In this document: positions 1 to 64,000 of the stretch, one piece after another | Numbering within the stretch: the stretch's first letter is position 1 | Layout of the letters: each line of letters opens with the position of its first letter | Source: Escherichia coli O157 typing phage 14 | Reading direction: 5' to 3' (one strand) | Sequence record: KP869112 | Length of the DNA stretch: 64,000 bases | Position numbers and translations under genes: made by a program | Notes under the pieces: generated by a model | Seen by the model: only the letters and a program-made list of their open reading frames with translations | Database searches by the model: none | What the model was told of the DNA's origin: nothing

Positions 1-1
1 T

Positions 2-124
2 GGTGACTCCTTGGCAGAGGAACTTCATGCCAAGAAACAGGCTGAAGATGAAACCAGAAAGAACTATCCTTTGATTGCAGATAGTTCAGTTGAAGATCCG
101 TATTGCGAAAGCTGTGCACTATAA
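2..124 (+). CDS. nrdA: ribonucleotide reductase class I alpha subunit, C-terminal fragment (5' end outside window)
   Basis: Frame open from window edge to TAA 122-124; tail ...SVEDPYCESCAL has the paired-cysteine C-terminus typical of NrdA; directly upstream of nrdB. Confidence 0.5.
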   Translation, partial: GDSLAEELHAKKQAEDETRKNYPLIADSSVEDPYCESCAL

Positions 125-131
125 TTTTAAA

Positions 132-149
132 GGGGCTTCGGCCCCATTT
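132..149 (+). terminator. hairpin GGGGC-TTCG-GCCCC followed by ATTTT between nrdA and nrdB (attenuator or weak terminator)
   Basis: Perfect 5 bp GC stem with TTCG tetraloop and short T tract seen in sequence. Confidence 0.3.
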
Positions 150-162
150 TAGAGGTAGAATA

Positions 163-1251
163 ATGGCTGTATTTAATGCTGAGAACACCGCTCATAAAAC
201 TGGTGACTATCCGCTGTTTCTGGGACAGCAAATGGGTATGTACGACTCTATCAACAAAAAATATCCACAACTGTTCGAACTGTACAAAAAACAAAAAGAA
301 CAAGACTGGGCAGAGGATGAAGTGGATTTGTCGCAATCTATTTCAGATTTTGTAACATGCTCAAAGTCAACTTATGACGTGATGGTGCAGACCTTGATGT
401 GGCAATGGGAGGCTGATAGCGTTGCGGCAAGATCAATCATCTGCCTCTTTTCACCATTCATCACTAATAGTGAGCTTTTCACTCTATTGATGAAACAGTC
501 AGAGATTGAAGTTCTTCACGCACTAACTTACTCAGAGATTGTTAGACAATGCCTCCCCAATGCCCGTGAGATTATAGAAGAGATTCAGGAAAACCAAAAC
601 GTTCTGAGCAGATCTGGCGTTATTGTAAAATACATGCAAGAGCTTGAGATTATTGGTGCAAAATACCGACTGGATCCTTCTAGTGTTGAAGAAGATATTG
701 TGCGGAAATGCATTCTTAGAGCGCTTTTTGCACTTTTAGCCCTGGAAAGTATTGAGTTTATTGCAAGTTTTGCATGCACTTTCGCAGTAGCTGAACAGGG
801 TATTTTTGTTCAGGTGGCGCAGCTTGTTCAAAAAATCATGCTTGACGAAATGCTACACTCGAAAGGTGATTTTGCCATCATTGATATCCTGCTTAATGAT
901 CCAGCATGGGAGAAAAGCTTCCTTGAGATAAAAGGGGAGTTAAAAGAGATTCTTGATGAAGTACGAACCAAAGAGTACGGTTGGAGTGACTATATTTTCA
1001 GCGAAGGAAGAGCGATTATAGGTCTTAACTCACCGTTGCTTAAAGAATGGGTTGACTATAACTGCTCACCGATTTATGATTACTACGGCATCGACAAAGA
1101 CTTTGTGCCGCCAACAAAGGACCCTCTACCGTTTATGCAGGTGTGGATGAAACCTTCATTGCAACAGACGGCGAACCAAGAAATGTCGAACACTGACTAC
1201 CGCGTCAACACAACTGTTAATGACGCTGAAGAAGAAATTTGGGAGTTTTAA
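163..1251 (+). CDS. nrdB: ribonucleotide reductase class I beta subunit (R2)
   Basis: ATG at 163 preceded by AGAGG; two ExxH iron-ligand motifs (EIEVLH, DEMLH) in the spacing expected for R2; ORF-track start 103 is an upstream extension overlapping the nrdA stop. Confidence 0.8.
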   Translation: MAVFNAENTAHKTGDYPLFLGQQMGMYDSINKKYPQLFELYKKQKEQDWAEDEVDLSQSISDFVTCSKSTYDVMVQTLMWQWEADSVAARSIICLFSPFITNSELFTLLMKQSEIEVLHALTYSEIVRQCLPNAREIIEEIQENQNVLSRSGVIVKYMQELEIIGAKYRLDPSSVEEDIVRKCILRALFALLALESIEFIASFACTFAVAEQGIFVQVAQLVQKIMLDEMLHSKGDFAIIDILLNDPAWEKSFLEIKGELKEILDEVRTKEYGWSDYIFSEGRAIIGLNSPLLKEWVDYNCSPIYDYYGIDKDFVPPTKDPLPFMQVWMKPSLQQTANQEMSNTDYRVNTTVNDAEEEIWEF

Positions 1252-1254
1252 TAC

Positions 1255-1533
1255 ATGAGCTGTGAAAAATCTTTTTTCTTTATTATTTACGGTAAAGATA
1301 ACTGCCCACATTGTGTAAGAGCAAAAGAATTTGCAGTCAGTAAGGGTCTGCCTTTTGTATATAAGACACTTGGCGAGGGTTACACAAAAGAAGAGCTTAT
1401 TGAGAAGTGCAGTCCAATCGTACCCAGAACGTTGCCGCAGATCTTCTTAGAAAGTAATCTTGAAAGTGTCCATATAGGCGGTGCCGACGATTTCATCTCT
1501 TTTGTTAAGAATGGTTTTGGAGAGAAAAAGTGA
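1255..1533 (+). CDS. glutaredoxin-like redoxin (NrdH/NrdC-type hydrogen donor)
   Basis: 92 aa, CPHC active-site motif near N-terminus, thioredoxin-fold length, sits between nrdB and nrdD. Confidence 0.65.
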   Translation: MSCEKSFFFIIYGKDNCPHCVRAKEFAVSKGLPFVYKTLGEGYTKEELIEKCSPIVPRTLPQIFLESNLESVHIGGADDFISFVKNGFGEKK

Positions 1534-3653
1534 AAGTTGTAAAACGGGACGGTAGAGAAGAGGTCTATAACGGAATTAAGGTGATCAAGGCGGCAGAGTC
1601 CGCCTTACTTGAGTCTGGACATACTGAAGAAGAAGCTTACCGGATCGCCTGCGCGGTTAATGAAGTTGTTGCTAACAATCTACCAACCGACCAGTGCACG
1701 ATCTCTGTAAAAAATATCCATATCCTTGTTGAAGACGCTCTTATGGATATGGGTTTAAAATGTGCAGCCAGAGAATACATCCAGTATAGGCAGACAAGAG
1801 ATAATAACAGAGAGGCAGGTGGAAAACTGCTTGCAGATATTAGTGGCTTCTTGGATCGCACTTGTGATGAATTTACAAAAGAAAACGCAAATAAGCCTAC
1901 CAATCATGTACACACTCATCGTGACCTGCTTGCAGGCATCCTTAGCAAACACCTTGCATCAACACAGATCCTGCCAGACCGTGTCTCAGAAGAGCACAAT
2001 AGAGGCTTCATCCATGTGCATGATCTTGACTACTTGATCAGTCCGTTAACAAACTGTTGTTTGGTAAATTATCCAGATATGTTGGAAAACGGATTCAACA
2101 TTGGTAACGCCCATGTCAGTAAGCCTAAGTCAATAGGGGTTGCAACAACAATCCTTAGCCAAATCTCTAGTGCAGTAGCTAGTGCTCAATATGGGGGTCA
2201 GACTATGAGCCATATTGATCATTATCTGGCACAGTATGCTGAAGCGACCTATGAGAAGAACCTTAAATTTTGCCAGGAACATTGGTTGCCAGATGCTGAG
2301 ACTGTTGCAATGCAAATGACAGATAAAGACGTATTTGACAGCATGCAGACTTTGCTCTATCAAATCAATACGTTAACTTCTGTCAACGGGCAAACTCCAT
2401 TCATCACATTAAGTTTAGGACTGGATACCTCGGTCTTTGGTAGAATGATTACCAAAAATTACTTGAAAGTCCACAAAATGGGTCTTGGTGAAGAACGTAT
2501 CACACCTGTGTTCCCTAAAGTGCTATTCTTCCTAGAAGAGGGTGTCAACATGAACCCTGGAGATCCTAACTATGATTTGAAACGATTAGCTCTGGAATGC
2601 TCTGCAGAGCGGATTTATCCTGACTTTGTTTCTGTTCCACTAAATCGTAAAGTGACAGGCTCGACAGATGGTAAAGTAACGAGCATGGGTTGCCGGAGTT
2701 TTCTTAGCAAATATAATGACTTGGAAACAGGCGAGGAGAAATACCTTGGCAGATTTAACTTAGGCGTTGTTAGCCTTAACCTACCAATGATTGCGGCAAA
2801 AGCTAAAACGGAAGGTGTTGATTTCTTTGCAGTTCTTGACGAATACCTGGATCTTGCATACGAGGCTCACCTTGTAAGGGTTAACCGTCTAAAAGGAACA
2901 AAGGCAGGGCAGAACCCTATCATGTGGTGTGAAGGCGCTCTTGCTCGCCTGGATCCTGAAGAGAGTATTGATAAACTCTTCTATGACGGGTACGCTTCCA
3001 TCAGTATTGGGTATATTGGTGTGTATGAAACCTGTCAGATTTTGGGCAGGGAGGGTGACAAGGCTTTAGCTCTTGGAATACTTCAGCACATGAGAGATGC
3101 TTGTGAGCGATACAAGAAGGAAAGTAGACTAGCGTTTAGCTTGTACGGCACCCCTTCTGAGAGTCTATGCTATAAAGCTGCAACCTGTCTGGATCGTGAA
3201 TATCCCGAAGTGTTGAAGCACGAGCATGAATATCTCACCAACAGTTTCCATCAGCCAGTATGGATCAATAGCTCTCCTTTTGATAAGTGGGAGTATGAGG
3301 AAGGTTTTGCTATGATCTCCTCTGGTGGCAACATCGGATATGTAGAGACACCAAATCTGAAAAACAACTTAGATGCTTTAGAGGCTCTTGTTGACTTCGG
3401 GTATAAACACATTATGTATTTTGGTATTAACCAACCTGTGGATAAATGTCTCAAGTGTGGTTTCTCTGGTGAGTTTAGTGCAACAGCTAAAGGCTTTGTA
3501 TGCCCAGAGTGTGGAAACCATGAAGAGGGAACGATCAGTGTAATTCGACGTGTGTCTGGATACCTTTCCAGTCCTAACTCCCGTCCTTATAATAAAGGTA
3601 AGCAAGCGGAAGTTATCGAGCGAGTTAAGCACTATGGAAGTTGTAGTTGCTGA
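1530..3653 (+). CDS. nrdD: anaerobic ribonucleoside-triphosphate reductase (class III)
   Basis: 707 aa; N-terminal ATP-cone (VVKRDGREEVYNGIKV); C-terminal zinc ribbon CLKCG...CPECG; glycyl radical motif RRVSGYL near C-terminus; GTG start overlapping upstream stop. Confidence 0.9.
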   Translation: MKVVKRDGREEVYNGIKVIKAAESALLESGHTEEEAYRIACAVNEVVANNLPTDQCTISVKNIHILVEDALMDMGLKCAAREYIQYRQTRDNNREAGGKLLADISGFLDRTCDEFTKENANKPTNHVHTHRDLLAGILSKHLASTQILPDRVSEEHNRGFIHVHDLDYLISPLTNCCLVNYPDMLENGFNIGNAHVSKPKSIGVATTILSQISSAVASAQYGGQTMSHIDHYLAQYAEATYEKNLKFCQEHWLPDAETVAMQMTDKDVFDSMQTLLYQINTLTSVNGQTPFITLSLGLDTSVFGRMITKNYLKVHKMGLGEERITPVFPKVLFFLEEGVNMNPGDPNYDLKRLALECSAERIYPDFVSVPLNRKVTGSTDGKVTSMGCRSFLSKYNDLETGEEKYLGRFNLGVVSLNLPMIAAKAKTEGVDFFAVLDEYLDLAYEAHLVRVNRLKGTKAGQNPIMWCEGALARLDPEESIDKLFYDGYASISIGYIGVYETCQILGREGDKALALGILQHMRDACERYKKESRLAFSLYGTPSESLCYKAATCLDREYPEVLKHEHEYLTNSFHQPVWINSSPFDKWEYEEGFAMISSGGNIGYVETPNLKNNLDALEALVDFGYKHIMYFGINQPVDKCLKCGFSGEFSATAKGFVCPECGNHEEGTISVIRRVSGYLSSPNSRPYNKGKQAEVIERVKHYGSCSC

Positions 3654-3719
3654 TACTTGACAAAAGCCACAAGGATGTGGCACCCTTAGTTCAAAGACGA
3701 GAACTAAGAGGATTCAGCA

Positions 3720-4880
3720 GTGAGAAAACTTACAACCGAAGATTTTATAGAGGGGGCGAAAGCAGTTCATGGTGATAAATATGATTATTCCAAAGTCAAA
3801 TATGTGGGTGCACACACCAAGGTTGTAATTATATGCCCTGAGCATGGAGAATTTAAGAAAACTCTTGGAGATCACCTCCGTAAAAAACAGGGTTGCCCAA
3901 AATGTCAGATTGAAGCAGAAAGAGCGGCTTCTGCTGAAAAATTTAAAGCGGAGGCCGAGGCTAAGTATAATTATAAATATGATTACTCTAAGGTAGAGTA
4001 TGTAAATGCTAAAACTAAAGTTGTGATTGTTTGTCCTGTTCACGGCGAGTTTGAGCAAAAGCCTTATAACCATCTCCGCGAGGGGGGTTGCCGTAAGTGT
4101 GGAGGGACTGAGAGAAAGACTACTGAAGAGTGGATCGCTGAGGCAAAAGCGCTTCATGGCGATAAGTATGATTACTCTCTTGTAAATTATAAAACCTGTA
4201 ATGATAAAGTGGAGATAATCTGTAATACATGTGGTGCTCACTTCCCACAAAGACCTCATGACCATGCACCAAGTGGAAACGGTTGCCCCGAGTGCGGGAA
4301 GAAGAAGGTGGCCGAGGTTAGTAGGAAGACGCAGAGAAAGAAAGCATCTGAGGTAGCTAAAAGGTTTGAGGCAAGAGCCAGAGCTATCCATAAAGATAAA
4401 TACGATTATTCCAGGGTGGAATATGTTAATAGGGAGACAGAGGTCACTATCATCTGTCCGATTCACGGGGAGTTCACACAAAAACCGTTTGTCCACATCA
4501 ACCAAAAAGCTGGCTGTCAAAAATGTGCTAAAGTCGGCTTCTTATCTCATGAACATGGTAGCCTTTATATCATGGTTGACGATCTGGAAGTACCAACTAT
4601 GATGAAAATTGGTGTGAGTGTCCGGGTAGATGAACGAAGAAAAGATGTGTTAAAAAGAGCTAAAAAAGCTGGTGCTAGATTCTCTGATCTACATGTTATA
4701 AAAACTTGGGAAGGAACAACAGACGACATGCAAACTTTAGAAAAAGCTATGCACCAAGCCTTGAGCCAATACAAAATCAACTTCACAGAGAAGTTTGATG
4801 GCTGTCGAGAGTTCTTCTACTACAGACCGGAGGTATTCGAGCTAGTAGAAGAACATTTGAAGAAATTTGCTAATAAATAA
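3720..4880 (+). CDS. homing-endonuclease-like protein: four tandem zinc-ribbon repeats plus C-terminal T5orf172/GIY-YIG-like domain
   Basis: Four ~60 aa repeats KYDYSxVxY...IICPxHGEFxQxPxxH...GCxxC; C-terminus SLYIMVDD...KIGVS...GCREFFY resembles T5orf172; inserted between nrdD and nrdG; GTG start with AAGAGGA RBS. Confidence 0.6.
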   Translation: MRKLTTEDFIEGAKAVHGDKYDYSKVKYVGAHTKVVIICPEHGEFKKTLGDHLRKKQGCPKCQIEAERAASAEKFKAEAEAKYNYKYDYSKVEYVNAKTKVVIVCPVHGEFEQKPYNHLREGGCRKCGGTERKTTEEWIAEAKALHGDKYDYSLVNYKTCNDKVEIICNTCGAHFPQRPHDHAPSGNGCPECGKKKVAEVSRKTQRKKASEVAKRFEARARAIHKDKYDYSRVEYVNRETEVTIICPIHGEFTQKPFVHINQKAGCQKCAKVGFLSHEHGSLYIMVDDLEVPTMMKIGVSVRVDERRKDVLKRAKKAGARFSDLHVIKTWEGTTDDMQTLEKAMHQALSQYKINFTEKFDGCREFFYYRPEVFELVEEHLKKFANK

Positions 4881-4941
4881 TAACACACAAAGGGCCAGCT
4901 TTATTCTAGCCCTTCAGTCCGTTGTAAATTAAGGAGTTGTT

Positions 4942-5067
4942 ATGTCATCTGGTGGCTTTAAAGTAAAAATTTGTAAACACTGCGGTTGTAAGTGCAACCT
5001 TCGTTGGTGCAAGTCACTAGACGATTTTATTTGGCATTGCCCTAAATGTGATGCGGAGTATCTATGA
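4942..5067 (+). CDS. small zinc-ribbon protein (41 aa)
   Basis: AAGGAG RBS 7 nt before ATG; CxxC...CxxC; stop overlaps nrdG start (ATGA). Confidence 0.4.
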   Translation: MSSGGFKVKICKHCGCKCNLRWCKSLDDFIWHCPKCDAEYL

Positions 5068-5537
5068 ACATTGTCGGATACACAGAAATATCTTACACCG
5101 AAGGGCCAGGTATTAGAACTGCCTTGTGGGTATCTGGGTGCCCACACGCTTGCCCTGGTTGCTTTAATCAGGCATTTTGGTCAAAAGATAAGGGGAGGGA
5201 GTTCACTGAAGAAGATTTGCAAAAAATCTTGTCAGATTTAGATAACCCGTCTGTGTGCGGTATCTCTCTGCTGGGTGGAGAACCCTTAGCCTACTATAAT
5301 GAGCCAGATATTATTAGCCTGATGGAGAAAATTAAGGAAAAATTTGGTGACAAGAAAACTATTCTTGTATATACTGGGTTCACATTTGATCATATCTCTA
5401 GTGATGTTCTTAAACTGGCTGATATCATCATTGACGGTAAGTATGTAAAAGATTTACCAACCAAGAAACCGTTCCGAGGTAGCGATAACCAAAGAATGTT
5501 TAAAAAAGTAGCAGGCGGTTGGGTTCAGGTAGACTAG
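5064..5537 (+). CDS. nrdG: anaerobic ribonucleotide reductase activating protein (radical SAM)
   Basis: 157 aa; CPHACPGC cluster (CxxxCxxC) near N-terminus; adjacent to nrdD. Confidence 0.85.
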   Translation: MNIVGYTEISYTEGPGIRTALWVSGCPHACPGCFNQAFWSKDKGREFTEEDLQKILSDLDNPSVCGISLLGGEPLAYYNEPDIISLMEKIKEKFGDKKTILVYTGFTFDHISSDVLKLADIIIDGKYVKDLPTKKPFRGSDNQRMFKKVAGGWVQVD

Positions 5538-5540
5538 TTG

Positions 5541-5570
5541 TTGACAAAGCTTTGTTTAGATAGGTATAAT
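5541..5570 (+). promoter_or_regulatory. sigma70-like promoter (TTGACA, 18 nt spacer, TATAAT)
   Basis: Perfect -35 and -10 hexamers upstream of the 5602 and 5712 genes. Confidence 0.5.
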
Positions 5571-5601
5571 TATCGTAAAATGAAAGCAGAGGAGGTGCCA
5601 A

Positions 5602-5715
5602 ATGGCTAAAAAAGCCTTGAAGAAGGCGTACAAAAAAGAGATTGCGCTTGAGCTTAAGAAAAAACACAAGCGTGAAAAGAAATATCATGAGGATGAAGAG
5701 GGGGTGCAACAGTGA
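5602..5715 (+). CDS. small highly basic protein (37 aa)
   Basis: GAGGAGG RBS before ATG; lysine-rich MAKKALKKAYKK...; below ORF-track size cutoff. Confidence 0.4.
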   Translation: MAKKALKKAYKKEIALELKKKHKREKKYHEDEEGVQQ

Positions 5716-6062
5716 CACAAGAACGTATCGATTTGGCTAATAAGTTTGTAGATCTCATTTTGCCACGGTTAGTTACTCAACATGCAGACGCTATTTCTAC
5801 TAATCTTGATGGCTTACGCCTAATGCTGAATCGCACAGATGATCCTCGTATTCGAGCTGATTTAGAAGCCTCTGCCAACAAACTGGAAAAGTTCTTGCAA
5901 GTAGATACGCAAGAAGCCTTACACAAGATTATGGTGGAAGGTTTCTCTAAAGAATTTACCATTAAAGAGCTTAAGGAGCTGATCCACCAAGAAGAGATGA
6001 ATATCCGAGTTCAGGCTGTTGCAAGCAGCATGGAAGCGGCTATTGAAAAACTGTTGCAGTAA
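5712..6062 (+). CDS. hypothetical protein
   Basis: ORF-track ORF, GTG start overlapping upstream stop; no recognisable motif. Confidence 0.45.
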   Translation: MTQERIDLANKFVDLILPRLVTQHADAISTNLDGLRLMLNRTDDPRIRADLEASANKLEKFLQVDTQEALHKIMVEGFSKEFTIKELKELIHQEEMNIRVQAVASSMEAAIEKLLQ

Positions 6063-6100
6063 AAGTACTTGGCACATCTCAATCTGAAAGGAGTCCCAAC

Positions 6101-6889
6101 ATGGGTCGAGCTAAAGAAACAAAACGCATGCGTGATGAAGCTAGAGAGGCTCGCAAATCTGATCGCCTGCGTAAGGCTGCTGAGAAATTTGCTGACGAAC
6201 GAGAGCACACCGCTCCAGCTCTCCGACCAATGAATAAAAAGCAGCAAAAGTATCTTGATTATCTAGGGTCACGTAAGATTATTATTGTAAACGGTGTGTT
6301 TGGATCCGGTAAGACATTCATGGCATCTGCATATGCAGGTGATCTTCTGCGTAAGAATGAGATTGATAAGATCATTGTTGCACGTCCTTATGTACAGACC
6401 GGAAAATCAAGCGGATACAAACCGGGAACGTCAATGCAGAAGCTTTGGCCTTACCTTCGTAGTATGATGGACACTATTTGTCGTCGTGTTGGCAAAGGTG
6501 CTTTTGCCGCAATGCTGGGAGATGGTCAGAACAGCCGTATCGAGATTTGTGAAGTTGAAAGCATTCGTGGTCGTAGTTTCGATGAGCGATGCTTTGTCCT
6601 GATTGACGAGGCACAGCAAACTAACCCTGAAGAAATGTTGTCAATTATTACAAGGATCTCTGATCAGGCCACCCTTGTAATTATGGGTGATAATAGTCAA
6701 CGTGACATCCCTGGTAAATCTGGCCTTGCATGGGTGACGGATTTCTTTACTCGTCATCCAGATCCTGAGGTTGGAATGATCAGCTTTGATAGTCCAGACG
6801 ATGTCGTTCGTTCCGGGTTGGGCCGTCAGATTGCTCTCAATCTTATAGAGGATCGTGCAAATCATATTTGGACCCCTGTTTCCGAGTAA
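6101..6889 (+). CDS. phoH: PhoH-like ATPase
   Basis: Walker A GVFGSGKT, Walker B VLIDEAQ, GDNSQRD motif; RBS AAAGGAG. Confidence 0.8.
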   Translation: MGRAKETKRMRDEAREARKSDRLRKAAEKFADEREHTAPALRPMNKKQQKYLDYLGSRKIIIVNGVFGSGKTFMASAYAGDLLRKNEIDKIIVARPYVQTGKSSGYKPGTSMQKLWPYLRSMMDTICRRVGKGAFAAMLGDGQNSRIEICEVESIRGRSFDERCFVLIDEAQQTNPEEMLSIITRISDQATLVIMGDNSQRDIPGKSGLAWVTDFFTRHPDPEVGMISFDSPDDVVRSGLGRQIALNLIEDRANHIWTPVSE

Positions 6890-6894
6890 TACAG

Positions 6895-6920
6895 AAGGGT
6901 GGTTATTCCACCCTTAAATA
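6895..6920 (+). terminator. stable hairpin AAGGGTGG-TTAT-CCACCCTT after phoH (weak terminator, no strong U tract)
   Basis: 8 bp inverted repeat seen immediately after stop. Confidence 0.3.
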
Positions 6921-6933
6921 TCTAAAACAGTTG

Positions 6934-6962
6934 TTGACAAACAGGTAAGCTTTAGATATTAT
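6934..6962 (+). promoter_or_regulatory. sigma70-like promoter (TTGACA, 17 nt, TATTAT)
   Basis: Hexamers at 6934-6939 and 6957-6962 upstream of gene at 6993. Confidence 0.45.
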
Positions 6963-6992
6963 TATCGGACAAGACAAGTAGAAGGAGATAGT

Positions 6993-7304
6993 ATGGCTAC
7001 AATACAAGAAAGACTGAATAAAATATACTGCCTGTTTGTCTATAAAGGCGAGACAATTTTGGCAAATAAAGGATACAAGAATGTGTGGATCAAGGACAGT
7101 GGTGGTAATATAATCAACTTAGCGTTGCTACGTGAGCGCCGACACAGATTCTTTATCGAGTCTCGGATTATTGAAAGCAGCACCTGCTACAGAACCGGCG
7201 ATAAAGTAATTGTTGACAATGATACGTGGTATGTGGTAGACTGGCAATCATTGAGCTGTGATGCTTCTGACAATCGTAAGTATTCCCTAGTGATTGCTAA
7301 ATAA
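6993..7304 (+). CDS. hypothetical protein
   Basis: RBS GAAGGAG before ATG; no recognisable motif. Confidence 0.5.
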   Translation: MATIQERLNKIYCLFVYKGETILANKGYKNVWIKDSGGNIINLALLRERRHRFFIESRIIESSTCYRTGDKVIVDNDTWYVVDWQSLSCDASDNRKYSLVIAK

Positions 7305-7364
7305 AGGTAAATGTGAATCAGGTTTAAATAAATAGCTTTCAACTTCCAATATTAAGGATTTCTC

Positions 7365-8414
7365 ATGAATTTAACACCTCGCAGCACCATGGTACACGGC
7401 ATGAAAGAAAAACAGAACGGTTTCGAACCTATGAGTAATAAAATGTTTGGTATGCCGGGTGGTATTATGGAAACATACAGCTACCCAACACCTGTTGTTG
7501 ACCACGTTCTTTATATCGACGATTTGGAAGACTTACAAGATCATATGTCTCGTCTGCAGACGATCCGTATGGCTCAGCCGGAAGAAAGCATTCGGGTGAT
7601 CATCAATAGCCCTGGGGGTTGCGTGCACATTGCAATGGCTTATCTGCAGGCATTCCGCGAGTCTCAGGCAAGCGTTGTTGCACATGCTGAAGGGATGTGC
7701 TGCTCTGCTGGAACAATCTTATGGCTTGGTTGTAAAGAACGTACTGTGGCTCCGGACACAGAATTTATGTTCCACTACTATCAAGGTGGCACTTATGGTA
7801 ACGGTGTGAACATGAATACTCAGGTCAGCTACTGGAAAAAACGTTTTGAACGCCTGATCGAAAAATACTACGGTGGGGTGCTGACAGAAGATGAGATCGC
7901 ATCCATCACAGCTGGTGGCGAAGTGTGGTTGGACGGAGAAGAGCTGGCAGCACGCACTGGAGCTATTATTCTGGATGAAGGCAACATACAACGCATCCAG
8001 AACGGACAAAAACCGAAAAAGCTTCTGGCAAAAGGTGATGAAGAGGGCGTGTTAGGTGAAGCAGGTCTTCCGGAGATTCACCAGTGCACATCTTTAGATG
8101 AGTTAGTTCATGCTGTTGAATCTGCAAAAGCGGGTGGTTCGAAAGGTGATGTTCACACTGTGTTCCTGAATCTGCAGATGGAAAGTGGCGAGACCGTCCG
8201 AATTGCCCTGGGTGAGATTACTTCAGAAGATCTGCAGAGATTCTCTGTCGTTGAACTTCAGGATATTCTGTCTCAATTGAAGACTACTCTGAACGGCGGT
8301 GAAGAGGTTAAGGTGAAAGATAAGACTCGCAAGCGTCTGGTGGATAATATTATTAAAACAGCAAAAGAGCTCAATGAAAAAATCCTGGGCGCAGGAATTG
8401 TCGAAGAAGTTTAA
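7365..8414 (+). CDS. ClpP/S14-family serine protease-like protein with ~140 aa C-terminal extension
   Basis: INSPGG motif, candidate catalytic Ser in GMCCSAGT and His in FMFHYYQGG, matching ClpP fold order; RBS AAGGA. Confidence 0.7.
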   Translation: MNLTPRSTMVHGMKEKQNGFEPMSNKMFGMPGGIMETYSYPTPVVDHVLYIDDLEDLQDHMSRLQTIRMAQPEESIRVIINSPGGCVHIAMAYLQAFRESQASVVAHAEGMCCSAGTILWLGCKERTVAPDTEFMFHYYQGGTYGNGVNMNTQVSYWKKRFERLIEKYYGGVLTEDEIASITAGGEVWLDGEELAARTGAIILDEGNIQRIQNGQKPKKLLAKGDEEGVLGEAGLPEIHQCTSLDELVHAVESAKAGGSKGDVHTVFLNLQMESGETVRIALGEITSEDLQRFSVVELQDILSQLKTTLNGGEEVKVKDKTRKRLVDNIIKTAKELNEKILGAGIVEEV

Positions 8415-8426
8415 ACATTAATTCTA

Positions 8427-8450
8427 AAGCCCTCTTCGGAGGGCTTTTAT
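8427..8450 (+). terminator. intrinsic terminator AAGCCCTC-TTCG-GAGGGCTT + TTAT
   Basis: 8 bp stem with TTCG loop and T tract right after the 7365 gene. Confidence 0.6.
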
Positions 8451-8465
8451 GATCTGGAGATTTGC

Positions 8466-8999
8466 ATGACTTGTGCTAGAAAACCTGATGAACAACGTAA
8501 CGCCTACGATGAGTATGTGACACCGGAGTGGTGTGCAGAAGGGCTGTATGACCTTATTCCGTTCCCAGAAGACTGGACCTACTTAGAGCCTTGCAGGAAT
8601 AGTGCCTCAGGTGTGTTCTACTCCCGTATGCCGTTAGGATCTGCATGGGGAGAAATCCAAGAAGGTGTTGACTATCTGAATACAGAATACAACCATGTTG
8701 ACTGTATTATCACCAACCCACCATACAGCTTGGCTCGTGAGTTTGTAGACAAGGCGTTGAAAGATGCTGACGTAGTTATTATGCTTTTACGTCTTAATTT
8801 TCTGGAAAGCAAAGCCAGATTTGAATGGTGGCTTGATAATGCACCTACCACTGTGATCACAATATCTAAGCGTCCGTCATTTCAATCAAATGGCAGAACT
8901 GACGGGCAAGCATATGCATATTTTGTGTGGGATAAGAAAAACCGTTTAGGCTTGCCGCCATTTATGTGGTTGGCACCCCCAGAGGTAGACCTGAAATGA
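8466..8999 (+). CDS. DNA N6-adenine methyltransferase, phage Dam-like
   Basis: 177 aa; YVTPEW and catalytic NPPYS motifs in the order typical of small phage Dam enzymes. Confidence 0.65.
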   Translation: MTCARKPDEQRNAYDEYVTPEWCAEGLYDLIPFPEDWTYLEPCRNSASGVFYSRMPLGSAWGEIQEGVDYLNTEYNHVDCIITNPPYSLAREFVDKALKDADVVIMLLRLNFLESKARFEWWLDNAPTTVITISKRPSFQSNGRTDGQAYAYFVWDKKNRLGLPPFMWLAPPEVDLK

Positions 9000-9280
9000 A
9001 AATGAGTGCTAAGGACAAATTACACCAGTTAGCGCTAAAATGTCCTGTAACGCTCCCTGACGAGCTTAACTCCATTTATGATGCGATTGTAGGGGAGATA
9101 CAAAATAAAGCGTTAGCAGGCTTTCTGGGATGCGGATTTTCGATAAATCTACCCTCGCATCTCTCAGATTACTTCCCGCATATTGTTGGGGATTTGAGGG
9201 CAGGAGGTCTGCAGGTAGATGTTGTTGGCATCTCTCCAGAGAAAAATAATACGGTTGCCTACTTGACAGTAACCTGGTAG
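8996..9280 (+). CDS. hypothetical protein
   Basis: ATG overlapping upstream stop, GAGG RBS; ORF-track start 8966 likely an extension. Confidence 0.45.
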   Translation: MKMSAKDKLHQLALKCPVTLPDELNSIYDAIVGEIQNKALAGFLGCGFSINLPSHLSDYFPHIVGDLRAGGLQVDVVGISPEKNNTVAYLTVTW

Positions 9281-9314
9281 TAGTGTATTGTTGTTCTCAA
9301 CAAGGGGGTCATTT

Positions 9315-9554
9315 ATGTACAAGTCATTTTCAATTTACTCAAGACAGGCGAAACACTACACAGAGATCCTGATTACTCAGAAAAAATCTGTAGAAGGTGA
9401 GTGGGAATATCACCATAAAATGTTGCGTCCAGATTGGGTTTTTGATAGACTTATTGCCATGATCCCTCTTGGGGAAGTATACCCTCTGACAGGTGGGAGG
9501 GATGCTTGGGATTTAATTGATTACATAGATTCATTTAAGGAGCCCAGTGTATGA
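9315..9554 (+). CDS. hypothetical protein
   Basis: ATG with AAGGGGG RBS; ORF-track start 9288 likely an extension. Confidence 0.45.
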   Translation: MYKSFSIYSRQAKHYTEILITQKKSVEGEWEYHHKMLRPDWVFDRLIAMIPLGEVYPLTGGRDAWDLIDYIDSFKEPSV

Positions 9555-9949
9555 AGATTGAGATCACTAAAGAAGGTAAGAAAGTGTCTGGAGACTATGC
9601 AACAGTAATTCGAGATTTAATGTTTGAAACCACCAAGTTCGGCACATCTAAAGTTGGTCAAACTGTTAGTGTGCAAGGCAATATCACCACAGGGGAGAAG
9701 ATAATCATTGTAATCAAAGGGCAGGATCCTGTGGAAGGAACAGTGGGCCGAGGAGGATACCTGTGCATTTCTGAAGAGCCACGTATGCTGGTGGCTGACC
9801 ACACTACAGGTGGGAAACGTGTGTGCGAGGCGAATGAGGTAATGATTATTCAACCTGTTGATCCAGATGATCCAGCAACTTGGGTGGTAGGAAATGAAAT
9901 CTTCTCCTTAGAAGAGTTATCCTTCCCAGCCCCACGCTCTGTTCAGTAA
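9551..9949 (+). CDS. small acidic protein, MKIEI-type paralog family
   Basis: AAGGAG RBS; N-terminus MKIEIT and acidic C-terminus shared with other family members. Confidence 0.5.
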   Translation: MKIEITKEGKKVSGDYATVIRDLMFETTKFGTSKVGQTVSVQGNITTGEKIIIVIKGQDPVEGTVGRGGYLCISEEPRMLVADHTTGGKRVCEANEVMIIQPVDPDDPATWVVGNEIFSLEELSFPAPRSVQ

Positions 9950-9988
9950 TAATTTATCTTACCATGGACGGTAGAAGCAGGAGGTAGC

Positions 9989-10222
9989 ATGAAAGTTAAA
10001 TTTCTTACAGATTTAGGGTACCCTTCCTTGGTTGACTGCATTGGTAAAATTGTGGAAGCAAAACGGCTATCTGCAAACGATAATGTTGTCATGGTTAAGG
10101 GAAAAGATTTATTAGCTGCAGGTGCAGAGTCTGGCAGGATCTCTCCTGACTATACATATTACTTATCTTTAAGTAATCTACCAGAACGAGGCGGCAAAGG
10201 CCTTGAAGTTGTGGAGGAGTGA
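9989..10222 (+). CDS. small acidic protein, MKVK...EVVEE paralog family
   Basis: GGAGG RBS; MKVKFL N-terminus, ends LEVVEE. Confidence 0.5.
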   Translation: MKVKFLTDLGYPSLVDCIGKIVEAKRLSANDNVVMVKGKDLLAAGAESGRISPDYTYYLSLSNLPERGGKGLEVVEE

Positions 10223-10227
10223 CAGGT

Positions 10228-10764
10228 ATGCTTCTGATTAACTGGGAAGACCTCTATGGGGACAAAGACCCTGTTGCGTTTGTTGATCGTAGATGGAGAT
10301 ACACTGAAGAACAACTGGCTGCAAAAAATTTAACTGCGAAACGCAGAAAGATCATCCAGTGCAAGTACAAATACGCACAATTTGCTGCAAAAGTGTCTCC
10401 ACAAATCGAGAGTTTTGTACTTAAATTGTATGACGAATACCTCAAGTTCAAATTGGATTTTGTACAGGTGTACCGTGCACAGGTACGCCCAGATACCAAC
10501 ATATGTAGATGGAAGGTTGTTTGTGACGGTAAAGATTTGCCGCTCAGCTTGACAATTGAGTGGCGTTATGGGTATCATGAGTGTGGTCTGTATGATATTT
10601 GGGATGTCATTGTAGATCCTGCTAAGTACCTGAACACAGAGGAGCTGGAATATATCAATAAGGTTATTCTCGATATGTTTTTCAGATACACCCGTGAAAA
10701 CTCTGAGAAAGAACGGGATGATTTTCTTGACACCATCAGCAACCATCTGCAGTATACAATTTAA
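10228..10764 (+). CDS. hypothetical protein
   Basis: ATG with GGAGGAG RBS; ORF-track start 10219 is a short extension. Confidence 0.5.
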   Translation: MLLINWEDLYGDKDPVAFVDRRWRYTEEQLAAKNLTAKRRKIIQCKYKYAQFAAKVSPQIESFVLKLYDEYLKFKLDFVQVYRAQVRPDTNICRWKVVCDGKDLPLSLTIEWRYGYHECGLYDIWDVIVDPAKYLNTEELEYINKVILDMFFRYTRENSEKERDDFLDTISNHLQYTI

Positions 10765-10782
10765 CCTACAAAGGGAGGGCTA

Positions 10783-11019
10783 ATGAGTATAAATGTTGTG
10801 CTAATAGGCTACCTGGTAATAGCCGTTATAACAGCGGTATTCTTGACAGGTATATGCATCGTGTCTAGACGAAAGGTGAAGTTTGATGATTTTATCACCA
10901 TCATCACTGCTGCACCTTTTTGGCCTATTGTTATCTTCATCGTAATAATGTGCCTAGTTGATTACTACAAGAATATTCGTAAGGAGAAAAAGGAGAGTAG
11001 GGATGGAGACCGCACCTAA
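10783..11019 (+). CDS. small membrane protein
   Basis: AAGGGAGGG RBS; two hydrophobic helices followed by basic tail. Confidence 0.45.
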   Translation: MSINVVLIGYLVIAVITAVFLTGICIVSRRKVKFDDFITIITAAPFWPIVIFIVIMCLVDYYKNIRKEKKESRDGDRT

Positions 11020-11132
11020 AGCTGTTTATACTGTTCTTAAAGAGATTGCGTTCTACGCAGATCTTAGCCAGGCACCTTTATGGGAAAAGAGCATGTATTT
11101 AAAATGGTGCGTTAATTTAGGGAGACCTTCCA

Positions 11133-11621
11133 GTGTTTCAAGCCATGTTTATTGAGATGCTATCTGGGGTATTGTTACTGGTAGCCATCTTAGGTGGTGC
11201 AGTTCTGATGTATAACTATCTTGAAAAAGGAGAAATTTTAACAAAATCTGGAAAGATAACTTTGATACCTCTTGATAGTAAAGGTAAAGACCCGTCACGA
11301 CTTGTTATAGATGATTACGTTACAGGTGTGACGTTCGAGGTCTCTGTGGAGAGGTTAATACGCAGAGCTGGCGGCCCTTATGACCGAAGAGAGTATGTTT
11401 TCGATTCCGTTACAGAGATGGGGGAGCATCCGTCTTTAATGTTCAGGATGGTAATCAGGGATATGAGGTCATCTATAGATAGGATCGTAAAGGACATTAA
11501 GGAACCTTTTAGGGTAAAAGTTAAGAAGTTTTTTGATTCTAAGATTAACATACTTGCTGTTGTGCTAGGCGTAATTCAACTTCTGTTAATTTTGCACTAT
11601 TTTGAACTGTTGTTTAAGTAG
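11133..11621 (+). CDS. membrane protein
   Basis: GTG start with AGGGAG RBS; N-terminal and C-terminal hydrophobic segments. Confidence 0.45.
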   Translation: MFQAMFIEMLSGVLLLVAILGGAVLMYNYLEKGEILTKSGKITLIPLDSKGKDPSRLVIDDYVTGVTFEVSVERLIRRAGGPYDRREYVFDSVTEMGEHPSLMFRMVIRDMRSSIDRIVKDIKEPFRVKVKKFFDSKINILAVVLGVIQLLLILHYFELLFK

Positions 11622-11681
11622 TGTGCAACAAGGCACAAAGGATGTGCCATAATTAAACAAATTAAGAAAGAGGTAGAGAGA

Positions 11682-12029
11682 ATGTCAAAGATTAAATCGA
11701 TATTAATGTGGGTAGCTGTTGTGGCTTTTGTAGGATACTGGACTTGGGAAACTGAATTAAAAGATATCGGATATACCAGTCTTGAGAGCAAGGCATGCAT
11801 TGGCATAACCGATGCATTCAGGCAAAATGCTATGGATCACGAATGTGTCGATGCAGATATAGATGAGAAACTATCTAAGGACAAGGATTTTTACCATGGT
11901 CATGCCTTGCTTGATAGTGGTGACACTGTAGAATTCTGGTCGTGGTTCCGTGAAGATGGAACAATAAAGACAGCAGTAAAGATTTCCAACAAAGAGTTAA
12001 TGCTGTTGCAGCAGAAGGAGGCTCAATGA
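11682..12029 (+). CDS. hypothetical protein with N-terminal transmembrane segment
   Basis: RBS AAGAAAGAGG; hydrophobic N-terminus. Confidence 0.5.
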   Translation: MSKIKSILMWVAVVAFVGYWTWETELKDIGYTSLESKACIGITDAFRQNAMDHECVDADIDEKLSKDKDFYHGHALLDSGDTVEFWSWFREDGTIKTAVKISNKELMLLQQKEAQ

Positions 12030-12313
12030 TCTGGATATCTTATACTGATGGCACCATGCTGTATACTGCAGGTACCAGATATGAAGTTCAGGAGAACGAT
12101 AAAAAATTTATCGTAAGAACATTTGACAAGGACGACAACCTTTTGCTAGAATTGACTTACAAGGTTGGAGAGGTATCCAATATCCAATTGGATTGTGGTC
12201 ATAAAGATAATCCACTCAAAAAACCTGGAATAGGCAAGGCTTCAGAAGAACGTTTGTCTCGTATTGCAGAAAGCGTTTCTCCCCAAAAATCCAAGAAGAG
12301 GATTAGAAAATGA
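12026..12313 (+). CDS. hypothetical protein
   Basis: ATGA overlap with upstream gene; no motif. Confidence 0.5.
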   Translation: MIWISYTDGTMLYTAGTRYEVQENDKKFIVRTFDKDDNLLLELTYKVGEVSNIQLDCGHKDNPLKKPGIGKASEERLSRIAESVSPQKSKKRIRK

Positions 12314-12510
12314 GTGACAAAATTCTTAAATTTAATACCTACTATGAGAATGATTTGAACGATCTGTATTATATAGTGCGTAGCGAAAACCCAAATGTAG
12401 TTCTGTTTTGCCGAGAACCTTTCAAAAAAGAGGAGATTGAATCTACCATGAATGTGGATCAGATTTCACACCTGCTGCTCCTTGGATCATTAAAAGAGGC
12501 AGTATTCTAA
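12310..12510 (+). CDS. hypothetical protein
   Basis: ATGA overlap with upstream gene; no motif. Confidence 0.45.
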   Translation: MSDKILKFNTYYENDLNDLYYIVRSENPNVVLFCREPFKKEEIESTMNVDQISHLLLLGSLKEAVF

Positions 12511-12529
12511 ACCAGGGTGGAGGGTTTTT

Positions 12530-12715
12530 ATGAAGCATTATTGTCTGTCTGGTAGATTGGGTGCAGATTGTGATTGGGTTTTCTTAAAACTTGTCAGCAT
12601 TCGAGAGTCCATCTCAGAAGAAGAGCAAGAAAGTGAGCTGATGTCATGGATCAACCATTACGGTAACACTTTTCGGCATGTTAAGGTAGAAGAGTTGCCA
12701 AGCGAGGCTGATTGA
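12530..12715 (+). CDS. hypothetical protein
   Basis: RBS GGTGGAGGG; no motif. Confidence 0.4.
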   Translation: MKHYCLSGRLGADCDWVFLKLVSIRESISEEEQESELMSWINHYGNTFRHVKVEELPSEAD

Positions 12716-12717
12716 CT

Positions 12718-12807
12718 ATGATTGCATCAATATTAACGTTTATGGGTGGCGTGGCATTCGGATTCATTGTTTGCCTGTTTATAGTGATTATGTCTATGCG
12801 AGGCTGA
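12718..12807 (+). CDS. small hydrophobic peptide (29 aa)
   Basis: ATG right after upstream stop; single predicted TM helix; below ORF-track cutoff. Confidence 0.3.
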   Translation: MIASILTFMGGVAFGFIVCLFIVIMSMRG

Positions 12808-12810
12808 ATT

Positions 12811-13107
12811 ATGAAACTTTTTGAGTGGTTTAAAAAGTTTAAATATAAAGCTGTAGCCATCGTGCCGTGGTCCATTCAGTGGGTTGATGAAGGTGGTCTA
12901 CCAATACCTGGTGACAAAGATACTGGGTACTGGATTATGATGGAGAACGGGTTTGGAAAGCGAAAGTATACGTGCACAAACTCTACTCGATCTGCGCTTA
13001 ATAGAGTGCCTGGTTACAAACTTATGGTTGTGTGGAAAATGTCAGGCGTGCCTCCAGCTAATGCTCAATTTCTTACTGACAATCCGACCACGGTAGAGGG
13101 AGATTGA
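12811..13107 (+). CDS. hypothetical protein
   Basis: ORF-track ORF in operon-like packing; no motif. Confidence 0.5.
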   Translation: MKLFEWFKKFKYKAVAIVPWSIQWVDEGGLPIPGDKDTGYWIMMENGFGKRKYTCTNSTRSALNRVPGYKLMVVWKMSGVPPANAQFLTDNPTTVEGD

Positions 13108-13391
13108 TAATGAAAAAGATTAACAGTGGTGAAGTTGAGTTTAAACTTGTCGGGAAAGGCACTTACTGGGAAGTTCGTCAAAAGGTATATTTGTTCGGTC
13201 TTATTCCCTATTGGTCTAAATTCTACTGGGGAGCTAACGAGTGGGGAAGATACGCCACCAAATCAATGGCACTTATTGGTATAGCAGAGTACATTGCAGC
13301 CAGAGATAGGGTTGGAGACACTTATTACTATACTGCGGACGATATTCGTAACAGTGTTTACGTCCCACAACCACCTGATGGAGACCGTTGA
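13104..13391 (+). CDS. hypothetical protein
   Basis: Overlapping start/stop; no motif. Confidence 0.5.
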   Translation: MIMKKINSGEVEFKLVGKGTYWEVRQKVYLFGLIPYWSKFYWGANEWGRYATKSMALIGIAEYIAARDRVGDTYYYTADDIRNSVYVPQPPDGDR

Positions 13392-13615
13392 TGAAAGTTA
13401 AAGTTTTAGATTCAAGCTTCTATATTGGTCAGGAGCCTTTAGTAGGAAAAGTGTTTACTGCTGTCCCTAACGAAGATTACCCTGACCTTTTAAAAATAAA
13501 AGGAGCAGATCTTATTGCCGCTGGTGCATCTCAGGAATGCTTTGACAGTCAGTGGACCTACAACTTTGCCCTAGGTGAGGATGTAGAGGTAGTGGAGGAC
13601 GATCATGAAGGTTAA
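13388..13615 (+). CDS. small acidic protein, MKVK paralog family (cassette copy 1, gene a)
   Basis: MKVKVL N-terminus, ends EVVEDD; paralog of 15477-15740. Confidence 0.5.
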   Translation: MMKVKVLDSSFYIGQEPLVGKVFTAVPNEDYPDLLKIKGADLIAAGASQECFDSQWTYNFALGEDVEVVEDDHEG

Positions 13616-13859
13616 AATTCTTGATTCTAACGTCTACTTGGGACAATCCTTCCTGAATGGAAAGGTCGTTCCTGCGGTATACTTTGAAGGGTTGCCGTGG
13701 GATGATCCTGTGCGGCAACATCACAGTTATGTAGGCCACAACGTGGTGTTTATCTTGGGATCAGACCTGATCACCGCTGGTGCACCTGAATATTATTTCG
13801 GGGAAGAGTCCTACTATGCCTTTGGGGTAGGGTCAGATGCAGATATTGTAGAGCTGTGA
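13605..13859 (+). CDS. small acidic protein, MKVK paralog family (cassette copy 1, gene b)
   Basis: MKVKIL N-terminus; AFGVGSDADIVEL tail matches AFVVGSDVEVIEE of 15745-16077. Confidence 0.5.
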   Translation: MKVKILDSNVYLGQSFLNGKVVPAVYFEGLPWDDPVRQHHSYVGHNVVFILGSDLITAGAPEYYFGEESYYAFGVGSDADIVEL

Positions 13860-13871
13860 TGGGTAACCGTT

Positions 13872-14270
13872 GTGAAAAATAAACTGTTTAAAGTTACAAT
13901 GAAAATTCGCGGGGCTTGGAGCGTAAAGCAAGGGCGTATTCCAGAATTTGAGAAAGACTTCTACGTAGTCTCCACCTCGGAGGAGGCTGCATGCTGGCAG
14001 GCTGGCTATGCCTATGCAAGAACCTGGTACGAAGGATACCAGACTGGGGGCTATGACGGAGAAATTATCAGCAAGGGTGTAGAAGAAATTAATGTGTTGA
14101 CAAGTGAAAAAGTTTTTGTTATAGTGCATCCAGATTCCAGAGTGAAGCATTACTGGAATGCCAGAACAAAAACTTGGACACCGTTTGCAGATTCTGCTAC
14201 GCCACTTTTAAACCAGAAAGCTCTTGACTCTGCCCCAAGTTATGGGGTTGTTGAAGAAAAGCTAAACTGA
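13872..14270 (+). CDS. hypothetical protein (cassette copy 1, gene c)
   Basis: HPDSRVKHYWNARTKTWTPF matches HPHSNIAYYWDVLNNEWTPDL of 16077-16472. Confidence 0.5.
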   Translation: MKNKLFKVTMKIRGAWSVKQGRIPEFEKDFYVVSTSEEAACWQAGYAYARTWYEGYQTGGYDGEIISKGVEEINVLTSEKVFVIVHPDSRVKHYWNARTKTWTPFADSATPLLNQKALDSAPSYGVVEEKLN

Positions 14271-14287
14271 AACAGTGAGGTGTCACC

Positions 14288-14578
14288 ATGATGGATTTAA
14301 TTCTAAATATTGATAACGCAGGAGAGTTTAAAGACGAGGGTGTAACAAGCATGGACAAACCCTGCTCTGCTAAGGTTGACTCAAAATGGACCTACAAGTT
14401 TGACGGAGAGATCTTCGCAAATGATGAGAAGGTTGTAGATGCTGCAGCCATTTTAAACGCTCTAGGGTACGACCCTGTGAATTCTTTGATCAAGGATCCT
14501 GTTGAGTTTGCAGAGTATGTTCGAAAAATGGCAGATCTTGCTGTGGATATTTTAAAAACTATCGACAACAAGCTGTAA
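14288..14578 (+). CDS. hypothetical acidic protein
   Basis: RBS GTGAGG; no motif. Confidence 0.5.
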   Translation: MMDLILNIDNAGEFKDEGVTSMDKPCSAKVDSKWTYKFDGEIFANDEKVVDAAAILNALGYDPVNSLIKDPVEFAEYVRKMADLAVDILKTIDNKL

Positions 14579-14584
14579 AAACTG

Positions 14585-14613
14585 TTGACACAACGCTTCA
14601 GATTTAGTATCAT
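14585..14613 (+). promoter_or_regulatory. sigma70-like promoter (TTGACA, 17 nt, TATCAT)
   Basis: Upstream of hpf-like gene. Confidence 0.35.
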
Positions 14614-14660
14614 TGTTTTCAAAGATGGTTTGGTTCCCTCTTCTTTAAAAGGAACACGTT

Positions 14661-14978
14661 ATGCAAATTGAAATCACTGGCAACGTAGAAATCACTGAAG
14701 GTATGGTGTCTTTCATTTCCCACAAAATGTCTAAGCTGGAGCGTTTGCACCCCTCTGCCAACTATGCACGTGTGAGTGTAAAAGTTGAAAATGATCACCA
14801 GGAAGTTATGGCGCTCATTTTTGACAATTCTGGAAAAGAAGTTATTGCCAAGGCTAAAGGTAGTGATGCTTACGAGGCAACTGACCGTATGGTAGATGTT
14901 GCAGCACGTCAGCTGGCTAAATGCGGTGGAAAGAAAGGTAAGGGGAAAGGCAAAGTAAAGATTGACTTTGGAGAATGA
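14661..14978 (+). CDS. hpf: ribosome hibernation promoting factor / RaiA (YfiA) family protein
   Basis: N-terminus MQIEITGNVEITEGM... and ...AYEATDRMVDVAARQLAK closely track bacterial HPF (MQLNITG..VEITEAL ... ARQL); lysine-rich tail. Confidence 0.75.
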   Translation: MQIEITGNVEITEGMVSFISHKMSKLERLHPSANYARVSVKVENDHQEVMALIFDNSGKEVIAKAKGSDAYEATDRMVDVAARQLAKCGGKKGKGKGKVKIDFGE

Positions 14979-15115
14979 GGTGCTACAATGGGCGTGATTA
15001 AGAAACTAGTCCCAAATGTAGAGATTGCATGCTTTGAAATTATGTTTGCAATCGCAGTTGTAGTTAATGTGTTAGGTTACGGCTATTAATATCAAATAAT
15101 TGAGGAGACCTCTAA

Positions 15116-15385
15116 ATGAAAATTAAATTATTCAAAACTGAGCTGGCAGACAAAAACTGTGGACTGGTTGAAGGCATGATTGTCGAAGCACAACCAGTTG
15201 ACTATATGAAGGTGGTTCGTGATGCCCTGGGTGAAGGTTTTGATCTGATGGAGCCAGCTCTGCGAGAAGATGTTATCGAGATGGCTAAAAAGCACACACC
15301 TGAAGGAATGGTGGTGTTTGTTGCACCAGGTAACGGAGAAGAGTTGATTGTAACTCCGGATGTGTATGAGATTGTAGAGGAATAA
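15116..15385 (+). CDS. small acidic protein, MKIK...EIVEE paralog family
   Basis: RBS GAGGAGA; ends YEIVEE. Confidence 0.5.
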   Translation: MKIKLFKTELADKNCGLVEGMIVEAQPVDYMKVVRDALGEGFDLMEPALREDVIEMAKKHTPEGMVVFVAPGNGEELIVTPDVYEIVEE

Positions 15386-15476
15386 TCCTGCTTGGATTAG
15401 CATACTTCCTCGACAAGGAAGGTTTGTAATTATTTGTGGGAAAGGAATCCCAATCTCTTACCATAGGTGATACTAT

Positions 15477-15740
15477 ATGATTGTTTATTTTAAAACTTCA
15501 GGTGGATACCCTGATTCTCAAAGCTTGATCGGAAAAACGTGCACAGCATACTCACCTCTTGATGAGGAGGTAGGCGATATTCTACGAAATATGTATCGGA
15601 TTGATCCCCAAGAAGCCTTTGATCAAAACCTTGTATTTGTCAAGGGCTCAGACATGAAGTCTTTGGGAGCATTCCCTGAAGCAGATGATGATGCCGTTTA
15701 TTCGTTCATGACCCCTTTTGAAGCTATGGTTGTCGGGTGA
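15477..15740 (+). CDS. small acidic protein (cassette copy 2, gene a)
   Basis: Paralog of 13388-13615 (GYP...LIGK..TA...KGSD motifs). Confidence 0.5.
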   Translation: MIVYFKTSGGYPDSQSLIGKTCTAYSPLDEEVGDILRNMYRIDPQEAFDQNLVFVKGSDMKSLGAFPEADDDAVYSFMTPFEAMVVG

Positions 15741-15744
15741 TAAT

Positions 15745-16077
15745 ATGAAAGTACGCTTTATTGGTGAAACAATTCCTGTGCATCTCCGGTCGCCTGAGGA
15801 TTCTGCAGATCTTGCATCTCAGAAAGCGAGAGGCTATGATAAGAAAGTAACCTCAACCGGTGTAGTGCTTGAGGCTACTAGTCTACCTGACCCTGCTGCA
15901 TTCTTTAATCATTATGGGTACTATTTCAGCAATCTTATGAATATCGGTGAGCTTGTGTTTATTAGTGGTGGAGAGATTGTTAGCAAGCTTGGCGGCGATC
16001 CGGATGTCTTTCATGAAACCTGTCCTTTTGCATTTGTGGTAGGTTCAGATGTGGAAGTTATTGAGGAGGTGCGGTAA
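15745..16077 (+). CDS. small acidic protein, MKVR paralog family (cassette copy 2, gene b)
   Basis: ATG with GGGTGA RBS; ends VGSDVEVIEEVR. Confidence 0.5.
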   Translation: MKVRFIGETIPVHLRSPEDSADLASQKARGYDKKVTSTGVVLEATSLPDPAAFFNHYGYYFSNLMNIGELVFISGGEIVSKLGGDPDVFHETCPFAFVVGSDVEVIEEVR

Positions 16078-16472
16078 TGGTAAGCCTATACCGTGTTGAG
16101 TATAGCTCAGATACTGTATACAACGTAAGAAGCAAAGATCGCAGCAACAGAGTGCAAGAAATGTATGTTCTTGCCGACAGTCCGTTATCTGCAGCGTTCA
16201 AGGCAGGGGCTCTTGCATCTCGTTGGAAATTTGAAGGCGGATCTTTCTATGAAGAAACCCTTGAAGATTCTGTTGTTATTTCTTCTGTAGAGGTTTCAGA
16301 TGACTACGAAGGGAAAAAGTTCGTAATGCGGCACCCACACAGCAACATTGCGTACTACTGGGATGTTCTGAACAACGAGTGGACCCCAGATCTTCAGAAG
16401 GCCACTGTGCTAACACCGTTTTTGGCAGATAAGTTCCCACCAGAAGGTAATTTATCCGCACTGTTTCAGTAA
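16077..16472 (+). CDS. hypothetical protein (cassette copy 2, gene c)
   Basis: RBS GAGGAGG; paralog of 13872-14270. Confidence 0.5.
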   Translation: MVSLYRVEYSSDTVYNVRSKDRSNRVQEMYVLADSPLSAAFKAGALASRWKFEGGSFYEETLEDSVVISSVEVSDDYEGKKFVMRHPHSNIAYYWDVLNNEWTPDLQKATVLTPFLADKFPPEGNLSALFQ

Positions 16473-16490
16473 TTTTCTTGCACACAGGTG

Positions 16491-16519
16491 TTGACAACAC
16501 CAACCCTGTGTGAAATAAT
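16491..16519 (+). promoter_or_regulatory. sigma70-like promoter (TTGACA, 17 nt, AATAAT)
   Basis: Upstream of 16552 gene. Confidence 0.4.
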
Positions 16520-16551
16520 ACCTTCATCTTAACAAGACGGGAGACTGATTG

Positions 16552-16809
16552 ATGAAGATTAAACTGAAAAACCTTGAAATGGCAGAGATTCAGGATGGTG
16601 TTGATTTCCGCTCTAAAGATGGTGACATCTTAGAGGTAAATCTTCCAACCTACGAGCTGATTAAAGGTTTTGGCAACGTTCAGGAAGAGGATATTCCAGA
16701 AATTCTTATGATGTTGATTCTTGACGGAACTGTGTTTGTAGGTGAAGGTGAGAACGCTATTGCAATCCCAGGCCATTTTTATGAAGTAGTTGACGAAGAG
16801 GTGCTGTAA
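16552..16809 (+). CDS. small acidic protein, MKIK...EVVDEEVL paralog family
   Basis: RBS GGGAGA. Confidence 0.5.
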   Translation: MKIKLKNLEMAEIQDGVDFRSKDGDILEVNLPTYELIKGFGNVQEEDIPEILMMLILDGTVFVGEGENAIAIPGHFYEVVDEEVL

Positions 16810-17160
16810 ATGAAAGTAGAAATTACTGGTTTTGATGTTAGTGTGGTTCCGGAAGATATTTTAGCTAACTTACCGGAAGGTTTTGGTAACGGTGTTGTGG
16901 TGGATGCTGTTCCTCCTACCAAAGACATTCTGCTGCAGTATGGTGTAGCAGAGGAAGATGTCGATAAAGTTCTTACAATGATGGCAATCGATCGTGTTGT
17001 CGTTGTTAAAGGTCTCGATAATTTTGAGAGTGATCCTCTGATTATTCGCGGAGATGACTACAAAATCATCGATAATGAAGGCCAAGAGTTCTATGAGCCT
17101 TGTGCAGAAGATATTCTTAACTTATTACTGGAAGCAGGCACCGAAGAGGAGGACGAATAA
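16810..17160 (+). CDS. small acidic protein, MKVEI paralog family
   Basis: ATGA-type overlap; very acidic C-terminus. Confidence 0.5.
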   Translation: MKVEITGFDVSVVPEDILANLPEGFGNGVVVDAVPPTKDILLQYGVAEEDVDKVLTMMAIDRVVVVKGLDNFESDPLIIRGDDYKIIDNEGQEFYEPCAEDILNLLLEAGTEEEDE

Positions 17161-17489
17161 TGAAGATTGACCAGTTACTGAAGGCTCGTGCAGAAAAAGC
17201 GTACACCATTAAGCTGACCAACCTGGTTCCTACTTGTCATCCGGATGTAGGTTGGCCCGAAGGTCTGGTAGAGGGAACTGTAACAGCTGCATACCTTCCT
17301 AACATCAAGTACCTTATGGAGATCTTAGAGATGGATGAGGAAACTGCAGAACAGTTCCAGTTAGATATGAAACAGAGTGGGACTCTGGTTATTCACGGGT
17401 GGTATAATACTAAAGATGCAGAAGACCCTCTGGTAACTTCTAATCTGGCATATGAAATCTTAGGGCCTTTGAACCTGGAGGAAGACTAA
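17160..17489 (+). CDS. small acidic protein
   Basis: Overlapping start; no motif. Confidence 0.5.
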   Translation: MKIDQLLKARAEKAYTIKLTNLVPTCHPDVGWPEGLVEGTVTAAYLPNIKYLMEILEMDEETAEQFQLDMKQSGTLVIHGWYNTKDAEDPLVTSNLAYEILGPLNLEED

Positions 17490-17776
17490 TGAAAGATCTG
17501 GTTAAGATTAAGATTAAAGATACCAATGGAGAACTCAGCCATTTTGGAATTAATGATGGTGACGAGCTGATCGCACACCTGCCTACTAAGGAGGTTGTAA
17601 GCAAAGCAGTTGCAGGAGAAGAAGCTGCAATGCAGGCTGCAGGTGTGGATGAAAACTATGTAGCTATGTGCATGTGCCGAGATCAGGTTGTTCTGTATAA
17701 AGCGTATCGACCAAACGGAGCCACGGAGTGGCTTGTATTCCGACCCGAAGGATATGAAATCTTAGAGGCACTATGA
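17489..17776 (+). CDS. small acidic protein
   Basis: Overlapping start; no motif. Confidence 0.5.
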   Translation: MKDLVKIKIKDTNGELSHFGINDGDELIAHLPTKEVVSKAVAGEEAAMQAAGVDENYVAMCMCRDQVVLYKAYRPNGATEWLVFRPEGYEILEAL

Positions 17777-17865
17777 TAAATCTTGCCAAGGTTGCAACGG
17801 CACTGCTAATTATTTGCTGGTCAGTAACCTTAACACTGTGTCTTGTATTTCAGTGAGGTGCTTGT

Positions 17866-18129
17866 ATGAACATCCTGATGTGGGTTATAGCAGTGGCGTT
17901 TGTTGCATGTTTTTGCTGCTGGGTTGCGGTGAGGATTTCTGTAGCTACCCTTCGGAAGTTGGGGTTCTCAGAATGGGATATTAATATCCTTTCTTTTCGC
18001 AATGAAACAATCTCAGCCGCCCTGCTTTGTAAGAAATTCAAGTGGGAACCTTGTGAGGTCATGAGCTATCTAAGAACAGGCGATATCCCTGAAAGATTTA
18101 AAAAAGTTCTTGACGGCAAGGATAAATGA
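17866..18129 (+). CDS. small membrane protein
   Basis: RBS GTGAGG; hydrophobic N-terminal helix. Confidence 0.45.
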   Translation: MNILMWVIAVAFVACFCCWVAVRISVATLRKLGFSEWDINILSFRNETISAALLCKKFKWEPCEVMSYLRTGDIPERFKKVLDGKDK

Positions 18130-18284
18130 CAGTATAGTGACTAACAAGAGGTGAGGAGTGACTGATTTTACTGAAGCTTTAATGATGGCCTTGTCTGTTT
18201 TAGCGCTATCGGTGTGTTTTGGGGCGTTATTCACATCTCTGGTTAAAGTTTTACATACAATATTATTACCCAAGGAGCGCAGTA

Positions 18285-18536
18285 ATGACGAAGATTGACT
18301 TGAATGCTGGCGATCATGTTGTTGTCAAATGCATTGGAGATTATCTTGGATTCACAATCGGCAATACTTACGAGGCGGTAGTGGCGAAGGTTTATCATGA
18401 TAAAGTCCTCAGTCTTGTATTTGACTGCGATGATGATGGGGATGACCGATACGTCTGTGAGGTGCTGGCACGAGACGATAGTGAAGACCAGAAATTTCTG
18501 GTTATTGAACTGAACGGTATTTTTGTAGAACGTTAA
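18285..18536 (+). CDS. hypothetical protein
   Basis: ATG with AAGGAG RBS; ORF-track start 18219 is an extension. Confidence 0.5.
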   Translation: MTKIDLNAGDHVVVKCIGDYLGFTIGNTYEAVVAKVYHDKVLSLVFDCDDDGDDRYVCEVLARDDSEDQKFLVIELNGIFVER

Positions 18537-18564
18537 TTTAAAACAACATAAGGAGACTCTTACT

Positions 18565-18870
18565 ATGGCTAAATCTAAAGTTGAACTGTTCACCTCTCTT
18601 CCTTCTGACACTGCAGAGCGTGATCGCCTTCGCAAAACAATCGAAGAACTGGTGGAACTCCAACTTCAGATTAAAGATCTGAAAGATGCCATTAAGGATA
18701 TCATTCTTGTTGAGAAGCAGGATCATTTGTATTCTCCTAAATTCATCAAATCTCTGGTGGCTACCGAGTTCGATATTCGATATGAGGCTGAAAAACGTCG
18801 AGCTAAAATCGAAGAAGAGGTTGAGCACATGTCTGAGGCAGACATTCTGTTCAAACGCTCTGTAGAATAA
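18565..18870 (+). CDS. hypothetical protein (coiled-coil-like)
   Basis: RBS AAGGAGA. Confidence 0.5.
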   Translation: MAKSKVELFTSLPSDTAERDRLRKTIEELVELQLQIKDLKDAIKDIILVEKQDHLYSPKFIKSLVATEFDIRYEAEKRRAKIEEEVEHMSEADILFKRSVE

Positions 18871-18876
18871 TGACAA

Positions 18877-18905
18877 AGAGGGGGGGCTTAGGCCCCTCTT
18901 TTTAC
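18877..18905 (+). terminator. intrinsic terminator AGAGGGGGGGC-TTAG-GCCCCTCT + TTTTT
   Basis: Strong GC stem plus T run immediately after stop of 18565 gene. Confidence 0.7.
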
Positions 18906-18926
18906 TATCTATGAAGGAGATTTGAG

Positions 18927-19259
18927 ATGGGCATGCCGATCACTGTAAAAGAATTGAATGAACGTGATGCAGGTGGTCTATGGCCTGCACGAAAAATCCG
19001 TTGCATCCGTATGAAAGAGAACCTTGAACATCTTGAGCAACAGAAACGGATTGAGGTTGGTGATATTTTCGAAGTATTTTATTCTGATCGCCGTAACTGG
19101 GAAACCATTCAACCTTCCGGTCTTGTTCTTGCTAAGCTTGACACTGGAGAAGTGATTGTTCCTGGGTTGGATATTGTCTTCGAAATTATCCAGGAGTGGG
19201 ATCCGGACAAGATTAGATACGAAGAGTTATTCGGTAAAGGTATTATCAAACCTGTGTGA
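18927..19259 (+). CDS. hypothetical protein
   Basis: RBS GAAGGAGA. Confidence 0.5.
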   Translation: MGMPITVKELNERDAGGLWPARKIRCIRMKENLEHLEQQKRIEVGDIFEVFYSDRRNWETIQPSGLVLAKLDTGEVIVPGLDIVFEIIQEWDPDKIRYEELFGKGIIKPV

Positions 19260-19267
19260 GGTGGATT

Positions 19268-19567
19268 ATGTCTACAAAGGCGGCTAAATACTCCTACATA
19301 CCATCAACCTCTGCAGAGGTAGACTTTAGTTTCGATGTGTTTCCACTGTTTGAGGTGGTTCTGGCATACCCAACAATACTATCTACTCCTGAGTCACTTG
19401 TGCCTGTTAAGTTGCAGAACGCTATGCATTCTATGCACTACAACAATAAATGTAGGCACAGATGGTGTCAGGACGAGGAAAAAGATCTGGATAGTTTGAG
19501 AGATTTTGACAATCACCTTTTGACACCTTTCAGCTACTCCAACCTTGATAAGCCCTCATGGGTATAG
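19268..19567 (+). CDS. hypothetical protein
   Basis: ATG with GAGGTGG RBS; ORF-track start 19256 is a short extension. Confidence 0.5.
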   Translation: MSTKAAKYSYIPSTSAEVDFSFDVFPLFEVVLAYPTILSTPESLVPVKLQNAMHSMHYNNKCRHRWCQDEEKDLDSLRDFDNHLLTPFSYSNLDKPSWV

Positions 19568-19592
19568 CAAAATATCAAATTTAAGACACCTA

Positions 19593-19620
19593 GGACGCTC
19601 TGTGGCGTCCTTTTCTTTAT
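19593..19620 (+). terminator. intrinsic terminator GGACGC-TCTGTG-GCGTCC + TTTTCTTTAT
   Basis: 6 bp stem and T-rich tail after 19268 gene. Confidence 0.65.
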
Positions 19621-19780
19621 CTGGTGCACGATTGCATACCTTTGACAGATAATCTCATTACAGAGCGTTTAAGAGCTTCCTACAAACAAATCTCTCTTTC
19701 GAGCGTAGCGAGAACGCACGTCCGTTTTGACCCAAATCACCATACGCTCGGATTTTAACCAAACCCTCGCGGCGTTTCTA

Positions 19781-19809
19781 TTGACACATTACCGCTCCAG
19801 TGATAATAT
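19781..19809 (+). promoter_or_regulatory. sigma70-like promoter (TTGACA, 17 nt, TAATAT)
   Basis: Upstream of small peptide gene at 19842. Confidence 0.5.
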
Positions 19810-19841
19810 CCACACATAGTTTGTAGAATATGGGGTACACT

Positions 19842-19931
19842 ATGAGAACATTGTCCGAAGTTTTGGTGGTGATCCTGATGATCATTACGTCCATAGCGGC
19901 TGTTGCCGGAATACTCACGGGTGGAACATGA
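19842..19931 (+). CDS. small hydrophobic peptide (29 aa)
   Basis: ATG 33 nt downstream of promoter -10; single TM helix; stop overlaps next ATG. Confidence 0.35.
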   Translation: MRTLSEVLVVILMIITSIAAVAGILTGGT

Positions 19932-20140
19932 TAAACACACATGCATCTGAAGAGACATCCAAAGGAGTGACTATATGTCCCTTGGCTGAGCCAGTGAAAG
20001 AGGAAAACTTCGATTCTGAAGATTCTCCATCTTCGCTCCAGGTAGATCCTGAGGCTGATGACCTAACGTGGGAAGACATCGTAGATATCTGGTTCTCTAT
20101 TATGCCTGAGCACGAAGAGTTCAGGGGTGGTAGACTATGA
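19928..20140 (+). CDS. small acidic protein
   Basis: ATGA overlap with upstream peptide gene. Confidence 0.4.
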   Translation: MINTHASEETSKGVTICPLAEPVKEENFDSEDSPSSLQVDPEADDLTWEDIVDIWFSIMPEHEEFRGGRL

Positions 20141-20261
20141 AGCACCGAGCCCACACAGGTTCCTCATGCTAAAGCATGGCCTGAAGAGGCAAACGTGCAT
20201 AATTCCTGTACATTGGGACGTATAAAACCCTGTTCACATTCTCATTTCCAGAGGAGATTTC

Positions 20262-20477
20262 ATGAAGATAGAAATATTTGGTGGAGCTGACAATACTCGT
20301 GGCCTGATTTACCTTGAATTCGATGAATCATACCTGCCAGAGGTGTTAAATATGGACTCTGTTGCTGATGCTTTGGGAGTAAGTCCTAAAGATCTCTACT
20401 CTGGTGCTGAGATTGATGGTTGGGAGGAGACCATGAACATTGATTTCAGTGAAGTAGGTGATGAACCACTGGACTGA
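20262..20477 (+). CDS. small acidic protein, MKIEI paralog family
   Basis: RBS GAGGAGA; MKIEIFGG N-terminus. Confidence 0.5.
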   Translation: MKIEIFGGADNTRGLIYLEFDESYLPEVLNMDSVADALGVSPKDLYSGAEIDGWEETMNIDFSEVGDEPLD

Positions 20478-22085
20478 CACACAATTAGCTACCCGGCTAA
20501 AGTGCTGGGAGCACCTATAACACATCTTTCAACTAAATTTCCTACCACCACAATCACTTACCTCCCACACATGACTGTTTGCTTGTTTAGTGAGCAGTCA
20601 TGCCTTGACATTCTTGCCTATCCTGATAAAATTAAGTTCTTCTCTTTTCTTTTACCGAGTAATTCGGGTTTTCTGTTCTCTTCGGTTTGAAGGGGTATGG
20701 AGATACACCTGAGTGAACAGGGTGAACAACCGAACCATTGGCTATGGCATTAGCATGGCGAAGCGGACGGGTGACGAAAGAGGGGCCGGAGGACACCAGT
20801 CACTGCCATATGATATATAGGTGATAACCTGAAGAGTCTGAATAAGTGTTTAAGTACCAGTCAGAGGAAAAGGTGAATGGTAGCCGAAGGGGGAGGGGGG
20901 TTTCTTGTATCTTTAATTTGTATATTATGTATACACTTGTAAACCAACACCATCTGAATTTGCTTACCACACAAAGCGGATAGAGACAAATATTACCTAT
21001 TAAACTTGAATTATTTATAGAAAATACCACAACACCACTTAAGTCTTTGATTTTACACATAAATCCTACAGATATTCACCCTCCATATTTAACATACTTG
21101 TAACATATCTATACCCAACCTGTCTGATCAACTCACCCAACTACATCCTCCATATTTCCCCTGTCTGTACTACCCCTGCCCAGCCGGGAGTCCCGTCATA
21201 TCTGGCTTTCCAGCAAATATCACACCCACAAATATCATTGCCTGAAGAGGGTTTCATCCCATAATACATGCCTTACCTGAAGAGCGCTTCATACACCACG
21301 TAAATTTTTTAATTGACCTGCAATTTTCCCGTCATGACCCCCTGCCCCGCCAGAGAGGTTGACTTTTCCCACACAGACCTGAAGAGCCAGCCAGAAATAT
21401 CTGAACAGGTCCAGTTATACCACGATTTTGACCTGACCGACAGGAGTGCCTCCCTGTCAGGAGCCGGTAGCGACTGGAGTGCTGCCAGGCGGACGAAATG
21501 GGAATACTTCTCATTCTTATAATAATTCTCAAATATCGAGGCAGTGAGGCAAATTAATAGGTGAGGCCGTTCACACAGTGGCACAACATTTGCAACCTAT
21601 CTTGTGGGGTGAATGAGAATACCTATCATTGTGAGAATAGTTATCATTACGGGCAATTTAACATAATACCCATTATGCGCACCACTGGCGATACATACAG
21701 GGGTTGATAACATGAGTTACTGTTTACGCACATAACAATTATATTTCTTACTATTTGTGTGGGATATAGTTAGCAGCCGATAGATTAGATATTGACCTGT
21801 AGACTTCCAACCGTCTAGACGTCTAAACGCCCACACAACAAGGCTTATACATACATCACTGAATGTAAACAGGACCGCAAAAATGCTACCATACAAGCTT
21901 GTAAATTTTTCATGCAGCACTTGACAAAGAGGAGGAAAACTTGTCTGACACACTGGGCACAACATAACATACTGCAGCACAATATGACACAATAACGACT
22001 GTTATTATTTCATGTTTCACTGTTCACGTATAGATTGTTCCCGCATAGACTGTTTACGCCTGGATAGTTCACGCATAGATGATAA

Positions 22086-22317
22086 GCCATGCCATTCGTT
22101 TGCATGACAATAATTAACTTGTTTACAATAGATGACATAATATAAAAGCAGGGCAACTATTAGAAGATCATAGTTGCCTTGCTTGTTATGTCATGATTAA
22201 CTAAATACAAGGCAACTATGATCTGATTAATAGATTGCAGACAAACTATCACGGGGGTGATTGTTACTGCTTTTATATTATGTCGCGACTCCGTCGCGCC
22301 ATGCCATTCGTTTGCAT
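22086..22317. repeat. repeat cluster: 20 bp direct repeat GCCATGCCATTCGTTTGCAT (x2), inverted repeat CATAATATAAAAGCAG/CTGCTTTTATATTATG, ATAGTTGCC motif x3
   Basis: Exact repeats read in sequence within the gene-free region. Confidence 0.6.
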
Positions 22318-22930
22318 AGTTGCCTTATTGTTACAGATAAAATAATTGTATTGTTAATTATTTCTTATCTTTCTATTAGTCATCTAATGATTTCAGTTAG
22401 TATAGTAACGTACAGTAAACATTAGACGACTAAAGATTTCTCTGCTTATAATAACCTAACGTGACAATTCCGGACTGTTTACGAAAAATGTTGACACCTG
22501 AGCTGATTTATGTTATGCAGTTTACACGAATAATTATTTTATGCAGGTATTGACTATTCTGTTATTCTATGGTTGGAATAAATACTTAGCAGGCTATAGA
22601 ATGGTGAGCGTACGTAAATTCTAAGATCTGGCGGCTATAGTTATGCCCGATTTTTCACGTAGAAAACGCTTTTATGAGTGTGTAAGTGTATGACTTATAA
22701 AGATTTTTAGTTGTTGACAAGATACTGAAGATGTGCATCAGGTTAAATTTTGTGCAATAGCGGCATTACGTGCAATTTTGGAAGGAAAAACGTGTAAAAA
22801 ATGGCGCTGCTACCACACAATGAAAGATTATGCAATAGCTATTTTACATGTATGTTTGTACAGTGGTGGTAATTGATGGCTTGTCGATTATTCCACTTGC
22901 CAGGCTGGGCCGTTTGTGGTAGGGGAAATA

Positions 22931-22963
22931 CAGACAAAAAGAAAGGGGCCTTTTAAAGCCCCT
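22931..22963 (-). terminator. intrinsic terminator for leftward block (AGGGGC stem, U tract on minus strand)
   Basis: Hairpin AGGGGC/GCCCCT followed on the minus strand by TTTCTTTTTGTCTG, just 3' of the 22982 gene stop. Confidence 0.55.
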
Positions 22964-22981
22964 GATAGTTTAGTTAATAAA

Positions 22982-23401
22982 TTATAATGATTCGTATATT
23001 TCAAAAATCCGATTTGCCAGGTCGTTACGGTACCGGAATTTTTCTTCACGTTTGATCATTAGATCTTTGAAGCCGTATTCTTTAAGCACTTCATTAACTT
23101 TATAGCGGCATACCCTCATATTGTCTTGCGCGTCACCGATAAACTTGTTGCTATGGTGCATGGCTTTAATTTCTTCTTCCAGGACCAGGGCAACTATGCG
23201 GACCGGATCAAGCTGATAGGCGGTAACATCCATGCGGCATTGTAAACGGCTTTTTACGTCTGCCACCGGGTATACTGCAACCTCTTCCCCGTCAACATTG
23301 ACAATAATTAGTTTACCATCGATTTCGAATCCTTTCGCCGCCGGACCGTGACAAAAAGCGTTATCAAAGCTATATGCCGGATTATTAGATTTGATGTTCA
23401 T
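22982..23401 (-). CDS. hypothetical protein
   Basis: RBS AAGAGG before ATG. Confidence 0.5.
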   Translation of the reverse strand: MNIKSNNPAYSFDNAFCHGPAAKGFEIDGKLIIVNVDGEEVAVYPVADVKSRLQCRMDVTAYQLDPVRIVALVLEEEIKAMHHSNKFIGDAQDNMRVCRYKVNEVLKEYGFKDLMIKREEKFRYRNDLANRIFEIYESL

Positions 23402-23548
23402 GGTGTTTTTACCTCTTAGTTAATTTTCTTACAACTTCCCTTCAAAAAAGAATATAGCAAAACTGCCGATCCTTGTCAACCAAGGATAGCATAATTTTTA
23501 TGTGATCAAGGGGCTTTATTGCCCCCTCTGATCGTGCAACTTGTTGTA

Positions 23549-23812
23549 TTATTTGTTGCTCATCCAGTTTTCCCAGGCTGCCTGATAATCTGCCTCACTG
23601 CGGCGGATCTCTTCTTGCTCTTCAAGTCGGATCTCTTCTTCCAGGTACCCCAAGATGTCAGCCTTTTTGGTCTGGCGTAGCATCCAGTCATCTTTTTTGC
23701 GGGTAAAGATCTTATAAGCTTTCTCGCAAACCTCTTTTTTGCTACCTTTTTGGACTTCAAGAATTCTGTAGGCCATGTACTGAACTAATTTAAGCTGATC
23801 CAGACGTTTCAT
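23549..23812 (-). CDS. hypothetical protein
   Basis: RBS AAAGAGGAAA before ATG. Confidence 0.5.
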   Translation of the reverse strand: MKRLDQLKLVQYMAYRILEVQKGSKKEVCEKAYKIFTRKKDDWMLRQTKKADILGYLEEEIRLEEQEEIRRSEADYQAAWENWMSNK

Positions 23813-23889
23813 GATGTTTCCTCTTTATGTGGTTCGTTTTGATTAGTTGATAATACAGCAGTTCGCAGATCAGTCTTTAGCAATTCATG

Positions 23890-24108
23890 CTATTTACTCA
23901 CAAGGGTGTCGAAAACAAATTTTTCTTTATTGTCTAAACTCACGTATCCGATTCGACCACGCAAGCCGCAAGTAGTGCCGTACTCGTAACCATTAAGGCC
24001 TTTAACCTTCCAATCCGTACCCATTAAAACCGCATTATATTCCTGACCAACTACAAAAGCGCCCCCAGTCGATTCAATGCAAACAACTTTAATTTTACGG
24101 GTTGTCAT
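23890..24108 (-). CDS. hypothetical protein
   Basis: RBS AAAGAGAGAAAG before ATG. Confidence 0.5.
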   Translation of the reverse strand: MTTRKIKVVCIESTGGAFVVGQEYNAVLMGTDWKVKGLNGYEYGTTCGLRGRIGYVSLDNKEKFVFDTLVSK

Positions 24109-24168
24109 TTTCTTTCTCTCTTTGTGTGGTTCTGATTAGTGGGCCTTTTGGCCCGTGTCATTATCTTA

Positions 24169-24441
24169 TTACTTGCGGCGGCAGAATTCAAGCGTTTTTA
24201 ATTGATAATCTTCCTCAGCCTGGAGTACGACCGCCTCGATCATTTCGTTGGCATTGTTAAAGCCATAACCTTTAGCGAACTCATCCGCGCCACCTTCGTG
24301 ATCATGTTCTGCGTTCATCGCTTCCACAAAATGGAATTCCAAATTGTTGAGGTAGGGGCTTGATGTTCCGTCCTCTTTTTCGATGAGATCCCAAATAGCA
24401 TTAAAACGTGATTCGACTTCTTGATTAATCCAGCTTGACAT
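24169..24441 (-). CDS. hypothetical acidic protein
   Basis: RBS AGAGAGGAAAAC before ATG. Confidence 0.5.
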   Translation of the reverse strand: MSSWINQEVESRFNAIWDLIEKEDGTSSPYLNNLEFHFVEAMNAEHDHEGGADEFAKGYGFNNANEMIEAVVLQAEEDYQLKTLEFCRRK

Positions 24442-24547
24442 AATGTTTTCCTCTCTTCTGGTTGTTGTGTGGGCACTTTTGCCCCTTCAAGATAAATGTT
24501 ACCCCACCCCCTGGCAGATGTCAACGGTTTTTATAGTTCTTATATGA

Positions 24548-24593
24548 CAGGCACCCCCGGTGATTGTCTCCCCCCGTCGCCAGGTGCCTGCCG
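24548..24593 (-). repeat. copy 1 of conserved GGCAGGCACC...GACGGGGGGAGACAATCACCGGGG element (minus orientation), with flanking 8 bp stem
   Basis: Reverse complement nearly identical to 33654-33690. Confidence 0.6.
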
Positions 24594-24600
24594 TGGAATA

Positions 24601-24629
24601 AGTATAACAAAAAACAGGACCATTGCAAG
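24601..24629 (-). promoter_or_regulatory. candidate sigma70-like promoter (CTTGCA, 17 nt, TATACT) upstream of the conserved element
   Basis: Hexamers on minus strand. Confidence 0.35.
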
Positions 24630-24652
24630 CCCTGTTTTGTAGTTTATAAATA

Positions 24653-24844
24653 TTATATTTTTTCGCCTATGTAGTCCGGTCGGTTTTTCTCTGTCATGCG
24701 CTTTAGCAATTCTTGAATAATCCATATTGCGGTCAATGTCTCATCTTCACGCTTTGAGTCAACATAATCAGGATCGTTTATAACCTTTGTTTGATTATGA
24801 TATCTCAATACCGCCAACACTTTTACAGCTTCATCAGTGGTCAT
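24653..24844 (-). CDS. hypothetical protein
   Basis: ORF-track ORF; weak RBS. Confidence 0.4.
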   Translation of the reverse strand: MTTDEAVKVLAVLRYHNQTKVINDPDYVDSKREDETLTAIWIIQELLKRMTEKNRPDYIGEKI

Positions 24845-24989
24845 TATCGCACCTAAAACAATGAGTTAATATATAACACCAGATCGCTGACCACTAGAAT
24901 AACACTGATCAGCACATACCTAACCATAAGGGGAAAGAGCGCCAATATTGCCACCACAATCCCCAAGGTGATGATTATCTTTTTCATGG

Positions 24990-25274
24990 TTAACGGTTCA
25001 CGTAAGTTTTCCCGTTCACGGTTATGGGCAGATCCTCCAGGTCTGGGTCTTCCTTAAGGTCGCGAGCAAGCTCACCGCACCGGATACCCTCGAATCCGTA
25101 GTACTCTGTTGTACCGTCATTAAAAGTTTTAGCGGCAAGGCATAAGCGATAAGTAACCCCGATTTGATTGACGGCATGGATATCCGTTAGATCAACCTCT
25201 TTTGCCAGCTCTTTAGCCATTACAGGCGCATTAAGTCCAACAACCAGGGCAACCACTGCGATCATCTTTTTCAT
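24990..25274 (-). CDS. secreted/periplasmic small protein (signal peptide)
   Basis: N-terminus MKKMIAVVALVVGLNAPVMA looks like a cleavable signal peptide; RBS AAAGAGGA. Confidence 0.5.
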   Translation of the reverse strand: MKKMIAVVALVVGLNAPVMAKELAKEVDLTDIHAVNQIGVTYRLCLAAKTFNDGTTEYYGFEGIRCGELARDLKEDPDLEDLPITVNGKTYVNR

Positions 25275-25365
25275 TGTGTCTATCCTCTTTCTGCTACGTT
25301 TAAGGCGGCGGTAACCGCCTGTTTATGCTTTGTTGGTTAATTTTCAGGTATCTGTATAAATTAAA

Positions 25366-25581
25366 CTATGCTGTACGCTCAACTATAACAACGGTTTGGG
25401 GGATCTCACCTTCCACCACTAGTAAGGCCTTTTTCTGCGTGATGGATATCTTTACCCGTTGCAGCGTGGCGGTGAAGTCTTTCATTTCGTCACGTGGTGT
25501 TTTAGTGCAATGCCAGATCTCAGGCTTACCTATTTGCAAGCCGCGTAAAAATTCTGTTTTACCTGTCTTATTCGTGATCAT
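25366..25581 (-). CDS. hypothetical protein
   Basis: ATG with AAGGTGA RBS; ORF-track start 25590 is an extension. Confidence 0.45.
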   Translation of the reverse strand: MITNKTGKTEFLRGLQIGKPEIWHCTKTPRDEMKDFTATLQRVKISITQKKALLVVEGEIPQTVVIVERTA

Positions 25582-25591
25582 TTTATTCACC

Positions 25592-25696
25592 TTAACCGAT
25601 ACCGTGGGAAGATAGGATCATGTTAGCCATAGTTGCAACCACTCCAACCGATAATGCCAGGCCAACTACTACAACCGTGAAAATTTTCTCTAACAT
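25592..25696 (-). CDS. small hydrophobic peptide (34 aa)
   Basis: RBS GAGGG before ATG; single TM helix; below ORF-track cutoff. Confidence 0.35.
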   Translation of the reverse strand: MLEKIFTVVVVGLALSVGVVATMANMILSSHGIG

Positions 25697-25748
25697 GATT
25701 CTACCCTCATTAATGGGCGTTGCCTTATTGCCCCGCCCTACGAAATAC

Positions 25749-25776
25749 ATTCTACCCGATTTGTAATTGTTGTCAA
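25749..25776 (-). promoter_or_regulatory. candidate sigma70-like promoter (TTGACA, 16 nt, TAGAAT) on minus strand
   Basis: Hexamers on minus strand upstream of the 25696 peptide gene. Confidence 0.4.
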
Positions 25777-25782
25777 ACTATT

Positions 25783-25962
25783 TTAACGATAATCATCATA
25801 TGCTTTATTTACCTGGCGAATATAACATTCAAAAGCCAGATCAATAGATTTATATTCACGAATATACTCACCATAGGAAACCACATACATTTCTATAGCT
25901 TCCTCATATGCGAGGAGAATAGAATCTAAGCCTACGATCTCAGTCTTTGCAATAATAGCCAT
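25783..25962 (-). CDS. hypothetical protein (59 aa)
   Basis: RBS AAAGAGGATAAA before ATG; below ORF-track cutoff. Confidence 0.4.
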   Translation of the reverse strand: MAIIAKTEIVGLDSILLAYEEAIEMYVVSYGEYIREYKSIDLAFECYIRQVNKAYDDYR

Positions 25963-26038
25963 GATTTTTATCCTCTTTGTGGTTGGTGGGGCTTGTTGCC
26001 CCCCTTTGATTTATATATTACAGTCTTATATGGTCATG

Positions 26039-26272
26039 TCAACTATTTTCAAAAAATTTTTCTGCTGTGATATTTTTCCCGGTCGGATTCGCTACTTTCA
26101 AAATTTTATCATGTACTGGACGCCCAAAAGAATAAGATCCGTATACAGTAAACCAATAATCGCCGTCAGGCTGTACTATTACCGCCGCATATGGTACGCC
26201 TTTTTCGTTTTTGCTGACAAAATAGATCACATTGCCATTAATAGCCTCAGCGCGTTTAATTTGTTCCATCAT
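26039..26272 (-). CDS. hypothetical protein
   Basis: RBS AAAGAGAGG; preceded by GGGGCC-hairpin. Confidence 0.5.
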   Translation of the reverse strand: MMEQIKRAEAINGNVIYFVSKNEKGVPYAAVIVQPDGDYWFTVYGSYSFGRPVHDKILKVANPTGKNITAEKFFENS

Positions 26273-26326
26273 GATGATTTACCTCTCTTTATTTTCATAA
26301 TTGGGGCCTTTTCGGCCCCGCCAGGT

Positions 26327-26611
26327 TTATTTATTGATAGCGTGCAGCGGGAAAGGTACGCCAGGTTGATAGATAACTTTTACAACCTCATCAGGGCAAA
26401 AGAAATTGCAGAATTCCCCCTGATAAGCCTCATCCTCTTTCAATTCTTCATCAACATACTCAAAAAAGTAGTCAACACTTGGATAATCTTGCCCTGGGTT
26501 ATAGTCAACCATTGTCAGGACCAGTTCAAGATCGTTGCGTAGGATATGCATACCCGCTTTTAAGTATTTTGCTTCCATTTCTACTACATCGCCAGCGGTA
26601 ACAATAGCCAT
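26327..26611 (-). CDS. hypothetical acidic protein
   Basis: RBS AGGAG before ATG. Confidence 0.5.
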   Translation of the reverse strand: MAIVTAGDVVEMEAKYLKAGMHILRNDLELVLTMVDYNPGQDYPSVDYFFEYVDEELKEDEAYQGEFCNFFCPDEVVKVIYQPGVPFPLHAINK

Positions 26612-26813
26612 GGTTTTAACTCCTATCTATCCGGTTAATGATTGGGGGGCCTCCCCCCTGACACGTCCTATTATCCATATTGTAGGGCTTGATGCAAGTA
26701 CTTCTTTAAAAAATTTTTAAGCGCCTTGGGGCCGCTGTAACGCTAAAATAATAAAGGCCATGCAACCGCATAGCCTTTATGTGATTATATCACTGCAGGA
26801 CCTGCTAGAGGCC

Positions 26814-27164
26814 TTATTTTGCATTCTTGCCTGTATTGCCGCCACGGTACCAGCGTTTGCGGTGAAAATGGTAATAATCACCCTCGGCATTAAACATCAG
26901 ATGATTTTCAATAACCAGCTTACGAAGGTGGGCCGGATCTTGTTCCATTCTTGCCAGATTCCGGCGGCTGTTACGTAAGCGTATAAATTCCATATTCAGG
27001 CCGTTGATTGCAGCATGGATGTCAAAGTAACCACCTTTGAGACGTTCACGCATGGCGTTAAGCTCAACACAATATACAGATTTCTCACAAATCAAGGTAT
27101 TAGCTAGGGCGCGGACCTGGGCAAGGGGGTTAAGCTCATTAAGGTAATATAGTTTGACTTTCAT
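26814..27164 (-). CDS. hypothetical protein
   Basis: ORF-track ORF. Confidence 0.45.
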   Translation of the reverse strand: MKVKLYYLNELNPLAQVRALANTLICEKSVYCVELNAMRERLKGGYFDIHAAINGLNMEFIRLRNSRRNLARMEQDPAHLRKLVIENHLMFNAEGDYYHFHRKRWYRGGNTGKNAK

Positions 27165-27181
27165 AAAATCGCCTGCTGAAA

Positions 27182-27490
27182 TTAGTTTGAGAAAACATCG
27201 TTCACAATAGCGATCACAATGCCGCCCACCTTGTCACGGTCAACAATGCACAAATCACCATGGATCATGCGGTAGTCTGGATGATCTTTCACAGAATAGT
27301 CAATAAGTGTTTTCTTGTCGTCCAGCTTCGTAACTTCCATTCTCATAACGATATGAGAATCATCAAAGGCATTATTCCGAAAAGTCATAGCCTGACCGCC
27401 AGGGCACCCGGTGATCTCCACTTCCACACCATCTACGATCTGACCATCAAAGAAATAAAGATTATTAGCCTGGATAAACATGTCTATCAC
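27182..27490 (-). CDS. hypothetical protein
   Basis: RBS AAGGAGTGA before ATG. Confidence 0.5.
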   Translation of the reverse strand: MIDMFIQANNLYFFDGQIVDGVEVEITGCPGGQAMTFRNNAFDDSHIVMRMEVTKLDDKKTLIDYSVKDHPDYRMIHGDLCIVDRDKVGGIVIAIVNDVFSN

Positions 27491-27527
27491 TCCTTGTTAA
27501 CTGCGTGGTATTTTAACAGGGTTTAAA

Positions 27528-27572
27528 TTTACTTTATTGATGGCCCTGGAGTCAAGGCCATCTAAAAATAAA
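27528..27572. repeat. 45 bp conserved intergenic repeat, copy 1 (TTTACTTTATTGATGGCCCTGGAGTCAAGGCCATCTAAAAATAAA)
   Basis: Near-identical to copies at 31399 and 32019; 7 bp hairpin GATGGCC/GGCCATC; lies immediately 3' of the stop codon of a minus-strand gene. Confidence 0.65.
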
Positions 27573-27574
27573 TT

Positions 27575-27775
27575 TTACAGGCCTACAATCTCTTTGATTC
27601 GTTTAACCGCTGCCTCAGCGCCTTGGGGGTAAAAATTATGGTAACCAATCACGCGAGTGATACTAATCGCCGTTTGATGATCTTCATAGTCGCCCTTGAA
27701 GATTTCTTGACCGTCAATCAGCACGGCAATTTTTTCTTCTTTTTTGAAGTTAATAACGCGGATATTGTTGCTCAT
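27575..27775 (-). CDS. hypothetical protein
   Basis: RBS GAAAGGAGAAAC. Confidence 0.5.
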   Translation of the reverse strand: MSNNIRVINFKKEEKIAVLIDGQEIFKGDYEDHQTAISITRVIGYHNFYPQGAEAAVKRIKEIVGL

Positions 27776-27914
27776 TTTGTTTCTCCTTTCTGGTTTTTGT
27801 GTTGGTGGGGATGTTTCCCCGTTGATTGTTATTATCCATATTGCGGACCAGATTGCAACACCCTGGAAGAAAAATTTTTTGAAAAAGTTAAGCCCCCCAT
27901 GATCGGGGGCGTTA

Positions 27915-28034
27915 TCAGTTACTTATAGCAATAAAGTACATTCCTACCCCTAACAATATTTCAAGGGCGATGATCTCAAGCCATACCATAACCTGGCGCA
28001 CCTTATCGGTGCGGGGCTTATCCTTGGTTGTCAT
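27915..28034 (-). CDS. small membrane peptide (39 aa, MTT start)
   Basis: RBS GGAGGAAAGGGGGAG before ATG; hydrophobic C-terminal half. Confidence 0.4.
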   Translation of the reverse strand: MTTKDKPRTDKVRQVMVWLEIIALEILLGVGMYFIAISN

Positions 28035-28276
28035 CGTCTCCCCCTTTCCTCCTGGTAGTAGTGACGTAGTTTACAATGGCCCCCAGGAGTACCATCACCA
28101 CGCACATCATAAGAAAAATTATCTCTGTCGTTGTTCGATCCATTGTTATAAAATTCCTCAAGATCAGGCCTGAAAATAAAGCGTTCGTTATTGAATCCAT
28201 CACGCCAGGCGGCTGGCTTCAAATCTTCATTAAAGGGATTAATTAACGTGGTATTATTTAAACGGCTGGCCCACAT
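28031..28276 (-). CDS. hypothetical protein
   Basis: RBS GAGAGGAATAG before ATG; overlaps alternative ORF 28018-28203 in another frame, so call is uncertain. Confidence 0.35.
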   Translation of the reverse strand: MWASRLNNTTLINPFNEDLKPAAWRDGFNNERFIFRPDLEEFYNNGSNNDRDNFSYDVRGDGTPGGHCKLRHYYQEERGRR

Positions 28277-28625
28277 ATTTTCTATTCCTCTCAAATAGGC
28301 GATCCGCCTCAGTTAAACATATCTCATGGGCTTGATCTCTGGTTTTAGCCTCATCAAAAACTTGTTGTGCCAGGCTGCAGCGCAAGGAGACCGGAAGATC
28401 ACTATAATAGGCGTTAACAAAAGTTTGGGCGTCATACAGGTCGGAAAATACTTTACCCTTCTTATTATTATCCTTGTCAACAATTGCAAGGATAACTAGT
28501 ACAATGGTTGCAACCACCCCCAAGAAAATAGATATAATAAACCATAAAAAGGCGGATCTACCCATCTTGCCAGCTATCCAGGCGTTGAACAAGGCAACTA
28601 CTACAGCCAAAATAATAAATTCCAT
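28254..28625 (-). CDS. membrane protein
   Basis: ATG with AAAGAGG RBS at internal Met; two TM helices; ORF-track start 28763 is an extension. Confidence 0.5.
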   Translation of the reverse strand: MEFIILAVVVALFNAWIAGKMGRSAFLWFIISIFLGVVATIVLVILAIVDKDNNKKGKVFSDLYDAQTFVNAYYSDLPVSLRCSLAQQVFDEAKTRDQAHEICLTEADRLFERNRKYVGQPFK

Positions 28626-28692
28626 TCTATGTACCTCTTTTGCAGTTCTGTTTAACAATAAGGCGGCAAATATGCCGCCGCCTGTTACCTGA

Positions 28693-29073
28693 TTAAAAAC
28701 TATCGCCGTAAATCTTCCCGCTTTCTGCCCACACCACCACGCGGGGCATACTATCCCACACATCTTGTTTTAGATTGAGCGCGTGCAATTCTTCGATGGT
28801 GCCCATACCGGGCACGGGCTGATTGTATACTGCAAAACGACCACCCGCATAATCATAGGCTAGAATTAAATCACACTGGATCATCTTTTTGATCATGGCA
28901 TTAAGCATGGCGTTAGCCGCATACTGATCACGTTTTAAAGGCAACTCTTTGATTAGTTTGCGATAGTTTTCGATATGGTCGCACACTGTTTCACGCGGAA
29001 GATCTTTCATATCCTCGCGAAAGGTAACCAGGTTAAACATAACGGTGTAAATAGCTTTGGTAGTGTTTTTCAT
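28693..29073 (-). CDS. hypothetical protein
   Basis: RBS AAAGAGGAAAAC. Confidence 0.5.
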   Translation of the reverse strand: MKNTTKAIYTVMFNLVTFREDMKDLPRETVCDHIENYRKLIKELPLKRDQYAANAMLNAMIKKMIQCDLILAYDYAGGRFAVYNQPVPGMGTIEELHALNLKQDVWDSMPRVVVWAESGKIYGDSF

Positions 29074-29162
29074 GATGTTTTCCTCTTTGTTTTGTGTGGG
29101 GGCAAACGTCTTGCCCCTTGAGTTTTAATATAGCAGGTTTTTAGGTTATTGCAACACTTTAT

Positions 29163-29786
29163 TTATGAAAAAGTCATCTCGCCATATTCATCCACATCAA
29201 ACCGCCAATCATTGGCCTCGATAAGGCCGATCAGGTTTTCGGTGGTGAATTGTTCAAGATAGGCTTGCTCCAGGTCTACGTAAACCTTGCGGGATAACTC
29301 CCGTACCGTCTCGGTGATCAGCTCTTCCAGCTCTTCAACTTTATCCTCTTGCTTGGTGGTCAGGTCTAGCCAATTGGTATCGATGCACCCGCCTATTGTG
29401 TTTTCGTGATGATAATGGCTAAACGGGATACGTTCAACGCTGGCTGACAGTTCGCCATCATGCATTGTGCCGAACAAGTGTCTAATTAAGCGGAATTTTG
29501 TAAGCGCTTTAACCTTACGCAAGAATTTTTCTAAGTTTACATTTTCAGCGCTAATTGATGCGCCGTCGCCTTGACACCAAAAGCCGGACCAATGTATTTC
29601 GGTATCTTCAAGGCCATACTCTGGAAAAACATATTCTTTATAGTACTCAATTACACTTTCTGCAAAAAAGTTATCCCCGCTGTGTTCTTCTCTTTCGCGG
29701 ACCATTTCAACAGCTTTTTCTTTTTGTTCGTCGGTCAGCACGTCGAAAGATAAATTGTAACCTGTAGTAATGTTAACGGTGGTCAT
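29163..29786 (-). CDS. hypothetical acidic protein
   Basis: RBS AATAGGAGAAAAT; no confident motif. Confidence 0.5.
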   Translation of the reverse strand: MTTVNITTGYNLSFDVLTDEQKEKAVEMVREREEHSGDNFFAESVIEYYKEYVFPEYGLEDTEIHWSGFWCQGDGASISAENVNLEKFLRKVKALTKFRLIRHLFGTMHDGELSASVERIPFSHYHHENTIGGCIDTNWLDLTTKQEDKVEELEELITETVRELSRKVYVDLEQAYLEQFTTENLIGLIEANDWRFDVDEYGEMTFS

Positions 29787-29820
29787 GATATTTTCTCCTA
29801 TTTTCTTTGTTAGTGGCGGG

Positions 29821-30094
29821 NNNNNNNNNNNNNNNNNNNNNNNNNNNNNNNNNNNNNNNNNNNNNNNNNNNNNNNNNNNNNNNNNNNNNNNNNNNNNNNN
29901 NNNNNNNNNNNNNNNNNNNNNNNNNNNNNNNNNNNNNNNNNNNNNNNNNNNNNNNNNNNNNNNNNNNNNNNNNNNNNNNNNNNNNNNNNNNNNNNNNNNN
30001 NNNNNNNNNNNNNNNNNNNNNNNNNNNNNNNNNNNNNNNNNNNNNNNNNNNNNNNNNNNNNNNNNNNNNNNNNNNNNNNNNNNNNNNNNNNNNN
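29821..30094. other. assembly gap (run of N)
   Basis: 274 consecutive n characters. Confidence 1.
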
Positions 30095-30247
30095 TTTAAT
30101 CACTGGACGGCCTTGCCAGTGCCCTTGGAGAAAGCGCGCTTTAACTTTATCGGTGGAACTATCACGCCACCAAACGGCTTTATTATTGCAGTAGTAAAAA
30201 TTATTCAGGACAACATCGACTTTATCAAAATTTTTTAATTTACGCAT
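30095..30247 (-). CDS. hypothetical protein, 3' end lost in assembly gap
   Basis: RBS GGAAGGAG before ATG at 30247; ORF runs into N gap. Confidence 0.4.
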
Positions 30248-30282
30248 GGCGTTTACTCCTTCCTTCTTGCTTTGATGTGGTT

Positions 30283-30311
30283 AGTATATCCGGACTATCC
30301 CAAGGTGTCAA
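30283..30311 (-). promoter_or_regulatory. sigma70-like promoter on minus strand (TTGACA, 17 nt, TATACT)
   Basis: Hexamers on minus strand ~35 nt upstream of the 30247 start. Confidence 0.5.
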
Positions 30312-30492
30312 GCTTTAAATAGAATCACTGTCAATAATATTTTTAACGCCATAAAACGGCCCTAGACGCTGTTTTCAGGTTAAGAAAGGGGATTGCATAG
30401 GTAGGGGCCTTTATGGCGCTTGTAGGGCCAACCAGGGGCGCTATCGGCGGGATAGAAATAAAAAGCCCCGCACAATGGCGGGGCGTTGGTTG

Positions 30493-30690
30493 CTATTTGT
30501 CTTTGTGGCGGTATCGTTCCGCCTGTCGTTCACGTTCCAAAAGCAGGCCCGGTAATTTGCGATCATAGTGATTTCTCCAGATCTTCCCGAACCTTTTCGG
30601 TTTATTCGGTTTATTGTTACGCTGGCGGCGTTCCGGCAGCTCTTCGGAATCGTGGGGGCGCTTTACAATTTTTTCGAAATTAATTTTCAT
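30493..30690 (-). CDS. small basic protein
   Basis: ATG with AAGGGGG RBS; arginine/lysine-rich. Confidence 0.4.
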   Translation of the reverse strand: MKINFEKIVKRPHDSEELPERRQRNNKPNKPKRFGKIWRNHYDRKLPGLLLERERQAERYRHKDK

Positions 30691-31033
30691 AAACGCCCCC
30701 TTTACTGATCTCAATATTTGCCTGAATCGCCCGGATACGACGTTTTATAGTCTCCTGATCCTTGCAATCATATCCCCAAAAGTCTACGATTTTTGCGCCG
30801 CCAGCCTTTAAGCGGTATAATGTTTCTTGCATCTTGTAAGCTGGGATCGGTCTCGGTGTTACCTGGTCCCCTTTCTCATCCTTGTACTTGATAATGTAGT
30901 CTTCATTGTCGTTGAATACCCAAAATGGGTATTCTGTAAGCGCGTTGCTCTCTTTTTCGTTTTTGGATTGGATCTTGTTTACAATTAAAGCCGTAGCAAT
31001 AGCGCCAATAATAAAACTTGCCCCGCTGATCAT
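30680..31033 (-). CDS. membrane-anchored protein
   Basis: ATG with AAAGGAGAAAG RBS; N-terminal TM helix. Confidence 0.45.
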   Translation of the reverse strand: MISGASFIIGAIATALIVNKIQSKNEKESNALTEYPFWVFNDNEDYIIKYKDEKGDQVTPRPIPAYKMQETLYRLKAGGAKIVDFWGYDCKDQETIKRRIRAIQANIEISKGGVYEN

Positions 31034-31109
31034 GTTACTTTCTCCTTTCATTGTGCTGATAAACTATCTTTATAGATGGCCCTGCTACCAGGACCACCGA
31101 AAAAACAGT

Positions 31110-31355
31110 TTATTTGACGATACCGACAAAACAGATCCCGCCTTCCCCTATATAGGCAACATCGGTAATTTTATAATTTGTCAAGATCCGCGTGTTCAGA
31201 TCATTAATAAAATCGGTCATCGCGTTGGTGTAGTTGTCTTCCGTGTCTAAGGCATAATCCCAGGTGTAAACCTTTTTACGTCCGAAGCCTTTTACCATGA
31301 TACGGGCGCTTTTGGTGTTGGTAGGGGCATAATATTTGGTGATTAGTGCTGCCAT
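31110..31355 (-). CDS. hypothetical protein
   Basis: RBS AGAGGAG. Confidence 0.5.
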   Translation of the reverse strand: MAALITKYYAPTNTKSARIMVKGFGRKKVYTWDYALDTEDNYTNAMTDFINDLNTRILTNYKITDVAYIGEGGICFVGIVK

Positions 31356-31398
31356 GGTTTTAACTCCTCTGAATTAGTTCAGTGTTAACAGTATAAAG

Positions 31399-31442
31399 TT
31401 TACTTTATTGATGGCCCTGAAGTCAAGGCCATCTAAAAATAA
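31399..31442. repeat. 45 bp conserved intergenic repeat, copy 2
   Basis: Near-identical to 27528 and 32019 copies; directly abuts stop of 31445 gene. Confidence 0.65.
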
Positions 31443-31444
31443 TC

Positions 31445-31786
31445 TTACTCGTTTTCTTCCAGCTCTGCAAGCTCTTCTTTTGCTTCTTCTAACTCTGTCT
31501 GTAGTTCCTGGTATTCTTCATCGTCCTCAATATCCAGGCTGTCGATGTAGTCGCTAAATCCGCAGCGGTAAGCGATAGGATCTAGCTCCTCGAGGATACG
31601 CGACGGAAGAAAAGAAATGTTTCCGATCATAATTTCGCCGTAGATCTCGTCTAACCATTCATCATAGTTTTCGTCGTACTTGTCCTCGTCGATTTCAAAG
31701 TTATCGATCTTATTCTCAAGGTCTGCGATCTGTTTTTTCAGCGCGGCGATCTGCATGGCTTTTTCTGCGGCGGTCATAGTAGTCAT
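31445..31786 (-). CDS. hypothetical acidic coiled-coil protein
   Basis: RBS AAAAGGAGAAAAAC. Confidence 0.5.
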   Translation of the reverse strand: MTTMTAAEKAMQIAALKKQIADLENKIDNFEIDEDKYDENYDEWLDEIYGEIMIGNISFLPSRILEELDPIAYRCGFSDYIDSLDIEDDEEYQELQTELEEAKEELAELEENE

Positions 31787-31865
31787 GGTGTTTTTCTCCT
31801 TTTGTGTGTTCTGGGAAGTTTTCCCGTCTATGTGTTTAGTATACTGATCTAAGTTAGCTTGTCAA

Positions 31866-31985
31866 TTAAAAGTTTAAGAAAAATTTTGCGATACCGTTGG
31901 CGCTACCCATCAACATTTGCGCCAGGATGTAACCAATGATGCAAACGATAATAGTTACCTTTGTGTGCTGGCGTGTAGTACTCAT
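31866..31985 (-). CDS. small hydrophobic peptide (39 aa)
   Basis: RBS AAGGGGG before ATG; TM helix. Confidence 0.4.
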   Translation of the reverse strand: MSTTRQHTKVTIIVCIIGYILAQMLMGSANGIAKFFLNF

Positions 31986-32018
31986 CTTTAAGCCCCCTTT
32001 CCGCTCAACTGTGGTTAG

Positions 32019-32063
32019 TTTACTTTATTGATGGCCCTGAAGTCAAGGCCATCTAAAAATAAA
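32019..32063. repeat. 45 bp conserved intergenic repeat, copy 3
   Basis: Near-identical to copies 1 and 2; directly abuts stop of 32065 gene. Confidence 0.65.
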
Positions 32064-32064
32064 C

Positions 32065-32469
32065 TCAGTAAGTTTTCAGTACTTTACCGTCCAACCTGTC
32101 AAGCTGGATCTCGATAGCTGCAGAAAACCTATTGTAAACCACATCGCCCATAGAATCCAACCAGTCTATGACATTATACACTTGCTCTTTGTTCTTGCAG
32201 GTCCGGATCCGTTTCATGATGTAAGCCGGATCAATATTGGTACTCTCGTTGGTGTTCCCCTGTACCTGGTTTGCCGTATTAGTTACATCTTTAATGGCCT
32301 TTACCACCACCTGGAATGGCTTTAAGGTGCCTTTTGCGTTCATCTCACGCGCTTTTGCGGCGCGGTTGTTATATGTTACACAACGGCGGCAAATGTTGAC
32401 CAAATGCATATCAATAATTTTTTCATCGTTTGCCAGTTCGTTCATGATGCGGCGTACGTTCTTATTCAT
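32065..32469 (-). CDS. hypothetical protein
   Basis: RBS AAAGGAAAAAG. Confidence 0.5.
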   Translation of the reverse strand: MNKNVRRIMNELANDEKIIDMHLVNICRRCVTYNNRAAKAREMNAKGTLKPFQVVVKAIKDVTNTANQVQGNTNESTNIDPAYIMKRIRTCKNKEQVYNVIDWLDSMGDVVYNRFSAAIEIQLDRLDGKVLKTY

Positions 32470-32552
32470 GATCTTTTTCCTTTGTGTTGGCGGGAAACAT
32501 TCCCGCCTTTTGTGCCTAGTTTACTTTAATTTTGCAGCGTGTCAATAATTTT

Positions 32553-32951
32553 TTATTCATGGGCGCATGTTACAATGTGCTTTTTATAGCCCAGGTGGTC
32601 AGCAAGTGCCGACAAAAACTCTTCTTCGTAGATCCAGCCGTCGGCAGTGATCCCCATAGCATTTAATGCGCTCTCAAGTGCTGCGTTAGCTTTATCATAA
32701 CCGTGACCGCTCGCCTTGCCGCCAGTATAGCCGTACTTATTGTTCTTGTTGTCGTGTATCCAAAAAACGCAGTAGTAAGTGTTCCCGCTGGCGGCGGCAT
32801 AATACCGGATCTCAGCTACTTCGTGCAAATTATTGTCATCGTCCAGGCCCACCAGATTATAAGCCTTGTAAAATCCACGATCACGGCGGCAGTTCTTGAC
32901 ATCAGAAAAAGAAAAGTCTGCATTATCAAAATTAAAGGTAGTGGTTTTCAT
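32553..32951 (-). CDS. hypothetical protein
   Basis: ORF-track ORF with purine-rich upstream region. Confidence 0.5.
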   Translation of the reverse strand: MKTTTFNFDNADFSFSDVKNCRRDRGFYKAYNLVGLDDDNNLHEVAEIRYYAAASGNTYYCVFWIHDNKNNKYGYTGGKASGHGYDKANAALESALNAMGITADGWIYEEEFLSALADHLGYKKHIVTCAHE

Positions 32952-33015
32952 GATTTTATCCTCTTAGTGTCTTTTGTGCTTTTAGTGTATTTGGTGTCGG
33001 ACTATATGTCAATAC

Positions 33016-33213
33016 TTATTTTTTATTAAACCAGTGGTTGATCTGACCTTTTGTCAGGGCGCAACGATTAAGCTGTTGCAGGGTATAGCTATGACCGCGA
33101 CGAAATTTATAAAGGCCTTGCCCGTTGTTGATGGTTACATCCACCCGGCAAATCACTTGATTGGTGACCACCTGGCGAGTGTTGCGACGTACTTTGATCC
33201 CGTATGCGTTCAT
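33016..33213 (-). CDS. hypothetical basic protein
   Basis: ATG with AAAGAGGATAAA RBS; ORF-track start 33291 is a TTG lying inside the promoter -35. Confidence 0.45.
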   Translation of the reverse strand: MNAYGIKVRRNTRQVVTNQVICRVDVTINNGQGLYKFRRGHSYTLQQLNRCALTKGQINHWFNKK

Positions 33214-33262
33214 AAATTTATCCTCTTTACTGGTTAGTGCGGTGTTGTTCACCTTGTAGGGT

Positions 33263-33291
33263 AATAATACCATGATTAACCTTGTTGTCAA
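33263..33291 (-). promoter_or_regulatory. sigma70-like promoter on minus strand (TTGACA, 17 nt, ATTATT)
   Basis: Hexamers on minus strand at the head of the 23-33 kb small-gene block. Confidence 0.5.
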
Positions 33292-33557
33292 CGACTATTT
33301 TAAATTATTTTTATGATAGAATCCACCTGCCGCCCCCGCCAGGTTAACCACCATTTTTTCGTACTCTTCTTTATGTTCCAACGCTCCCGCCATAGCCTTT
33401 TCAACCAGGGCGATAGCCTCAGCGTCATTAATCGCTACATTTTCCAGGGGATCATATTACCTTTCATTTTTGTACCTCCTCTCCAGTTGTTGCCTACCCT
33501 ATAGCATAGCCCTACCAGGTTTGCAAGCTTTCACTCTCCCCTGCCAGGCTGGCCCCG

Positions 33558-33600
33558 CCAGGTCCTGGCAGTGGGCGCACCTGGTTATAATTTTTTTTTT
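33558..33600 (+). terminator. hairpin (CCAGGT/ACCTGG and CTGCCAGG/CCTGGCAG) followed by T10 run
   Basis: Inverted repeats and ten consecutive T seen in sequence. Confidence 0.35.
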
Positions 33601-33607
33601 GAAAGGT

Positions 33608-33636
33608 GTTGACAGCGGCCCCGCCAGGTGGCACAA
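33608..33636 (+). promoter_or_regulatory. candidate promoter (TTGACA, 17 nt, TGgCACAAT)
   Basis: Perfect -35, TG-extended weak -10, immediately upstream of conserved element copy 2. Confidence 0.35.
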
Positions 33637-33653
33637 TATACCTATCGAAAGGA

Positions 33654-33690
33654 CGGCAGGCACCGGTGACGGGGGAGACAACCACCGGGG
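33654..33690 (+). ncRNA. candidate small RNA / regulatory element, copy 2 (CGGCAGGCACCGGTGACGGGGGAGACAACCACCGGGG)
   Basis: Promoter-proximal, no ORF, paralogous to 24548 and 33791 elements. Confidence 0.25.
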
Positions 33691-33754
33691 ATGGGCGCTG
33701 CATAAAATGAGAACGGTTATCATTATCATTTAAAAATTTATGCAAAAAATCCTT

Positions 33755-33783
33755 GCTTTCTTTGTCCTGTGTGATACTATAAT
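33755..33783 (+). promoter_or_regulatory. candidate promoter with perfect TATAAT -10 and weak -35
   Basis: TATAAT at 33778-33783 upstream of element copy 3. Confidence 0.3.
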
Positions 33784-33790
33784 AACAAGC

Positions 33791-33830
33791 CGGGGCAACA
33801 GGGGCCGGGAGACAATCACCGGGCCTGCCC
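33791..33830 (+). ncRNA. candidate small RNA / regulatory element, copy 3 (diverged)
   Basis: Shares GGGAGACAATCACCGGG core and downstream GAGAATGATTATCATT block with copy 2. Confidence 0.2.
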
Positions 33831-33959
33831 GTTATTCTGCAAACGAGAATGATTATCATTCAAAATTCTAAATGAGAACTCCTCACATTTAATAAATTTA
33901 ATTAGCATGCTAATTACCCTCCGTAACAATTTCCTATAAAACAGTATCCCATAAAATAT

Positions 33960-34440
33960 TCCCATATAGAAATTTTAAAAATCCATTTCTGAAAACGAAA
34001 AATCGATTTCGTCCCCAAAAATTTCAGGTCGAGATCCGGAACGATTTCCAGAAAATCCGATTCAGAAAACGAAAAACAGATCGAGTACTGAGAAATTTAT
34101 CGAGAAAAATTTTCAGAAAATCCAAGCCCTGAAATGAAAAGTAGATCGAGTACCTGGAAAGCTGCACCGCAACTTCAAGATAGTGGTTAGATTGTTACCA
34201 TAGAAGGTCAAGGGTAAGTGGAGGAAGTTCTGGTAGAGGGAGGTTAGCATGTGTGGGAAATCTATAATGGTGGCCTGGAATATGGTGCAAACGATAGGAT
34301 GAGTTATTCAGCTTGTCGCGCCTACTCTGAAAAATCCATTTTAGTTTTCGATCCATTTTCTGATTTTCTAAGAATTTTAAAATATCCAGCCTGGTGAAAT
34401 ATCAAAAGGAGGAAATCCATTTTAGAAATCCCCCTTATAC
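33960..34440. repeat. AT-rich repeat tract: AAATCCATTTT (x4), TTCAGAAAACGAAAAA-like (x2), GATCGAGTAC (x2), CAGAAAATCC (x2)
   Basis: Short direct repeats read in a ~0.5 kb ORF-free stretch. Confidence 0.5.
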
Positions 34441-34465
34441 TTGATATGCCAGGAATTTTCAAGTA

Positions 34466-34795
34466 TCAGTTGTCTTTGTTTTTAGGTTTGTACATGCGCA
34501 GAGGTATGGTCTTTGTAACATTCCATTTCCTCAACCCTTCCCAGCTCCAGTTGTGGGCGTGGTATCCGGTTATGCATGCACTACTGGGGTGATCGTAAGC
34601 ATAAGAGAACGCTAAGCGCACCAGGTGGGGCCAGTCCTTCCATGGTTGTGGACCGTAAGCTTTTCTCCAACACCGACACAAACTAAATGTCTCAAGGATA
34701 GGAAGGATAACAAACCCATACACTGTCACCAAAATAGCCAGCGCAATGATTGTCAGGAATACATACCCTGCAGTTGAAACGATGATCTCTGTCAT
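34466..34795 (-). CDS. membrane protein
   Basis: RBS AAAGGGGA; N-terminal TM helices. Confidence 0.5.
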   Translation of the reverse strand: MTEIIVSTAGYVFLTIIALAILVTVYGFVILPILETFSLCRCWRKAYGPQPWKDWPHLVRLAFSYAYDHPSSACITGYHAHNWSWEGLRKWNVTKTIPLRMYKPKNKDN

Positions 34796-34995
34796 TTGTC
34801 GTCCCCTTTCTTACGAATATAGATGTGAGAGCCTGCCTGTATATAAATTTCTCGACCATCCTCTGCAAAGATATGAAATACACGATCACCTTCGTACTCG
34901 ATACGAGATATCTTCATAATGGTCTTTCCACCTGGGATACGGATCTCGTCTCCCACAGCGATGTTCCATGCAGATTTAAGCTTAAACATCTGCAC
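34792..34995 (-). CDS. hypothetical protein
   Basis: RBS AAAGGAGGG. Confidence 0.5.
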   Translation of the reverse strand: MQMFKLKSAWNIAVGDEIRIPGGKTIMKISRIEYEGDRVFHIFAEDGREIYIQAGSHIYIRKKGDDK

Positions 34996-35227
34996 CCTCC
35001 TTTGGGAACTTAAACTCTGGCATAGCCATATACGCTACAACAGGGTTGTGATCAAAGTAGAACTGACCGTTAATTATCCCGGTTTTGTCCACATAGTTAC
35101 CAGATCCTGCAAGAACAACCTCGCAAGCTCCGAAATCCACCTTGCCATTCTCATCTGCCATGGCTACAATATACTTTCCTAGAGGCATGTTTTTAACGCC
35201 GTCTACAAATGTCCACCCTTTGTTCAT
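34982..35227 (-). CDS. hypothetical protein
   Basis: RBS GCAGGAGATAAAG. Confidence 0.5.
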   Translation of the reverse strand: MNKGWTFVDGVKNMPLGKYIVAMADENGKVDFGACEVVLAGSGNYVDKTGIINGQFYFDHNPVVAYMAMPEFKFPKEGADV

Positions 35228-35248
35228 AACTTTATCTCCTGCATTCTC

Positions 35249-35581
35249 TTAAGGTAACCAGTAAACAATCTCACCTTTCAGCTTCATGTCGTTTCCAACA
35301 TAAATTTGCCAGCCATCCATCTTAGCAACTGTAGGCCCAAAGTCATCCGCACCTCTTACCTCTTTCCAGGCTCCGTAGTCAGGTTGCCAGATATAGAATC
35401 CACCTTCTTTGTCCCATGCTCCGTACACTACGTTTAACAGGTTTCCCATTGCAACAATGGTGGGCCGTGGGAATAATACATCTACAGATGCGCCACAATT
35501 TCGGGTATCTTTTAAGTTGCAATCCCAAAAGATGTCTGCCAGTGTGGCAGCGATAGCTTTACGTCTTTCTAATGTTACCAT
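35249..35581 (-). CDS. hypothetical protein
   Basis: ORF-track ORF; moderate RBS. Confidence 0.5.
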   Translation of the reverse strand: MVTLERRKAIAATLADIFWDCNLKDTRNCGASVDVLFPRPTIVAMGNLLNVVYGAWDKEGGFYIWQPDYGAWKEVRGADDFGPTVAKMDGWQIYVGNDMKLKGEIVYWLP

Positions 35582-35590
35582 ATATCATAC

Positions 35591-35782
35591 TCACTTGTTG
35601 TTAATAAGTTCTAAAACTTTCTGTCTTACTTTGTCAAGGTCTGTTGATTCAAAAACTGTACGATATCCCCAACTTTGCCCATAGGAGTGACTGCAATCCC
35701 CGTAGCACCATTGCTCAATTTGATAGTATTCAAGGAACGGGTGCTGTCTAACTATGATACCATCCCGGTTAAAAATTACCAT
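35591..35782 (-). CDS. hypothetical protein
   Basis: ORF-track ORF. Confidence 0.45.
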   Translation of the reverse strand: MVIFNRDGIIVRQHPFLEYYQIEQWCYGDCSHSYGQSWGYRTVFESTDLDKVRQKVLELINNK

Positions 35783-35845
35783 AATACATCACTCTCTGTT
35801 AGTTTATGCGTATATTATACACTGCAGTTTTCAGATGTCAACCTC

Positions 35846-36040
35846 TTACAGATTGCTCCAGTACAATCGGCATTTACATTTTGGGCAATGAGGTTCTTTT
35901 ATGTAATAACCGTCAGTCTTTGGAACACTTTTTGGTGCAGTTTTAAGATTGTACCTGGTAAAACATCGGAAGCAGGTTACCTCTCCCACCTGTTGATCGT
36001 TGATCCACTCACCGGAGTAAAGTTCTTTCTTGTTTCTCAT
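35846..36040 (-). CDS. small zinc-ribbon protein
   Basis: ATG with GGGAGAG RBS; CxxC...CxxC; ORF-track start 36097 is an extension. Confidence 0.45.
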   Translation of the reverse strand: MRNKKELYSGEWINDQQVGEVTCFRCFTRYNLKTAPKSVPKTDGYYIKEPHCPKCKCRLYWSNL

Positions 36041-36291
36041 AATTCTCTCCCAAATCCTCTGCAATCTTATACCAAAATCTCCAGCCAGAAAGCACACGGG
36101 AACACTTTGAGGATTGAATCTTTACCTGGTTCAGCAGTTCTTTTTCCGTAGGGTAGGTAGAAATACCCTCCTGCAGATTCGAACACAGCCCCTTCGGTTG
36201 TATCTATCACAGCTAGAATTAAGATTTTAGTCTCCACAGTGCTCTCCTCTCTTAGTTGTCGTGGAAACTATATCACCTCAGAAGATGGCCG

Positions 36292-36750
36292 TCAACACTT
36301 TTTGTACTCCACCACGACAATATCTATGTCGAAAGTGGCAAGGTTAATAACGTCCTCTACGTGTTCCCACTTCAAACCGCCTATGCCGCACCCGATCTTA
36401 GGGATGTAGAATGGTAAAGTCGATCCGCTGAATACTTCATTGACTAGCTCAAAGCCTTTCAGGATTGAGAAATACTCAGCATTAGGTCCTGGGTAGAACT
36501 GGGTATATAGATTGATTCCGTAGACAATACCTATCGGAGATAAGTGCTCCCATCGGGAGAACGCACCCAGTTTACTTAGGCAACCGTATCTAGTCTCTTT
36601 GTCGGCTGACAGTGCTTGAGGAAACTCACGGGCAATCTGTTTTGCTATACCCTTGCCCATTGTGTGGAAGCAGTTACAACCGTGGATCAGGTGACCAGCA
36701 CCGCTCTTAAAAAGGGAGATTAAATCTCCCTCTACAGTATCAATAATCAC
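36292..36750 (-). CDS. macro domain protein (ADP-ribose binding/processing)
   Basis: GTG start with GAGGAG RBS; VIIDTVEGDLISL...AGHLIHGCNCFHTMGKGIAKQI and FYIPKIGCGIGGL match macro-domain glycine-rich motifs; ORF-track start 36831 overlaps upstream gene. Confidence 0.65.
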   Translation of the reverse strand: MIIDTVEGDLISLFKSGAGHLIHGCNCFHTMGKGIAKQIAREFPQALSADKETRYGCLSKLGAFSRWEHLSPIGIVYGINLYTQFYPGPNAEYFSILKGFELVNEVFSGSTLPFYIPKIGCGIGGLKWEHVEDVINLATFDIDIVVVEYKKC

Positions 36751-37165
36751 GGTAAGCCAGCTCCTCTTCCGCAATTTCAAAAAACTCAGTCCAGCACTGT
36801 GGCATATTGGAGTTACCGAAGTGGCTTTCATAGTAAAGGTTCTTACCGCTAGGAAGGTAGAAATCTGTTACCTCATAAAATCCACAATCGTCGCACTCAC
36901 CTTCTTCAAACTTGGCCTTAACCTTAATACCGAGGAAGGTGAAAAGTTTATGGACATCTTCAGTTTCGAACTCCCAGGGAATGTTGTTTTCCGCATCGGT
37001 GTAGAACTGGATCAGCAGACCATTGTCCAGTTTACCAAAATACTCTGTGAAGTAACTTCCTTCCCAGAAATCTTTATGACAAATAATATCCATGCGTTTG
37101 CCCATAATAATGGTGTGAGCGTTTTGGGCATCGTCACGAATCAGTTTTGGCATTTCATAGATCAT
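36740..37165 (-). CDS. hypothetical protein
   Basis: RBS GGAGAA. Confidence 0.5.
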   Translation of the reverse strand: MIYEMPKLIRDDAQNAHTIIMGKRMDIICHKDFWEGSYFTEYFGKLDNGLLIQFYTDAENNIPWEFETEDVHKLFTFLGIKVKAKFEEGECDDCGFYEVTDFYLPSGKNLYYESHFGNSNMPQCWTEFFEIAEEELAYRDY

Positions 37166-37233
37166 CTTAGTTCTCCGGGTTCAACAGGTGGTGGCGCTAC
37201 AGGAAGATCATAAAACATAGCTATCACAGTCTC

Positions 37234-37431
37234 TTACACAGGAATTGCTTCAAACAGGCCGTTATCTATACCGTCCTTCAGATAGAGATTATATTCTATG
37301 TCGGTATCTGTGTAAAGGGCAGCATCCAGCATTCTATCTGTGAGTCCATCCATTGGGTGGAGAAACCACCACCCACGCCAGTCAAAGTAACAGCCTGGTG
37401 CATCTTCTCTTACACGGATTCGATAAATCAT
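37234..37431 (-). CDS. hypothetical protein
   Basis: RBS CAGGAGG. Confidence 0.45.
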   Translation of the reverse strand: MIYRIRVREDAPGCYFDWRGWWFLHPMDGLTDRMLDAALYTDTDIEYNLYLKDGIDNGLFEAIPV

Positions 37432-37502
37432 GGGCAGTGGCCTCCTGTCAGTTATACATCCCAGTTTTCTTCGTTCATCACGTCCTCCCGTTCTATGAAG
37501 TT

Positions 37503-37531
37503 ATAATTGCACACCTTTCAACCTGTGTCAA
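37503..37531 (-). promoter_or_regulatory. candidate promoter on minus strand (TTGACA, 17 nt, AATTAT)
   Basis: Hexamers on minus strand. Confidence 0.3.
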
Positions 37532-37944
37532 CAGAAAACTTCAACAAATTCTTCCACAGTTTTAATGTCGTGGGAAAAAGGTTTACGGCTATAACGGGCA
37601 ATAGCACTATCAACCACCGCCCGGTACTCTAAATCTTCAGAGTATTTCATGAAGCATTGTAGCGTCTCTGGACAGATAGCTAAATAGCTCCACCACCCCT
37701 CTTCAGATTGGTAGTCGAATCCCATACTCTCCAACCATGAAGCGTACACACCTGCACCCTCTAGCCAGTGGGTATTTTCATCAAGAAATTTATTCACCGA
37801 CATGTGTGCTTCCAGGCACTCGTCAAGCTCTTTTCCGTTAACCAGCCATGCACTGACTGTGGCGCATCCGAGGTCTACAGATTGAGTTGACAGGTTATAT
37901 TGGTCATAGTTCTCAGGTTTAACAATGATATCTTCTAATGTCAT
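37528..37944 (-). CDS. hypothetical protein
   Basis: RBS TAAGGAGA. Confidence 0.5.
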   Translation of the reverse strand: MTLEDIIVKPENYDQYNLSTQSVDLGCATVSAWLVNGKELDECLEAHMSVNKFLDENTHWLEGAGVYASWLESMGFDYQSEEGWWSYLAICPETLQCFMKYSEDLEYRAVVDSAIARYSRKPFSHDIKTVEEFVEVFC

Positions 37945-37962
37945 TTTTCAGATCTCCTTATA

Positions 37963-37991
37963 CAAAAATGCCCCACCCTTTCGGGCAGGGC
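37963..37991 (-). terminator. intrinsic terminator (GCCCTGCCC-GAAA-GGGTGGGGC + UUUUUG on minus strand)
   Basis: Hairpin with GAAA tetraloop and U tract 3' of the 38007 gene; identical hairpin recurs at 48099. Confidence 0.65.
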
Positions 37992-38006
37992 TATGTTAAC
38001 TAGATG

Positions 38007-39233
38007 TTAAAACGGTATGTCATCATCAAAGGCGTACTGTGCTGGATTCTGATCCATCGGGTCATCTTCCTCATCATTTACAGGAGGAGCGTCTACAGTG
38101 TTTTGCTGTGGAGCTGCTTCCTGTTTGGCAGCCTGAGGTTCTTGATGGTCAGTTGACCCAGCACCGTTCTTGATCCAATCGTACAACGGCTCAGCCAGAT
38201 TAGTCAAGACATCTTTTGCTTCTGCAGTAATTGCCACTGCAAAATCATCAACTTTCGTTTTCTTGTCAATACGGCGACAAGCGTTCAACACCGCATTACC
38301 GACACTGGCACCTACTTCATCTTCAGTTCGGTTGGTGGCTTGAGCATACTCTTTCTTAAGCTCAATAGTGACTACGTGTAGTGTTTTAGCCACTCCTAGT
38401 GGGTCGTCTACCTTAAACCCGCGATCCAGGATGATTTGCAACGCATTGATGCTATGCCCCGTTTCCACACCGATAGGGTCGTAAGAGGATTTACGCTTGC
38501 CACCAGAGCCTTGAGTGCCGTTCTCTGCCTTAGGAGGATAGGCCTTGAAACCACTGATAATGTTTCCGGTGTCTTTGTCAACAATGGCTGCAACACGACC
38601 ACCTACCACCAGGTCTTTAAGCTGCTCATCAGTTACAACCATAGCACCTTCGCCAATCTTGTGGTCATTAACAGTAACCACGTTGCCAACAATCTGAGTC
38701 ACATCACCATAGATGCGTAAAACGTCCTGATTGGCATTCTGCTGAGGTTTCTGCTTCTGGCCTTGTGATTGTGCACCTTGTTGCTGTTTTTGCTGCTGAG
38801 TCGCTGCTGGAGCCTCTCCTGCACCCAGCTTAACCATCTTAGCCAGTGAGCCCTTGTAATAGGTCTTACCGTTATGCTCGTTTGCCTTCAAAGGGATATT
38901 TACGATCCATCCTGGCGTTACGGTTTCCCACTTGTCATCAATCTTAACAGAGACAGAGTCTTGATGACCTGGTTTAAGCAGCTTATCACCCATGCTGATC
39001 CAGACTTCTTCACCACCTTGAAGCAGGTTATCAGAGGAATCCAGTTCAGAAATCAGTAAAGAGATGGTGTGGCTGGATTCAATTTTCTTACCTTGCCACA
39101 CAGTGGTTTTAATACCTGTTGTAGGATCAGCACCTTTGATAGGCTTGATGCTAACACGTTTAATCATGCCGTGAGCCAGTAAAACAGTTTCACGCGGATT
39201 CATTGGGTTAGCGAATTGTTGAATAACGCTCAT
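38007..39233 (-). CDS. putative ssDNA-binding protein (SSB-like acidic C-terminal tail)
   Basis: C-terminus ends DDDIPF, the hallmark tail of bacterial SSB; Gln/Gly-rich linker; RBS AAGGAGA; N-terminal fold not verified. Confidence 0.45.
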   Translation of the reverse strand: MSVIQQFANPMNPRETVLLAHGMIKRVSIKPIKGADPTTGIKTTVWQGKKIESSHTISLLISELDSSDNLLQGGEEVWISMGDKLLKPGHQDSVSVKIDDKWETVTPGWIVNIPLKANEHNGKTYYKGSLAKMVKLGAGEAPAATQQQKQQQGAQSQGQKQKPQQNANQDVLRIYGDVTQIVGNVVTVNDHKIGEGAMVVTDEQLKDLVVGGRVAAIVDKDTGNIISGFKAYPPKAENGTQGSGGKRKSSYDPIGVETGHSINALQIILDRGFKVDDPLGVAKTLHVVTIELKKEYAQATNRTEDEVGASVGNAVLNACRRIDKKTKVDDFAVAITAEAKDVLTNLAEPLYDWIKNGAGSTDHQEPQAAKQEAAPQQNTVDAPPVNDEEDDPMDQNPAQYAFDDDIPF

Positions 39234-39598
39234 TATTTGTCTCCTTGTTCTTCGTTAGTGCTTGCCGTGTGTGCGAACCCTGCTTGAATTAATTTGTCCT
39301 GAACTTGAGCCAACAGGCCCATTGCAAAACTTGTGGTCCCAGAGAGGGCCATCAGCATATCCCGTTGTTGAGCTACCCAACCTAAGGCATAGTCCAAACG
39401 ACGATATTTTTCTTCTTCACGCAAAGCTTGGAATAATTGTTCAGCCTCTGGCTGTTGTGTGAGCTCCTGAAGTCTTCCCATGAAAGAAGAAAGCACTAGC
39501 AGAAGAGACACTTGATCTTTACTTAACCCTAAGAAAAATTCTTGAGGTTGTTCTTGCTCGTTCATCGCAACCGACGCTTGATCGTTCATTTGTTCCAT
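39233..39598 (-). CDS. hypothetical protein
   Basis: RBS CGGAGA. Confidence 0.5.
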   Translation of the reverse strand: MEQMNDQASVAMNEQEQPQEFFLGLSKDQVSLLLVLSSFMGRLQELTQQPEAEQLFQALREEEKYRRLDYALGWVAQQRDMLMALSGTTSFAMGLLAQVQDKLIQAGFAHTASTNEEQGDK

Positions 39599-39681
39599 TA
39601 TGGAATCTCCGATTTTATTTGAACAACATAGAAGGAGACACTATTTTAGCATCCCCTTCTGTAAATTACAATAGGTATTTG

Positions 39682-39927
39682 TTAGCCAATCACTTCGAAA
39701 GTTCCCCAATTCCCGTCCAGCAGGCAGGTGATCGGATCTCCATCGTCGTCAAAGATTTCAAAGTTTTCAGCATCCAGGATGTGGCCCTCGAACACAATAC
39801 TCTCGTCGCCACCACCAGAAATAACAGCGTATTCCTTACCTTGAGTCAAGTTTTGACACCCTTTGCCACCAAAACCTACTTCCACACAACGTACTTTCTG
39901 TCCTGCGCGAGCAACTACTTCAGCCAT
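39682..39927 (-). CDS. hypothetical protein
   Basis: RBS CAGGAGA. Confidence 0.5.
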   Translation of the reverse strand: MAEVVARAGQKVRCVEVGFGGKGCQNLTQGKEYAVISGGGDESIVFEGHILDAENFEIFDDDGDPITCLLDGNWGTFEVIG

Positions 39928-39944
39928 CTTAAGGTCTCCTGATA

Positions 39945-40247
39945 TTAATCGTCAAGTTCAAAATAGATTTTAACAGCTTCATCAAAGATTGGAATCCCGA
40001 TGTTGTTGATAAGCTGCCAAACTACCATATCTTTACCTGGGTCTGGGAGAATGTCAACCTTTCTCCATGCGCTGTATATCCAGTTCGGACCACCTTCTGC
40101 ACTAACTGGCAGATTTTCACCAGCCTCCTGCAGATACTTATACAGCAAAAGATATTCTGGATACTCTAGAACACTGTCCTCTGTAGTGTATAGCAGTTCA
40201 CGGTATACTTTTAAGAACCCTGCGGGGGTGATGTTTTCAGTCTTCAT
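39945..40247 (-). CDS. hypothetical protein
   Basis: ATG with AGGAGAGG RBS; ORF-track start 40265 is an extension. Confidence 0.45.
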   Translation of the reverse strand: MKTENITPAGFLKVYRELLYTTEDSVLEYPEYLLLYKYLQEAGENLPVSAEGGPNWIYSAWRKVDILPDPGKDMVVWQLINNIGIPIFDEAVKIYFELDD

Positions 40248-40626
40248 TTGCTGCCTCTCCTGCATTCATCAGATCTGCCATAGCGTCACCAACGAAGAGA
40301 ACAACCACATCGTTGACAGCGTCAGTATCATCTTTGTTGACGTTGCTGAATTTAGGACACACAGCAATGATCATATAGACACCGTTACCCACCTGAACTG
40401 TCCGTGTGGTGCACATCATGGCGGTATTTGTGCCTTCTTTGAAGGCGAAGCCTTGAAGACGCTCCTCTAAAGTGTTACCGGTAGATTTCAGAAGCGCCAG
40501 CTCGTCCAAGGCATAGATGATGTCTCCGGAAGTTAGTGTTGCCTTGCCATCAGACACCATAATCACTCCATCAGCACCGTCAAGCTTAGAGGCTTCAAAG
40601 ATATCAATATCCCAAATATTTTTCAT
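40237..40626 (-). CDS. hypothetical protein
   Basis: ATG with GAGGAAG RBS. Confidence 0.5.
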   Translation of the reverse strand: MKNIWDIDIFEASKLDGADGVIMVSDGKATLTSGDIIYALDELALLKSTGNTLEERLQGFAFKEGTNTAMMCTTRTVQVGNGVYMIIAVCPKFSNVNKDDTDAVNDVVVLFVGDAMADLMNAGEAANED

Positions 40627-40886
40627 CACGCTTCCTCGTCGTCTAAGGAGTTGAAGATTTCACCGAAGTATTCTAAGACTTCTAGCTCCCGTGTGGTGCA
40701 GAAAACACAGTCACCGTTGTCATCCTCGATAACGGCCTCTTTACCCAGAATATCTACTTCAAGTTCATCGTTCAACAGGACGGCCCCTGTGTAAACTTTG
40801 TCAGCTGTGCAGTCCCGAAAAGCAAAGTCCTTCTCCAGATAGTCTGGCTTAACCTTGGCTTTAATTCGTTGGTATTGTTTGGTCAT
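40626..40886 (-). CDS. hypothetical protein (paralog of 40950-41204)
   Basis: ATG with AAAGGGGA RBS; FRDCT / DDNGDCVFCT motifs shared with neighbour. Confidence 0.45.
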   Translation of the reverse strand: MTKQYQRIKAKVKPDYLEKDFAFRDCTADKVYTGAVLLNDELEVDILGKEAVIEDDNGDCVFCTTRELEVLEYFGEIFNSLDDEEA

Positions 40887-40938
40887 TGCTGTGGTCCCCT
40901 TTCGTTTTGATAGGGCCATTATATTAGGCCCTATCACT

Positions 40939-40967
40939 GTTGTCAAGTATTAATGTTCAGGTTTTAC
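40939..40967 (-). promoter_or_regulatory. sigma70-like promoter on minus strand (TTGACA, 17 nt, TATAAT)
   Basis: Perfect hexamers on minus strand; -10 lies in loop of 9 bp hairpin GATAGGGCC/GGCCCTATC. Confidence 0.5.
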
Positions 40968-41204
40968 AAAAACGACTTCATTAACAGTGCACCAGACAGA
41001 GTCTCCTTCATCATCTTTAAAGGTAAGGCACTGTGCCGAGTTTTCCAGCTCATCGATCTCTTCTTGTGATAAAGGGGCCCCTTCTTCCAGAAGGGCTTTT
41101 ACCAGAGGGTTCTCACAAAACTCTGCTTCATAAATTGCACCGACTGTGCAATCTTTAAAAGCTCGGTCATTTGCAACGCATTCTGGCTTCAAAGTAATTT
41201 TCAT
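40950..41204 (-). CDS. hypothetical protein (paralog of 40626-40886)
   Basis: RBS AAGGAGA. Confidence 0.5.
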   Translation of the reverse strand: MKITLKPECVANDRAFKDCTVGAIYEAEFCENPLVKALLEEGAPLSQEEIDELENSAQCLTFKDDEGDSVWCTVNEVVFVKPEH

Positions 41205-41280
41205 CTTGGCAGTCTCCTTAGTTATTTAAAAATCAACGCTCTGTTTGTGTGAAGCATCTTATATCTAATCTTACTTCTTG

Positions 41281-41652
41281 TCAATGGCTATTTTCAATCA
41301 GCCACACAGGGTCGAGGTAAATTTGTTGGCGTGTTGCCCAATGACAAACTTCATTGTACATCTGAATCTCTTTGTCCGTCAGTTCACGAATAGGCTCATC
41401 TATACCCTCATTTTTGTGGTAATCCCAGTCGGCATCGATTTCCCACAACCATGACTTGTTGTCACCACGCTTACGCACACAGAAGTCACCAGGACGGCCT
41501 GCCAGTGCATTTAAGAACTCGTTCTCCGCTCGCTCCTGGAGAATACTAAGGAGCAAAACGTTGGAGCATGACCGTAAAATATGCTTCAGCTCACAATCAT
41601 CAATCTCAACTTCAATACGTTGTTTGACTGTGTGGGTACCTTTTACTAACAT
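41281..41652 (-). CDS. hypothetical protein
   Basis: ATG with AGAGGAGG RBS. Confidence 0.5.
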   Translation of the reverse strand: MLVKGTHTVKQRIEVEIDDCELKHILRSCSNVLLLSILQERAENEFLNALAGRPGDFCVRKRGDNKSWLWEIDADWDYHKNEGIDEPIRELTDKEIQMYNEVCHWATRQQIYLDPVWLIENSH

Positions 41653-41662
41653 CCTACCTCCT

Positions 41663-41857
41663 CTAAACGAACTCTGCAAGAGTTGTGTTGTTCACTGCAC
41701 CGCAGTAAATGGAATATCCCAGCCCATTATAGTGTAAAAACCACGGCGTGCCGAAATTATCTTTCACGTAGACATCGCCGTTGTTTGTAAAGGGCCAATA
41801 TTCTTCACCAAGGGTAAAATACCTATTCATACCCTCAGCCAGATACTTTACTTTCAT
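41663..41857 (-). CDS. hypothetical protein (paralog of 41854-42081)
   Basis: Shared ...WF..H...G.Y.IYG...LA.FV pattern. Confidence 0.5.
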   Translation of the reverse strand: MKVKYLAEGMNRYFTLGEEYWPFTNNGDVYVKDNFGTPWFLHYNGLGYSIYCGAVNNTTLAEFV

Positions 41858-42081
41858 AGGCCCTCTTCAACAGCTACAAACTTGGCAAGCAGGCTGGTTC
41901 CGTAGATATGATACTCACCGTTTGCCAGATGGGAGATAAACCAGGCAATCCCTTCCTCGTCTTTAATCATCTTGTTTGCACGATTTTTATCGTAATAAAC
42001 CTCGTAGGTCTCTCCTTCTTTAAAGAAGGACAGGTCTGTCATCTTTTCTTCTACAAAAGTAGCTTTAACCAAAGTTGTCAT
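41854..42081 (-). CDS. hypothetical protein
   Basis: RBS AAGAAGGAGA. Confidence 0.5.
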   Translation of the reverse strand: MTTLVKATFVEEKMTDLSFFKEGETYEVYYDKNRANKMIKDEEGIAWFISHLANGEYHIYGTSLLAKFVAVEEGL

Positions 42082-42362
42082 TGATCGGTCTCCTTCTTGT
42101 TAAGTCTGAATACTGCAATAATAGCATTCCCAAGGTGCAGTGTCAAGTCATTTCCAAGATACCACAGCATCCCACGGTCATCTTTAATGAAAGGGTAACA
42201 ATCTGGTGCCTTCCAGACATTGTACACTTTCCCAACCTGAAAGAAATCAGGACCTGTTGGGATTTTGGTGCCAGGCCACACTTGAGATACCTGAACACAC
42301 TCCACCTGCATAATAACAGGAATGGTCATGGATGTAAATGTTTTTGTTGGCTCTACTACCAT
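42078..42362 (-). CDS. hypothetical protein
   Basis: ATG with AAAGAGGAGA RBS; ORF-track start 42452 would overlap the polymerase gene. Confidence 0.45.
   Translation of the reverse strand: MVVEPTKTFTSMTIPVIMQVECVQVSQVWPGTKIPTGPDFFQVGKVYNVWKAPDCYPFIKDDRGMLWYLGNDLTLHLGNAIIAVFRLNKKETDQ
42118..42146 (-). promoter_or_regulatory. candidate internal promoter on minus strand (TTGACA, 17 nt, TATTAT)
   Basis: Hexamers on minus strand ~40 nt upstream of 42081 start. Confidence 0.4.
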
Positions 42363-42411
42363 AAAAGTCTCCTCTTTGCTCAACAGCACCTCCCTGTGCT
42401 GATAGTTTACA

Positions 42412-45189
42412 TTAGTGACAATCACCCCAGTTACGACCACACAAGTATTCACCTGTGATCTGGAACGGGACTCCCATCATTTTAGAAGCTTGCCAGAAGC
42501 AATGCACCACCATTTCACCTACAGGGCTCCAGATAAGTTCAAGCTTTCCGTCATCGTTCAGGATAGGATCGTACACCGTGTTTCCGTCTCTGTCAACCAC
42601 TTCGTTTCCGTCCTCATCCTTGCGTGCCTTTTTGTACTTATGACCGTCGAACACATGAAGTTTGGCCTCCTGCTCTGCCTTAAATGCTTCCAGTTCTTCA
42701 ATTGTGTCGAAGGTGTACACAGTCTTATACTTCGGTGTGTCAGGCACTTGAAGCTGATATTCGTCATGGTAATAGATAATACGACGGACACCTTCATCGT
42801 ACCACCCACGCTTCACCATTTGGTGGTGCATGAGTATCCCAACTAAGTCACACAGCGATGCACCACCATTCTGTTGGTATGCATTAAGTAAAGAGTGTTT
42901 AGATCGGGTCCAGATAGCATGACCATCAAAAGAGTAGATAAACTTCTTACCTGTTGCTTCCCAGAATTTCTCCAGATCCTCTTTGCGCCCCTTAAGACCA
43001 GGGTTGGCATCCCAGAGTGCATCGATTACCCTTTGTCCCAACTCTGGAGAGATGTCCAGCATATCTGCAACTTTATCTTTTTGTGCCCCGTACATAACCC
43101 CATACGTGATAGGTTTACCGTCGTTACGAGACACCTCTCTGCCTGCTACTTTTGTATATGCCTCAGCATTGTTTTGGTGTGCGTCCCCGTTACTTACAAC
43201 ATCATAATACAAGCCGTTGTCGAACTCAAAGGCACCCCAAGCCCCGATAAGCTGCTCTAAGTTGGACCCGTCAATACCGATCTCAAAGTATCCAGGAGGA
43301 ACACCCCACAAGCTACGCATCTCCTTACCCATAACCACTTTAGGAGAGGGTTTAGGCATGTTTGCACAAATGCTGTGTTTCTGTCTGGAAGTGTTTGTTA
43401 ATCCGGAGCTTTTAGCAGGAAGCTTATGGTCAATCTTCAAGCGTGGGTGATTAAGAAGACCAGTATCAACCTTATCCTCCTTGATTGGATCAAGGACCGA
43501 TCTGCGGTTTCGCAATGATAACCACAAGACGATATCCTTAGCCATCTCTCCGTTCAATTTTTCAAGATTCGGACATAGGTGTCCAAACGTATCTTTCAGT
43601 TGCGGAGAAGTAATAAGTGCCCTAGCTTTTCTACGTATTTTCCCGAATACTTCCTTTTTAATCCTTTCGGAGTTAGGAAAGCTTCGGAACTTGTGCACTG
43701 TTGTCTGAAACTTAGCATCAGTTTTGTTCCAGAAGTTGATAATTAGGTCACAATACTCTGACTCTAAAAGCTCGTCCATGTATGCATATACTCGTGCATC
43801 AACATCTGCATCAGGTAGAGCTTTCTTCTTGCTGTCTTTAGTTACATCCTTAGTTCTCCACATTGTCGGAAGCCAACCAGCACTGATCAGGTATCGCTTA
43901 ATGTCGTCCTGATTGCTGATTTTCATAGGTATCTTGCAGTCCGGCATTCGCTTCTGCTGTAGATCACTTATTGCCTGATCCATCAGCTCTTTAGGTAAAG
44001 GTTGTGGTGTGGAAGTGCCCTTAATATAGCCTCTCAAGAAATCAGCCATCTTATCAGGGTCTTTGCAGCCCATCTCTTCACACCATTTTATCCCCATCTT
44101 ACTGACATCTCCTGTGGAGGTAAATGCTCGCTTAGGCTGGGCTTTGAACTCTAAAGCGCTCATGTCTACAGGATAGCCAAGCTTATCTTTTAACCATTTC
44201 CAACCATTATTGGAGATTGTCCCATCTTGGTTAAACGGCTTTTCAGGGAACTTGGGCCGCTGAGACATTGACAGCTCTTTTAAAGGTAGTTGTGGTTCAA
44301 CACGATCAGCTATTTCTTTCATCCACGCATCACAACGGTCACGTAAAGCAATAGCTCCATCTATGTCAAAATACACACCCTGACGGGCCTGCAGCTCCAT
44401 CAGGAAGTGCTGCAGCATGCCTCGGCGTAGTGCGTTCTTCCAGGTGATCTTCTTGAACCCTTTCGGCTTCTCTTTGGCAGGATCGTACATAAAGTTCTGC
44501 ATGTCAGATTTGCCGTAGAATACACCTTTTGATTCCGCTACCAGCTCTTTCCAGAGCAGCTCCTGGATGATAACGTCCTCGAATACACGATCCACATACT
44601 TCCACAATGGAAGATCGCGCCAGTCATCAATTTGAACTTTCTGGTTACCAAGGGCGTAGCCCCATGCCATAAGGCCGTGAGGACCAACAGGCTGCATTTT
44701 CTTAGTAACCGGGTTGAATACGGAGTCCGGACAACCTTTTGGTAAAGGGCGATCAGGCCACAAGATTCGGCTCATCGCCAACGTATCAAACAGGTTAACC
44801 TGGTGGTCGTTGATAGTCCCCATACATTTAGGATCACGGAACATATCAAAATGAATACCGGATAATCTCTCCATCAGCATAAAGTCATAACTGTAGCAGT
44901 TATGGCAGTTCAAAGCTGTTGGTGACCAGTCGGAATTTCCTGTAAGCCAACCTTCCAACTCCGAAAAATCTGCTATGCGAACTTCAAAATCCTTATAAAG
45001 AGTTTTCTTTGCCAGAATAAAGTTCTTGGCCTTCTCTATATCCTCCTCGGAGTAGTGTGTGCGGTCATTCAGAGGAAGGAACAGCATAAAACGGTTCTTA
45101 TTCAGCTCTTTAAACAGGCCGCAGTGATAATAAAGATCTGGGTCTTCCAGCAAACCGGATGACTCAAAATCGAACGACCACATGCTCAT
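42412..45189 (-). CDS. DNA polymerase, family A (Pol I-like) with 3'-5' exonuclease domain
   Basis: 925 aa; N-terminal exo motif FDFESSG; motif B KPITYGVMYGAQ; motif C YYHDEYQL; RBS AAGGAGAA. Confidence 0.9.
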   Translation of the reverse strand: MSMWSFDFESSGLLEDPDLYYHCGLFKELNKNRFMLFLPLNDRTHYSEEDIEKAKNFILAKKTLYKDFEVRIADFSELEGWLTGNSDWSPTALNCHNCYSYDFMLMERLSGIHFDMFRDPKCMGTINDHQVNLFDTLAMSRILWPDRPLPKGCPDSVFNPVTKKMQPVGPHGLMAWGYALGNQKVQIDDWRDLPLWKYVDRVFEDVIIQELLWKELVAESKGVFYGKSDMQNFMYDPAKEKPKGFKKITWKNALRRGMLQHFLMELQARQGVYFDIDGAIALRDRCDAWMKEIADRVEPQLPLKELSMSQRPKFPEKPFNQDGTISNNGWKWLKDKLGYPVDMSALEFKAQPKRAFTSTGDVSKMGIKWCEEMGCKDPDKMADFLRGYIKGTSTPQPLPKELMDQAISDLQQKRMPDCKIPMKISNQDDIKRYLISAGWLPTMWRTKDVTKDSKKKALPDADVDARVYAYMDELLESEYCDLIINFWNKTDAKFQTTVHKFRSFPNSERIKKEVFGKIRRKARALITSPQLKDTFGHLCPNLEKLNGEMAKDIVLWLSLRNRRSVLDPIKEDKVDTGLLNHPRLKIDHKLPAKSSGLTNTSRQKHSICANMPKPSPKVVMGKEMRSLWGVPPGYFEIGIDGSNLEQLIGAWGAFEFDNGLYYDVVSNGDAHQNNAEAYTKVAGREVSRNDGKPITYGVMYGAQKDKVADMLDISPELGQRVIDALWDANPGLKGRKEDLEKFWEATGKKFIYSFDGHAIWTRSKHSLLNAYQQNGGASLCDLVGILMHHQMVKRGWYDEGVRRIIYYHDEYQLQVPDTPKYKTVYTFDTIEELEAFKAEQEAKLHVFDGHKYKKARKDEDGNEVVDRDGNTVYDPILNDDGKLELIWSPVGEMVVHCFWQASKMMGVPFQITGEYLCGRNWGDCH

Positions 45190-45247
45190 ATACAGTTCTC
45201 CTTAAAGGGGAGGCAGTTGTACTACCCCTCCCACTCTTTGTTAAACA

Positions 45248-47326
45248 TTAAAAAGGTGTTTCATCATCCTCAAAACCAGGAACATGGTCAGAGGACGGAT
45301 CATCGTACTGGAGGTCTTCCTGCGTGTCAACAGGCTTAACAGTAGGAGTTACAACCTTATCAGCCACAACCTTGCCCATAGGTGTTTCTACAACTGCATG
45401 CTCCTGATCCTCAAACATAGCCTGAGGTCTCCAAACAACCTCCCCACCTTCTCCATCTGTAAACATTTGCATTTCTTTGTCCCAGTACCAATTACTGGCA
45501 TCATGGAACTTACCTGTATGTGGGTCCATAACCAAAGTGTCTGCAATACCCAATGTTTTTGCTGGACGGTTTTTAAGACCTACTAAACGGACACGCCCAC
45601 GAGAACGATCCACCATTTCTTCGGCCTCGACACCTATGACTACCCAACTCAACTGTTCAAGCCCAGCCGATCCTCGCAAATTCTCTTTTCGCACAGGATA
45701 CCAGAAAGGTAACGGGTTACCATCCTTGTCTTTAGGAGGCACAATCTCTGTACGTTTGAGGTGAGCGATCACCAAGATAAACACATTAAACTGCTTACAA
45801 AACGCAGCCAGTTGGGTCATAGCTATGTCCAGTTCTTTTCGCTCATCCTTAACATTAAGACCTGAAATTACCATGGACAGGTGATCCAGCACAATATAAC
45901 GACAATGGTACAGGCAAACCATTTGCTTAAGCTTGGTAATCAACTCGTCCACCGGAATAGATCCGAAATGTTTGAACACTTTGATTTTTCCAGCTTTTGC
46001 CCATGATTGGTGAATCTCTGCGTGTTCTTGATCAGTTAAAAACTGGCTAGGATCTTCAACAAACTCTTTAACATCAAACCCTAACTGGTTTGCATACAAG
46101 GAGTTAATTGCTTCCTCTGGGTCCTCCTCAAGATGGATCATGCATAGACGATCATCCTCTTCGTAGTCATCGGCCTTCGGGCATGTCGGGTCCATCAAGT
46201 ATCTTGCAATACAATGTTCCAGTTTTTTAGCTACAGTTGTTTTACCGCCCCCTGATGGCCCTGTAAGCATTACGAGTGTCCCTTTGTGCAAGCCTTTTAG
46301 CATTTTTTGCAGTTTTGGGAACTCTGCACTGATATCTACCCCGTTGGAAGTCTTTTTCCGCAAAGACTCGATAGAGAAGTCTTCTAAATCCGACACAGCA
46401 TCAGGCACATATTTAACAGGGTGCCGGAACATGTTGACAATATCTTCCAGCTTTTTAGCCTTCAGCATGTCTCGGATATCTTTTACACCGTCAGGGTCAT
46501 TTACTTCACCAGGGTATTCTACGTGGTAAACGTTATCAGCCATCAAAAATGCTGCGATATTGTGCGTGGCCTCAACACCTTTAATGACGTGTTTTTGCTT
46601 CTCTACCTCGTTAGCTGCATCGTTATCCATTGCCAGCACAACTGTTCCATAGCTACGGATAAACTTCTCATTGTTTGCAAAAGTATCTACTGCGTTTGCA
46701 CATCCACAGTTAATTCCAACAAAAGGCAGGCAGGGTTTTCCTGCCAGATCACCACCGTTGATAACTGCGTCGATCCCGTCCTGGACCTCTTTAGCCCACT
46801 GCTTCACCTTTGCCGGGGCTTTAGCGTTGGTGAGAATCCCTTTTACTTGTATCTGATATGCAGCCTGCCATGCTGCAATAACATCACCTTCTCCCTCACA
46901 AACGTTAATCTGCTTACGGTTGTTGGAAGATGCACACAGCTTTTGACCAAACATCTGGGAGTTGGCCTTTACGATGCCAACAACGGAGAAATGGCCCCTT
47001 TGCTCTTTAGGAATAGTCCAGTCACGCTTTTTGAAACCAGACAGATTTCCATAGCGGTCGTAATATGGGAAATATGTTGCAGTGACTGTCACACCGTCTT
47101 CTTGGGACAATGCTGATCGCACACCAAAATATTGTGCAGCCATAAGACCGATATTTTGTTGTGGGACAGGGACAATTTTAGTATTTTCTAAAACAGTCTC
47201 TACAGTTTCAACTTCTTTTTCATCACGATAGTCTCGTTTCACACTTCCCCCACTTTTATACTTAGTTGCTTTCGGGTTTGGCTCACCGAAACGGTTGTAT
47301 GCAGATGCCATAAATTTACTTCCCAT
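45248..47326 (-). CDS. DNA primase-helicase (TOPRIM primase fused to DnaB-like helicase, T7 gp4-like)
   Basis: TOPRIM motifs CEGEGD and MDNDAANE; helicase Walker A LTGPSGGGKTT and Walker B IVLDHLS. Confidence 0.85.
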   Translation of the reverse strand: MGSKFMASAYNRFGEPNPKATKYKSGGSVKRDYRDEKEVETVETVLENTKIVPVPQQNIGLMAAQYFGVRSALSQEDGVTVTATYFPYYDRYGNLSGFKKRDWTIPKEQRGHFSVVGIVKANSQMFGQKLCASSNNRKQINVCEGEGDVIAAWQAAYQIQVKGILTNAKAPAKVKQWAKEVQDGIDAVINGGDLAGKPCLPFVGINCGCANAVDTFANNEKFIRSYGTVVLAMDNDAANEVEKQKHVIKGVEATHNIAAFLMADNVYHVEYPGEVNDPDGVKDIRDMLKAKKLEDIVNMFRHPVKYVPDAVSDLEDFSIESLRKKTSNGVDISAEFPKLQKMLKGLHKGTLVMLTGPSGGGKTTVAKKLEHCIARYLMDPTCPKADDYEEDDRLCMIHLEEDPEEAINSLYANQLGFDVKEFVEDPSQFLTDQEHAEIHQSWAKAGKIKVFKHFGSIPVDELITKLKQMVCLYHCRYIVLDHLSMVISGLNVKDERKELDIAMTQLAAFCKQFNVFILVIAHLKRTEIVPPKDKDGNPLPFWYPVRKENLRGSAGLEQLSWVVIGVEAEEMVDRSRGRVRLVGLKNRPAKTLGIADTLVMDPHTGKFHDASNWYWDKEMQMFTDGEGGEVVWRPQAMFEDQEHAVVETPMGKVVADKVVTPTVKPVDTQEDLQYDDPSSDHVPGFEDDETPF

Positions 47327-48080
47327 TAATTCTGCTCCTTACTACAGGCTCGTTTGCTAAGAATACGGCTTTTGCCCAGCCACGTGGTGTGAGGCTTCGG
47401 ATCATCTTCGTTCTTGCACTCTTTCCACCCAGCTTGGCGTGTTGCATGGAATACCCGCTAACCGCGTCAACTATTTGCGGGACAGGTTTTGTGGCCGGGA
47501 TTATAAATCCATTACCTATCCAGCCGCAAGTTATTTTTGGATAGGCATCACGTGGAGCTATAAATTCAGGAAACCAAGGGTTTACATCATCCTCCGGTAA
47601 ATACCCGCCATAGTCAGAAGGATGAAAACGGTAATCAGGTTTGCGCCACAGTGTGGACATAACACCAACAGGATTCTCTACATGCCACGGGCAATCGTAA
47701 ATCTCTCCCAGCTCTTCCGCAACCCGAGCATCCTTTACAGCATTAATTTGGATCATGGGGTCCTTAGCCAGCTTTTTCTTAAAATGTGCAGCACCTGATA
47801 CCGCTAAATGCGTGCACGGAGGAAATGCAAGAATAAAGTCTGGGGCTGGGTACATGCAAAAAGTTTCCTGAGGGAACCATGGGTCAATCCAATAATCCAC
47901 ATAGTGGATGTTGGGATGATCGGTTATCACCTCTGCATAACTGCCGTGATCAGCACCTTCTGCATTGAAGCATAGGCACAGGTACCCAGCTTTTGCCCAG
48001 TCAATGACTGCACCACCAGACCCGTCAAATAGACTCCACACAACACCTTTGTGGTGGTGTTCTTTGTAGATAAATTTCAA
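47316..48080 (-). CDS. putative DNA cytosine-C5 methyltransferase-like protein
   Basis: FDGSGG (motif I-like), FPPCTHLAVSG (Pro-Cys motif IV-like), HVENPVG (motif VI-like) in canonical order; TTG start with AGGAGA RBS; ORF-track start 48110 lies inside a terminator hairpin. Confidence 0.35.
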   Translation of the reverse strand: MKFIYKEHHHKGVVWSLFDGSGGAVIDWAKAGYLCLCFNAEGADHGSYAEVITDHPNIHYVDYWIDPWFPQETFCMYPAPDFILAFPPCTHLAVSGAAHFKKKLAKDPMIQINAVKDARVAEELGEIYDCPWHVENPVGVMSTLWRKPDYRFHPSDYGGYLPEDDVNPWFPEFIAPRDAYPKITCGWIGNGFIIPATKPVPQIVDAVSGYSMQHAKLGGKSARTKMIRSLTPRGWAKAVFLANEPVVRSRINGK

Positions 48081-48098
48081 TTTGCTGTCTCCTAATGC

Positions 48099-48125
48099 AA
48101 AAAGCCCCACCCTTTCGGGCAGGGC
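48099..48125 (-). terminator. intrinsic terminator (same GCCCTGCCC-GAAA-GGGTGGGGC hairpin as 37963)
   Basis: Identical hairpin plus U tract 3' of the 48132 gene. Confidence 0.65.
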
Positions 48126-48131
48126 CTAGTG

Positions 48132-48614
48132 TTAAACCCGGATACCTATTGTATACTCGGTGGATACCAATGTCAAATCTAAATTTAAAATTTCTTGCAT
48201 CTCATAGTATGCGTCCAGGGTGAGATACATTTCCCCATCCTTTTCTACATACTTGTCCAAGTGCTTGAGGCATTTCGGATAACTATCGAGTGCAGCTTTC
48301 AGACACTCAAACTCTGTGCTGTTGATGAGTCCTTCCATCTTGGCTACCCGTTCTGGGGTAACGATAGCACTGTAGTGAGATTTAGCTTCCTGAATGCAAT
48401 GGGTCCAAGCATCAACTTTCTCTTCGAAAAGTCCGAAGAATTTCTTTTTGGTGAGCTTCAGATTCTTTAAGTGCTTAAGCACTCGGTTGCCGATCACAGC
48501 CACATCACGAAACTTAAGGATCACTTTGTCGATATCCTCGCGGCCTATTTTCACAAAGCAAGCCTCACACATTTCAGGAGCTGCGTAACCTACTTTCCAC
48601 ATAAAATCTGACAT
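48132..48614 (-). CDS. hypothetical protein
   Basis: RBS TAAGGAGA. Confidence 0.5.
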   Translation of the reverse strand: MSDFMWKVGYAAPEMCEACFVKIGREDIDKVILKFRDVAVIGNRVLKHLKNLKLTKKKFFGLFEEKVDAWTHCIQEAKSHYSAIVTPERVAKMEGLINSTEFECLKAALDSYPKCLKHLDKYVEKDGEMYLTLDAYYEMQEILNLDLTLVSTEYTIGIRV

Positions 48615-48626
48615 AACACTATCTCC

Positions 48627-49025
48627 TTATTCTTCCTGAAAAGCAACGATATCATATGAACTTGCAGACGATCCTGGTGAAGAATGACTCCAGTCTAGGT
48701 CATCAGAGTAGTCAGCGTACTGTGCACCACTACGTAGTTTATATTTTACCCACTTACCTGGTGCAGGGTTTTCACCACCTTCCCATACTTCCCAGCCTTC
48801 TGGCAGGCCGTCCTGGGGATAGTCATCCACCTCACTAATAATCTTAGGGTTTGGCACCAAGATCCCTGCAGGCTCTTCCTTACGGATAAGTGTCCACACA
48901 ACGTAGGTGTCTGAGCAGGCGCATGATAGCAAAGTATATCCACTATTCAGAACTTCTGCAAGCTCTTTTTCAGCATCTTCCAATTTGGTTAAGTGGTATT
49001 GGATAACCTTCACACCTGTAATCAT
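48627..49025 (-). CDS. hypothetical protein
   Basis: RBS GGGAGG. Confidence 0.5.
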   Translation of the reverse strand: MITGVKVIQYHLTKLEDAEKELAEVLNSGYTLLSCACSDTYVVWTLIRKEEPAGILVPNPKIISEVDDYPQDGLPEGWEVWEGGENPAPGKWVKYKLRSGAQYADYSDDLDWSHSSPGSSASSYDIVAFQEE

Positions 49026-49330
49026 CAGAAACCTCCCACTTCTTCAGCAAATGCAGCTGCTGTCGTCGCTGCATCCAGATAGGACTCTAGTTCACGGGCT
49101 GCACGTTTGTAAATTGAGTGTCGCAAATCGTTTGGCAGTTGGTGGAAGTCCACCTCTTCACCGTTGTGGTAAACATGCACATCGGTGATTTGTCTAAATC
49201 CGTAACAGTCAACATCAGAATCCCGGCACTCCGGATCTGGCAACTGAACAACTGCCTGAGCTTCCACAGTAAACATATCGTCAAGTTCGAAATCGATTTC
49301 AAAAGTGTATGGTTTATAACGTTTCATCAT
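49025..49330 (-). CDS. hypothetical protein
   Basis: ORF-track ORF. Confidence 0.45.
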   Translation of the reverse strand: MMKRYKPYTFEIDFELDDMFTVEAQAVVQLPDPECRDSDVDCYGFRQITDVHVYHNGEEVDFHQLPNDLRHSIYKRAARELESYLDAATTAAAFAEEVGGF

Positions 49331-49343
49331 TTGATTGTACTCT

Positions 49344-50668
49344 TTATTGATCAGAATTATCTTTCGTAATTAAGGTCTGGGTAAGTTTGTAATAGCGGAA
49401 GCCACCGCCACCTTGCCAGCTTGCAGACTTAGAAATACCACCTTGATCTTCACCATCAATCACTTTTTGCAAGCGAGGGATAATATGGGTATGACAATGA
49501 TCACCCAGTTCGATCAAGATCCAACGTCTTTTCATCTTGTGGGCTACAGCAGCAGTAGTTCCCGAACCGCCGAATGAATCCAATACCAAATCACCTTCTC
49601 GCGTACACATTTCGAGAATCCGCTTCAAAAGCGCTTCTGGTTTTTTCCATTTTTGAAACTAACGCCGCCTTCATTTGCTATTCCATTCCAACTAATGTCT
49701 GTCCAAACATCAGTTATTAGTTCCGCAGGTCGCATCTCACCGTCAATTTCCAAAAGCCTGTTGGAGTAAAAGACCATTTGCCTACCATTTGCGATATAAA
49801 ATCCTTCAACATCCTCATTCGGATGTACATAAACCTTATCCCTATCTTTCTTTGACTTCTCGATAGTTTCTTTTCTCTTTATTTTAGCGCCACCACCAAT
49901 TGCAACAGATTGAAATACACGTTCTGCATTATCAATTGCGAATTGTGCTAATTCATCATCGAATGTGTCAGGCAGTTTTTTCTTAGCTTCTTTTGCATCT
50001 TTATAGCCATTGGCCTTTGCAAACGCATCGGCAATACCGCACCACGTCCAATTTTTATAATGGTCATCCGGGTTTAATAGGTATTTGTTATATCCTGTAT
50101 CATACCCTTTAGGTATATAGATTTTGTTAAGCGGTTTCTGGGTGCGATCTTTTGCATATACAAGCAAAAAGTTTGCTGTGGAGAAAACTGTGGCTCCTGT
50201 TGCCTTAAATCCCGAAGGGAAATTTGTGGTCATCGATATGGTATTTAACTGATTTGCACGACCAAAAATCTCGTCCATCAAAACTTTTAAATACGCCATT
50301 TCGCAATCATCTAAGTGAACGAATATTACCCCATCATCACTTAGAAGATTACGAATTATTTCTAACCTATCCCTCATTAAGCCCAGCCAAACGGAATGCT
50401 CCAGGCTATCATCGTAGTGCTCAAAAGCCCTCCCGGTATTGAATGGTGGGTCTATGTAAACACACTTCACTTTGCCTGCATACTCTTGCTCTAGCGCCTT
50501 CAATGCTAATAAGTTATCTCCAAAAATCAGTTTATTATCAAAAATATCGTTTTCGGTCACTTTCTGGCTGTGGTAAGACTTGCTAGAATCTTCTAACAAA
50601 ATGTGCTGCTCTAACTTTTTGCGCTCGTTTTTACCTATCCAGGTAAGTTCTAATTTGGTTTTACTCAT
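49344..50668 (-). pseudogene. beta-class DNA N6-adenine/N4-cytosine methyltransferase split by a frameshift
   Basis: Upstream ORF (49625-50668) carries DPPF (VYIDPPFNTG); downstream ORF (49344-49628) carries AdoMet motif FGGSGTT; reading frames overlap across 49628-49658 around a homopolymer (GGAAAAAACC on coding strand). Confidence 0.55.
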
Positions 50669-50726
50669 CGTTTGGTGCTCTCCTTAGTTTTTGTGGGGAG
50701 GAGTGCCTCCCCTTTATACTCACATC

Positions 50727-51071
50727 TTACTGCTCAAGGTCTTCAGAGTCAAGCTCAAAAAGAATCAAACTGTGCATGCCTGCAGAGAGATCAACACACC
50801 CTGCAACAATAAGGGTTTGATAGTAAGGTTCAGCACCCTCAATGTCTTCGTTAAAATCCACAACAAGGTAGTCACCTTTGTTAAAGGTGTATTTGTCCGA
50901 TGTAAACGCAAAACCTGCCCAGTCCCCTACTGCAGGATCTTTATCAGTCACCTTTGTTAGCAGTAGATCTTTTTCACGAGATCTTTTAGTAAAATCGTGA
51001 ATCACAACATCCTTCTCTTCAGGAGTTGGATTGCCGCACACGTAGTTAACGATATTTCTCCACAAACTCAT
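50727..51071 (-). CDS. hypothetical protein
   Basis: RBS AGAGGGGGA; start overlaps helicase stop. Confidence 0.45.
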   Translation of the reverse strand: MSLWRNIVNYVCGNPTPEEKDVVIHDFTKRSREKDLLLTKVTDKDPAVGDWAGFAFTSDKYTFNKGDYLVVDFNEDIEGAEPYYQTLIVAGCVDLSAGMHSLILFELDSEDLEQ

Positions 51072-52438
51072 ACGTCCCCCTCTTCTGCTCTGGTTTCAAA
51101 ATCTTTCCTGACAATTTTGTCTAAGTCAGGGAATGTTGTATTGTAAAACTCTACGACTCGCGGGTCAACAATAATGTCAACCTCTCTTAGTGGACGCAAC
51201 AAGTTTATTCCTTGTATTGTCTTAACTCTACTCAAAGCGACATACGTCATCCCAGGAGAGAAAGCTCCGTTCTTTCCAAGGTCTAGGTTGTAACAATCTA
51301 GTGTAAGTCCTTGACTTTTATGAGATGTTACGGCGTACCCAGATTTCAGAGGAAGTTGCTTGTATGACCCAATCACTACCCTCTCTATAAACTTCTCCAT
51401 CTTCCTTTCTGCAATGTTGTATCTCTGAGATGGCTTATACTCGTTATTCTCCCACAACCTCTGCTCTATGTCAACCTGTGTTCCATCTTCAAGCTCTACC
51501 ACCACCGCCTTGTTCTTAAATTTAACAATTGTAGCACGTGTTCCGTTAACATAATAAGGTACTTTGTGCGTCGGGTCAACATCGTTGGCGGTTATCATAA
51601 CTTTCATGCCAATTTTCAACTTCATCTCCTGCTCAACTGGCAGGGTGGAGGGAAACTTACCCTTCATTTCACCAGTGTATACCTTCTCTGGGGCGTTGAT
51701 GGCATCATAGAACCTTCTGTTCACTTCCTCTGCTTGTTTGTTGGTGGCGCAAATTGTGAGAGCGTCTGTTGGTACACCTCCTTTGTAACAGCGAGCATTA
51801 AGTTCTGCTACAACCTCTTTTATGCGACGACCCTCACGAACACAGTTGAGCATTGTAGCAAATCGAACAGACTCCTGTCGGAACTGATCTATTAGGGCTA
51901 TGTTGTGGAGGTCAAGCTCTTTCCAAGATTCGGTATAGCAACACAGGTCCGTATGGTAGAAGTTGAAGTAGGCTTCCTTCTCCATAGAAGAGACAACAGG
52001 AGGTGCCTGGTAAAAATCGCCAAACAATATGACCTGTATGCCTCCGAAAGGTTTGTCATTTTTTCGAAGGAAGCGGAGTTTCCTATCCATCTCTATAAAC
52101 TTATCAGCACGGATCATAGAGATTTCATCGATAATTAGGATGGTAAATGCCTTGCTTTTCAAAGGCTTTGCTGTTTTTGCCCTTATTGCGGTCCAGTCCG
52201 ACTCCATGCTCACACCTGCTGCAAGATCGAAGGTTCGGTGTGCTGTTGCTCCATTAACGTTTAAAGCGGCTACCCCTGTCGGGGCAACCGTTATGCAAGA
52301 GTCTCCATACATTGACTGGATCATGTTGATGAGGTACGTCTTCCCACAACCTGCGGGTCCTGAAACGAAGACATTCTCACCGCTCATGATTGCAACGAGG
52401 GCAGCATCTGTGCCTACATCATACTGCCCTTTTTCCAT
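51068..52438 (-). CDS. Dda/Pif1/RecD-like SF1 DNA helicase
   Basis: Walker A GPAGCGKT, Walker B LIIDEISMI, C-terminal SHKSQGLT motif; RBS GAGGAGG. Confidence 0.8.
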   Translation of the reverse strand: MEKGQYDVGTDAALVAIMSGENVFVSGPAGCGKTYLINMIQSMYGDSCITVAPTGVAALNVNGATAHRTFDLAAGVSMESDWTAIRAKTAKPLKSKAFTILIIDEISMIRADKFIEMDRKLRFLRKNDKPFGGIQVILFGDFYQAPPVVSSMEKEAYFNFYHTDLCCYTESWKELDLHNIALIDQFRQESVRFATMLNCVREGRRIKEVVAELNARCYKGGVPTDALTICATNKQAEEVNRRFYDAINAPEKVYTGEMKGKFPSTLPVEQEMKLKIGMKVMITANDVDPTHKVPYYVNGTRATIVKFKNKAVVVELEDGTQVDIEQRLWENNEYKPSQRYNIAERKMEKFIERVVIGSYKQLPLKSGYAVTSHKSQGLTLDCYNLDLGKNGAFSPGMTYVALSRVKTIQGINLLRPLREVDIIVDPRVVEFYNTTFPDLDKIVRKDFETRAEEGDV

Positions 52439-53643
52439 TACGCCTCCTCGTAAAGAATGTCGATAGTGTTACCGTCACGATCAACTACATATTCAATAGG
52501 GTCTCCATCTTTGCGTGCTTCCGGAGCTACCACAATCTCATAGCGGCATGCACGGCACTTAGCGCTATTGTGTTGGTATGGCACACTAACCACATCTGCA
52601 GGATCAACCATAACAGTCATTACAGTGCCGTAGCTCTTTGCATACTCTTTGCTGGCGCAGTGTAAGCCATAGGAGCACGCAGCTTCCGGATCATCCTCTA
52701 CAAAGTTACGAGGCATGGATACAAAAGCACCCTGGTATTGTGGAACTTTACCACTGTGCCAATCCACCCACTTGCTGCCGTTAAACTGAACCCCTTTGTA
52801 GCAAATTATTCGACCATCTTCTGCAATCTGGATATCGTTGGCCTGCATAAAATCGTAGAGCATGTTTACAGATTTTGCAGAAGGATTGCGTAGCAGGCGA
52901 ACGAGGAATTTCACATAGCGGTCATCCAGCGTTCCGTCTGCATAATCTTTCTCAATTTTCTTTGCAATGGTGGATCGCATCTCTACACCGTAGTAGTAGA
53001 GCTTACCATCTTTCATGATCAGGTTGTCTGCAAGTGTGGTGAACTCATTCTTGCGTTCCAGCCAGACAAGGATTTCACCAATTGCCTCATCATATTCCTG
53101 AACAGAGATATGGTCGAAGACTTTCTGGTAAACTTCCTCACTTTCGCTGCGGCGAATTTCAAAAATGCCTTCGTTGCAGGTGATCTGGAGGAGTTCCCCA
53201 CAAATAACTACCAAAGGCTCGATGCTTCGAGTCTGTTGCTGAGACACACTGCTCACCACCTCCAGCACCGGATCTTTGACTTCTACTAAAGGTTCTTCTG
53301 ACTTGATTGCTACCCCAGTGAACCCCACACCGTGAACAACACACAGTGGGTATACCACGCCCCAACGTTTAACGGAACCTTCGCCTAAATCTAAGATCAT
53401 AGCGTACTTACCGTTATCTTCCAGACCGTATCGAAATAAACGGGCCTCTTCGCGGGTTTCAAAATCCTCACGGGTGTAGCAGACGCTGTCACGGTCAGGA
53501 TCGAACAACTCTGGGGCACCAACTGCCAGTGTCCAGGTTGTGTCGCCTTTCTCAATGGCACATGTGAAACCCTTCTTCTCAAGTTCTGCACGGCGGTCTC
53601 GTGCTTCTTTACGGGTTTTGAAATGTTCGTAGATGAAAATCAT
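52438..53643 (-). CDS. rIIB: rIIB-like protein
   Basis: Immediately downstream of rIIA-like gene; C-terminal blocks LYDFMQANDIQIAEDG, CSYGLHCASKEY, VDPADVVSVPYQHNSAKCRACRYEIV match the remembered T4 rIIB C-terminus. Confidence 0.65.
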   Translation of the reverse strand: MIFIYEHFKTRKEARDRRAELEKKGFTCAIEKGDTTWTLAVGAPELFDPDRDSVCYTREDFETREEARLFRYGLEDNGKYAMILDLGEGSVKRWGVVYPLCVVHGVGFTGVAIKSEEPLVEVKDPVLEVVSSVSQQQTRSIEPLVVICGELLQITCNEGIFEIRRSESEEVYQKVFDHISVQEYDEAIGEILVWLERKNEFTTLADNLIMKDGKLYYYGVEMRSTIAKKIEKDYADGTLDDRYVKFLVRLLRNPSAKSVNMLYDFMQANDIQIAEDGRIICYKGVQFNGSKWVDWHSGKVPQYQGAFVSMPRNFVEDDPEAACSYGLHCASKEYAKSYGTVMTVMVDPADVVSVPYQHNSAKCRACRYEIVVAPEARKDGDPIEYVVDRDGNTIDILYEEA

Positions 53644-53653
53644 CTTGGTCTCC

Positions 53654-55636
53654 TTATTTGATGTTATTCTTTGTATCGATCAGTTCACGGTATTCAATCA
53701 TAGCAGGAGTGTCCCAATATTTCAAGCCCACATGCTTCAAAAGTGGATATTTCTTTTCCAATCTTGCAATATAGGCCTTCCCGCACTTAACCCGGTTGGC
53801 GATTAAGATTTTGGCACGATGATTTAGCTCACTGTGCTTCCACGCGGTGTTACCTTCCCACTTGTGGAAATGTGGCCGATAATTTCCAAAATCCTGCATG
53901 GGGATAATTTTCCCTAATTGTCTATACAGGCTGTCATATGAAGTTTCATTTGCTGCGCGAGTCAGTAAGAATTTCCAAGCATCCTCTTTCAACAAATGTT
54001 CCACATTCTTCTCTGTAACATACTGGCAATCAGGATCAGTCCAAAGCAGACGAGATTCTGATACCAGGTACAGATCTTCACCTTCAGGAATCTGGAGTGC
54101 AGCACGCACACGGTCATAATTTTGCTGGTAGATGTTACTCATCTGGCCCAGCCAGCAGCTTCCCCGTTGGATATCCCCCTCATAAGGGATGCAATGCTTA
54201 ATCTTCTTGAACTCTGCCTTCGTGAGGCGCTCACGATGGAAGTAGCCATCCTCTCTAAGCTTCTTAACCCAGTAGCCTGGCTCGTAACGAGTTTTGGTTT
54301 CACCTTTCTTCGCAGGTCGGCGTGGAAGCTCCGATAACAATTTGACCGTATCTGCAAAGAACGGATGGTGTGCCGCCTCTTTAAACTCTTTCACCAGATC
54401 CTTGTTCCGGCAATAGAAAACGTTGCGTCCGGTGATCTCGCTTAAGTAGTTACACTTATTCCGGTTATATTTGCCGTCTCCGTCGTTAAATACAAGGTAT
54501 ACACCTCGTAAGAACTCCGACTTTCCGTAACGAGCATAGCCTATGCGGCCTTTATTTAAGCCGCCAGCGAAAATTTCACAATCGCCTAAGTCGCCAAGCC
54601 CTGTTTCTTCCCAACGGTTCCACATAAAGTTTTTGCCGAAGATGTGTCCGAACACTCCACTGTTCTTCATCATCTCACGTGCTTCTGAGGATGTTTTTGC
54701 TGTCTCCAATTCCGCAACAACTTCTGCCCCACGAAGACGTATACCTTCTTTGACAAAGGCCTCCAGGCGATCCTGGAATCCACCATCGTCGTGCCCCTCT
54801 ATGGTCCATTCGCGCCCAGGGTTAATATTGCAATCCCCGATAGGGATCTCTACACAGATTGCAGGGTAGTCTGTCAATGTTTCCAGAAACTTAGAGCGGT
54901 AAGGTTGGTGTCCCATCACCACACGGCTCTCATCAGAGCTGGTATAACCTTTCAGGATGGTCATTTTCCAACCATCTTTCTCGTAGTGATACTGCGCCTC
55001 AACCTTGTCACCTTCCAGCATCTTACTGGTCATAGGGTCGGTAACGGTAAACGGAAACTTTGCATAGCGTAGGCATGACGCAATAGCAGTGCGATATTTC
55101 AGAACATGCTCTTTCTTAACATGGAACTGAACTTTTACCCCGTTGTGCTCTTCAGTCTTCCGCTCGCGGATCTTGGTAACGTTTGGGATACCCTGATCCA
55201 AGAACAACAGATATGTGCTTTCAACACCGTTGTGCACACTGATCACATCGAAAGTGTCCACCATGCTGAACGGGGCCTTTGAACCTACACCTTTATTACC
55301 TACCAGAGCGTTGCTGTTGCGCTTGGTTGACTCCCCGAGGTTCATGAAAGTGTTGCGGACCATCTCTTCCGACATGCCCAATCCAACGTCCTGCACAAAG
55401 AAGTATGGTTCAAGGTCTGTAGGAGAGTGAATGATGATCGGTACATCACCCCGTCCAGACTCAACATGGGAGTCCACAGCATTGAAGATTGGTTCACGGC
55501 AGCTTGCCAGCACCTTATCTTCGTAAATCCCTTTAATGATTAGCCCAAAAGTCTCTTTGTTCAGAGAAATTGAGCCCCTGGTGACCTCCATATTTCCGGT
55601 TAGTACTGCTTTAGTTTCATTACTGTTTACAATCAT
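53654..55636 (-). CDS. rIIA: rIIA-like protein (N-terminal GHKL-type ATPase fold)
   Basis: Bergerat-fold motifs EPIFNAVDSH, VQDVGLGMS, GNKGVGSKAPFSMVDTF matching remembered T4 rIIA motifs; 660 aa. Confidence 0.7.
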   Translation of the reverse strand: MIVNSNETKAVLTGNMEVTRGSISLNKETFGLIIKGIYEDKVLASCREPIFNAVDSHVESGRGDVPIIIHSPTDLEPYFFVQDVGLGMSEEMVRNTFMNLGESTKRNSNALVGNKGVGSKAPFSMVDTFDVISVHNGVESTYLLFLDQGIPNVTKIRERKTEEHNGVKVQFHVKKEHVLKYRTAIASCLRYAKFPFTVTDPMTSKMLEGDKVEAQYHYEKDGWKMTILKGYTSSDESRVVMGHQPYRSKFLETLTDYPAICVEIPIGDCNINPGREWTIEGHDDGGFQDRLEAFVKEGIRLRGAEVVAELETAKTSSEAREMMKNSGVFGHIFGKNFMWNRWEETGLGDLGDCEIFAGGLNKGRIGYARYGKSEFLRGVYLVFNDGDGKYNRNKCNYLSEITGRNVFYCRNKDLVKEFKEAAHHPFFADTVKLLSELPRRPAKKGETKTRYEPGYWVKKLREDGYFHRERLTKAEFKKIKHCIPYEGDIQRGSCWLGQMSNIYQQNYDRVRAALQIPEGEDLYLVSESRLLWTDPDCQYVTEKNVEHLLKEDAWKFLLTRAANETSYDSLYRQLGKIIPMQDFGNYRPHFHKWEGNTAWKHSELNHRAKILIANRVKCGKAYIARLEKKYPLLKHVGLKYWDTPAMIEYRELIDTKNNIK

Positions 55637-56133
55637 TTATTGCGCTCCTTGTAGTAGATATGACTCCCGAATTGAGCTGTCCTCTGCATCTTTTTTGCCC
55701 ATTTCGGTCGTACTTTGGTTGTATGGTAGTGTGTTGCTCCACCTGTTATGTCCATAGCCATGTATGCAACATGGTTGTTATTATAGACCTTTAGAAGCAT
55801 CTTTGCAAGACTTTTAGCGTGATCCCATGAATCTTTTTCTGTCACCTTAAAAGTTTTGCCGTGGTTTGTCCACGAAAACTGGTTAGGTTGGTAGACAATC
55901 TTTCTTATAGTGTCTGGGTATTTGGGGTGAGATTTCCTGTTTAGTGTGGCAAACCCTGATGCCAGCATACCCATCGTGCCATCCCCTCTAGCCTCCCTGT
56001 AGATATTGCATGCCAGAATGTTTTCCTTAGTAGCTGAGGGCTTGCAAGTATGATATACTTTTTGTTTTGGTGCTGCAACAACAGGCAGCGATAAAAATGC
56101 GCTCAAAATAATAGCAAAGATCTTAATTTTCAC
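55633..56133 (-). CDS. secreted cell-wall hydrolase, SleB/Hydrolase_2-like
   Basis: GTG start with GGAG RBS; signal-peptide-like MKIKIFAIILSAFLSLPVVAAP; NIYREARGDG...ATLNR...IVYQPNQFS pattern typical of SleB-family hydrolases. Confidence 0.55.
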   Translation of the reverse strand: MKIKIFAIILSAFLSLPVVAAPKQKVYHTCKPSATKENILACNIYREARGDGTMGMLASGFATLNRKSHPKYPDTIRKIVYQPNQFSWTNHGKTFKVTEKDSWDHAKSLAKMLLKVYNNNHVAYMAMDITGGATHYHTTKVRPKWAKKMQRTAQFGSHIYYKERNK

Positions 56134-56142
56134 AATAACTCC

Positions 56143-56169
56143 AAATAGAAAATCCCCGCCGAAGCGGGG
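56143..56169 (-). terminator. intrinsic terminator (CCCCGC-TTCG-GCGGGG + AUUUUCUAUUU on minus strand)
   Basis: Hairpin and U tract 3' of the 56183 gene. Confidence 0.6.
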
Positions 56170-56182
56170 GAGGTCTTAGAAA

Positions 56183-56563
56183 TTAATCGTAGTGTGCCAA
56201 AATCTCTCCATCGTTGCAAGTTCCCTCTACAAAGTTATGAAGATTCATGCACTCATCTTGATAGAAGAATTTACCGCTTTTCAGCCGTAAGCCAAACAAC
56301 TCCGCATCTCCACGATGGCAAGCCTCTACAAGTTCATAGATTTCATACGGCAACTCTCCGTCGTCATGGAAGAACCCAGCCTTATCGTTGACATAGATGA
56401 AGAAATAATCACTGCTGTCGCAAGCGTCCAATATTTTAAACCAGATTTCATCTACATCTTTTTCTCGGATATCGATCACGCAAGTGGAGCTGCATTCGTA
56501 CTCCTTCTCCGGCTCCTCGGTCAATACCACCAGGTAGTTTCCCCGCTTACCTACTTTAGCCAT
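56183..56563 (-). CDS. hypothetical acidic protein
   Basis: RBS TAAGGAGG. Confidence 0.5.
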   Translation of the reverse strand: MAKVGKRGNYLVVLTEEPEKEYECSSTCVIDIREKDVDEIWFKILDACDSSDYFFIYVNDKAGFFHDDGELPYEIYELVEACHRGDAELFGLRLKSGKFFYQDECMNLHNFVEGTCNDGEILAHYD

Positions 56564-56572
56564 ACAACCTCC

Positions 56573-57757
56573 TTAAGCTTTAGCCAAAATGGCGCTAAAC
56601 TCTTCACCAAACTCTTTTACAATCTTCATCAGGTTTGGGTATGCTTTGATCAGCTGAGCAACGATCTTGTCACGACCTTTACCGATAAGCAAGGCATTTC
56701 CTAAGGCATTAGGTTTCATCATCGCCATAAAGACTGAAAATACAAAATCTCGGTTCTCGTCCTTGAAGTTTTCCCAAAGGAAATCGAGAAAGTTTGCCAC
56801 ACAGCTAACAAGATCTTCGTCGGAGATACTTGCATTTTCCATCATATTACGAATAGCGATGCAACCTTCAGATCCAAGAATCCACAAGATGTCTGGCTGT
56901 TTAGGACCTACGTATTCTTTGCAACCTCCTGCCATAATCCGACCGATTTCCGGTAAGTTGCGTTTCTTGGTGTGGTAAGTCCAGATCTCTACCGCTGCAG
57001 TGTGACCAATAGCACCTTGCAGAAGAACACGGGCCATAGCGTCAGAAATAATACCGCTGTCAAAATCGTGCAAGATATCAGATGCAGCAACCCAAGATCG
57101 CGGTGTGGCAAAAGATGGACAATTAATCTCAGCCATGGCCTCATAATTATCGATAGCTGATGGAACTCTTTTCAGATATCCAATTACAGAGGAGTGCACC
57201 CCATTAAGGAATGCGTAGTCCTCAATAAACACCTCTGCATTGCTTGTAACCTCTACAATGATAAAACGGTTAGCCAGAGGGGCTTCGAGCGCCGAAAGAA
57301 CCGCACCATCTGTAGAACGGTTACCAGCAGCCACAAAAACAGAACCCTTAGGGAATGCATAGGTACCGCACTTGTGGTCAAGCATAATTTGCATTGCAAC
57401 CTTTTGCAGGTAGTTATCTGCATGAGTGAGCTCATCCAGAAAGATAATTCCGCTCCAGTCAGGATCCGCAGGCCAAAATTCTGGAATTGCAAACACTGTA
57501 CGTGTAGTTCCATCCGCTTCTACAGGGATAGGTAGCCCAGATAAGTCGGCAGGATCTTTATCTGACAGTCGCACGTCAACAAGGTTGTCATCTCGCTCAC
57601 CGAACATATTATCAGCGATCTGCTTCATCACCTGGCTTTTACCCACACCCATTGGTCCCAAAATTAGGACAGATCGGCTATGACGTTGGGCAAACTGAAT
57701 AATAGCTGGCAACTCACGGACAGTGATTTGACCACTTTCGAATACGTTTCTTGACAT
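56573..57757 (-). CDS. MoxR-like AAA+ ATPase
   Basis: Walker A GPMGVGKS, Walker B IIFLDELTHAD, single AAA module of ~390 aa; RBS GTAGAGGA. Confidence 0.7.
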   Translation of the reverse strand: MSRNVFESGQITVRELPAIIQFAQRHSRSVLILGPMGVGKSQVMKQIADNMFGERDDNLVDVRLSDKDPADLSGLPIPVEADGTTRTVFAIPEFWPADPDWSGIIFLDELTHADNYLQKVAMQIMLDHKCGTYAFPKGSVFVAAGNRSTDGAVLSALEAPLANRFIIVEVTSNAEVFIEDYAFLNGVHSSVIGYLKRVPSAIDNYEAMAEINCPSFATPRSWVAASDILHDFDSGIISDAMARVLLQGAIGHTAAVEIWTYHTKKRNLPEIGRIMAGGCKEYVGPKQPDILWILGSEGCIAIRNMMENASISDEDLVSCVANFLDFLWENFKDENRDFVFSVFMAMMKPNALGNALLIGKGRDKIVAQLIKAYPNLMKIVKEFGEEFSAILAKA

Positions 57758-58026
57758 TAGTAAAAGTCCTCTACTTGTGTGTAAGTGTTTTCAAAGTTTT
57801 CCAAAACAGATATCACATCGGATCTGTCAATATCATACGTGACTCTCCAGTTGTACGCAACCCTTTCTGCTGTTGCCTCTTCTGGCGCTAGTCGTCTGCT
57901 GGCATAAAAGAGTGTTGGAGTACACTTTCTTGCTTGCCCTCTAACTTTCCCATAATAATATCTGTGAATATCTTTGTCAAAATTTAACTCTTTTTCTGCA
58001 CGAAGTTCATATTGCTGGTATAACAT
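57757..58026 (-). CDS. hypothetical protein
   Basis: RBS TAAGGAG. Confidence 0.5.
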   Translation of the reverse strand: MLYQQYELRAEKELNFDKDIHRYYYGKVRGQARKCTPTLFYASRRLAPEEATAERVAYNWRVTYDIDRSDVISVLENFENTYTQVEDFY

Positions 58027-58070
58027 CTCTACTACTCCTTAAGCAGCATCCTTGCCGCCATTCCTGCCCA

Positions 58071-58451
58071 CTAAAATGCAGTCCGAATCCAGACAAGGTT
58101 CTTATCTGCCCAATCATAGAGGCAAGTCATTGCACTATTGAATTGCTCACACGGAGGATAATCTTCTTCCATCTGACGCATAGCAGAGCCTTGTGGGTAA
58201 AGCTCCCGTGCTGCAAACCACGCGTCGTAGTCATCAACGGTGTCGAAGTAGTATACAACATCCTCCAACTCAGGATCGAACTTTGAACTATCAGGATCCA
58301 GTTGTTCAGGGAACTTGGAGCGTAACTTGCCAGCCACAATACTTGCCAACTCGCTAACATGCTTATTGTCCCACTCCACTAGCTTCCCGTCTTCAGTGAT
58401 GCGTCCTAACCACTGATCATGAAGGTCAACTGTTGTCTTCCACAGGGCCAT
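58071..58451 (-). CDS. hypothetical protein
   Basis: RBS GAAGAGGTGG. Confidence 0.5.
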   Translation of the reverse strand: MALWKTTVDLHDQWLGRITEDGKLVEWDNKHVSELASIVAGKLRSKFPEQLDPDSSKFDPELEDVVYYFDTVDDYDAWFAARELYPQGSAMRQMEEDYPPCEQFNSAMTCLYDWADKNLVWIRTAF

Positions 58452-58453
58452 TA

Positions 58454-58711
58454 TCAGTCCACCTCTTCTTCTCGTTGTAGTTCAAGATACCCGTAGGTCT
58501 GGACATCTTCAAGGGTGTGGAACTCCCCATCTGCCGCTAATGCACGAACAACTTGGCACAAAACCTTATGAGGAACTTCATCCAGACCAAGATTCAGTGC
58601 AGGGAACACCTTATCTAAGTCAACAAAATAAATGAACTGTAGCTCACCAGCTTCAAAAGGTGTATCTTCAATAAACATCTTCTCGGCATTAGTCAAGATC
58701 TGCACTTTCAT
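58454..58711 (-). CDS. hypothetical acidic protein
   Basis: Start overlaps upstream stop. Confidence 0.5.
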   Translation of the reverse strand: MKVQILTNAEKMFIEDTPFEAGELQFIYFVDLDKVFPALNLGLDEVPHKVLCQVVRALAADGEFHTLEDVQTYGYLELQREEEVD

Positions 58712-59067
58712 TATTCTACCTCCTCTTCTTTTTCTTCGGCATTAGTTTCATGGCTACCCCACTCTGGAGTTTCCACCTCGATAGTAAACTCACGCACTAC
58801 ACGGTAATTGCCCATGAAGCGCTCCACTTCGTCAAGGCTTATGGAGAAGCCATTGGCAACCAGGTCTGCAGCACCCTCTTCTACCAGGTAGTCCAGATTG
58901 GCTTCCAGAGCTTCAGGTTCAAACCCTGTCAATGCAATCAGATAACCTTTCCCTTCATCAGGGAGGACAATACAGCCCAACTGATTTTCTTTAAAAAGGC
59001 AGTGACCATCATTATTGATTGGGTGTTCATTGCAGTAAATAGCTGCACGATAAGTAACTTTAGACAT
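58711..59067 (-). CDS. hypothetical acidic protein
   Basis: ATG with TAAGGAGA RBS; ORF-track start 59088 has no RBS. Confidence 0.5.
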   Translation of the reverse strand: MSKVTYRAAIYCNEHPINNDGHCLFKENQLGCIVLPDEGKGYLIALTGFEPEALEANLDYLVEEGAADLVANGFSISLDEVERFMGNYRVVREFTIEVETPEWGSHETNAEEKEEEVE

Positions 59068-59080
59068 CGGTAAGGTCTCC

Positions 59081-59353
59081 TTAGGCAATTGTCATTTTAC
59101 ATTCTTGAAATTTTAACACAAGACGGTGATTGTGTCTAGTGTCTAAAAAGATTTTTTCAACCATCAGGTACACGGTATAACCGTCCATCTTGTTGACAAC
59201 AAAATCTCCAGGGTAAGGGAGAGTGTCCCCTGGGCTGGGAAAACATAACCCGCTCAGAAAGGCATCGTCAGTGGTGGACTTAATAGATTTCCACACACTG
59301 TCTGCCTGAACATGCTCACCGACGTAATATACATTACCACATGCCTTCATCAT
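59081..59353 (-). CDS. hypothetical protein
   Basis: ATG with GGGGA RBS. Confidence 0.45.
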   Translation of the reverse strand: MMKACGNVYYVGEHVQADSVWKSIKSTTDDAFLSGLCFPSPGDTLPYPGDFVVNKMDGYTVYLMVEKIFLDTRHNHRLVLKFQECKMTIA

Positions 59354-59355
59354 AG

Positions 59356-60255
59356 TCAAATCCCCGCATAAATTAAACTTGTATCAGTATACTTCTTTAA
59401 CGGGTAAATATCCTGTCCGTAAATGTAGTCATTAAACACCTCATCTACCCAAAGACTGCATTTATACCCCATCATTTCTAAAACGCCCATCTCTTCATCA
59501 GTGAATTTATCACCACTCTTGCAGGATGTCAATACCTCATTTTGTACTCTTGCCAGTTCAAAAATGTTGTTAGCAATGTCACTATTAACGATCAGGTATT
59601 CACCCAAAGGGTGTGCGGCATTAAAGATGCACAGTGGGAGGTTGACGTAATAGTCCCCAGGTGTATAGAAATTGTTGAGGTCCTTCACCAGAACATTCTT
59701 ATCAGTCACTTCATTTATAACATCGTGCATATCGCACATCTTTATATGCTTGAGGATTCCATCTCCCATCACAAAATAAAAACTTGCTGAGATACTCTCG
59801 GCATAGATCTTACTGGACCCGTTGTAGTTGTATTTTACGCGAATACTCACGGGAGTTTTTCCTGTCGCGTTAGCCATCATCCAAAGGAACGGAAGTTCAA
59901 ACTTCTCTTCTGAGGAAACAAAAGGTGAAGTTGCCAGAGATCGGAAACCTCCAGAAAAGTTGAAAGTCACAGAACCGCTCCGGCGGTATGATACCGCGTA
60001 TTCTACTTTTATATCGACATACCCGTTGGAATAGGTGTGTCCTTCATTATCTAAATATGTCCACTTATCAGACCCAGATACCAATCTACGCTCAATAACC
60101 TTCATCACTATAGGAATTAGTGGGTTGGTACAAACCGCTTTTGAAGTAGCTTTAGCATCTAAAGCCTCGTAAATTGCAGAAAGGATGTCTCCAGCTGAGA
60201 GATTGGTTGTTATATCCTGTTGCCACCGAGTACTAAAACTGTTAAGATTTGCCAT
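59356..60255 (-). CDS. hypothetical protein
   Basis: RBS TAGGAG. Confidence 0.5.
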   Translation of the reverse strand: MANLNSFSTRWQQDITTNLSAGDILSAIYEALDAKATSKAVCTNPLIPIVMKVIERRLVSGSDKWTYLDNEGHTYSNGYVDIKVEYAVSYRRSGSVTFNFSGGFRSLATSPFVSSEEKFELPFLWMMANATGKTPVSIRVKYNYNGSSKIYAESISASFYFVMGDGILKHIKMCDMHDVINEVTDKNVLVKDLNNFYTPGDYYVNLPLCIFNAAHPLGEYLIVNSDIANNIFELARVQNEVLTSCKSGDKFTDEEMGVLEMMGYKCSLWVDEVFNDYIYGQDIYPLKKYTDTSLIYAGI

Positions 60256-60319
60256 GAGTGAGTGCTCCTATGTTGGTTTTCTTTTGAATGGGTGCACTAT
60301 ATCGGAGATTTAGAGTAAA

Positions 60320-60342
60320 GTCAACACGTTTTTGATGTTGAC
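60320..60342. promoter_or_regulatory. operator-like inverted repeat GTCAACA-N9-TGTTGAC overlapping promoter -35
   Basis: 7 bp perfect arms in divergent intergenic region. Confidence 0.35.
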
Positions 60343-60366
60343 ATCTGTTGAGACAATTGATACGAT
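60338..60366 (+). promoter_or_regulatory. sigma70-like promoter (TTGACA, 17 nt, TACGAT)
   Basis: Hexamers upstream of 60398 gene. Confidence 0.4.
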
Positions 60367-60397
60367 TTCTTCACTTACAGAGCACGAGAGACAACTC

Positions 60398-61375
60398 ATG
60401 AATCTTGAAAAATATTATACACCAGAAGAGTTAGAGCGCTTGCTCAAAAAATATAGACGCAAACAGAATAACGCACGGAAACGAGATATAGAGTTCGACC
60501 TGTCGTGGGAAGAATACCTCCTATTTGGTAAAAAACTTTTAGGGGAGGGGGTATGCGACTACACCCTTATACCTTTCGACATGCACACAGATGAGAACGG
60601 ACTGGGAAATCCTTTCTACCCATCTTTGGAGCGTATAGATGATGAAGGTCCTTACGCAATTGACAATTGTTGTGTGGTAGGGTTGAGGTGCAATGCTCTG
60701 AAAGACTGTCTGGTAGATAAAAAGACTGCAATCCTGATTAAAGACAAAACTGATCGAAAAATTGTCCAGCAGATGATGCTCCACCTGAGCGAAGAGCGTA
60801 TGGAGAAATTGAAAGGTGATTATACTTTTGAAGATTTCATCTTGCAATACGGGACAGAAGAAGATAAACTAGCACTATTTGACGAAGAGGAAGAAGATAT
60901 GTCACCGATGCAGGATTTTAAAAATTTCATGGCTGATCGTGCAGCCAACAAACACATTTCAGACATCGTAAACGAGACTGTGACAGAAGAAATTGAAGAA
61001 CAGACCTCTGAAGAAGAAAAAGAGCCTCAGGAGGTTGAAGAGGAGATTGCAGAAGAGGTTCCTGCACTGCCTGATGATGTTGAGATTGCTAAGGCTTACA
61101 CTTTCTATTGTCAAACGTTCTACGATGCAGGTATGAAAGTTGATCTGTCGTTCAGCCAATTTAAGAGTTCGTATATTCGCAAATGCTGTGCTTTAACTGG
61201 TGAACGTCTCGGAGCTGGACTTAAACCACTGTTGGTGACCGACTGGAATAAAGGTTTCACTAAAGGAAACTTTATGGTAGTATCTCCAATTATGGAGAAA
61301 GCTATGACAGATCTTATGAAGACCACCCGCATGACAATGACCGAGTTGGCAGGTATTTTCAAACACGTTAAATAA
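60398..61375 (+). CDS. hypothetical acidic protein
   Basis: ATG with GAGAGA RBS downstream of promoter; ORF-track start 60332 would lie upstream of the promoter. Confidence 0.5.
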   Translation: MNLEKYYTPEELERLLKKYRRKQNNARKRDIEFDLSWEEYLLFGKKLLGEGVCDYTLIPFDMHTDENGLGNPFYPSLERIDDEGPYAIDNCCVVGLRCNALKDCLVDKKTAILIKDKTDRKIVQQMMLHLSEERMEKLKGDYTFEDFILQYGTEEDKLALFDEEEEDMSPMQDFKNFMADRAANKHISDIVNETVTEEIEEQTSEEEKEPQEVEEEIAEEVPALPDDVEIAKAYTFYCQTFYDAGMKVDLSFSQFKSSYIRKCCALTGERLGAGLKPLLVTDWNKGFTKGNFMVVSPIMEKAMTDLMKTTRMTMTELAGIFKHVK

Positions 61376-61380
61376 TGACA

Positions 61381-61395
61381 GGGGCCAATGGCCCC
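61381..61395 (+). terminator. hairpin GGGGCC-AAT-GGCCCC followed by TTCTGGAGTTTT (attenuator-like)
   Basis: 6 bp GC stem between 60398 gene and 61409 gene. Confidence 0.3.
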
Positions 61396-61408
61396 TTCTG
61401 GAGTTTTA

Positions 61409-62869
61409 ATGGATAGCAGAAGTTCAGAAATCATTGCCTCACAGAAAGATGATGCCCTGAGAATGTTGCAGGCTGCACGTATGTATCTCCTTGAAAAGCT
61501 GCCGTTTTATGGCACACTACTGTCAGGGTTGCAGTTCGTAGAAAACCACACATGGTGCTCCACCATGGCAACCGACCATAAACGCATCTATTACAGTCCT
61601 GAGTTCATTATGGGATTGGCTGATGAACGCAAGGCTATTCTTAAGGCTTCTCTAACTGACGAGCAGTTTGAGATGGCTGAAGTTTTCTATTCCCCAAAAT
61701 CTGTGAAAGAGGTGGCCTTCCTTCTGTCACATGAGGTGGGACATATTATCTGTGATCACCTGGTCCGTGGTAAAAGCTTTGAGCCGGAACTGTTCAATAT
61801 TGCTTGTGATCACGTTATCAACACAGGTCTTGTGGTTGACTTTAGCAAGCCCCCTTGTGTTTTCTTCCCGAAGGGGAAAAGCACTACGTTCGTGAAAGGT
61901 AAGCCTTTTGGATTCTTAGCCAGCTGCTACTGCGACATGAAGTTTCATGGATGGATTGCTGAGAACGTCTATGCAGTTCTTGATAAGCAAAGAGATCAGA
62001 ATAACGGTAAAAGTAAGAGCGGTAAAGGTGAGAACTCTCAAGGAGATAAGCGACAAACCGATGATCACATGAGTGGTAACGGTGGCACCAGTGATGATCT
62101 TGGAAAGGCTATGGGGTATGATCAGCCACAACCTGTAATCAGTCAATCTGATAAAGATCAGGCCATGCAGGACTCTGGCGATATGCTGGAGGCAGCAATG
62201 CAAGCTTCCGGAGGCCGTTGCCCTGAGGCGGTTCGTGAGTTTGTCAAGAATAGAGGTAAGCCTGTAATCAATTATATAGACATCATCAAGCAACGCATGT
62301 TGTCTAAACGAAAGGCTGAACTGACCTACAGAAAACCTGGTCGCCGATCTGGGTCTTTGACCAGCACAATGCGAAAAGTTGGGGCTATAAACAAGAACCA
62401 GCACGTTATTGTTCCTGGTCGTAATCCGGAAAACACCATAGATATTGTGGTAGCTTTAGACGTTTCTGGCTCGATCTCTCAAAGAACTTTAAAGAAAATG
62501 TTCAATGAAATCACCGGATTGTGCAATCTGTATAAAGAGTTTAAGGTTACAATGTTCTGTTGGTCAACCGAGATTGGAGAGGTCAAAGTATACACTCGCG
62601 GCAACATAGACGAGATGATCAACTATGAGGTCCACTCAACATGGGGCACAACAGCTGCTTGCGTGTTCGAGTATCTGGATGCCAACATACCAAATGCAAA
62701 AGATGTCATCGTCCTGACCGACCTATACTTTGAGCATAACTTTGAACAAAAGGCTGTTGACAACAAGTGGAAAAAGTACGATACTTTATGGGTTCTCACC
62801 GAAGGGTATAATAAAAATTATATCCCGAGCTTTGGGAAAACTGTGGAATTAATCGAGTACGCCAAGTAA
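61409..62869 (+). CDS. VWA-domain protein with N-terminal HExxH metallopeptidase-like region
   Basis: HEVGHIICDH zinc-binding-like motif in N-terminal half; MIDAS motif VVALDVSGSIS in C-terminal half; ATG with GGAG RBS. Confidence 0.65.
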   Translation: MDSRSSEIIASQKDDALRMLQAARMYLLEKLPFYGTLLSGLQFVENHTWCSTMATDHKRIYYSPEFIMGLADERKAILKASLTDEQFEMAEVFYSPKSVKEVAFLLSHEVGHIICDHLVRGKSFEPELFNIACDHVINTGLVVDFSKPPCVFFPKGKSTTFVKGKPFGFLASCYCDMKFHGWIAENVYAVLDKQRDQNNGKSKSGKGENSQGDKRQTDDHMSGNGGTSDDLGKAMGYDQPQPVISQSDKDQAMQDSGDMLEAAMQASGGRCPEAVREFVKNRGKPVINYIDIIKQRMLSKRKAELTYRKPGRRSGSLTSTMRKVGAINKNQHVIVPGRNPENTIDIVVALDVSGSISQRTLKKMFNEITGLCNLYKEFKVTMFCWSTEIGEVKVYTRGNIDEMINYEVHSTWGTTAACVFEYLDANIPNAKDVIVLTDLYFEHNFEQKAVDNKWKKYDTLWVLTEGYNKNYIPSFGKTVELIEYAK

Positions 62870-62884
62870 GAGAGGATGTTATTT

Positions 62885-63142
62885 ATGGCAACAGAGGTAG
62901 TAATCAAAGCTGAACGCCCAGTTAAAAAAGCTATCAACACGTTCCCTGTAGGAACAATTGTGAGCATGATCACAGAGTCAGGCCGTATATCTACACTGCT
63001 GATTGTGAAATCTGCATGTTCTTCTTGTGTGTGGGCTTACGATCTGGACGAGAAAGAACTAAAAGATTTTGTTGGGGAGCTGAAAGCAACCGAGCTCGAT
63101 GCTCGTATCGAAGTATTTGGTGAAACTATGGAGGAGGAGTAA
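62885..63142 (+). CDS. hypothetical protein
   Basis: ATG 9 nt after AGAGAGG. Confidence 0.5.
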   Translation: MATEVVIKAERPVKKAINTFPVGTIVSMITESGRISTLLIVKSACSSCVWAYDLDEKELKDFVGELKATELDARIEVFGETMEEE

Positions 63143-63405
63143 TGACCACGAAAATCACTATTGCAGAACCGAAAGCTAACACGCAACCTATCGAAAAATT
63201 TAAATGTGGTGAGGTGGTAACATTTACACCAGACAATGAAGATGCTAAGATTTTCGCCATGGTCACAGCTGAGTGGATGTGCGACAATACCACACAGGTT
63301 CTGCGTTTTGACACCTATCTTACCGATGAAATCAGGAACGACAAGATCGTGACTGGTGTTGATACTGAGATTGTTTTCTACAAGAGCTTTTTAGAGGGTT
63401 TCTAA
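63142..63405 (+). CDS. hypothetical protein
   Basis: ATGA overlap with upstream gene. Confidence 0.5.
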   Translation: MTTKITIAEPKANTQPIEKFKCGEVVTFTPDNEDAKIFAMVTAEWMCDNTTQVLRFDTYLTDEIRNDKIVTGVDTEIVFYKSFLEGF

Positions 63406-63406
63406 T

Positions 63407-63640
63407 ATGGCGAAAATTCGTAAATTATCCAACAATCAGGTTGTGAAAGACTTTGAATCTGGAGAGATTCTATATGTTCGTGATGCAGATGACGAAGGTG
63501 AAGATCTTGTTATGTTGGTGGGGCACGCTGAGGACGGATGCATCCAAGCTGTTTTTCTTGAAACAGCTATGGTGCACTGGATAGAGCTGGACTTGAAAGC
63601 ACGAAAACCTAAAGCAGAAATCCTGATTTACGAAGATTAA
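63407..63640 (+). CDS. hypothetical acidic protein
   Basis: Tight packing after upstream gene. Confidence 0.5.
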   Translation: MAKIRKLSNNQVVKDFESGEILYVRDADDEGEDLVMLVGHAEDGCIQAVFLETAMVHWIELDLKARKPKAEILIYED

Positions 63641-63655
63641 CAAAAAGGAGATAGC

Positions 63656-64000
63656 CGTGTTGAGCAAGCGTGAATGCGACAGCATTAGCCTGAATTCTTA
63701 TAAGAAACAATGGTTTGGGGTAGAAGTTTGCCGACTGCGGCTAGGCTCCTACCTGAACTTCGTTTATTATGAGAGCGATAGTCGTATCGTTTCTTATGAA
63801 GTGTTCTACACTAAGAACACCTTCGAACTGCGCCGTAAAGTGGAGGGTGGGAGAACTACCCCCCAGAATAATTGGGAAACTATCCTACCTACAGATGTTA
63901 TAGGAAGTCCCCTGAATGTATCTGAAGATGAAAATCTTATGGTTCATGCTATGATGGGACTTGACAGCTTAGAGCTGGCGATCTATGATATGTCCATCGA
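63656..64000 (+). CDS. hypothetical protein, 3' end outside window
   Basis: GTG with AAAAGGAGA RBS; frame open to window end; absent from ORF track because no stop within window. Confidence 0.4.

Follow-up and report, generated by a model that had tools for sequence, protein, structure and literature searches.

The gene at 38007..39233 on the minus strand of the stretch of DNA analysed in the present study (hereafter named the window; 64,000 nucleotides of Escherichia coli O157 typing phage 14, sequence record KP869112) quite probably encodes a non-canonical replicative SSB (single-stranded DNA-binding protein), in which OB barrels would bind ssDNA (single-stranded DNA), a helical bundle would assemble the subunits and the tip of the tail would recruit host and/or phage partners. 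The original prediction had left the choice between a phage SSB and a decoy for host proteins. We favour the former on the basis of the predicted OB folds, the conserved position of the gene in the replication region, the lack of any other annotated SSB and an independent prediction in a preprint, and the decoy received no support as the main role. An SSB-like protein with a host-type tail is already known, since the preprint gives the same interpretation for a 99% identical orthologue, Bas52_0087 (bioRxiv 10.64898/2026.04.29.721553, 30 April 2026); we found no other paper on the SSB-like protein. What we describe beyond the preprint is the breadth of the family with its short forms, the tip as its most conserved segment, an orphan helical domain, the synteny and an extension beyond the tip. 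As the protein is in the literature, the added value is limited to how strongly the family conserves the tip, to the helical domain, an orphan that holds the escape mutations described below, to the synteny and to the alleles with a capped tip.

The window is from the genome of a Vequintavirus (an rV5-like myovirus of E. coli). The limits given in the original prediction for the gene stood, and the strand could be added: a single ORF occupies the minus strand, running from an ATG start to a TAA stop, and a plus-strand reading was discarded as it contains stops throughout. The ORF encodes 408 amino acids, confirming the predicted length, and its minus-strand translation ends in ...NPAQYAFDDDIPF directly before the stop. 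An AAGGAG Shine-Dalgarno sequence (39241..39246, minus strand) is located 7 nt 5' of the ATG, which itself overlaps the stop codon of the upstream ORF by one base (TAATG). This upstream ORF (39233..39598, minus strand) encodes an apparently helical product of 121 amino acids and belongs to PHROG 7310 (unknown function); the record of the sister phage JLBYU08 labels its homologue 'putative SSB'. A weak sigma-70-like promoter match is present 5' of the two-gene unit (39643..39671, minus strand), such matches being no more frequent than in shuffled sequence. On the 3' side, a consensus scan alone gave a GC-rich hairpin that resembles a terminator, with a T-run behind it (37970..37991, minus strand); it starts 16 nt past the stop and is also kept in rV5.

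To describe the architecture we used an AlphaFold2 model built with a 22-sequence alignment, so the folds given below are predictions, together with an alignment of 134 diverged family representatives, from which all of the conservation figures are taken. The model contained confident domains with disordered segments between them; read directly from it, the limits were 1–138 for the first barrel, 139–167 for the Gln-rich linker, 170–232 for the five-strand barrel, 252–354 for the four helices and 361–407 for the disordered tail, close to those used below. Residues 1–138 (38820..39233, minus strand) form a beta-barrel predicted with good confidence to be an OB fold, contrary to the original impression that the N-terminal region was not obviously one. 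In this barrel, three aromatic residues (Trp78, Trp102 and Tyr126) and two basic residues (Lys97 and Lys123) are kept in the family; conserved aromatic and basic residues are of the kinds that touch ssDNA in known SSBs. A disordered Gln-rich linker follows at residues 139–169 (38727..38819, minus strand), with pLDDT values below 50 and 13 glutamines in 31 residues. A Gln/Gly-rich linker had been predicted directly before the tip; such a linker does exist, and is strongly Gln/Gly-rich, but it is this internal one, whereas the stretch before the tip is rich in Gln, Pro and acidic residues. Residues 170–235 (38529..38726, minus strand) were modelled as a small barrel of five strands in which a short helix separates strand 3 from strand 4, an OB topology, and the preprint also reads a second OB fold here (10.64898/2026.04.29.721553).

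After a short disordered Gly/Lys-rich linker (residues 236–251; 38481..38528, minus strand), the model showed a four-helix bundle at residues 252–356 (38166..38480, minus strand). The bundle is present in nearly all of the family members, carries conserved GxxxGH..N and GAxxG..A motifs and is presumed to be an oligomerization module. The remainder of the protein is a disordered linker rich in Gln, Pro and acidic residues (residues 357–402; 38028..38165, minus strand; pLDDT 33–37) and the DDDIPF tip (residues 403–408; 38010..38027, minus strand); together these last 52 residues (357–408) have a net charge of −12. Structural comparison gave bacterial, mitochondrial and RPA-type SSBs as the best matches of the predicted OB folds, and Foldseek comparison with DUF2815 and 'phage ssDNA-binding domain' proteins gave weak matches (E 0.014–0.07). 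The four-helix bundle modelled alone returned no informative structural relative.

The last six residues are identical with those of E. coli SSB, as the original prediction had claimed, and the identity extends to seven with Phe402 (FDDDIPF). In a six-frame translation of the whole window, DDDIPF occurs only once, at this position, where the chance expectation calculated from the residue frequencies of the window is 4.8e-4 for an occurrence anywhere and 2.4e-5 for one directly before a stop. The motif is therefore more than a chance match. The tip is also the most conserved segment of the family, with a mean top-residue frequency of 0.75 compared with 0.40–0.42 in the folded domains, and Pro407 and Phe408 are each 95% conserved. 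A C-terminal [IVLM]PF was found in 101 of the 134 representatives, 92 of which have two or more acidic residues just before it, and the last 30 residues across the family have a mean net charge of −7. The variants of the tip follow the bacterial consensus (DDDIPF, DDDLPF and EDDIPF), and many family members share the final 11 residues of E. coli SSB, PPMDFDDDIPF. The host tip is a well-documented hub through which at least 17 partners are recruited (PMC7145534, PMC3632105, PMC10164576). Judging from sequence comparison, the family copies the bacterial consensus so closely that the constraint on the tip may well come from host pockets.

A search at the DNA level gave 115 phage matches, nearly all Vequintavirus, and in a sample of 60 of these records the identity with the gene was 91.8–99.3%. 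The protein is identical with FFH2 gp091, and the product of bas52_0087 (QXV84166.1, from Escherichia phage RudolfGeigy, i.e. Bas52) aligned with the ORF of the window over an equal length with 405 of 408 residues identical. PHROG 4477, annotated as 'unknown function', matched it over residues 1–408 (E=2.8e-173). Most of the database records name the protein 'hypothetical', with a few GenBank records and UniRef calling orthologues single-stranded DNA-binding proteins. The search of Pfam gave no match at E≤1 and that of the PDB with the protein sequence gave none. The gene was also found, at 97–99% identity with E. coli rV5-like phages, in 16 unannotated 'Campylobacter phage' records (MG0656xx), the host assignment of which looks doubtful.

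A word-indexed search gathered 56 relatives, and a family profile run against 1.84 billion cluster representatives gathered 254 clusters (50% identity) at E≤0.001. Most of the members are short forms of 270–300 residues without the middle barrel, which is present in only 36 of the 134 aligned representatives, and the architecture that fits the protein of the window is an OB fold, an optional second OB fold, a four-helix bundle and an acidic tail with an [IVL]PF tip. Since most members are short and so few have the middle barrel, the ancestral form was probably an OB fold plus the bundle and the tail, as far as the alignment can tell. None of the 134 family members matched PF00436, and the scattered Pfam hits, each to a single member, included no DNA-binding family. 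When the family profile was aligned with the OB domain of E. coli SSB using hhalign, the probability was 0.1%, and in a PDB search with a family profile the match with E. coli SSB was confined to the last 28 residues of the latter (E=0.003). T5 SSB was considered as a family member and discarded, as tblastn with a short-form member returned rV5-like phages only. In the Seunavirus Salmonella phage NINP13076, a 144-aa 'single-stranded DNA-binding protein' (L019 1150–1584) consists only of the helical domain and tail of the SSB-like family, suggesting that in this record the gene is split or its start was called wrongly; it was discarded as a second, canonical SSB, being the C-terminal half of the same family.

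The SSB-like gene lies downstream of a set of replication genes on the same, minus, strand: a helicase (51068–52438), a primase (45248–47326) and a family-A DNA polymerase encoded by a single ORF of 925 codons (42412–45189), with a run of small minus-strand ORFs between the polymerase and the SSB-like gene. The order of helicase–primase, family-A polymerase, a few small ORFs and the SSB-like gene was found in the window and three other lineages. Phapecoctavirus ESCO25, which has a short form, shows the same order. In one metagenomic contig (L016), a DnaB_C helicase, DNA_pol_A and four small ORFs precede a short-form gene; in another (L015), a Toprim primase is followed by a 699-aa protein at the polymerase position, with a faint RNase_H_2 hit as its only Pfam match, and by small ORFs and the SSB-like gene. 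The SSB-like proteins of both contigs are short forms ~30% identical with that of the window. No second, canonical SSB was detected in the window, where tblastn with E. coli SSB hit only the tail of the SSB-like protein. The complete annotation of JLBYU08 contains no SSB besides the SSB-like gene and its small upstream neighbour, and lists a ligase, RNase H, exonucleases, primase, helicase and polymerase of its own.

Several other features of the neighbourhood were noted. Homologues of the upstream 121-aa ORF (66% and ~27% identity) lie directly 5' of the gene in all of the long-form lineages examined, and the gene 5' of the short-form ESCO25 homologue is unrelated to it; the 121-aa ORF was thus discarded as a universal partner, being conserved in the long-form lineages only. 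In L015, the gene directly 5' of the SSB-like gene (7837–8001) matches Pfam Phage_T7_Gp5_9. The polymerase of JLBYU08 (L001 2715–5821) is annotated as two CDS ~320 nt apart, spanning ~330 nt more than that of the window, which suggests an insertion or an intron-like element. A gene for a macro-domain protein (Pfam Macro, PHROG 335; 36292–36831, minus strand) belongs to the same run of genes and lies ~1.2 kb further downstream.

With such a set of genes around it, the tip may mainly serve the replisome of the phage itself, that is, the family-A polymerase and the helicase–primase, in the manner of the T7 gp2.5 tail, leaving the identity with the host tip incidental or secondary. This possibility concerns the role of the tip only and is compatible with an SSB. 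The genes are a T7-like set (DnaB/Toprim helicase–primase plus family-A polymerase), the tail of HK620 SSB is needed by a phage partner, Sak4, and removal of the terminal Phe of T7 gp2.5 abolishes the contact with the polymerase and leaves DNA binding unaffected, as quoted in the DARNA preprint. However, the tips of the family track the bacterial consensus, often over 11 residues, a closer likeness than would be needed for a generic acidic tail with a terminal Phe. We therefore regard a tip devoted mainly to the phage replisome as a real possibility, yet lean slightly towards the host pockets.

Not all alleles of the gene end at the tip. In rV5, Bas54 and another lineage, a gene for an HNH homing endonuclease of ~205 residues is inserted exactly after the ...IPF codon (L002 2744–3367, rV5 ORF 213; L006 2114–2737, bas54_0088; L012 2928–3542); the window has no such gene between 37945 and 38006. 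In the alleles carrying it, the SSB-like ORF runs 15 residues past the tip, APVGLQYGKSRIHAL. The extension and the HNH insertion occur in approximately one quarter of the Vequintavirus records (14 of the 60 sampled), including rV5, and the insertion was always accompanied by the extension. Extra substitutions are present just upstream of the HNH junction, suggesting co-conversion of the tail from a donor in which the extension was already present. An extension arising as a by-product of the insertion, providing the ribosome-binding site and start codon of the endonuclease, was discarded, since two phiTE-like lineages have the extension with no endonuclease, its DNA shows synonymous variation, and two further SSBs also bear it, a canonical one from a lambdoid phage and one from a Vibrio phage.

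A query of 27 residues covering the tip and the extension found 603 phage records, 160 of which cover at least 80% of it. Among the carriers are the canonical PF00436 SSB of the lambdoid phage mEpX2, ending in DDDIPFAPVTLPFPRHAIHAI, and the non-Pfam SSB of Vibrio phage K443, ending in DDDIPFAPVGLQFGKKFMHVI. Its consensus is roughly AP[VI][GT]L[QP][FY]-x3-4-[IMF][HY]x[ILV], over ~15 residues, and it was located at L002 2723–2772 (rV5), L010 5172–5218, L013 ~3683–3730, L017 2537–2584 (mEpX2), L018 2537–2584 (K443) and L019 1537–1584. Since it is found on both the mEpX2 and K443 proteins, the extension is, by sequence, a portable post-tip peptide on unrelated phage SSB bodies; we found no paper describing it. 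In co-crystal structures of the SSB tip, the partner pockets need the carboxylate of the terminal Phe. The extension would bury this carboxylate, and an exposed tip is not essential for the viability of the phage, as approximately one quarter of the Vequintavirus alleles, that of rV5 among them, carry the extension. In the window, the stop codon comes directly after the Phe of the tip, with the disordered linker leading to a free C-terminus; the tip of this allele is thus free, as the extension is absent.

The orthologue in Bas52 has a known phenotype. Two mutants of this BASEL phage were isolated as escaping DRT10 (UG17), a reverse-transcriptase defence, and their mutations lie in Bas52_0087, one being D252V and the other Y351C. 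Bas52_0087 expressed alone neither triggered DRT10 nor was toxic, additional wild-type but not mutant protein strengthened restriction during infection, and overexpression of SbcB (exonuclease I) weakened it. The genetic evidence shows that Bas52_0087 is needed to trigger DRT10, a phenotype known for Bas52 only. The preprint authors placed both substitutions at a predicted oligomerization interface and suggested competition with SbcB (all from 10.64898/2026.04.29.721553). The protein of the window keeps both Asp252 and Tyr351, Asp252 being a family-conserved acidic position (0.84), and both lie in the predicted four-helix bundle; with respect to oligomerization, the escape mutations point to the helical domain and not to the OB domains. 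A bolder proposal would combine these observations: the family would be a distinct class of SSB (OB fold plus four-helix module), the host-identical tip of which would divert exonuclease I and other SSB partners from host ssDNA, the diversion and not the coating of DNA would be the signal for DRT10, and the 15-aa peptide might cap or switch the tip. In this complete form we consider the proposal unlikely.

The same data could be read as those of a protein that acts mainly as a decoy or competitor, whose mimicked tip soaks up or displaces host SSB-interacting proteins, especially exonuclease I, thereby protecting phage ends or crippling host repair, with ssDNA coating secondary or absent. A tip identical with that of the host on a body of unrelated sequence has the look of mimicry and not of common ancestry, and both the weakening of DRT10 restriction by SbcB overexpression and the SbcB competition proposed by the authors (10.64898/2026.04.29.721553) would fit. 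However, a decoy has no need of two predicted OB barrels with conserved aromatic residues, nor would it be expected to keep a fixed position in the replication module across lineages whose proteins are only 30% identical; it would also leave the phage with no SSB of its own. Moreover, the protein alone is not toxic to E. coli (10.64898/2026.04.29.721553) and alleles with a buried tip are common. Taken together, the conserved OB features, the fixed position in the replication module and the lack of another SSB make a pure decoy distinctly improbable, although the tip could nevertheless lead to competition for exonuclease I.

Instead of a general SSB, the protein could be a recombination mediator, an annealing factor or a replication-restart adaptor, by comparison with RecO, in which a helical domain comes after an OB fold. 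Such a role is highly improbable. The alignments with RecO span only ~74–84 residues, which corresponds to an OB domain, and nothing resembling RecO appeared in the top 60 hits when the helical bundle was modelled by itself. Moreover, a mediator would have no other annotated SSB on which to act, and RecO binds the SSB tip and does not carry one (PMC7913777).

With a non-canonical replicative SSB as the preferred reading, one or two OB barrels would bind ssDNA at the replication fork of the phage and at recombination intermediates, and the conserved four-helix bundle would join the subunits. The long acidic disordered tail would display the DDDIPF tip identical with that of the host SSB, and the tip may dock in the pockets of SSB-interacting proteins, such as exonuclease I of the host and possibly the T7-like polymerase and helicase–primase of the phage. 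Docking would bring these partners to phage ssDNA and compete with the host SSB for them. Two observations count against this reading: the body has no sequence similarity with canonical SSBs, and the extended alleles have a tip that would be buried. Phage SSBs are emerging as common alarm signals to which bacterial defences such as Retron-Eco8, Hna, AbpAB, DARNA, DRT9 and DRT10 respond. A body unrelated to that of the host protein with an exact host tail offers a clean system for asking whether a defence senses the coating of DNA or the takeover of enzymes of the host, and the alleles in which the tip is naturally capped are a ready-made test.

Compared with E. coli SSB (PF00436), the protein of the window has in common an OB-type fold (here predicted), a disordered linker and the FDDDIPF end. 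It differs in having no detectable sequence similarity in the body and in the additional mini-OB and four-helix bundle, and its oligomerization would presumably occur via helices rather than the OB–OB contacts of E. coli SSB. The T7 gp2.5, Enc34 ORF6 and DUF2815 SSBs are, similarly, phage SSBs with one OB fold and an acidic Phe-ended tail directed to the replisome, and T7-like replication genes surround the gene of the window. However, the structural hits to the DUF2815 type were only weak (E ~0.014) with no sequence match, and the tip of the protein of the window is a copy of the host consensus, not a phage-specific one. HK620 SSB is another phage SSB, the last six residues of which are needed to load a partner (Sak4) on coated ssDNA; it is described as a distant SSB homologue with a diverged tip (NDYPPF), and the surroundings of the gene of the window showed no partner of the Sak4 type. 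The closest known system is Bas52_0087, only three substitutions away and with the same FDDDIPF tip. AlphaFold2 and Phold predicted that protein to be SSB-like, with a pair of OB folds and a disordered C-terminus ending in FDDDIPF like the tip of E. coli SSB (10.64898/2026.04.29.721553), a reading that agrees with the present model.

What the first reader, a model, noticed from the sequence alone, without database searches (positions are those of the whole stretch)
49344..50668. DNA methyltransferase split by a frameshift at a homopolymer
The catalytic DPPF motif and the AdoMet-binding FGGSGTT motif of a beta-class methyltransferase are in adjacent ORFs whose frames overlap over about 30 nt that include a run of six A on the coding strand (T6 at 49641-49646 on the plus strand). 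This is a pseudogene, a sequencing error at the homopolymer, or a slippage-prone (phase-variable or programmed) site.
Basis: seen in the sequence. Interest (0 to 1): 0.5.

Follow-up and report, generated by a model that had tools for sequence, protein, structure and literature searches.

The report
Frameshifted anti-restriction methyltransferase gene in phage
An rV5-like E. coli phage (O157 typing phage 14) has lost one A from a run of seven in a DNA methyltransferase gene that its lineage copied from a host restriction system; this is an ordinary, probably genuine knock-out mutation at a slippage hotspot, not programmed recoding.

Summary
On the minus strand a 347-aa ORF (49625-50668, catalytic DPPF) and a 94-aa ORF (49344-49628, FGGSGTT) are two halves of one beta-class N6_N4 methyltransferase. 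They are separated by a -1 frameshift in an A6 run (T6 at 49641-49646). The window is E. coli O157 typing phage 14 (KP869112). Its closest relatives, rV5 and typing phage 5, have A7 there and one intact 441-aa gene, and so did every deposited Vequintavirus sampled. An assembly error is unlikely, for four reasons: Illumina MiSeq data; an independent Logan re-assembly gives the same allele; typing phage 5 from the same run reads A7; and this is the only one of 68 long ORFs in the window split between frames. Programmed frameshifting is not supported, because the split is not conserved and there is no downstream RNA structure. The gene is a 3'-truncated copy (~94% nucleotide identity) of the Mod gene of an E. 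coli chromosomal Type III restriction-modification system, so it is probably a self-protection methylase. It is under purifying selection (dN/dS 0.02-0.26), yet public assemblies carry at least 10 independent knock-out lesions, at least 4 of them at this tract (A5/A6/A8, G loss). Best reading: Streisinger slippage at a hotspot in a dispensable accessory gene. Interest is modest.

The parts
49625..50668 (-). N-terminal fragment ORF (347 aa) with catalytic motif IV DPPF (50441-50452) and the middle (TRD-like) region. It ends 5 out-of-frame codons after the deletion, at TGA 49625-49627. Identical to AKE47181.1 'putative methyltransferase', E. coli O157 typing phage 14.
49344..49658 (-). C-terminal reading frame with motif X remnant (KPEALLKRIL) and AdoMet-binding motif I FGGSGTT (49554-49574). 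Listed as a 94-aa ORF from TTG 49626-49628. That TTG overlaps the upstream TGA stop, and only a weak AGAAG Shine-Dalgarno-like element precedes it.
49641..49646 (-). A6 homopolymer on the coding strand (T6 on plus). This is the site of the 1-nt deletion relative to the A7 of rV5, typing phage 5 and the host mod gene. With the following C it forms an in-frame A_AAA_AAC heptamer (49640-49646).
49335..50681 (-). Extent of ~94% nucleotide homology to the E. coli chromosomal Type III mod gene (L019 9001-10363). It starts 13 nt upstream of the ATG. It ends 9 nt past the phage stop codon, which was created by an 11-nt deletion relative to the host gene.
49973..49984 (-). Second A6 run (AAGAAAAAACTG), intact here. 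It is shortened to A5 in other assemblies (L017, L018).
49773..49792 (-). Direct 11-nt repeat GCAAATGGTAG/GCAAATGGT, intact here. It is the site of an 11-nt tandem duplication (L024) and an adjacent 1-nt deletion (L013-L016) in other assemblies.
50534..50548 (-). T5 run in the coding strand (GATATTTTTGATAAT), intact here. It is T6 (frameshift at codon 42) in BASEL phage EmilHeitz.

Best explanation
A genuine, recent one-base deletion (A7 to A6) made by replication slippage (Streisinger mechanism) has become the dominant allele in the typing phage 14 stock. It inactivates an accessory orphan DNA methyltransferase. The gene is a 3'-truncated copy of the Mod subunit gene of an E. coli Type III restriction-modification system. 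When intact, it presumably methylates phage DNA at that system's recognition site and so protects the phage on the minority of hosts that carry the cognate Res endonuclease. The deletion falls in the codons for motif X (GKKPEALL). Translation therefore ends 5 codons later, and the product lacks motifs X and I-III (AdoMet binding), so it should be catalytically dead. Because few E. coli carry the cognate system, the gene is dispensable on most hosts, and knock-outs arise repeatedly, most often at this tract. Shown here: the lesion, its uniqueness among sampled isolates, the intact orthologs, the host origin, purifying selection, and recurrent independent lesions. Inferred: that the allele is real in the reads, that the intact enzyme is active and protective, and that loss is neutral or nearly so on O157 propagating hosts.
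For: Lesion and repair. Identity of the window: the 347-aa product equals AKE47181.1 of typing phage 14, and the neighbouring helicase equals AKE47183.1. Intact orthologs: rV5 and typing phage 5 annotate a 1326-nt CDS with A7; all 60 listed records span 102 nt against the 101-nt query, none identical; all 60 sampled tblastn rows are a single piece. Against artefact: MiSeq 150-bp paired-end reads and Velvet, with typing phages 4 and 5 on the same run and intact; the Logan re-assembly of SRR1391173 gives a gene with 0 differences, including the private substitutions; only 1 of 68 rV5 ORFs of at least 100 aa is split over two frames in the window. Hotspot: the tract is one of only three A/T runs of 7 or more in the 65-kb rV5 composite. 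A6 occurs in L007-L009, A8 in L011, L012 and L025, a G loss in L010 (1 nt from L017, which is intact at this site), and GGG-A5 as a second hit in L015. Other lesions in the same gene: tract B A5 (L017, L018), a 1-nt deletion at nt 879 (L013-L016), an 11-nt duplication (L024), a 297-nt in-frame deletion of DPPF (L023), and T5 to T6 in isolate EmilHeitz. Function and origin: PADLOC MTase_III PDLC03636, 7.6e-200, profile positions 2-443 of 575. The host homolog matches full length (7e-285) and sits next to REase_III (9e-191). It is found in 29 of 5426 complete E. coli genomes at ~94% nucleotide identity. The middle (TRD-like) region is 98% identical in protein. Purifying selection: dN/dS 0.02-0.26 among phage orthologs.
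Against: No reads were examined, so a minority or majority A7 subpopulation, or a consensus error, cannot be ruled out. The A6 alleles of TP14 and L007-L009 share an identical 3' half with rV5 and could be one event spread by recombination, which lowers the count of independent events. Some metagenome-derived A-run variants could be sequencing errors (SRR053014 and the JGI contig may be old 454 data; this is my inference from the accession date). Activity of the C-terminally truncated 441-aa Mod, and its protective role, have never been tested. BASEL data show Vequintavirinae are very sensitive to the restriction systems tested (PMC8594841), so any protection is at best specific to the cognate system. 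The helicase control for gene-specific enrichment is only suggestive, because that protein cluster is heterogeneous.
Confidence: 0.75

Rival explanations
1. Sequencing or assembly error: the phage really has A7, and the deposited consensus dropped one base in the homopolymer.
For: Homopolymers are the classic site of indel errors. No reads could be inspected. Every other deposited isolate sampled is in frame at this tract.
Against: Illumina MiSeq has low indel error at 6-7-nt runs (general knowledge; platform). Typing phage 5 from the same run reads A7 in a near-identical context (same Velvet pipeline per the paper's methods). Logan's independent assembly reproduces A6 on a 17-kb contig with no break at the site. 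No other ORF of at least 100 aa in the 64-kb window is frameshifted relative to rV5. The same gene carries lesions elsewhere that cannot be homopolymer errors: a 297-nt deletion and an 11-nt duplication.
Confidence: 0.1
2. Phase-variable contingency locus: the A-tract has evolved as, or effectively acts as, a reversible ON/OFF switch for the phage methylase. This would be analogous to bacterial Type III mod phasevarions, letting phage populations hedge between hosts with the cognate Type III system and hosts with methylation-dependent restriction.
For: The gene is a Type III mod homolog. Tract lengths A5, A6, A7 and A8 all occur in nature, in closely related haplotypes (L007 A6 against L011 A8, 2 substitutions apart). 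The tract is among the longest homopolymers in this part of the genome. At least 4 independent events occur at this one site.
Against: A7 is below the length at which homopolymers usually show high-frequency switching (general knowledge). The tract is not conserved: most orthologs read GGG or GGT + A6, and only 7 of 85 records match the GGA-A7 context. The KK codons are explained by a conserved GKKPE motif that is also present in distant bacterial homologs. Many knock-outs are irreversible or lie elsewhere in the gene. L015 carries two frameshifts, which points to decay and not switching. All sampled isolates are ON.
Confidence: 0.1
3. Recoding or rescue: full-length enzyme is still made from the A6 allele by -1 ribosomal frameshifting on the in-frame A_AAA_AAC heptamer, or by transcriptional slippage. 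Alternatively, the two fragments are both translated (reinitiation at the TTG overlapping the TGA stop) and assemble into an active split enzyme.
For: The deletion leaves A_AAA_AAC in the correct frame (49640-49646; from the sequence). This heptamer gives more than 0.10% -1 frameshifting in E. coli without a stimulator and is very likely used by IS elements (PMC4066793). Low-level compensation of a homopolymer indel is documented for herpes simplex virus thymidine kinase (PMC5009743). The TTG start overlaps the stop codon (T-TTG-A).
Against: The heptamer is classed as low efficiency in E. coli. The downstream RNA is no more structured than shuffled sequence (z = +0.96). The arrangement is absent from all sampled orthologs, so it is not programmed. 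No strong Shine-Dalgarno element precedes the TTG. Motif X is cut by the break, so the fragments would have to reconstitute one Rossmann-type fold.
Confidence: 0.05

Closest known systems
Streisinger slippage frameshift hotspots at A-runs in phage genes (T4 rII and lysozyme; textbook knowledge, not re-checked here)
   Same: A single-base gain or loss in a short A/T homopolymer during phage DNA replication knocks out a gene that is dispensable on the propagating host. The same site is hit repeatedly.
   Different: Here the recurrence is seen across natural and laboratory genomes in public databases, not in a genetic screen. The target is an anti-restriction methylase.
Phase-variable Type III mod genes (phasevarions) of Haemophilus, Neisseria and Helicobacter (from my own knowledge)
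   Same: A Type III Mod-family gene is switched off by a frameshift in a simple repeat. Several tract lengths co-exist in nature.
   Different: Those use long, conserved repeat tracts that switch at high frequency, and the gene sits in bacteria with or without res. Here the tract is 7 nt, falls in the motif X codons, is not conserved among orthologs, and the gene is an orphan in a lytic phage.
Phage-encoded orphan DNA methyltransferases used for self-protection (e.g. T4 Dam, P1 Dmt, Bacillus phage multispecific MTases; from my own knowledge)
   Same: A phage methylase with no partner endonuclease, presumed to pre-empt host restriction.
   Different: This one is a very recent capture (~94% nucleotide identity) of a specific E. 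coli Type III mod gene. It lacks the C-terminal ~130 residues and is inactivated in this particular phage.
Herpes simplex virus thymidine kinase G7 'savior' indel with compensatory frameshifting (PMC5009743)
   Same: A viral homopolymer indel knocks out a non-essential enzyme, while a slippery run could allow trace full-length product.
   Different: No selective agent is known here, and no evidence was obtained that residual frameshifting matters.
Programmed -1 frameshift sites of dnaX and IS elements (A_AAA_AAG and A_AAA_AAC; PMC4066793)
   Same: An in-frame X_XXY_YYZ heptamer at the junction of two overlapping frames.
   Different: There is no stimulator, no conservation, and orthologs encode the protein in a single frame.

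Membership tests
Beta-class N6-adenine/N4-cytosine DNA methyltransferase (Pfam PF01555 N6_N4_Mtase) | Single domain matching PF01555 above the gathering score | tested here: met
   Repaired protein: 146 bits against a cut-off of 26.7, residues 67-393. The fragments match profile positions 1-176 and 171-217.
Beta-class N6-adenine/N4-cytosine DNA methyltransferase (Pfam PF01555 N6_N4_Mtase) | Circular permutation with catalytic motif IV (DPPF/Y) N-terminal to AdoMet motif I (FxGxG) | tested here: met
   DPPF at window 50441-50452 (aa 73-76) lies upstream of FGGSGTT at 49554-49574.
Type III restriction-modification Mod subunit | Sequence membership in a Type III Mod profile, with similarity to solved Mod subunits | tested here: met
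   PADLOC MTase_III PDLC03636, E 7.6e-200. The host homolog hits Mod chains 6k0w_B (2.5e-26) and EcoP15I Mod 4zcf_A (8e-23).
Type III restriction-modification Mod subunit | Full-length architecture including the C-terminal region | tested here: not met
   The phage protein covers profile positions 2-443 of 575. The host protein is 567 aa. The phage gene ends through an 11-nt deletion.
Type III restriction-modification Mod subunit | Adjacent res gene (helicase-nuclease subunit) | tested here: not met
   The phage neighbours are a PIF1-type helicase and small proteins of unknown function. In E. coli the homolog does sit next to REase_III (9e-191). The phage gene is therefore an orphan derivative, not a complete system.
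Programmed -1 ribosomal frameshift site | In-frame slippery heptamer X_XXY_YYZ | tested here: met
   A_AAA_AAC at 49640-49646, in the zero frame GGA AAA AAC.
Programmed -1 ribosomal frameshift site | Downstream stimulatory RNA structure | tested here: not met
   MFE -19.5 kcal/mol against a shuffle mean of -22.2, z = +0.96.
Programmed -1 ribosomal frameshift site | Two-frame arrangement conserved in orthologs | tested here: not met
   All sampled orthologs are single-frame 441-aa genes.
Phase-variable contingency locus | Tract-length polymorphism among related genomes | tested here: met
   A5, A6, A7 and A8 were observed.
Phase-variable contingency locus | Long repeat tract conserved across orthologs | tested here: not met
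   The maximum in-frame tract is A7. Most orthologs have GGG or GGT + A6.
Phase-variable contingency locus | High-frequency reversible switching within a clonal population | not testable with these tools
   This needs read-level or plaque-lineage data.
Pseudogene (recent loss of function) | Reading frame disrupted relative to intact orthologs that are under purifying selection | tested here: met
   A 1-nt deletion relative to rV5 and typing phage 5. dN/dS among orthologs is 0.02-0.26.
Pseudogene (recent loss of function) | Further degenerative changes | tested here: inconclusive
   There are only 2 private substitutions, both nonsynonymous (S150F, Q313R), and 0 synonymous. The numbers are too small to judge.

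The most novel reading that the evidence does not exclude
The Mod-derived methylase of rV5-like phages is a de facto switchable anti-defence gene. Slippage at the A-tract (and a few other short repeats) repeatedly turns it off, and potentially back on, because methylation protects against hosts carrying the cognate Type III system but is costly or even targeted (for example by methylation-dependent Type IV restriction) on others. Under this reading the recurrent knock-outs are positively selected, not neutral, and could explain host-range differences among typing phages 4, 5 and 14.
Probability: 0.1. Interest if true: 0.6.

Novelty: new member of a known kind. Interest (0 to 1): 0.3.

Why it matters
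For annotation, the two CDS fragments of typing phage 14 should be labelled as one frameshifted methyltransferase gene, not as a 347-aa 'putative methyltransferase'. For biology, the interest lies in the context and not in the frameshift itself. Vequintaviruses carry a very recent, truncated copy of an E. coli Type III mod gene, which is a clear example of a phage borrowing a host defence component as a likely counter-defence. This accessory gene is knocked out again and again in nature and in culture. Typing phages 4, 5 and 14 are used to discriminate O157 strains. A methylase-plus versus methylase-minus difference is therefore a concrete, testable candidate for part of their different lysis patterns, which the original genome paper did not consider.

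Tried and rejected
1. Scans of IMG/VR (three patterns) and of GTDB genomes for the tract with its flanks found nothing, so those collections gave no allele counts. The one metagenome scan found a single intact GGG-A6 allele.
2. I first guessed that the 316-aa variants came from deletion of one copy of the 11-nt repeat. The DNA showed a 1-nt deletion instead (GCAAATGG to GCAATGG). The 11-nt repeat is involved only in L024, as a duplication.
3. A raw blastn indel list of the window against rV5 (126 indels) was too noisy to use as a quality control, because divergence is ~3% and many indels are intergenic or compensating. It was replaced by the ORF-integrity test.
4. The helicase control was meant to quantify gene-specific enrichment of truncations. 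The 90% cluster turned out to be heterogeneous (it contains 113-aa ORF236-like proteins), so I treat it as suggestive only.
5. A programmed frameshift was considered and rejected (no conservation, no structure).
6. A functional split enzyme was considered and judged unlikely (motif X is cut, and there is no good ribosome-binding site).
7. Structure prediction was not run, because sequence evidence already fixed the family and the position of the break.

Full report
**1. What is in the sequence**

On the minus strand, ORF 49625-50668 (347 aa) carries the catalytic motif ...VYIDPPFNTG... and ends ...GGVSFKNGKNQKRF*. ORF 49344-49628 (94 aa from a TTG) carries ...DLVLDSFGGSGTT.... The second frame is open for 11 codons upstream of that TTG, so the two frames overlap by about 33 nt. 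The plus strand has T6 at 49641-49646, which is GGAAAAAACC on the coding strand at 49639-49648. Adding one A gives a single 441-aa ORF reading ...FKNGKKPEALLKRILEMCTREGDLVLDSFGGSGTT.... Pfam N6_N4_Mtase covers residues 67-393 of that protein as one domain (E 1.9e-42). The two fragments match profile positions 1-176 and 171-217 of 221.

**2. Which genome this is, and what relatives show**

- The 347-aa product is exactly AKE47181.1, 'putative methyltransferase', of E. coli O157 typing phage 14. The adjacent helicase equals AKE47183.1 of the same phage. TP14 is KP869112, an rV5-like Vequintavirus.
- In this gene the window differs from rV5 (DQ832317) and typing phage 5 (KP869103) by two substitutions plus one missing base. 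Both relatives read GGAAAAAAACC (A7) and annotate one 1326-nt CDS.
- Other relatives read GGG or GGT followed by AAAAAA and are also in frame.
- With a 101-nt query across the site, all 60 listed phage records span 102 nt and none is identical.
- With the repaired protein as a tblastn query, 86 records match at 90% identity or more, and all 60 sampled rows are a single uninterrupted piece.
- One cultured isolate besides TP14 is broken. BASEL phage EmilHeitz has T5 to T6 at codon 42 and an annotated 344-aa CDS.

**3. Artefact or real?**

- TP14 was sequenced on an Illumina MiSeq (150-bp paired-end reads) and assembled with Velvet. Typing phages 4 and 5 were on the same run. Both have intact genes, and typing phage 5 reads A7 in a near-identical context.
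- Logan's independent assembly of run SRR1391173 contains a gene with zero differences from the window, including the A6 and the two private substitutions. It lies in the interior of a 17-kb contig. That this run is the TP14 read set is my inference.
- As a quality control, I took every ORF of at least 100 aa in the corresponding 65 kb of rV5 and searched it against the window. Of 68 with hits, only the methyltransferase is split across two frames.

A consensus error is therefore unlikely. Only the reads can exclude it.

**4. Not programmed recoding**

The deletion does leave an in-frame A_AAA_AAC heptamer (49640-49646). Sharma et al. 2014 class this heptamer as low efficiency in E. coli. It gave more than 0.10% frameshifting without a stimulator, against a background of about 0.07%, and IS elements very likely use it (PMC4066793). 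However, the 101 nt from the site onward fold no better than shuffled sequence (z = +0.96). The two-frame layout is also absent from every sampled ortholog. Trace rescue by ribosomal or transcriptional slippage is possible, in the manner of the herpes simplex virus thymidine kinase G-run indels (PMC5009743). It would be incidental.

**5. What the gene is**

- The repaired protein matches the PADLOC Type III methyltransferase profile PDLC03636 (E 7.6e-200), but only over profile positions 2-443 of 575.
- 29 of 5426 complete E. coli genomes carry a chromosomal gene ~94% identical in DNA to the phage gene.
- In NZ_CP027591 that gene encodes a 568-aa protein matching the same profile end to end (7e-285). 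It sits immediately upstream of a Type III restriction subunit (REase_III, 9e-191). Both lie in a tRNA-Sec island that also holds a MAD1-like HTH protein, a DrmD-like SNF2 helicase and AbiD.
- Phage-host DNA homology runs from 13 nt upstream of the ATG to 9 nt past the phage stop codon (window 50681-49335). The phage stop codon arises from an 11-nt deletion relative to the host gene. The host gene also has A7 at the tract.
- More distant bacterial homologs are about 570-600 aa and keep the GKKPE motif. The full-length cellular form is therefore ancestral, and the phage gene is a captured, 3'-truncated copy with no res partner.
- The middle (target-recognition-like) region is 98% identical in protein between phage and host, so the same specificity is expected.
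- Among phage orthologs dN/dS is 0.02-0.26, so the 441-aa form is maintained by selection.
- The most economical function is self-methylation against the cognate Type III system. This is an inference; no activity data exist. Vequintavirinae are reported as exceptionally sensitive to the unrelated restriction systems tested in the BASEL study (PMC8594841).

**6. A recurrent target**

The 90% protein cluster around the 347-aa product, and neighbouring clusters, contain many truncated variants on long contigs. I checked them at the DNA level.

| Lesion | Where seen |
|---|---|
| A7 to A6 | L007-L009, three samples, 16-17 substitutions from TP14 |
| A7 to A8 | L011, L012, L025 |
| Loss of a G giving the same GGAAAAAACC | L010 (nearest relative L017, 1 substitution away, is intact at this site but broken elsewhere) |
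| GGG-A6 to GGG-A5, as a second hit | L015 |
| A6 to A5 at a second run | L017, L018 |
| 1-nt deletion at nt 879 | L013-L016 |
| 11-nt tandem duplication | L024 |
| 297-nt in-frame deletion removing DPPF | L023 |

- TP14 and L007-L009 share an identical 3' half with rV5, so their A6 may be a single event moved by recombination. Even so, at least four independent events hit this tract and at least ten hit the gene.
- The tract is one of only three A/T runs of 7 or more in 65 kb of rV5. Such runs are noted as under-represented in E. coli genes, possibly because they are indel-prone (PMC4066793).
- The same search on the adjacent 456-aa helicase found no truncated cluster on a long contig. That cluster is heterogeneous, so the comparison is only suggestive.

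**7. Interpretation**

The lesion is best read as Streisinger-type slippage at a hotspot in an accessory gene that is useful only on the roughly 0.5% of E. coli that carry the cognate system, and is therefore often lost. It is not an evolved phase-variation switch. The tract is short, most orthologs interrupt it, several knock-outs are irreversible, and one genome carries two frameshifts. TP14 has two private substitutions, both nonsynonymous (S150F, Q313R), and none synonymous. This is compatible with relaxed constraint, but the numbers are too small to weigh.

**8. Verdict**

The finding is an ordinary kind of event, and it sits inside a moderately interesting context: a phage copy of a host Type III mod gene that is repeatedly inactivated.

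Noticed in passing
window 49335-50681 (minus strand) vs L019 9001-10363: The phage methyltransferase gene is ~94% identical in DNA to the mod gene of a chromosomal E. coli Type III restriction-modification system present in 29 of 5426 complete genomes. The phage copy ends early because of an 11-nt deletion that creates a TAA stop, and it lacks the last ~130 residues.
   Followed up: yes
L019 4129-13478 (NZ_CP027591, tRNA-Sec island): A defence island combining a MAD1-like HTH protein, a DrmD-like SNF2 helicase (below the NCBIfam cut-off), AbiD, a hypothetical protein and Type III Mod/Res, next to frameshifted integrase remnants. It was not established whether these act together as one system.
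   Followed up: partly
phage records MG065635-MG065690 (e.g. H11-H13, H21-H24): Sixteen to twenty-one records named 'Campylobacter phage' with host C. jejuni are 97-98% identical to E. coli rV5-like phages at this locus, and several also across the 24 kb around it. They are probably mislabelled or contaminant Vequintaviruses.
   Followed up: no
L022 (MZ501062, phage EmilHeitz) nt 124 of the gene; equivalent to window ~50540-50544: A BASEL collection isolate carries an independent frameshift (T5 to T6) at codon 42 of the same gene. It is annotated as a 344-aa methyltransferase starting at an internal codon.
   Followed up: yes
window 50668-49344, codons 150 and 313: TP14's only substitutions relative to rV5 in this gene are both nonsynonymous (S150F, Q313R). 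No other sequence examined has these residues.
   Followed up: partly
L007 and L008, 3269-3538: In two metagenome contigs the homolog of window ORF 48627-49025 (132 aa) is called as only 89 aa. This may be another disrupted small gene downstream of the methylase.
   Followed up: no
rV5 and typing phage 5 (L001 ~4000; L002 ~2070): The intact A7 allele places an A_AAA_AAA heptamer in frame. Occasional -1 slippage on the wild-type mRNA would give a ~359-aa truncated product. This is not conserved in GGG/GGT orthologs, so it is probably incidental.
   Followed up: no
protein cluster P0137: The 90% cluster of the neighbouring helicase contains 113-aa proteins that match the downstream ORF 236 in length, and some contigs- or 475-aa helicases. 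This suggests occasional helicase-ORF236 read-through fusions or a clustering artefact.
   Followed up: no

Follow-up and report, generated by a model that had tools for sequence, protein, structure and literature searches.

A predicted Sec-exported SleB-family hydrolase beside the rIIA/rIIB pair of an rV5-like phage

In Escherichia coli O157 typing phage 14 (sequence record KP869112), a gene for a putative cell-wall hydrolase lies immediately upstream of homologs of rIIA and rIIB, which raises the question of whether the three genes act together at the envelope or in lysis, or whether they only share a position. We analysed a stretch of 64,000 nucleotides of this genome (hereafter the window), which comes from a Vequintavirus (rV5-like) phage and is, at the nucleotide level, 97-98% identical to naam, AlexBoehm and 85 more full-length records. 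The trio itself is already known: it is annotated in more than 100 GenBank genomes of Vequintavirus and covered in the literature. Elsewhere in the genus, as in rV5, Bas54 (bas54_0065/0066/0067) and Bas56 (bas56_0063/0064/0065), the genes carry the annotations cell wall hydrolase (SleB), rIIA and rIIB, the proteins are 97-99% identical, and order, overlaps and neighbours are all the same, with no material difference from the trio of the window. Along the direction of transcription, the closely packed ORFs are arranged as follows:

55633..56133, minus strand: SleB/CwlJ-family (Hydrolase_2) cell-wall hydrolase, predicted secreted, 166 aa, GTG start (Pfam, PHROG, AF2)
53654..55636, minus strand: rIIA homolog, 660 aa (PHROG 612, Pfam)
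52438..53643, minus strand: rIIB homolog, 401 aa, starting 10 nt past the rIIA stop (PHROG 609, E 1.3e-61)
51068..52438, minus strand: Dda/PIF1-like helicase (Pfam PIF1, E 6.5e-33; PHROG 325, E 9e-112)

An earlier, sequence-only reading of the window had placed a gene for an rIIA-like GHKL ATPase next to an rIIB-like gene at 52438-56133, with the hydrolase gene upstream of rIIA in transcription order. Three minus-strand ORFs occupy exactly these positions, and the matches to PHROG 612, HATPase_c_3 and PHROG 609 together with the 10-nt spacer bear out both the identities and the order. As a new detail, the ATG of rIIA overlaps the TGA of the hydrolase gene by 4 nt (ATGA), which suggests co-expression of the two genes. 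The final base of rIIB is also the first base of the helicase ORF, and the helicase is retained as a neighbour downstream of the hydrolase throughout the subfamily (synteny, loci L003-L013). Scanning the whole window for Rfam families and tRNAs gave no matches, and a scan for sigma-70 promoters returned 23 sites compared with 16 ± 4 expected, which is too uninformative to delimit transcription units.

The identity of the hydrolase is well supported at the level of family and fold. It matches Pfam Hydrolase_2 (PF07486) over profile positions 2-100 of 100 with an E-value of 2.1e-19 and 70.5 bits (cutoff 27), and PHROG 938, named 'endolysin', with an E-value of 2e-27; the E-values of the family matches of hydrolase, rIIA and rIIB are all far beyond chance. 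When the AlphaFold (AF2) model of the hydrolase (mean pLDDT 87.8) was compared with the PDB using Foldseek, only 4f55 and 4fet, both catalytic domains of SleB, matched significantly (E 4e-6 to 4e-5, probability 1.00, TMt 0.74-0.78). Two features of the sequence deserve mention:

55993..55995, minus strand: codon of Glu47, putative catalytic glutamate in the motif YREARGD (SleB alignment)
56008..56046, minus strand: codon segment from Cys30 to Cys42, a pair that flanks the start of the catalytic helix and may form a periplasmic disulfide (homolog alignment)

Glu47 aligns with the SleB segment YGESRGE, the glutamate of which we take from the SleB structures to be the catalytic residue, and is invariant in the alignment of hydrolase homologs. 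The SleB-family motifs that had been noticed from the letters alone are thus confirmed by the Hydrolase_2 search and by the presence of the catalytic Glu. Cys30 and Cys42 are both kept in closer homologs, and distant homologs keep Cys42 with a partner Cys elsewhere. Against the SleB equivalog profile TIGR02869, the hydrolase scores 47.8 bits, below the cutoff of 236.5, and covers only profile positions 83-201; judged by its sequence, it is a member of the Hydrolase_2 family and not a SleB ortholog. It has the catalytic-domain fold and the Glu motif in common with the Bacillus spore-cortex lytic transglycosylase SleB (PDB 4F55, 4FET), but identity is 20-24% and the N-terminal peptidoglycan-binding domain is missing from the phage protein. 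Because the wall of the E. coli host, to our knowledge, contains no muramic-delta-lactam, the substrate specificity of the phage enzyme must differ from that of SleB. The sole report that bears on muralytic activity is the unpublished toxicity of the Pectobacterium phage homolog CB7_83 (PMC7344957).

The N-terminus of the hydrolase has the tripartite anatomy of a Sec signal peptide, judged here by simple rules:

56074..56133, minus strand: predicted Sec type I signal peptide, residues 1-20 (MKIKIFAIILSAFLSLPVVA↓AP; rule-based anatomy)

The n-region MKIK (+2) is followed by uncharged residues 5-22, which include the h-region, and Pro17 precedes the one and only -3/-1 site, VVA↓AP, after residue 20. 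Diverged orthologs keep this layout with A-x-A-type ends (VLA↓KD, ALA↓KD and ANA↓TN), the record of phage PBES 02 carries an annotated sig_peptide, and a signal peptide has been reported for CB7_83 (PMC7344957). The uncharged stretch consists of 56% LIVFM and 33% GAST residues and ends in a canonical -3/-1 site, which does not match a SAR endolysin. The signal-peptide-like N-terminus of the sequence-only reading therefore stands, and the cleavage-type c-region argues against a plain uncleaved membrane anchor. The precursor would be exported through its Sec signal peptide to the periplasm and probably cut after Ala20, leaving a mature protein of ~146 aa that is predicted to be basic (pI ~10) and to adopt the SleB-type fold. 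Glu47 is likely to act as its catalytic acid, and Cys30 and Cys42 probably form a disulfide.

This predicted export bears on the idea that the hydrolase is a virion-associated lysin that pierces the peptidoglycan at DNA entry. Muralytic enzymes are common in phage virions, and 'cell wall hydrolase' is a loose annotation for the family, but a cleavable Sec signal would remove the protein from the cytoplasm, where virions are assembled. The gene is also distant from the structural block, in a neighbourhood of replication and accessory genes, the tail module already supplies a gp25-like hydrolase as well as a baseplate spike/tail lysozyme, and the hydrolase gene is non-essential in Bas54 (see below), so that we give a virion role almost no credence.

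Upstream of the hydrolase gene, two further elements were found:

56154..56169, minus strand: intrinsic-terminator-like hairpin CCCCGC-TTCG-GCGGGG followed by ATTTTCTATTT (scan, 6/6 GC pairs)
56139..56142, minus strand: GGAG ribosome-binding site 5 nt 5′ of the GTG start (read from the sequence)

The hairpin is located between an upstream ORF of 126 aa and the ribosome-binding site. A hairpin with a T-run but of other sequence occupies the same position in two Mydovirus-like and three Certrevirus loci; the positional conservation of this terminator hairpin in three clades is a new detail. The GTG start codon and the terminator hairpin just ahead of the gene probably keep expression of the hydrolase low.

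Because the hydrolase carries the label 'endolysin' in RefSeq and PHROG (its ortholog in Bas56 is annotated as 'putative cell wall hydrolase'), it could be taken for the true endolysin of a signal-peptide-type lysis system with rII as its lysis inhibitor, that is, a classical LIN locus. The predicted signal peptide would fit, the homolog in phage CR3 is listed among the host-lysis proteins (PMC7344957), and a Bas54 gene annotated as 'putative holin' tolerates insertions. However, published HIDEN-SEQ data for Bas54 (preprint 10.1101/2025.11.20.689424) largely refute this interpretation: insertions were recovered at 32/36 TA sites of the hydrolase gene bas54_0065, at 90/101 of rIIA and at 56/59 of rIIB, all three being called Non-essential, and the endolysin gene bas54_0202 and both spanin genes received zero insertions. 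The hosts behind these calls were E. coli K-12 and a single clinical isolate, and non-essentiality there does not reveal the natural role of a gene. In addition, the other endolysin is biochemically active: the lysozyme-like protein of 156 aa from an rV5-like phage was active once purified (PMC9728275). A canonical lysis cassette is also not found: the window has no membrane ORF flanking the hydrolase gene, there is no holin, antiholin or spanin gene beside it in the genus, and by the Bas54 data its ortholog is not required for lysis or plaque formation. A look for spanin genes elsewhere in the genome, as had been proposed together with the initial reading, located them through the genus along with a separate endolysin; in Bas56 these are i-/o-spanin bas56_0001/0002, beside the terminase, and endolysin bas56_0202, beside the ligase. 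Lysis inhibition in T4, moreover, depends on rI/rIII and the holin and not directly on rII. We regard the hydrolase as the true endolysin of this phage as very improbable.

Muralytic enzymes that take the Sec route and need no large-hole holin are known from Oenococcus phage fOg44 (Lys44), P1 (Lyz) and phage 21 (R), and these are the lysis endolysins of their phages. The hydrolase is likewise a putative phage muralytic enzyme predicted to use the Sec route, but its N-terminus looks cleavable and unlike a Gly/Ala-rich releasable anchor, and the phage can do without it, since it has an essential endolysin of the cytoplasmic type as well. It would thus be an accessory muralytic enzyme, with the role of the lysis endolysin filled by the separate lysozyme-like endolysin and the spanin pair outside the window.

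For the rII genes, the following regions were delimited:

55115..55555, minus strand: GHKL (Bergerat) ATPase region of rIIA, residues ~28-174 (Pfam HATPase_c_3, E 1.8e-8)
52519..53250, minus strand: conserved core of rIIB, residues 132-375 (extent of the PHROG 609 match)
53344..53643, minus strand: N-terminal extension of rIIB, two homologous beta-alpha-beta-beta repeats (AF2 secondary structure)

rIIA matches PHROG 612 end to end (E 2.1e-124, residues 1-658 against profile positions 1-724 of 725) and contains the GHKL motifs REPIFNAVD (N box), DVGLGM (G1) and GNKGVGSKAPF (G2), which are in register in a weak alignment with the TRAP1/Hsp90 N-domain (E 0.11). A sequence search of the PDB for solved relatives yielded only weak Hsp90/TRAP1 GHKL matches for rIIA and nothing for rIIB. 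Most of the invariant columns of the rIIB alignment fall within the core, and PF26926 is precomputed in 120/120 rIIB relatives among the matches listed. As in the window, T4 has an adjacent pair with A before B, and the window proteins share the GHKL N-domain of rIIA and the conserved C-terminal core of rIIB with the T4 families. T4-like rIIA is ~26-31% identical to the window protein over part of its length, the window rIIB differs by a 100-residue N-terminal double repeat outside the PHROG 609 match, and the T4 pair lies beside topoisomerase genes without a hydrolase.

The two repeats of rIIB share the motif F-x-T/S-R-x-E/D-A-R ... W-x-V and align with each other in hhalign (probability 94.9%, E 4.4e-8). 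Only weak SPOR/FXD-like signals were detected in this extension. Its reading as a peptidoglycan-binding SPOR domain that would link rIIB to the hydrolase, based on Pfam SPOR (E 0.0014, below cutoff) and CwlC 1x60 (E 0.53), was dropped because Foldseek of the rIIB model against the PDB gave no match below E 0.2. With the rIIB N-terminus as query, exhaustive phmmer searching recovered only 4 proteins, 2 of which were long, repetitive and with uninformative Pfam matches.

'Lysis inhibitor' is a historical label for rII. In recent work, the rIIAB pair is regarded as a means of countering RexAB, as shown for the divergent pairs of T4, MM02, EdH4, SUSP1 and N4 (PMC11879866). In the phage studied here, rIIA would be a GHKL ATPase and rIIB its partner, orthologs of the T4 pair that most likely provide conditional counter-defence against membrane-depolarising abortive infection of the RexAB type.

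Whether the hydrolase belongs functionally to this pair was approached through synteny. Because a word-indexed homolog search returned only 10 relatives of the hydrolase, we used locus scanning instead and searched 80 viral loci with a hydrolase homolog for rII genes (tblastn, phmmer and an rIIB HMM). rII adjoins the hydrolase in 8/80 loci, all from the related Vequintavirus and Mydovirus-like clades, and is absent from the other 72. Among the SleB-like hydrolases of Vequintavirinae whose loci were scanned, CB7_83 of Pectobacterium phage, CR3_087 of Cronobacter phage and that of Proteus phage Mydo are 44-53% identical to the window protein, have a predicted signal peptide with an A-x-A-type end and the motifs H-x-C-K and C-N-x-Y-x-E, and lie, as in the window, between an upstream hairpin and a downstream Dda-like helicase. 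In Certrevirus, the hydrolase gene is followed by a small ORF with two TM segments (62-65 aa, a holin candidate) and then by the helicase, without rII; in Mydovirus-like phages, a 51-aa membrane ORF lies between hydrolase and rIIA. The window has neither ORF, no homologs of them were found in the Vequintavirus genome, and the two show no detectable relationship to each other. Conversely, no hydrolase was found at the rII loci of T4 and SUSP2, and Epseptimavirus (T5-like) and Phapecoctavirus have predicted secreted Hydrolase_2 genes without adjoining rII.

A functional coupling could nevertheless be envisaged, in which the hydrolase, like Sec-exported or SAR endolysins, waits in the periplasm, harmless while the membrane is energised, and rIIA and rIIB guard energisation so that depolarisation triggered by a defence does not release it too soon, the three genes forming one timing or membrane-integrity module. 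The ATGA overlap, the close packing and the persistence of adjacency in two clades despite ~52% identity of the hydrolases and ~38% of rIIA could reflect such coupling, as could the small membrane protein that follows the hydrolase in relatives, which resembles pinholin/secreted-endolysin pairs, and the action of rII against the depolarising RexAB. We nonetheless judge it unlikely, as hydrolases occur without rII, in most of the scanned loci and in other phage families, the rII loci of T4 and SUSP2 have no hydrolase, and each of the three genes is dispensable in Bas54. We also know of no demonstration of PMF-gating for the enzyme family of the hydrolase. The more specific version, in which the hydrolase is a PMF-gated periplasmic 'loaded spring' that translationally coupled rIIA/rIIB partly keep from being triggered early by defence-induced depolarisation, is decidedly improbable; if it were true, the 70-year-old rII rapid-lysis phenotype would be tied to a periplasmic effector in a non-T4 phage. 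That Certrevirus keeps the hydrolase without rII is also described in the literature (PMC7344957).

We prefer, with a probability of about 0.7, to interpret the hydrolase as a Sec-exported muralytic enzyme of accessory function and the rII genes beside it as a pair directed against abortive infection, all lying among accessory early/middle genes and not forming an obligate functional unit. The neighbourhood would then be a common position within a stretch of non-essential early/middle genes. Of the lysis-related or superinfection-related envelope module suggested by the sequence-only reading, the gene identities hold and a lysis-related role of the hydrolase is plausible. A small membrane protein, proposed to be a class II holin (PMC7344957), follows the hydrolase in Certrevirus and Mydovirus-like relatives. 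Hydrolase and rII as one functional envelope or lysis-inhibition unit is unsupported: they adjoin in two clades only, and in Bas54 lysis depends on another endolysin and spanins. Our best guess is that the hydrolase plays an auxiliary part, weakening or remodelling the sacculus and so aiding lysis under some conditions.

Its conservation across all genera of Vequintavirinae (PMC7344957) means that the hydrolase gene must be under selection for some function. This conservation of a gene that is dispensable in the laboratory would also fit an envelope-directed competition or counter-defence factor, one that, for example, blocks superinfecting phages or overcomes an envelope barrier specific to a host or growth state. 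Neighbouring genes are conditionally important, with a MoxR ATPase two genes upstream reported as anti-DS-28 and the helicase depleted on isolate CFE311, and large virulent coliphages unrelated to this one also have similar secreted copies. On CFE311, however, the Bas54 hydrolase was not conditionally essential (log2FC -0.88, p 0.50), and we consider such a factor rather unlikely.

The preferred reading of an accessory enzyme beside a counter-defence pair corrects the automatic annotation of the trio. The labels 'endolysin' and 'lysis inhibitor' are misleading because the hydrolase is a predicted accessory secreted enzyme and the real lysis endolysin is encoded elsewhere. A predicted Sec-secreted SleB-type hydrolase is kept alongside a separate endolysin in Vequintavirinae, as found here, and likewise in Stephanstirmvirinae and in T5-like phages. 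All three groups are large virulent enterobacterial phages.

We read this locus, at a probability of roughly 0.7, as encoding a muralytic enzyme of SleB type, accessory and exported by Sec, upstream of an rIIAB pair that acts in counter-defence; their adjacency would reflect synteny and probable co-expression. The hydrolase and rIIAB would then belong to a series of non-essential accessory genes, a MoxR ATPase among them. The following features, with the genes taken from ORF and family scans, make up the locus.

Features of the hydrolase-rII locus in transcription order
56154-56169, minus strand: strong terminator-like hairpin CCCCGC-TTCG-GCGGGG with a T-run, directly before the GGAG RBS and GTG start of the hydrolase
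55633-56133, minus strand: SleB-type hydrolase ORF, 166 aa, GTG start
53654-55636, minus strand: rIIA ORF, 660 aa
52438-53643, minus strand: rIIB ORF, 401 aa
51068-52438, minus strand: PIF1/Dda-like helicase ORF, 456 aa, after rIIB

The hydrolase and rIIA ORFs overlap by ATGA, the gap between rIIA and rIIB is 10 nt, and rIIB and the helicase have 1 base in common. More than 85 full-length genomes of Vequintavirus (rV5-like) E. coli phages match the 3.7-kb stretch of the trio at 97-98% identity. Their annotations name the same genes cell wall hydrolase (SleB), rIIA and rIIB; the arrangement is already known. Sixteen GenBank records that are Campylobacter phages (host C. jejuni) by name share ~98% identity with the E. 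coli Vequintavirus locus and are probably mislabelled or contaminant assemblies.

The SleB-family motifs noted in the sequence-only reading were confirmed by matches of the hydrolase to Hydrolase_2 (PF07486, E 2.1e-19) and PHROG 938. An AlphaFold model built from 10 input sequences (mean pLDDT 87.8) yielded significant PDB fold matches only to the Bacillus SleB catalytic domains 4f55 and 4fet (prob 1.00). Glu47, within YREARGD, aligned to the Glu-bearing SleB motif YGESRGE and is invariant among hydrolase homologues. We infer from sequence that the enzyme is muralytic. Identity as a SleB orthologue was rejected, with a score of 47.8 bits versus the TIGR02869 cutoff of 236.5 and no N-terminal peptidoglycan-binding domain.

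The N-terminus, previously described as signal-peptide-like, is indeed built like a cleavable Sec signal peptide, with MKIK, uncharged residues 5-22 that include the h-region, Pro17, and VVA|AP as the sole -3/-1 site. It is unlike the Gly/Ala-rich type of SAR anchor, which was rejected. Orthologues at only 44-53% identity keep the same layout, ending in VLA|KD, ALA|KD or ANA|TN, as do more distantly related copies from Phapecoctavirus and T5-like phages, and the GenBank record of phage PBES 02 carries a sig_peptide annotation on the hydrolase. For the homologue in Pectobacterium phage CB7, a signal peptide and toxicity upon expression were reported (PMC7344957). The hydrolase is thus predicted to be exported by Sec and cleaved, with Ala21 as the first residue of the mature form.

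The GC-rich hairpin upstream of the hydrolase recurs, with a T-run and at the same position but with another sequence, in Mydovirus-like (L007, L009) and Certrevirus (L010-L012) loci of our scan. Because its position is conserved across Vequintavirus, Mydovirus-like and Certrevirus loci, we argue that it is functional, which suggests a terminator or attenuator. Together with the GTG start, the hairpin suggests low, read-through-dependent expression of the hydrolase, as might be expected for a secreted enzyme that could be toxic. Hits in a sigma-70 scan did not rise enough above background to define promoters.

A check for holin and spanin genes placed other Vequintavirus lysis genes away from this locus: i- and o-spanins by the terminase, a separate 156-aa endolysin by the DNA ligase, and an annotated 'putative holin'. 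Activity of the purified protein has been shown for the lysozyme-like endolysin of one rV5-like phage (PMC9728275). In the transposon data of the HIDEN-SEQ preprint for the Vequintavirus phage Bas54 (10.1101/2025.11.20.689424), insertions were found at 32 of 36 TA sites in the hydrolase gene bas54_0065, 90 of 101 in rIIA and 56 of 59 in rIIB, and all three were called Non-essential; the endolysin gene bas54_0202 and both spanin genes had zero insertions, and the 'putative holin' tolerated them. These transposon data therefore argue that the hydrolase is an accessory enzyme unable to replace the endolysin. RefSeq and PHROGs label the hydrolase 'endolysin', which is misleading; that it is the main endolysin is highly improbable, and a role as virion lysin is barely credible.

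A MoxR-type ATPase gene lies two genes upstream of the hydrolase (56573-57757, minus strand); its orthologue bas54_0063 is reported to be needed against the predicted defence system DS-28 (anti-DS-28 gene), and the helicase orthologue bas54_0068 is strongly depleted on isolate CFE311, with a log2FC of -6.3 (10.1101/2025.11.20.689424). Because of these two reports, we place the trio within a counter-defence-rich accessory region. That the hydrolase itself serves as an exclusion or counter-defence factor appears unlikely; none of the Bas54 hydrolase, rIIA and rIIB genes was depleted on this clinical isolate (10.1101/2025.11.20.689424).

The adjacent rIIA-like GHKL ATPase and rIIB-like gene were likewise borne out. 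rIIA matched PHROG 612 end to end (E 2e-124) and HATPase_c_3 (1.8e-8), with its GHKL motifs (N box, G1, G2) lining up with those of TRAP1/Hsp90, and rIIB matched PHROG 609 (E 1.3e-61) with a conserved core at residues 132-375. Outside the matched part, the N-terminal extension of rIIB (residues 1-100; 53344-53643, minus strand) consists of a pair of beta-alpha-beta-beta repeats that are homologous to each other (hhalign prob 94.9%, E 4e-8) and share the motif F-x-T/S-R-x-E/D-A-R ... W-x-V; SPOR and ferredoxin-like FXD signals for them were weak. Neither protein has a segment hydrophobic enough for a transmembrane helix (maximum 19-residue Kyte-Doolittle means of 0.83 for rIIA and 1.69 for rIIB, the latter segment not being hydrophobic in relatives), and PDB searches returned no solved structure related to either.

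From a scan of IMG/VR for relatives of the hydrolase we retained 80 loci, each with 6-kb flanks, and searched them for rII genes by tblastn, phmmer and an rIIB HMM. The sequence-only reading had proposed a lysis- or superinfection-related envelope module; this holds only in part: the gene identities and adjacency stand, but a functional unit is not supported, since rIIA and rIIB were detected beside the hydrolase in just 7 of the IMG/VR loci (8 of 80 with the Bas56 reference locus), and the T4 and SUSP2 rII loci have no hydrolase nearby. A functional coupling in which rII guards a PMF-gated periplasmic hydrolase from premature triggering is accordingly quite unlikely.

The rII-positive IMG/VR loci fall into two clades, Vequintavirus and one with a hydrolase at ~52% identity. 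The second clade corresponds to Mydovirus and related Klebsiella/Proteus phages and has a 51-aa membrane ORF between hydrolase and rIIA. Certrevirus (CR3-like) loci have the order hydrolase, overlapping 62-65 aa two-TM ORF, 61-aa ORF and helicase, and no rII; the CB7 study described this and put forward the small protein as a class II holin (PMC7344957). In a further locus, L013, the helicase directly follows the hydrolase. Because of this comparison, we regard hydrolase-helicase as the conserved backbone and rII as a lineage-specific occupant of the junction.

Homologues of rIIA occur in 2642 phage records and hydrolase relatives in 1265, including Phapecoctavirus and T5-like Epseptimavirus, which carry a secreted copy without adjacent rII. 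The stand-alone Hydrolase_2 genes with Sec signals lie at 2923-3372 in L088 (Epseptimavirus GreteKellenberger) and 4983-5504 in L087 (Phapecoctavirus). The residual point of interest is this wide conservation, and a secreted enzyme of the SleB type apparently recurs as an accessory gene among large virulent enterobacterial phages.

Elsewhere in the window, an N6_N4 DNA methyltransferase gene (49344-50668, minus strand) is interrupted near 49636-49646, leaving ORFs of 347 and 94 aa; the break lies at an A-run (GGAAAAAACCAGAAGCG) right before a K-P-E-A-L-L motif. The region is 1 nt shorter than in phage V5 (1398 versus 1399 nt, 99.8% identity), and the Bas54 gene is intact at 1326 nt (10.1101/2025.11.20.689424); possible explanations of the break are a sequencing error in the homopolymer, a pseudogene and phase variation. 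A ~3 kb ORF-poor region (~19600-22900) lies where converging gene blocks of the plus and minus strands meet and GC skew switches sign; ATAGTTGCCTTG-type repeats cluster there in direct and inverted copies at 22086-22333. In Bas54, no insertions were tolerated in the corresponding intergenic region of ~2 kb (10.1101/2025.11.20.689424), and the region here may serve as an origin or some other essential cis element.
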